DNA of 11,864 nucleotides from Bacteriovoracaceae bacterium (GCA_049599895.1 JBMYPC010000095.1:1-11864), one strand, 5' to 3'. Numbered from the stretch's first letter, positions 1 to 11,864 are shown. The notes: generated by a model not told the origin, from the letters alone. Numbers and translations are program-made.

Positions 1-183
1 TTGATTCCTGGTCCGTAAACTCCAGCATTGATTCCTGGTCCGTAAACTCCAGCATTGATTCCTGGTCCGTAAACTCCAGCATTGATTCCTGGTCCGTAAA
101 CTCCAGCGTTCGGTCCATAAATTCCAGCATTGACTCCCGGTCCATAAATTCCAGCATTGACTCCCGGTCCATAAATTCCAGCG
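1..183 (-). repeat. Coding tandem repeat block A, 27-bp units encoding G[IV]NAG[VI]YGP
   Basis: ttgattcctggtccgtaaactccagca at 1-27, 28-54, 55-81 and 82-108 (last base differs). A 21-bp unit follows at 109-129, then the variant ttgactcccggtccataaattccagc[ag] at 130-156 and 157-183. The block reaches the window edge. Confidence 0.95.
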
Positions 184-1244
184 TTCGGTCCATGAATTCC
201 GCCATGGATTACAGGTCCATGAATTCCGCCATGGATTCCCGGTCCATGAATTCCGCCATGGATTCCCGGTCCGTGAATTCCGCCATGGATTCCCGGTCCG
301 TGAATTCCGCCATGGATTCCCGGTCCATAGATACCACCATTAACTCCTGGCCCATGAATTCCACCGTGGATACCACCATGAACTCCTCCATGGACTCCAG
401 GTCCATAGATTCCAGCATTTGGTCCATAAACTCCGCCGTGTACTCCTGGTCCATGAATTCCAGGGCCGTAAATTCCACCGCCAACTCCAACACCTGGAAT
501 TCCTCCAAGTCCGTAGCCACCATAAGGACCACCAACTCCACCACCGTGAGGCCCATAAATTCCGCCTGCACCTGGAGCACCGATAATTCCGCCCATTCCA
601 GGTACGCCGCCGTAGCCTCCACCTGGTCCGTATCCATATCCACCACCAGCATATGGCCCCATCATTCCACCAAGGAATCCAGGACTGTATCCGGCACCTA
701 CATAAGGATTACCAACTCCGCCTCCATAGCCTCCGCCATAGAGCCCACCGTAACCGGCATAGTTCCCATAGCCGTAACCATTACAGTTGCCCATGAGATC
801 ATCTGCTTGTTCCGGAAGAATTGGAGCAGCTCCTCTTTCAAGAGAATAATTTAAATAAGAATCAAATCGATTTGTACAAGCCGTGTGTCCGTAGCGATAA
901 GCATCAGCCCACTCTTGTTGAGTTTTATGTTGATATCTTGAAGAAACATAAACAGAACCAAATAAAGCTAATGGCCCGGCCACAACTCCTAAAGCTTCAA
1001 CCCAAGGGTTTGGCTTATCTTCTTCATGAAAAAGACAATCGATACAATCAACACCAGCGTGTGATGACATATGAATTCGGTGACATGATCTATAGTCTTT
1101 TTCCCAACTCTTTACGTAACGACAAGGATCTTCATCATAACTATCCAGATAACTTGGATCGTCTGCTAATCCTAACTGCCCCCATGCACTCAGTGGTACA
1201 TGAAGTAGTAATAAAGAGAAAAAGATTAGTTTAAAATTCTGCAT
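1..1244 (-). CDS. Secreted/exported Gly-Tyr-His-Pro-rich repeat protein (3' end outside the window, at least 414 aa)
   Basis: Hand translation from ATG at 1244 stays open to the window edge: MQNFKLIFFSLLLLHVPLSAWG|QLGLADDPSYLDSYDEDPCRYVKSWEKDYRSCHRIHMSSHAGVDCIDCLFHEEDKPNPWVEALGVVAGPLALFGSVYVSS...GNCNGYGYGNYAGYGGLYGGGYGG...(GIHGGIHGP)n...(GINAGVYGP)n. A GGAG RBS lies 6 nt upstream. The N-terminus looks like a Sec signal peptide. All repeat unit lengths (27 and 21 bp) keep this frame. Confidence 0.9.
   Translation of the reverse strand, partial: MQNFKLIFFSLLLLHVPLSAWGQLGLADDPSYLDSYDEDPCRYVKSWEKDYRSCHRIHMSSHAGVDCIDCLFHEEDKPNPWVEALGVVAGPLALFGSVYVSSRYQHKTQQEWADAYRYGHTACTNRFDSYLNYSLERGAAPILPEQADDLMGNCNGYGYGNYAGYGGLYGGGYGGGVGNPYVGAGYSPGFLGGMMGPYAGGGYGYGPGGGYGGVPGMGGIIGAPGAGGIYGPHGGGVGGPYGGYGLGGIPGVGVGGGIYGPGIHGPGVHGGVYGPNAGIYGPGVHGGVHGGIHGGIHGPGVNGGIYGPGIHGGIHGPGIHGGIHGPGIHGGIHGPGIHGGIHGPVIHGGIHGPNAGIYGPGVNAGIYGPGVNAGIYGPNAGVYGPGINAGVYGPGINAGVYGPGINAGVYGPGI
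187..321 (-). repeat. Coding tandem repeat block B, 5 x 27 bp encoding GIHGGIHGP (one copy VIHGGIHGP)
   Basis: ggtcc[ag]tgaattccgccatggattccc at 187-213 (ends attaca), 214-240, 241-267, 268-294 and 295-321. Confidence 0.95.
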
Positions 1245-1250
1245 TGGTGA

Positions 1251-1254
1251 CTCC
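1251..1254 (-). promoter_or_regulatory. Shine-Dalgarno sequence of the repeat-protein gene
   Basis: The minus strand reads GGAG-TCACCA-ATG(1244). Confidence 0.7.
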
Positions 1255-1346
1255 AGATCCCAATTTTCTTTCTATTCTTTCGACTTTACGGAGTATTGGA
1301 GTACATTCTTTAACTAAATTCCCAATAATTGATGAAGACCATCAGG

Positions 1347-1385
1347 TTGACTTTTACCATAACCTATTATTTACAATAGGTTATG
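1347..1385 (+). promoter_or_regulatory. Candidate sigma70 promoter overlapped by a perfect inverted repeat (possible operator)
   Basis: TTGACT (1347-1352), a 19-bp spacer, then TACAAT (1372-1377). The inverted repeat CATAACCTATT-atttac-AATAGGTTATG spans 1358-1385 and ends on the ATG at 1383-1385. Confidence 0.5.
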
Positions 1386-1973
1386 AATAATTCGCACATC
1401 AATTTTTTTTCAGCTCAAACTTTTACTGACCATCCCATAAGTTGGCTAATACTCCTAGGTCTTATTCTAATACTAATTGCGATGACCCTCATCATAAAAA
1501 AAGAGGGGCAAAAAATAGACTACGAGCACGAAGTTTTTGAAATCGGAAACTTTCAAATCAAAGTTCCTCTCTGGTGGACCCAAAAGGAAGGTCCAAATAA
1601 ACAAAGCCTCTCCTTTTATCGATCCGACACAGCCTACGAATGGCTTGCGACTTATTACTGGTACCCCAAAAAAGACATTGAAAACTCAAGCGAAGAGTTT
1701 TTTAGAAATTTTATTTTAAATGAGAAACTCGAACTTGATGAAAGTGAAGCCATTATTGATGAGCTTCATTCAAAATCTAAAGAACATTACAAAGTGTTTC
1801 GAATCGAAGGAACAGCAACTCAGGCCAAGATTAAACGCTGCTATGTTGATTGCTTTATCATCGAAGATGAAAAGAATAATGAAGTTCTCATTGGCTATAG
1901 CTGGAGCTCAATCCTTAATGGACTCGTAGAGGGACCTTATTTTGAGAGAGTTCTAGAAACTTTGCTTGATTAG
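1383..1973 (+). CDS. Hypothetical single-pass membrane protein, soluble domain possibly PsbP/DcrB-like
   Basis: 196-aa ORF with an N-terminal TM helix (ISWLILLGLILILIAMTLII) followed by KK. The motif FQIKVPLWW and the later beta-strand pattern are reminiscent of the PsbP/Mog1/DcrB fold (inference). Confidence 0.75.
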   Translation: MNNSHINFFSAQTFTDHPISWLILLGLILILIAMTLIIKKEGQKIDYEHEVFEIGNFQIKVPLWWTQKEGPNKQSLSFYRSDTAYEWLATYYWYPKKDIENSSEEFFRNFILNEKLELDESEAIIDELHSKSKEHYKVFRIEGTATQAKIKRCYVDCFIIEDEKNNEVLIGYSWSSILNGLVEGPYFERVLETLLD

Positions 1974-2416
1974 TTTTTTCGAGGTGAAAAAGTTCTGATC
2001 TTTTGAACAAGAAATGAAGCGATCTCATCATCCGTTCCAAAAACATCATCAACAAGATCATTTTCTAAAAGAAACTGAGTCATTCTTAATGAAATCTGAT
2101 GAAGTGATTCAACAAGATAAAGTCCACCAATGTTTTCTCCACTAAAACCTTTGATGATTTCTTTTCTTGCGTGGTTGTACATTTCAGATTCTGTGACATC
2201 TTCAGGAAGATTGTCCGCACCCATCTTCTCTTCAACTTCTTCAATTGCTTGTTCTTTAATATCTTCGTCTGTAGCAAAGCAAACACCAAACTCAGTGGCC
2301 ATTGCTTCGATAAGTGCATCACGATTTGTTACGTGAAAATCAATCGTATTACTTTCTTTCAAGTAATTTATCGTAAAACTCGCTAGATCTTTCAACGTTT
2401 CGAAATCAGTCTTCAT
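1970..2416 (-). CDS. DUF507-family-like acidic helical protein
   Basis: 148-aa ORF with an AAAGG RBS upstream. The pattern (L..LA...I..LKE...I.F ... DEDI.E.A.EEVEE ... MY...RKEI) resembles DUF507 proteins as I recall them. It is co-oriented 50 bp downstream of murJ. Confidence 0.7.
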   Translation of the reverse strand: MKTDFETLKDLASFTINYLKESNTIDFHVTNRDALIEAMATEFGVCFATDEDIKEQAIEEVEEKMGADNLPEDVTESEMYNHARKEIIKGFSGENIGGLYLVESLHQISLRMTQFLLENDLVDDVFGTDDEIASFLVQKIRTFSPRKN

Positions 2417-2466
2417 TAATATATGCCTTTACAGTACTTATTACTAAGAGAATAACAGGTTATCCG

Positions 2467-3996
2467 CTACTTAGCCAAAACCTTTTTTAAAAAATTCCCC
2501 TCACCAAGGAGAAATAGAATACCCAAATAGCTTAATCCAGAAAGGAGTAAAATCATAACAAAAATTGCGGATTTCATTAAAAATATACTTGAATAATCAA
2601 TATATAGCTCACTAAGCCACCATGCAGCGATACCTGAAATTGAGGAGGAAATCATCATCTTTAACTGACGCCCCCCAATAACTGAGAGAAGGTCAAATCC
2701 TAAATCTTTTTTAAGCTTGAAAAACTGGATCCCTGCATTAATTAAAACCGACAAAGATGTTCCTAAAGGTAAAATCCAAAAACCGTAGAGAGGAGTTAAA
2801 ACCCAACAGAATAGAATATTAAAAATCACACAGCCAACTGAAGTCATGACCGGAAACTTGGGATTGTCTAATGTGTAAAAAGTTGGAGAGAAAATTTTAA
2901 AGAGCCCATAGGAAGGAAGCCCTAGAGCAAAGAACTTCAAAACCCATTGGGTTTGCTGAGTATCTTCTGCTGTAAAAGCTCCCCTCTCAAAAACTAAATG
3001 AACCATGGGCTCAGAAAGGCCAATAAGAAGGCCTGTGCAAAAAAGAAGAAGAAATAAGGAATAAGAAATAGAAGACTTAAAATAACCCATGGCCTCCTCT
3101 TTTCTCTGTCCTTTCCAAGCAGCAGAAAAATGCACAAGGTTTGAGTTTGCAAGAGAAACCCCAATAATCCCCACGGGAAATTGATAGAGCCTAAAAGCAT
3201 AGGTTAACCACGAAACCGCACCAACCACAGTTCCAGTTGCAAGATAAGTGTTCACAATAATATTGAGTTGATTGGTCGCAACTCCAATAGTTCCAATCCC
3301 CATTCTGCCTAGAATACTTTTTTGATTCTCATCCCAAAGCTTTAAACCCTTAACAGGCCCAAGCCTTTTTTTAAGCATAAGAGGAACTTGAAATAAAAAC
3401 TGAAAAGCTCCCCCCAAAAGAACTCCCCAAGCAAGAGCGAGAATAGGCTCCATACCTTTTGAAGCAAAATATTTTGAACCAAAGAGAATCGCACCAATCA
3501 TAGCGACATTAAAAGTTGCTGGTGCAAATGAAGGAATAAAAAAGGCCTTAAAAGTATTCAATGCTCCCATCACTAATGCCGCTAAACTAATCAGCATTAA
3601 AAACGGCGCCATAATTCGAACCAAAACAACAGTGAGTTCAAACTTCTCGCGATCCTTTGCATACTCAGCGTCTGTCATAAGCGCCACTAAATCTGAAGCA
3701 AAGTATTCAATTCCAAGAACGATGAAAAAAGTAATACCTGTTAACAGACAAAAGCTAGACCAGATAAGCTTGCGGGCTTCTCTTTGCACCGAATCATCCC
3801 CCTCTTCTTTAACTTTGGAGAGGATCGGAACAAAGGCTGCAGAAAAAGAGCCCTCTGCAAAGAGATCCCTCAACATGTTTGGTATTCGATAAGCAATTTG
3901 AAAGGCGTCCGTCACCCCACTGGCACCAAAGGTTGCCGCCATAGCAAGCTCTCGTATCAATCCAAGAACGCGTGACAGCATTGTAGCGACACCCAT
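2467..3996 (-). CDS. murJ: Lipid II flippase MurJ (MviN); true start may be CTG at 4032
   Basis: Hallmark motifs ATMLSRVLGLIRE, FGASGVTDAFQIAYRIPNMLRDLFAEGSFSAAFVP, SWLTYAFRLYQFPVG and LVFERGAF, with many TM segments. Confidence 0.96.
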   Translation of the reverse strand: MGVATMLSRVLGLIRELAMAATFGASGVTDAFQIAYRIPNMLRDLFAEGSFSAAFVPILSKVKEEGDDSVQREARKLIWSSFCLLTGITFFIVLGIEYFASDLVALMTDAEYAKDREKFELTVVLVRIMAPFLMLISLAALVMGALNTFKAFFIPSFAPATFNVAMIGAILFGSKYFASKGMEPILALAWGVLLGGAFQFLFQVPLMLKKRLGPVKGLKLWDENQKSILGRMGIGTIGVATNQLNIIVNTYLATGTVVGAVSWLTYAFRLYQFPVGIIGVSLANSNLVHFSAAWKGQRKEEAMGYFKSSISYSLFLLLFCTGLLIGLSEPMVHLVFERGAFTAEDTQQTQWVLKFFALGLPSYGLFKIFSPTFYTLDNPKFPVMTSVGCVIFNILFCWVLTPLYGFWILPLGTSLSVLINAGIQFFKLKKDLGFDLLSVIGGRQLKMMISSSISGIAAWWLSELYIDYSSIFLMKSAIFVMILLLSGLSYLGILFLLGEGNFLKKVLAK

Positions 3997-4208
3997 TTTA
4001 AAAGATGAAAATAAAATTTTATTTGATTTCAGAGACTCCCCTTTTCTTAACGCCTACGGTCTAAAACAAAAAACCGACTTTTCAAATAAAGCTTTTCAAT
4101 TTACGCTCACTATACATTGTGATAATTCAAAGAATCTCAAAAATTTAAACTCTTGAGTAGTCTTTTATTGGAATGTTGTCTTATGACAACGAAAAGGAGA
4201 AGTGGTTC

Positions 4209-6209
4209 ATGGAATCAGTTATGGGATTTGCAGGCTATAGTTGGATTATAGGCTGTCTAGGATTTGGGTTTGCGGTAGCAACTTATTATTGGGTTAAAAA
4301 TCAGCCAGCGGGTAATGCGAAGATGACAGGAATCGCAACACTCATTGAATCTGGTTCAATGACGTTCCTTAAAAAGGAATACACTATCCTCATCGGATTT
4401 TTGGCCATCGTTACAATTCTTCTAGGTGTAAAACTTGGAACGAATACAGCGGTTGCTTATGTAATCGGTGCCTTTACTTCTATGTTCTGCGGATACATGG
4501 GAATGAAAGCTGCAACTAAAGCGAACGTAAGAACAGCAGAAGCTGCAGCTCAAAGCGGACAGGGAAAAGCTCTCACTGTTGCTTTCTTTGGTGGATCAGT
4601 TATGGGGATGGTTGTTGCCTCTCTTGGTCTTGTTGGTGTTGCTCTTGTTTATAAATTTTTAACAGGAACATCTATTGAAGCCCTTAACGGTTTTGCAATG
4701 GGTGCTTCTTCAATTGCTCTTTTTGCTCGTGTTGGTGGTGGTATCTATACTAAAGCTGCTGACGTTGGTGCTGACCTTGTTGGTAAAGTTGAAGCAGGAA
4801 TTCCTGAAGACGATCCAAGAAACCCAGCAACAATTGCTGATAATGTTGGTGACAATGTTGGTGATACTGCTGGTATGGGTGCCGATATTTTCGAGTCTTA
4901 TTGTGGATCGGTTATCGCAACAATGTTTATTGGATCAAAGCTTGCTGAAAATACAACGGGAGCTATCACACTTCCAATTATCGTCATTGCCATTGGACTT
5001 ATCGCTTCTTTATTAGCGGTTCTTACAATGAACCTTTTAAAGAACTCAAACCCAGCAAACGCTTTAAGAATCACTCCTGTGATTGGCCTTCTTGGACTAT
5101 TCCTTGGTGCTTATTTTGTTGTTGATGCTCTTAATTTTACTGTTTTCCCACATAGAATGGGACCATTCATTGCTATGGTGATTGGATCACTTGTTGGTCT
5201 TTCAACTGGTTTTGCAACTGAGTACTTTACAGCTGGAGAATTCAGCCCAGTAAAGAAAGTTGCAAAAGCTGGTAAAACAGGTCCAGCGACAAACATTATT
5301 GCTGGTCTTGCTGTTGGTATGTATTCATGTATTCCACCAATCTTTTTAATTGCTCTTGGTATCTACTTCTCAAATATGTACGCAGGTCTTTACGGAATCG
5401 GTATTGCTGCTGTTGGTATGCTAGCAACAACTGGTGTAACAATGACTGTTGATGCTTACGGGCCAATCTCTGATAACGCTGGTGGTATCGCTGAAATGAG
5501 TGAACTAGGACCAGAAGTTAGAGCGATTACTGACGGACTTGATTCAATCGGAAACACAACTGCTGCTGTTGGAAAAGGTTTTGCGATTGGTTCAGCGGCA
5601 CTTACAGCACTTGCAATGTTCTCTGCATACGCTTCAGCTGTTGGACTTCAAACAATTAACATCATGACTCCTGAAGTTGTTATCGGGCTTTTCATTGGTG
5701 GAATGCTGCCATTCTATGTTGGTGCGAACACAATGGACTCAGTTGGATCTGCTGCTCAAAAAATGGTTGAGGAAGTAAGACGTCAATTTAGAGAAATTCC
5801 AGGAATCATGGAAGGAACAGGAAAGCCTGACACTGAAAGATGTGTTGAGATTGCAACCGCTGCTTCACTTAAAGAAATGATTCTGCCAGGTGTTGTCGCA
5901 ATTCTTTCACCACTTCTTGTAGGATTTATCCTTGGTAAAGAAGCTCTTGGTGGAATGCTTGCTGGTGCTACTGTGACAGGTGTTCTTCTTGCACTTTTCA
6001 TGGCAAACGCTGGTGGTGCTTGGGATAACGCTAAAAAAGCGATTGAACAAGGACACGTTGAAGGTGAATCTAAAGGTGGCGAAGCTCACAAAGCAGCCGT
6101 TACAGGTGATACTGTAGGTGACCCGTTCAAAGATACTTCAGGACCTGCGATGAACATTCTCGTTAAGCTTATGAGTATTGTGGCACTTGTTATAGCACCA
6201 CTACTTTAA
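4209..6209 (+). CDS. hppA: Membrane-bound pyrophosphatase, K+-dependent, probably Na+-translocating (666 aa from ATG 4209)
   Basis: Motifs [65 protein letters not shown] and [19 protein letters not shown] at 4195-4199 favours ATG 4209 over the track start at 4173. Confidence 0.97.
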
Positions 6210-6234
6210 TCAAATAAAAAATTGATTTGATATT

Positions 6235-6263
6235 AGGGGCTCTTTTTAGGGCCCCTTTTTTTT
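6235..6263 (+). terminator. Rho-independent terminator of hppA
   Basis: Stem AGGGGCTCT / AGGGCCCCT (one G-U pair) with a TTTT loop, followed by a T8 run, about 25 nt after the stop codon. Confidence 0.9.
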
Positions 6264-6441
6264 GATGTTTTTACTACAAGATCGAAGAATTGTAGTCAGT
6301 TTCTCAAGACAACAAAAATGGTACCTTAGACAAACTTAGAAAACCTAACCAAATTTTGATCAATTCTTTGCACTAATCCCCTATTAAGACCATGATATTA
6401 ATGAGATGATTTCCTCTCAATTCGTTGCCATTGGGGTCTAA

Positions 6442-7878
6442 ATGAAGTTTTCCTTGTCAATAATTGTTGTTTCGACTTTTATTCTTTCAACCACAGTAAA
6501 AGCATCCACTCTCATCGATCCTTTTCTCAACAATGTTCGCCTAAGTGCTCTCGAGGCTAAGATCATTGAAATTGATAAAAACTCTTCTCTTCTTAAAAAC
6601 ACTCTTGAACTTGCAAGCTTTGATATCGATACTGATATTAATGCGAGCTTTGAAAGAGATGACTCTGCTGCATTTAATATCAACTCTGCTTCTCGAAACG
6701 ATACCTACACCTTTGGAACATCCGTCTCCAAGTTATGGCGATCAGGATTTAAAACCCAATTTAATTACGAAGTAAAAGATCAGTATTTTGAATACCCGAC
6801 ATTTACAGACCTTAGTTATCTTTATCCAACGACAAGTATTAGTGTCACAACAAATGTTTTTCAGGATCTTTTTGGAAGGCGATATAAATATCAAGCTCAA
6901 AAGATTTCTCAGAATGAAAAGGTCATCGAACAAAATTCGAACAATCAACTCCGCTCATTACTTGCGACTGCTCTTTTAAGACTTGCAGAAGTTTTAGAGA
7001 TTCAAGATGACTTAAAACTTCAAAAAAGACTTTGTACTCAAGTTGAAAATCAAACCACACAACTTAAAGAAAAAAATAAAAGAGGTTCGATTCCCAAACG
7101 AGAATATCTCCTCAGTTTAAAAGAACAAAATACTTGTCAGGCAACTGTAAAAGCGGAAGAAAAAAAGCGACTTGAGAAAATTAATGCTTTTGAAGCAAAA
7201 TTCAACGTCAAAGTTGCTCCCTATCTTCTCGTCAACATTAAAGATGCTTTCATGGAGATCTCTTCGATCTACACCAAATACACTGGGCAAGCAAAAGAAG
7301 TCAGCTTCGATGACAACCCCGATATTAAAGAAATTTCTCAAAGAATTTCAGCAATGGAAAATAATGTTCAAGAACTCAGAACTCAGACAAAACTCGATAT
7401 TGACCTCACCTTAAAGGTTGGCTCAAGCGGAGTTGAAGATAACTTTGGAAAGGCTAATGAACAGGCCTTCAAAGGAGAAAATCCTTTTATCTATGCAGGT
7501 CTAACTCTGAACCTTCCAAGCACGAACCGAACAGAAAGAGTCAATCACACCTCTAAGCTCCTTGATCTCGAATCACTTAGAAAAAGAAAAGACCTTGCTT
7601 GGGCACAAAAGGTGTCTAGTTTTCAAACCCTCAAAGAAAGTCTTATGAAAGATTATGAGATCTATAAAGACTACGAAAGAAATGTTGCACTCTCTGAAAG
7701 TATTCTTAAAGAAGCCAGAAGAGACTTCAACAATGGACGAATTGATTTCTTTGCCTATATGGAGTTTCAAAAAGGTCTTATTCAAAGTCGACAAAGACTT
7801 GGAGAGCTACGAACACAGATTATTATCAACACAGTTGAATTTTTTGATTATTTTAATTTCTTTTCAAAATTTTACTAG
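6442..7878 (+). CDS. TolC-family outer membrane factor
   Basis: 478 aa with a signal peptide (…TTVKA|S). It has two OEP-type repeats of beta strands followed by long coiled helices, with turns KNKRGSIPKRE and DFNNGRIDFFAY, and lies 21 bp upstream of an RND permease. Confidence 0.85.
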   Translation: MKFSLSIIVVSTFILSTTVKASTLIDPFLNNVRLSALEAKIIEIDKNSSLLKNTLELASFDIDTDINASFERDDSAAFNINSASRNDTYTFGTSVSKLWRSGFKTQFNYEVKDQYFEYPTFTDLSYLYPTTSISVTTNVFQDLFGRRYKYQAQKISQNEKVIEQNSNNQLRSLLATALLRLAEVLEIQDDLKLQKRLCTQVENQTTQLKEKNKRGSIPKREYLLSLKEQNTCQATVKAEEKKRLEKINAFEAKFNVKVAPYLLVNIKDAFMEISSIYTKYTGQAKEVSFDDNPDIKEISQRISAMENNVQELRTQTKLDIDLTLKVGSSGVEDNFGKANEQAFKGENPFIYAGLTLNLPSTNRTERVNHTSKLLDLESLRKRKDLAWAQKVSSFQTLKESLMKDYEIYKDYERNVALSESILKEARRDFNNGRIDFFAYMEFQKGLIQSRQRLGELRTQIIINTVEFFDYFNFFSKFY

Positions 7879-7899
7879 ACTCAGCTAAGGCCAATCTTT

Positions 7900-10800
7900 A
7901 TGAGACTCTTTAGATTCTTTCTGAACCAAAAACTTTTTGTCCACTACATTACCATTGTGATTGTGATATTAGGTTTTATGACTCTCAATGTGATCCAACG
8001 AGAGGCAAGACCAAACGTCAATTTTAACCGTGTTGTCATTAGTGTCGGTTATCCAGGGGCGGCTCCTTCAGATATTGAAGAACTCGTGATTGACCCTATC
8101 GAAGAAAAAATCAATGAAGTTGATGGTATCGAAGAATATCGTTCTGTTTCCTATTCAGGAGCAGGGATTATTTCAATTGTCATTGATGAAGAACACCCAG
8201 ACCTTGATCAGGTTGTGGACGATATTAGAAGAAAAGTTGCCGAGGTCAATGATCTTCCTGATGAGGTGAATGATCCTTTTGTGTCAGAAATTAAAGCCGA
8301 GAATATTCCTGTCCTTAGACTTGCTCTTTATGGTGATGCCAAACCATTTGATCTGAAGATTGAAGTTGAGAAACTCAGAGACTACGTCAAAACTTTTGAT
8401 GGAGTTCAAAGTGTTAGTTACGCAGGCCTTGAGGACCTTCAACTCAAAGTTTTAACCAATCCCGATAAACTTAATACTTATGATGTCACTCTCATTGAAA
8501 TCATTTCAAGACTCAGAGAATGGGCAAAACAAAGGCCAGGTGGTCTTCTTGAGAATTCTACGAGTACTCATAACCTTACCGTAGGAAAAGACTATAACGA
8601 TATTGATGAGCTCCTCAACTTTACAGTGAGAAGTAATGACTCTGGAAAAAATGTTCAACTCAAAGATATCGCCGCTGTTGATTATGACACTCAAACAACT
8701 CAGAAAAGATCAATCTTTGGAGACAAAAGTGCAGTTCTTGTCACCATCGTCAAAAAAACCAATGCAGATGTTGTTAAAACAGTAGATGAAGTTCGTGCTG
8801 GACTAGAAGACTATCGTAAGAACTTAAAAAATGGACTCGACTTTAAGCTTTACACAGATGAATCAAAAAGAGTTCGTTCCCGCCTTAAGACTGTAACTTC
8901 AAATGCCCTTTCGGGACTTCTCCTAGTCATTATCATTCTTGTCCTCTTTCTCGATTGGAGATCAGCTGCGGTTGTTTCTCTAGGTCTTCCCGTTGCCGTG
9001 CTTGGTGGTATTGTGATGGTCTACCTTCTTGGCAACACTCTCAACTCCCTTGTGATTATTGGGATGATCATTGTTCTGGGAATGTTGGTCGATGATGCCA
9101 TTGTTGTCTGTGAAAACATATATGCCTATCTTGAAGAGGGACTCTCTCCATCTGAAGCAGCAATAAAAGGTGTCTCGCAAATCTCTGTTCCAGTTGTGGC
9201 CACTGTCTTGACAACGATCTTTGCTTTCTTTCCGATTCTCTTTATGAAAGAAATTATTGGCCAATTTTTAAGAGTGATCCCTGCAACAGTCATTGTGATG
9301 CTTGCCGTTTCCTTATTTGAGGCTCTTGTCATTCTTCCGATTCACGCTGAAGAAATCATGCGACCAAAACTCAAGAAGAAGAAAAAGATAGGCCCCTTTA
9401 AAAGAATCGAAGGAGTCTATCGCAAATACTTAGAATGGAGTTTAAAACATCGCTGGATTGTTTCAGGTATTCTTCTCATTTTCCTAGGGATTTCTGGTTA
9501 TCAAGGAAAACAACTTTTTCAAAAGTTTCGCCTTTTCCCTGCAACAGGACTTGATGGACTTTCAATTAGAGTCGAACTCAAGAAAAACTCTCCTATCGAA
9601 AAAACCTCAGATACCCTTAAGATGCTTGGTAAAGAACTCGAAGAGATATCGGAAGGAACATTTGACAGTATTTTCTCAACTGCCGGACAAGTCCTCACAG
9701 GAGGAAGCTCCGGAAGTCGACAAAATGCCTCTCACTTAGGCTCTGTGGATATTCGCTTCACCTCTGATCCAGACTTTATTCATAAAGAAAAAAGGATTGT
9801 TGGTCAGATAAGAAAAGTCTCAAAAGAATTTGCGAAGAAGTATAACGTCAAAACCAGTATCACAATCGATAGACCTGGCCCCCCTGTTGGTAAGCCAATT
9901 CAATATGAGATTACTTCTCGAAACTTCGACATAGGTAAAGAAGTTGTCTCTAAAATCATAAAAGAGTTTGAAAAGATCAATGGAGTTGAAAGCCTCGAGA
10001 CAGATCTTGATGGTGAAACAATCATGTACCGATTCCAAATTGATAATGCTCGAGCAGTCTCTGAAGGTGTCGACCCTGTTAATATCTCAAGAACGATCTT
10101 TTCGGCTTCCACAGGAGTAATTACGAATGAGATTCTGAAAAGCAATGAACGAGTTGAAATTCTCGTCGGAGTCGATTCAGAATCAGAAATGAAAGCAAAA
10201 GATATTCTCAATCTAAGAATTCGAAATAAGTTCTCACAGGCTGTTCCCCTTGCTTCTTTTGTCGAGCTTGTAGAAGAAACAAGTCCAAGCTCAATTCAAA
10301 GACTCAACGGCATTCGAACGATTACCTTATTTGGTGAAGTAAGAGAAAAGGAAATTACCGGAAAAGAGGCCAATGCTCAAGTTCGCCCTTTTATTGAAAA
10401 ACTCAAAAAAGAATATCCTACAATAAAAATCTCTACTGGCGGTGGTGAAAAAGATAGAATGAAGGCCCTTAAAGATACGATGAGACTTTATATTCTTGCG
10501 ATCTTTTTAATCTTTATGGTGATCAGTCTTTCTTTTCAATCAGTGGTCTACCCATTTTTAGTTTTACTCGCAATTCCTCTCGGACTTTGCGGTGTTGTTT
10601 GGTCACTTTCATTACATGGACAGCCTCTCTCACTTATGGGAATTATCGGTGTTGTTGGACTCTCTGGAGTTGTCGTAAACGTCTCGATTATTCTTTTAAG
10701 TTTTATTCGAGAGAAAATTCGCTCAGGTCTTAGTAAAGAAGAGGCCATTATTCAAGCTGGGCTCAGAAGGCTAAGACCAATTGTCATTACAACGATTACC

Positions 10801-10971
10801 ACATTGATTGGACTTATTCCGACGATCTATGGAATCGGTGGGGTTGATACCTTCGTTCAACCACTGGCCCTTGTTCTTGGTTGGGGACTATTTGTGGCAA
10901 CAGGATTATCAATATTTGCACTTCCGGCTTTAGTGTCGTTGGTACCAAAGCTTGAAAAGATGTCAAAATAG
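7900..10971 (+). CDS. RND efflux transporter permease subunit (AcrB/AcrD/AcrF-like)
   Basis: 1023 aa with motifs YPGAAPSDIEELVIDPIEE, GMLVDDAIVVCENI, RLRPIVITT and SIQRLNGIRTITL, and two large periplasmic loops. Confidence 0.96.
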   Translation: MRLFRFFLNQKLFVHYITIVIVILGFMTLNVIQREARPNVNFNRVVISVGYPGAAPSDIEELVIDPIEEKINEVDGIEEYRSVSYSGAGIISIVIDEEHPDLDQVVDDIRRKVAEVNDLPDEVNDPFVSEIKAENIPVLRLALYGDAKPFDLKIEVEKLRDYVKTFDGVQSVSYAGLEDLQLKVLTNPDKLNTYDVTLIEIISRLREWAKQRPGGLLENSTSTHNLTVGKDYNDIDELLNFTVRSNDSGKNVQLKDIAAVDYDTQTTQKRSIFGDKSAVLVTIVKKTNADVVKTVDEVRAGLEDYRKNLKNGLDFKLYTDESKRVRSRLKTVTSNALSGLLLVIIILVLFLDWRSAAVVSLGLPVAVLGGIVMVYLLGNTLNSLVIIGMIIVLGMLVDDAIVVCENIYAYLEEGLSPSEAAIKGVSQISVPVVATVLTTIFAFFPILFMKEIIGQFLRVIPATVIVMLAVSLFEALVILPIHAEEIMRPKLKKKKKIGPFKRIEGVYRKYLEWSLKHRWIVSGILLIFLGISGYQGKQLFQKFRLFPATGLDGLSIRVELKKNSPIEKTSDTLKMLGKELEEISEGTFDSIFSTAGQVLTGGSSGSRQNASHLGSVDIRFTSDPDFIHKEKRIVGQIRKVSKEFAKKYNVKTSITIDRPGPPVGKPIQYEITSRNFDIGKEVVSKIIKEFEKINGVESLETDLDGETIMYRFQIDNARAVSEGVDPVNISRTIFSASTGVITNEILKSNERVEILVGVDSESEMKAKDILNLRIRNKFSQAVPLASFVELVEETSPSSIQRLNGIRTITLFGEVREKEITGKEANAQVRPFIEKLKKEYPTIKISTGGGEKDRMKALKDTMRLYILAIFLIFMVISLSFQSVVYPFLVLLAIPLGLCGVVWSLSLHGQPLSLMGIIGVVGLSGVVVNVSIILLSFIREKIRSGLSKEEAIIQAGLRRLRPIVITTITTLIGLIPTIYGIGGVDTFVQPLALVLGWGLFVATGLSIFALPALVSLVPKLEKMSK

Positions 10972-11040
10972 TCATAACCAATTGATTTCATAGTATTCTA
11001 AAAAGATTACAATTTTCCAACGGGATAAGTATCTTATGCT

Positions 11041-11310
11041 ATGACATACATAGTCATGAGAACGAAGAAGTCAAAAATCCTTAAATCAACGTTTGCAATC
11101 TCAATTGCTATTAATGCCGCACTGATTGTTTTTCTTTTTCAAATCTCAAACCCCGTCTCATTAAAAACAGCGATTAATTTTTCGAAGGTCAATTATATCA
11201 ACGCCTGCGTAACGGCTTCAAAGGAATTAAGTCCAGAGAGAAGCTGGAGAAGTCATTGCTTGAATAAAGGGAATCAGTTTTTTTCTGATATTGAGCAGAT
11301 CTTTAGATAG
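11041..11310 (+). CDS. Small hypothetical membrane-anchored protein (start may be ATG 11056)
   Basis: 89 aa: a basic N-region (RTKKSKILK), one hydrophobic helix (FAISIAINAALIVFLF) and a Cys pair C-x16-C. It fills the gap between the RND gene and argB. Confidence 0.65.
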   Translation: MTYIVMRTKKSKILKSTFAISIAINAALIVFLFQISNPVSLKTAINFSKVNYINACVTASKELSPERSWRSHCLNKGNQFFSDIEQIFR

Positions 11311-11864
11311 TAAACCGAGTTCCCCTCACACGACCTTGAATAAACTCAGTCAAAGTATTTTCACGCCGACCATCAAGAAGAGAAATATTATCAACACCAT
11401 TTTTAAGCGCCTTAAAAATCGAAAGACATTTAACGAACATACCACCAACGATCACTTCTTTCTTTGAAAGCTCTTTAAAGCTCTCTTCAGTTAAATCCTT
11501 AATAAGCTCTTTTCGATGATCAAGAACACCTATTTGATCACTGAGAAAAATAAGATTTTTTGCTCCTAGCTCTCGAGAAACTCCCATGGCTGCATAATCG
11601 GCATTAATGTTAAGAGGGAGTCCATCATCTGAGGTTCCAACAGGACAAAGAATACAAAGAGATGAAGATGAAGCCTGAAAGTTCTTAAGATTAAGAGACT
11701 CCACTTCACCCACCTCACCTAAGGAAGAACTTAACCGTTTTCCATTTAAAATCTTATGCTCAAAACCACAGAGCCGCTTAGGGCCTAAACCTTCATTCTC
11801 TAGAAACTTTGAAATTTTTTGATTAGCTCTTTTCCACAAAGCATTATGTAAATGAGGCATCATC
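11303..11864 (-). CDS. argB: Acetylglutamate kinase, C-terminal part (5' end outside the window)
   Basis: Amino-acid kinase family motifs of the NAGK type: LGEVGEV, LNINADYAA, LIFLSDQIGVLD, GGMFVK, LDGR and GTRF. The frame is open to the right edge. Confidence 0.85.
   Translation of the reverse strand, partial: MMPHLHNALWKRANQKISKFLENEGLGPKRLCGFEHKILNGKRLSSSLGEVGEVESLNLKNFQASSSSLCILCPVGTSDDGLPLNINADYAAMGVSRELGAKNLIFLSDQIGVLDHRKELIKDLTEESFKELSKKEVIVGGMFVKCLSIFKALKNGVDNISLLDGRRENTLTEFIQGRVRGTRFTI

Follow-up and report, generated by a model that had tools for sequence, protein, structure and literature searches.

A gene at a contig end in a Bacteriovoracaceae genome belongs to a phylum-wide family of predicted exported, glycine-rich proteins that is likely essential for predation

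Results

A glycine-rich gene cut by the end of its contig

The window analyzed here, the whole stretch of 11,864 nucleotides from a Bacteriovoracaceae bacterium (GCA_049599895.1 JBMYPC010000095.1:1-11864), belongs to a 3.27-Mb assembly of 266 contigs. Its minus strand carries an ORF of 414 aa that opens with ATG at position 1244 and is still open at position 3, where the contig ends (Table 1). The gene is indeed absent from the ORF track, as an earlier description made without database searches (the sequence-only reading) had pointed out, though for the plain reason that the contig stops within it. Contig C168, next in synteny, begins inside the 3′ end of uvrC, the usual downstream neighbor, and the end of the window gene therefore falls in an assembly gap; it was not found on any other contig or in the sequencing runs, from which positions 470–2400 were recovered.

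The open frame, its codon-position divergence and its composition confirm that the gene is real. When the N-terminal part was compared with 79 homologues over 12,096 aligned codons, divergence at the three codon positions was 0.41, 0.33 and 0.60, respectively, and because third positions vary most, 1244→3 is the coding frame. The last D, E, K or R of the protein is residue 149, leaving residues 150–414 uncharged, as the sequence-only reading had claimed; this run of 265 aa is the longest among the 2405 ORFs of at least 150 aa in the genome (the runner-up is 114) and exceeds chance. Counted in the translation, the run is 43% glycine (G113, P27, I27, Y26, V18, H17, N13, A13, L4, M4, C1, S1 and F1), and all of the motifs that had been named are present in the protein: GGLY once, GGY four times, YGPG ten times and IPGVGVG once, alongside 15 occurrences of GPG. 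At the DNA level, a unit of 27 bp recurs in ~16 copies at positions 1–419, and its units differ by synonymous changes. The copy number at 1–297 is that of the assembly alone; a contig from a possible source run stops near 297, inside the repeat, and a second sequencing run spans only 470–642 of the window gene.

Table 1. Coordinates of the gene, its predicted promoter and the parts of its product in the window
Feature	Position	Strand	Basis
Predicted attack-phase promoter of the sigma28 (FliA) type, TAAAG-N16-CCGTAA, 39 nt before the ATG	1284..1314	-	Matrix score
Gene for a Gly-rich, predicted exported protein	3..1244	-	Sequence; truncated at the end of the contig, so that the assembly lacks the C-terminal module
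Predicted Sec signal peptide, aa 1–22	1179..1244	-	Sequence and heuristic rule
Cys-containing N-terminal segment, aa 23–77 (C41, C54, invariant CxxC C67/C70)	1014..1178	-	Alignments A1, A2
Hydrophobic helix, aa 80–103, predicted membrane-inserting or oligomer core	936..1007	-	Kyte–Doolittle and model
Amphipathic helix and hairpin, aa 104–154, invariant C123 and C154 (predicted disulfide)	783..935	-	Alignment, model
Conserved Gly/aromatic motif, aa 155–198	651..782	-	Alignment A2
Variable uncharged Gly-rich spacer, aa 199–414	3..650	-	Composition, repeat, homologue comparison

Conserved parts of the predicted protein

A signal peptide had already been proposed for this protein, and a crude rule for Sec signal peptides agrees, being passed by the window protein and 78 of 79 homologues versus 4 of 273 cytoplasmic neighbors; none of the 79 homologues has a lipobox. 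The CxxC pair farther along is invariant in alignments A2, A4, A5 and A6 and is followed in all groups by a conserved hydrophobic helix, which in the window protein gives the best 19-aa Kyte–Doolittle window (1.69; the corresponding medians are 1.36 in 80 family members and 0.94 and 1.27 in two distant groups). What had been described as a folded-looking domain of ~130 aa appears in a low-confidence model of residues 37–198 (pLDDT 57.5, pTM 0.27) mostly as one long helix of 57 residues (aa 80–136), which opens with the most hydrophobic stretch and precedes a short return helix that stops at C154. Structural searches with this model returned Foldseek PDB matches at E > 8 and, in a wide structural search, a best Z of 6.3 to generic helices; the absence of an outstanding match should not be taken as evidence of a new fold.

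The first part of the charge-free stretch is more than filler. Conservation within the family is highest at residues 155–198, which lie inside that stretch and contain 7 of the family's 11 invariant columns (G164, G185, Y186, G189, F190, G193 and M194). The window spacer beyond them ends in 9-residue GPG repeats with His and Asn/Tyr, which are peculiar to the window genome.

A family conserved throughout Bacteriovoracaceae

Searching 1.84 billion proteins with the N-terminal part identified 71 representatives, one of which was spurious (P0066), and a search of species genomes with the same query gave 98 loci, 80 of which were kept. Nearly all of these loci come from Bacteriovoracaceae, Halobacteriovorax or Bacteriovorax, bearing out the predatory lineage that had been suspected. 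Within the host family, profile A2, formed from 80 sequences, matches 71 of 74 genomes, against 1 of 226 outside it, and the wider profile A4 adds two of the three missed genomes, so that the gene is found in 73/74 Bacteriovoracaceae, mostly as a single copy.

Complete members share a fixed order of parts: signal peptide, CxxC, hydrophobic helix, an amphipathic helix closed by two invariant cysteines, Gly/aromatic motif, variable spacer, a Trp/Gly anchor, a Gln-rich helix and a last strand. An aromatic residue (F, W or Y) closes 39 of 62 Bacteriovoracaceae proteins versus 111 of 905 controls, with 18 of the 80 loci left out of C-terminal counts (13 cut and five with N gaps inside the gene). 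Across the 80 loci, the neighbors of the family gene are a gene of 148 aa (n = 70), a gene of 196 aa (n = 66), murJ (n = 57) and uvrC (n = 56), and the gene is usually monocistronic, divergent from one neighbor and convergent with the other. In these neighbor counts hppA of the window, read on the wrong strand, falls outside its cluster.

Searches of Pfam with the window protein, the 80 aligned N-domains and full-length homologues gave sub-threshold matches only, NCBIfam gave no match above threshold and the best PDB sequence match had an E value of 0.13; no characterized family in these three databases accounts for the N-terminal residues. The ESM Atlas, phages and plasmids also gave no match. 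We rate the family as new: it is undescribed, without a match in Pfam, NCBIfam, PDB or the Atlas, and unnamed in the main text of the literature searched.

Promoter type and independence from flagella

An unbiased motif search of upstream regions recovered the dyad TAAA-N17-CCGA, which is present at 55 of 79 homologues, never on the opposite strand (0/79), and in none of the genes from 11 of 13 neighboring gene groups. The window site departs from the consensus; scored with a matrix from the 55 homologue sites, it ranks 16th (top 0.7%) when the regions upstream of 2294 ORFs of the genome are compared, two ranks below a flagellin-like gene, a label read from its sequence. The homologue dyad agrees with the attack-phase FliA consensus, TTAAG-N16-CCGATA, given in the part of PMC3627812 available to us. 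A variant, TCAAG-N16-ACGA, precedes 20 of 36 Bdellovibrio-family genes, with no antisense occurrence. Genes of other groups, of paralogues and of genus g46, 25 in all, gave no strict motif (0/25) and three relaxed ones, versus four antisense; a sigma54 motif showed no enrichment in upstream regions.

The three genomes of genus g46 (G123, G185 and G307; 94–99% complete) are without flagellin, FlgE/F/G and a full FliF, and all three keep both fliA and the family gene. Because this genus retains the gene without flagellar genes, the family gene is not a flagellar part, and a role as a structural or sheath component of the flagellum was rejected. The family gene is also kept in G118, G176, G227 and G242, in which flagellin, the one flagellar gene examined there, was not found.

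Distant homologues and the link to Bd3304

The lone match of A2 outside the host family, in genome G297, has a long motif in common with the Bacteriovoracaceae family. Stepwise searches led from G297 to a second group and from there to a third that is represented by complete genomes, whereas the core of the G297 protein retrieved no match in a protein search. Profile A5 matched 38 of 38 Bdellovibrio-family genomes sampled and 16 of 20 in another family, a one-protein query matched 74 of 81 genomes in a larger sample, and profile A6 matched 24/40, 10/12, 6/6 and 4/6 genomes in four more. By a hand count via the intermediate profiles, the union comprises ~190 of 300 genomes across the phylum. 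Three profiles gave no match in seven families, f3 (0/5), f4 (0/14), f6 (0/29), f11 (0/13), f16 (0/3), f20 (0/2) and f28 (0/7); neither a weak match in f7 nor a second match in G241 was accompanied by a Gly-rich ORF. The full architecture was read in ~60 loci outside Bacteriovoracaceae, and the plan common across groups runs from a signal peptide and CxxC through a hydrophobic helix and an uncharged, variable Gly-rich spacer to a Gln-rich helix.

One homologue (L152:4198-6348) sits between proteins identical to annotated Bdellovibrio bacteriovorus proteins, and its coordinates match Bd3304 (UniProt Q6MI66), which has a paralogue, Bd0567. Both resemble the window family in the common plan just given, in a sigma28-type promoter and in a nearby fliA. 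The family gene lies ≤50 kb from fliA in 8 of 9 Bacteriovoracaceae genomes and, in two other families, in 6 of 6 (linkage was not assessable in three genomes, and the genes are unlinked in G267, G118 and G216). Bd3304 has a charged coiled-coil N-terminal extension of 220 aa and repeats rich in Met, and it ends in Arg, the last residue in 25/25 Bdellovibrio-family proteins, whereas members of the window family start with a short N-terminus and mostly end in an aromatic residue.

Profile–profile comparison gave probabilities of 91% between A2 (host family) and A6 (intermediates) and 98.7% between A5 (Bdellovibrio family) and A6. Direct comparison of the host and Bdellovibrio families is weak, with 70% over 38 columns and only 7–14% for the C-terminal modules of the window family and distant groups, and profiles A5 and A6, searched against the window genome, do not recover the window protein (best E > 0.2). 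Such values could mean that the family is a look-alike of Bd3304 whose phenotype is not transferable; the long motif shared by intermediate sequences and the window family, together with the domain order, promoter type and fliA linkage common to both ends of the chain, argues otherwise. From these comparisons we consider it very probable that the window family is homologous to Bd3304 through intermediates, and a reasonable expectation, held less firmly, that the two share a function.

Published data on Bd3304

Published supplements show that Bd3304 is needed for predation and that its protein is present before prey contact. In a Tn-seq screen, pooled and in a host-independent background (supplement of PMC6561027), Bd3304 fitness was 0.0036, 0.060, 0.036 and 0.083 in four prey states and 0.001–0.010 in a repeat screen. 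Its upstream neighbors scored 1.4–1.9 and the downstream hydrolase 0.17–0.65, a mild defect, so polarity alone fails to explain the result. In the same supplement, mutant attachment was 0.72 ± 0.11 (control 0.97, defect <0.5) and prey rounding 0.89 ± 0.65, a noisy value (control 1.2, defect <0.4), both above the defect thresholds; since about two thirds of the tested mutants pass the attachment cut, the stage of the defect is weakly defined. Bd3304 was outside the 11 genes followed up in that study.

RNA-seq values listed for Bd3304 are 322 RPKM in attack phase versus 27 in growth phase, a ~12-fold difference (PMC3627812, tabulated data), and on prey entry its transcript is at 0.63- and 0.59-fold (PMC2797640, tabulated data); Bd3304 was not found in the table of mapped promoters of PMC3627812 as available to us. 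Proteome tables (PMC12546842) record 18 unique peptides and a level of 6.61 in attack phase, followed by 6.71, 6.29 and 6.83 at 1, 4 and 7 h, respectively, far under the major porin on the table's scale (6.6 versus 10.6) and, unlike Bd0875, without induction at invasion. The attack-phase expression of Bd3304 and the attack-phase-type promoter motif disfavor the cyst coat that the sequence-only reading had offered as one function.

A late role, in bdelloplast growth, progeny maturation or exit, would fit the combination of positive attachment, positive rounding and zero fitness, which is the pattern of the authors' class IV (exit) in the supplement of PMC6561027, and also the rise of the protein at 5–7 h (PMC12546842, same tables). 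Against it stands a transcript that is specific to attack phase and drops on entry (PMC3627812 and PMC2797640, tabulated data). A late role and the look-alike reading above, taken together, are the least probable account of the family.

The authors' table (PMC6561027, supplement) labels Bd3304 'PE family protein' (RAST) and 'colicin Ia' (Phyre). The table also has 'No Signal Sequence' for Bd3304, an entry that conflicts with the signal peptide read here at its N-terminus. Literature searches on glycine-rich proteins, Bd3302–Bd3307 and Bd0567/Bd3304 returned no paper that names the gene in its main text. In the papers searched, Bd3304, itself uncharacterized, appears in supplementary tables alone. 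The Tn-seq, Tad and MIDAS papers do not mention it in the main text available, nor do the available polar-hub supplements, and Bd0567 was not found by that name in the available proteome and Tn-seq tables.

The colicin label, together with a sub-threshold NCBIfam match of Bd3304 residues 181–285 to alpha-xenorhabdolysin A (26.9 bits versus a cut-off of 125), raises the idea of a membrane-breaching protein or translocator, in which the coiled coil and hydrophobic helix would open the prey membrane and the spacer would serve as a colicin-like flexible linker. Conservation of the hydrophobic helix after the CxxC in all groups is consistent with this. However, both matches fall on a generic coiled coil that is absent from Bacteriovoracaceae proteins, the hydrophobic helix is single, the structural searches above found no outstanding match, and the Bd3304 mutant still scores as rounding prey in the Tn-seq supplement (PMC6561027). 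We regard membrane breaching as quite unlikely.

Spacer composition is conserved, silk-like motifs are not

Homologues of the N-terminal part do have Gly-rich tails, as the sequence-only reading had anticipated. Spacers from 61 homologues are 70–374 aa long and consist of 49% Gly, 8% Tyr, 7% Met, 6% Ile and 6% Pro, and 48 of them contain no charged residue at all. With Gly at 0.43 and Pro at 0.10, the window spacer has a combined fraction of 0.53 versus 0.555 pooled across the homologues. The motifs behave differently from the composition: GGLY occurs in 16/61 homologue spacers, YGPG in 18/61 and [VI]PG[VI]G in 7/61, each with a median frequency of zero, and GPG reaches 6.9 per 100 aa in the window versus a median of 0.33 in homologues. 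Histidine makes up 7.9% of the window spacer, has a median of 0 in the homologue spacers (present in 10/61) and belongs to the GGIH/HGPG 9-mer repeats of the window, GGIH itself occurring in 2/61. GGY is found in 50/61, and the presence of GGY and GGLY would be expected at 49% Gly and 8% Tyr and is not diagnostic. The longest run of Gly-x-x triplets is 7 in the window, versus a median of 5 and a maximum of 36 in 58 homologues. Across the sequences compared, then, composition (~49% Gly, uncharged) is conserved between two predicted helical, conserved ends and motifs are not; selection appears to keep composition rather than motif, and the likenesses to silk, suckerin and elastin would therefore be by-products of a Gly/Tyr/Pro alphabet.

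Several known systems share parts of this design. Spidroins (MaSp2, flagelliform) have conserved terminal domains, with helical ends around a repetitive Gly/Pro core, and elastomeric Gly/Pro proteins combine high Gly+Pro content with disorder and self-association. The window protein is like spidroins and elastin in its three-block layout and GPGxx repeats, but differs from spidroins in having no spidroin Pfam match, no poly-Ala and homologues in which GPG is rare. Mycobacterial PE_PGRS proteins have a helical conserved N-terminal domain (PE), then a long variable Gly-rich region with a Gly-x-x period; the window family shares the succession of a conserved helical N-terminal domain and a long variable Gly-rich region but has no Pfam PE match, a predicted Sec-type signal peptide and no regular Gly-x-x period.

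Suckerins consist of P[M1]P[M2] repeats, in which M1 is an 11-residue Ala/Val/Thr/Ser/His beta-sheet module and M2 is rich in Gly, Tyr and Leu with GGY, GGLY and GYG (PMC11931252, part consulted), and squid histidine-rich beak proteins have tandem GHGXY pentapeptides that drive coacervation. Shared with the window protein are high Gly/Tyr/His, GGY and one GGLY, with His–Gly repeats in the window genome alone; in contrast to these squid proteins, the window protein has conserved helical, Cys-containing flanking domains, no P[M1]P, GGIH/HGPG 9-mers in place of tandem GHGXY, and unconserved His. The module P[AVTSH]{8,}P or poly-Ala was found in none of 58 homologue spacers (0/58), and the window protein has no poly-Ala and no A/V/T/S/H run of six or more. 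Judged by these comparisons, the window protein is no silk or suckerin relative.

The sequence-only reading had proposed a free self-assembling fiber, glue or coat that would have converged on silk or suckerin and would attach the cell to surfaces or prey. The Gly and Pro content and three-block layout of the window protein are compatible with such a material, its His/Gly repeats recall the coacervating motifs of squid beak, and attack cells bear thin fimbriae of 3–4 nm to which no proteins are assigned in the part of the cryo-tomography study consulted (bioRxiv 2022.06.13.496000). This proposal nonetheless has to contend with motifs and His that are not conserved, with the lack of M1 or poly-Ala blocks, with the low abundance of Bd3304 relative to the porin (PMC12546842, tables) and with the attachment score of the Bd3304 mutant, the likely counterpart, at 0.72 versus 0.19 for tadC (PMC6561027, supplement). 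We consider it very doubtful, and a prey-attachment glue in particular is disfavored. The interpretation in the sequence-only reading is partly supported.

Discussion

The family's mechanism that we infer is a membrane-anchored, preloaded, stretchable tether or seal at the predator–prey junction, used after attachment, a tentative reading to which we give somewhat less than an even chance. Under this model, sigma28 would drive transcription of the family gene, and Sec would export the protein, which would be loaded into the envelope of hunting cells. Disulfides would fix the N-terminal helices, the hydrophobic helix would insert into a membrane (the predator or prey outer membrane), and the N-terminal and Gln-rich helices would join copies together. 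The uncharged Gly/Tyr/Met/Pro spacer would stay disordered and cohesive, giving an elastic layer for which exact sequence would be immaterial. Most speculatively of all, the protein might be a component of the attachment plaque or of a flexible entry collar: cryo-tomography has revealed a dense unstructured plaque and a flexible proteinaceous collar, with no proteins assigned in the part of the study consulted (bioRxiv 2022.06.13.496000).

The protein could instead act as a scaffold within the envelope of the predator itself, in the periplasm or on the inner face of the outer membrane, perhaps in the rose-like complex or a deformable layer, without contacting prey. The rose-like complex of attack cells has no assigned protein in the same part of that study (bioRxiv 2022.06.13.496000), and a scaffold would suit the steady level of Bd3304 before prey contact and its remaking with progeny at 5–7 h (PMC12546842, tables), the sigma28-type promoter and the monocistronic, conserved locus. 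It would also suit dispensability for prey-free growth, which follows from the recovery of Bd3304 insertions (PMC6561027, supplement). A scaffold leaves unexplained the rapid, lineage-specific turnover of the spacer and N-terminal extensions, and a flagellar part is excluded by the aflagellate genomes that keep the gene; we think this account unlikely.

A junction tether or seal would have a partial parallel in Bd0875, a MIDAS adhesin and invasion-junction lipoprotein with a folded MIDAS domain that is induced at invasion, according to the part of its description available. The Bd3304 family is like Bd0875 as a predation factor acting after first contact, but the window family would be preloaded, lacks a lipobox and is half low-complexity. 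The aromatic last residue of many Bacteriovoracaceae proteins recalls the C-terminal beta-signal of outer-membrane beta-barrels (BAM substrates), but it closes a single strand, is absent from the Bdellovibrio family (Arg in 25/25) and would lie in the part of the window gene that the assembly lacks. Passage of the predator through the prey outer membrane, and its resealing, are named as an open question in the part of a review consulted.

In summary, an unannotated marine gene is tied here to a phylum-wide family and to a strong predation-essential hit, Bd3304, in a 2019 supplement, and Bd3304 is a named gene in a laboratory predator that is genetically tractable and harmless. The window gene's family likely represents a phylum-wide, predicted exported, predation-essential protein. 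Its several hundred Gly-rich spacers, alike in composition and different in sequence, also form a natural library useful for questions of protein elasticity and cohesion.

Neighbouring genes and upstream region

The Gly-rich gene is accompanied in the window by the features listed below. Neither the 196-aa nor the 148-aa neighbour protein had a match in Pfam. Further along, the TolC-like and AcrB-family genes adjoin, with no membrane-fusion gene between them, and the amino-acid kinase ORF is probably truncated by the contig end. Short Gly-rich stretches also occur in further proteins of the same genome (contigs C26, C23, C66, C156 and C162), none of which resembles the window protein in length or charge pattern.

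Features of the window outside the Gly-rich gene
Feature	Position	Strand	Remarks
Inverted repeat	1358-1385		perfect 11-bp arms, 6-nt loop; overlaps start of divergent 196-aa gene
196-aa protein	1383-1973	+	N-terminal membrane anchor; conserved, 66/80 loci
148-aa acidic protein	1970-2416	-	conserved, 70/80 loci
murJ, membrane H+-pyrophosphatase, TolC-like protein, AcrB-family transporter	2467-10971
Amino-acid kinase family ORF	11303-11863	-	right contig end

The predicted promoter of the Gly-rich gene lies ~45 nt downstream of the inverted repeat, which is possibly a regulator site. The FliA dyad, a sigma28-type attack-phase promoter motif, was also identified upstream of neighbouring genes at homologous loci, namely those for a 70-aa protein with two CxxC motifs (7 of 38 loci; L060:11589-11798 cluster) and a 215-aa lipoprotein-like protein (8 of 26 loci; L020:15241-15885 cluster).

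Variants and records of the family

The last residue was Arg in all 25 complete Bdellovibrio-family homologues checked (L152, L175-L211), whereas an aromatic residue ended 39 of 62 Bacteriovoracaceae members; these termini possibly represent two distinct sorting or processing signals. Short second copies of 230-360 aa are found at separate loci (L016, L027, L046, L219) and among database proteins (P0018, P0022, P0023, P0056, P0061), and these retain the N-terminal core, while the bulk of the spacer and the Gln-rich helix are absent.

Two records titled Flavobacteriales and Sulfitobacter (L041 and L060) carry the Gly-rich gene among neighbours of Bacteriovoracaceae type; their titles are likely erroneous. 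The gene was cut by an assembly break in 13/80 loci, and genome profile searches returned many low-coordinate matches to the family. Such frequent breaks within the gene are the likely reason that the family has stayed unannotated.

fliA in genomes without flagella

In the aflagellate Bacteriovoracaceae genus g46 (G123:C22, G185:C15 and G307:C14; 94-99% complete), flagellin, FlgE/F/G and full FliF are all missing. All three genomes nevertheless retain an intact fliA, located 13-15 kb from the Gly-rich gene. Two further genomes (G118 and G242) have fliA and lack flagellin. The retention of fliA in these genomes fits a role for sigma28 as an attack-phase regulator that persists after loss of the flagellum.
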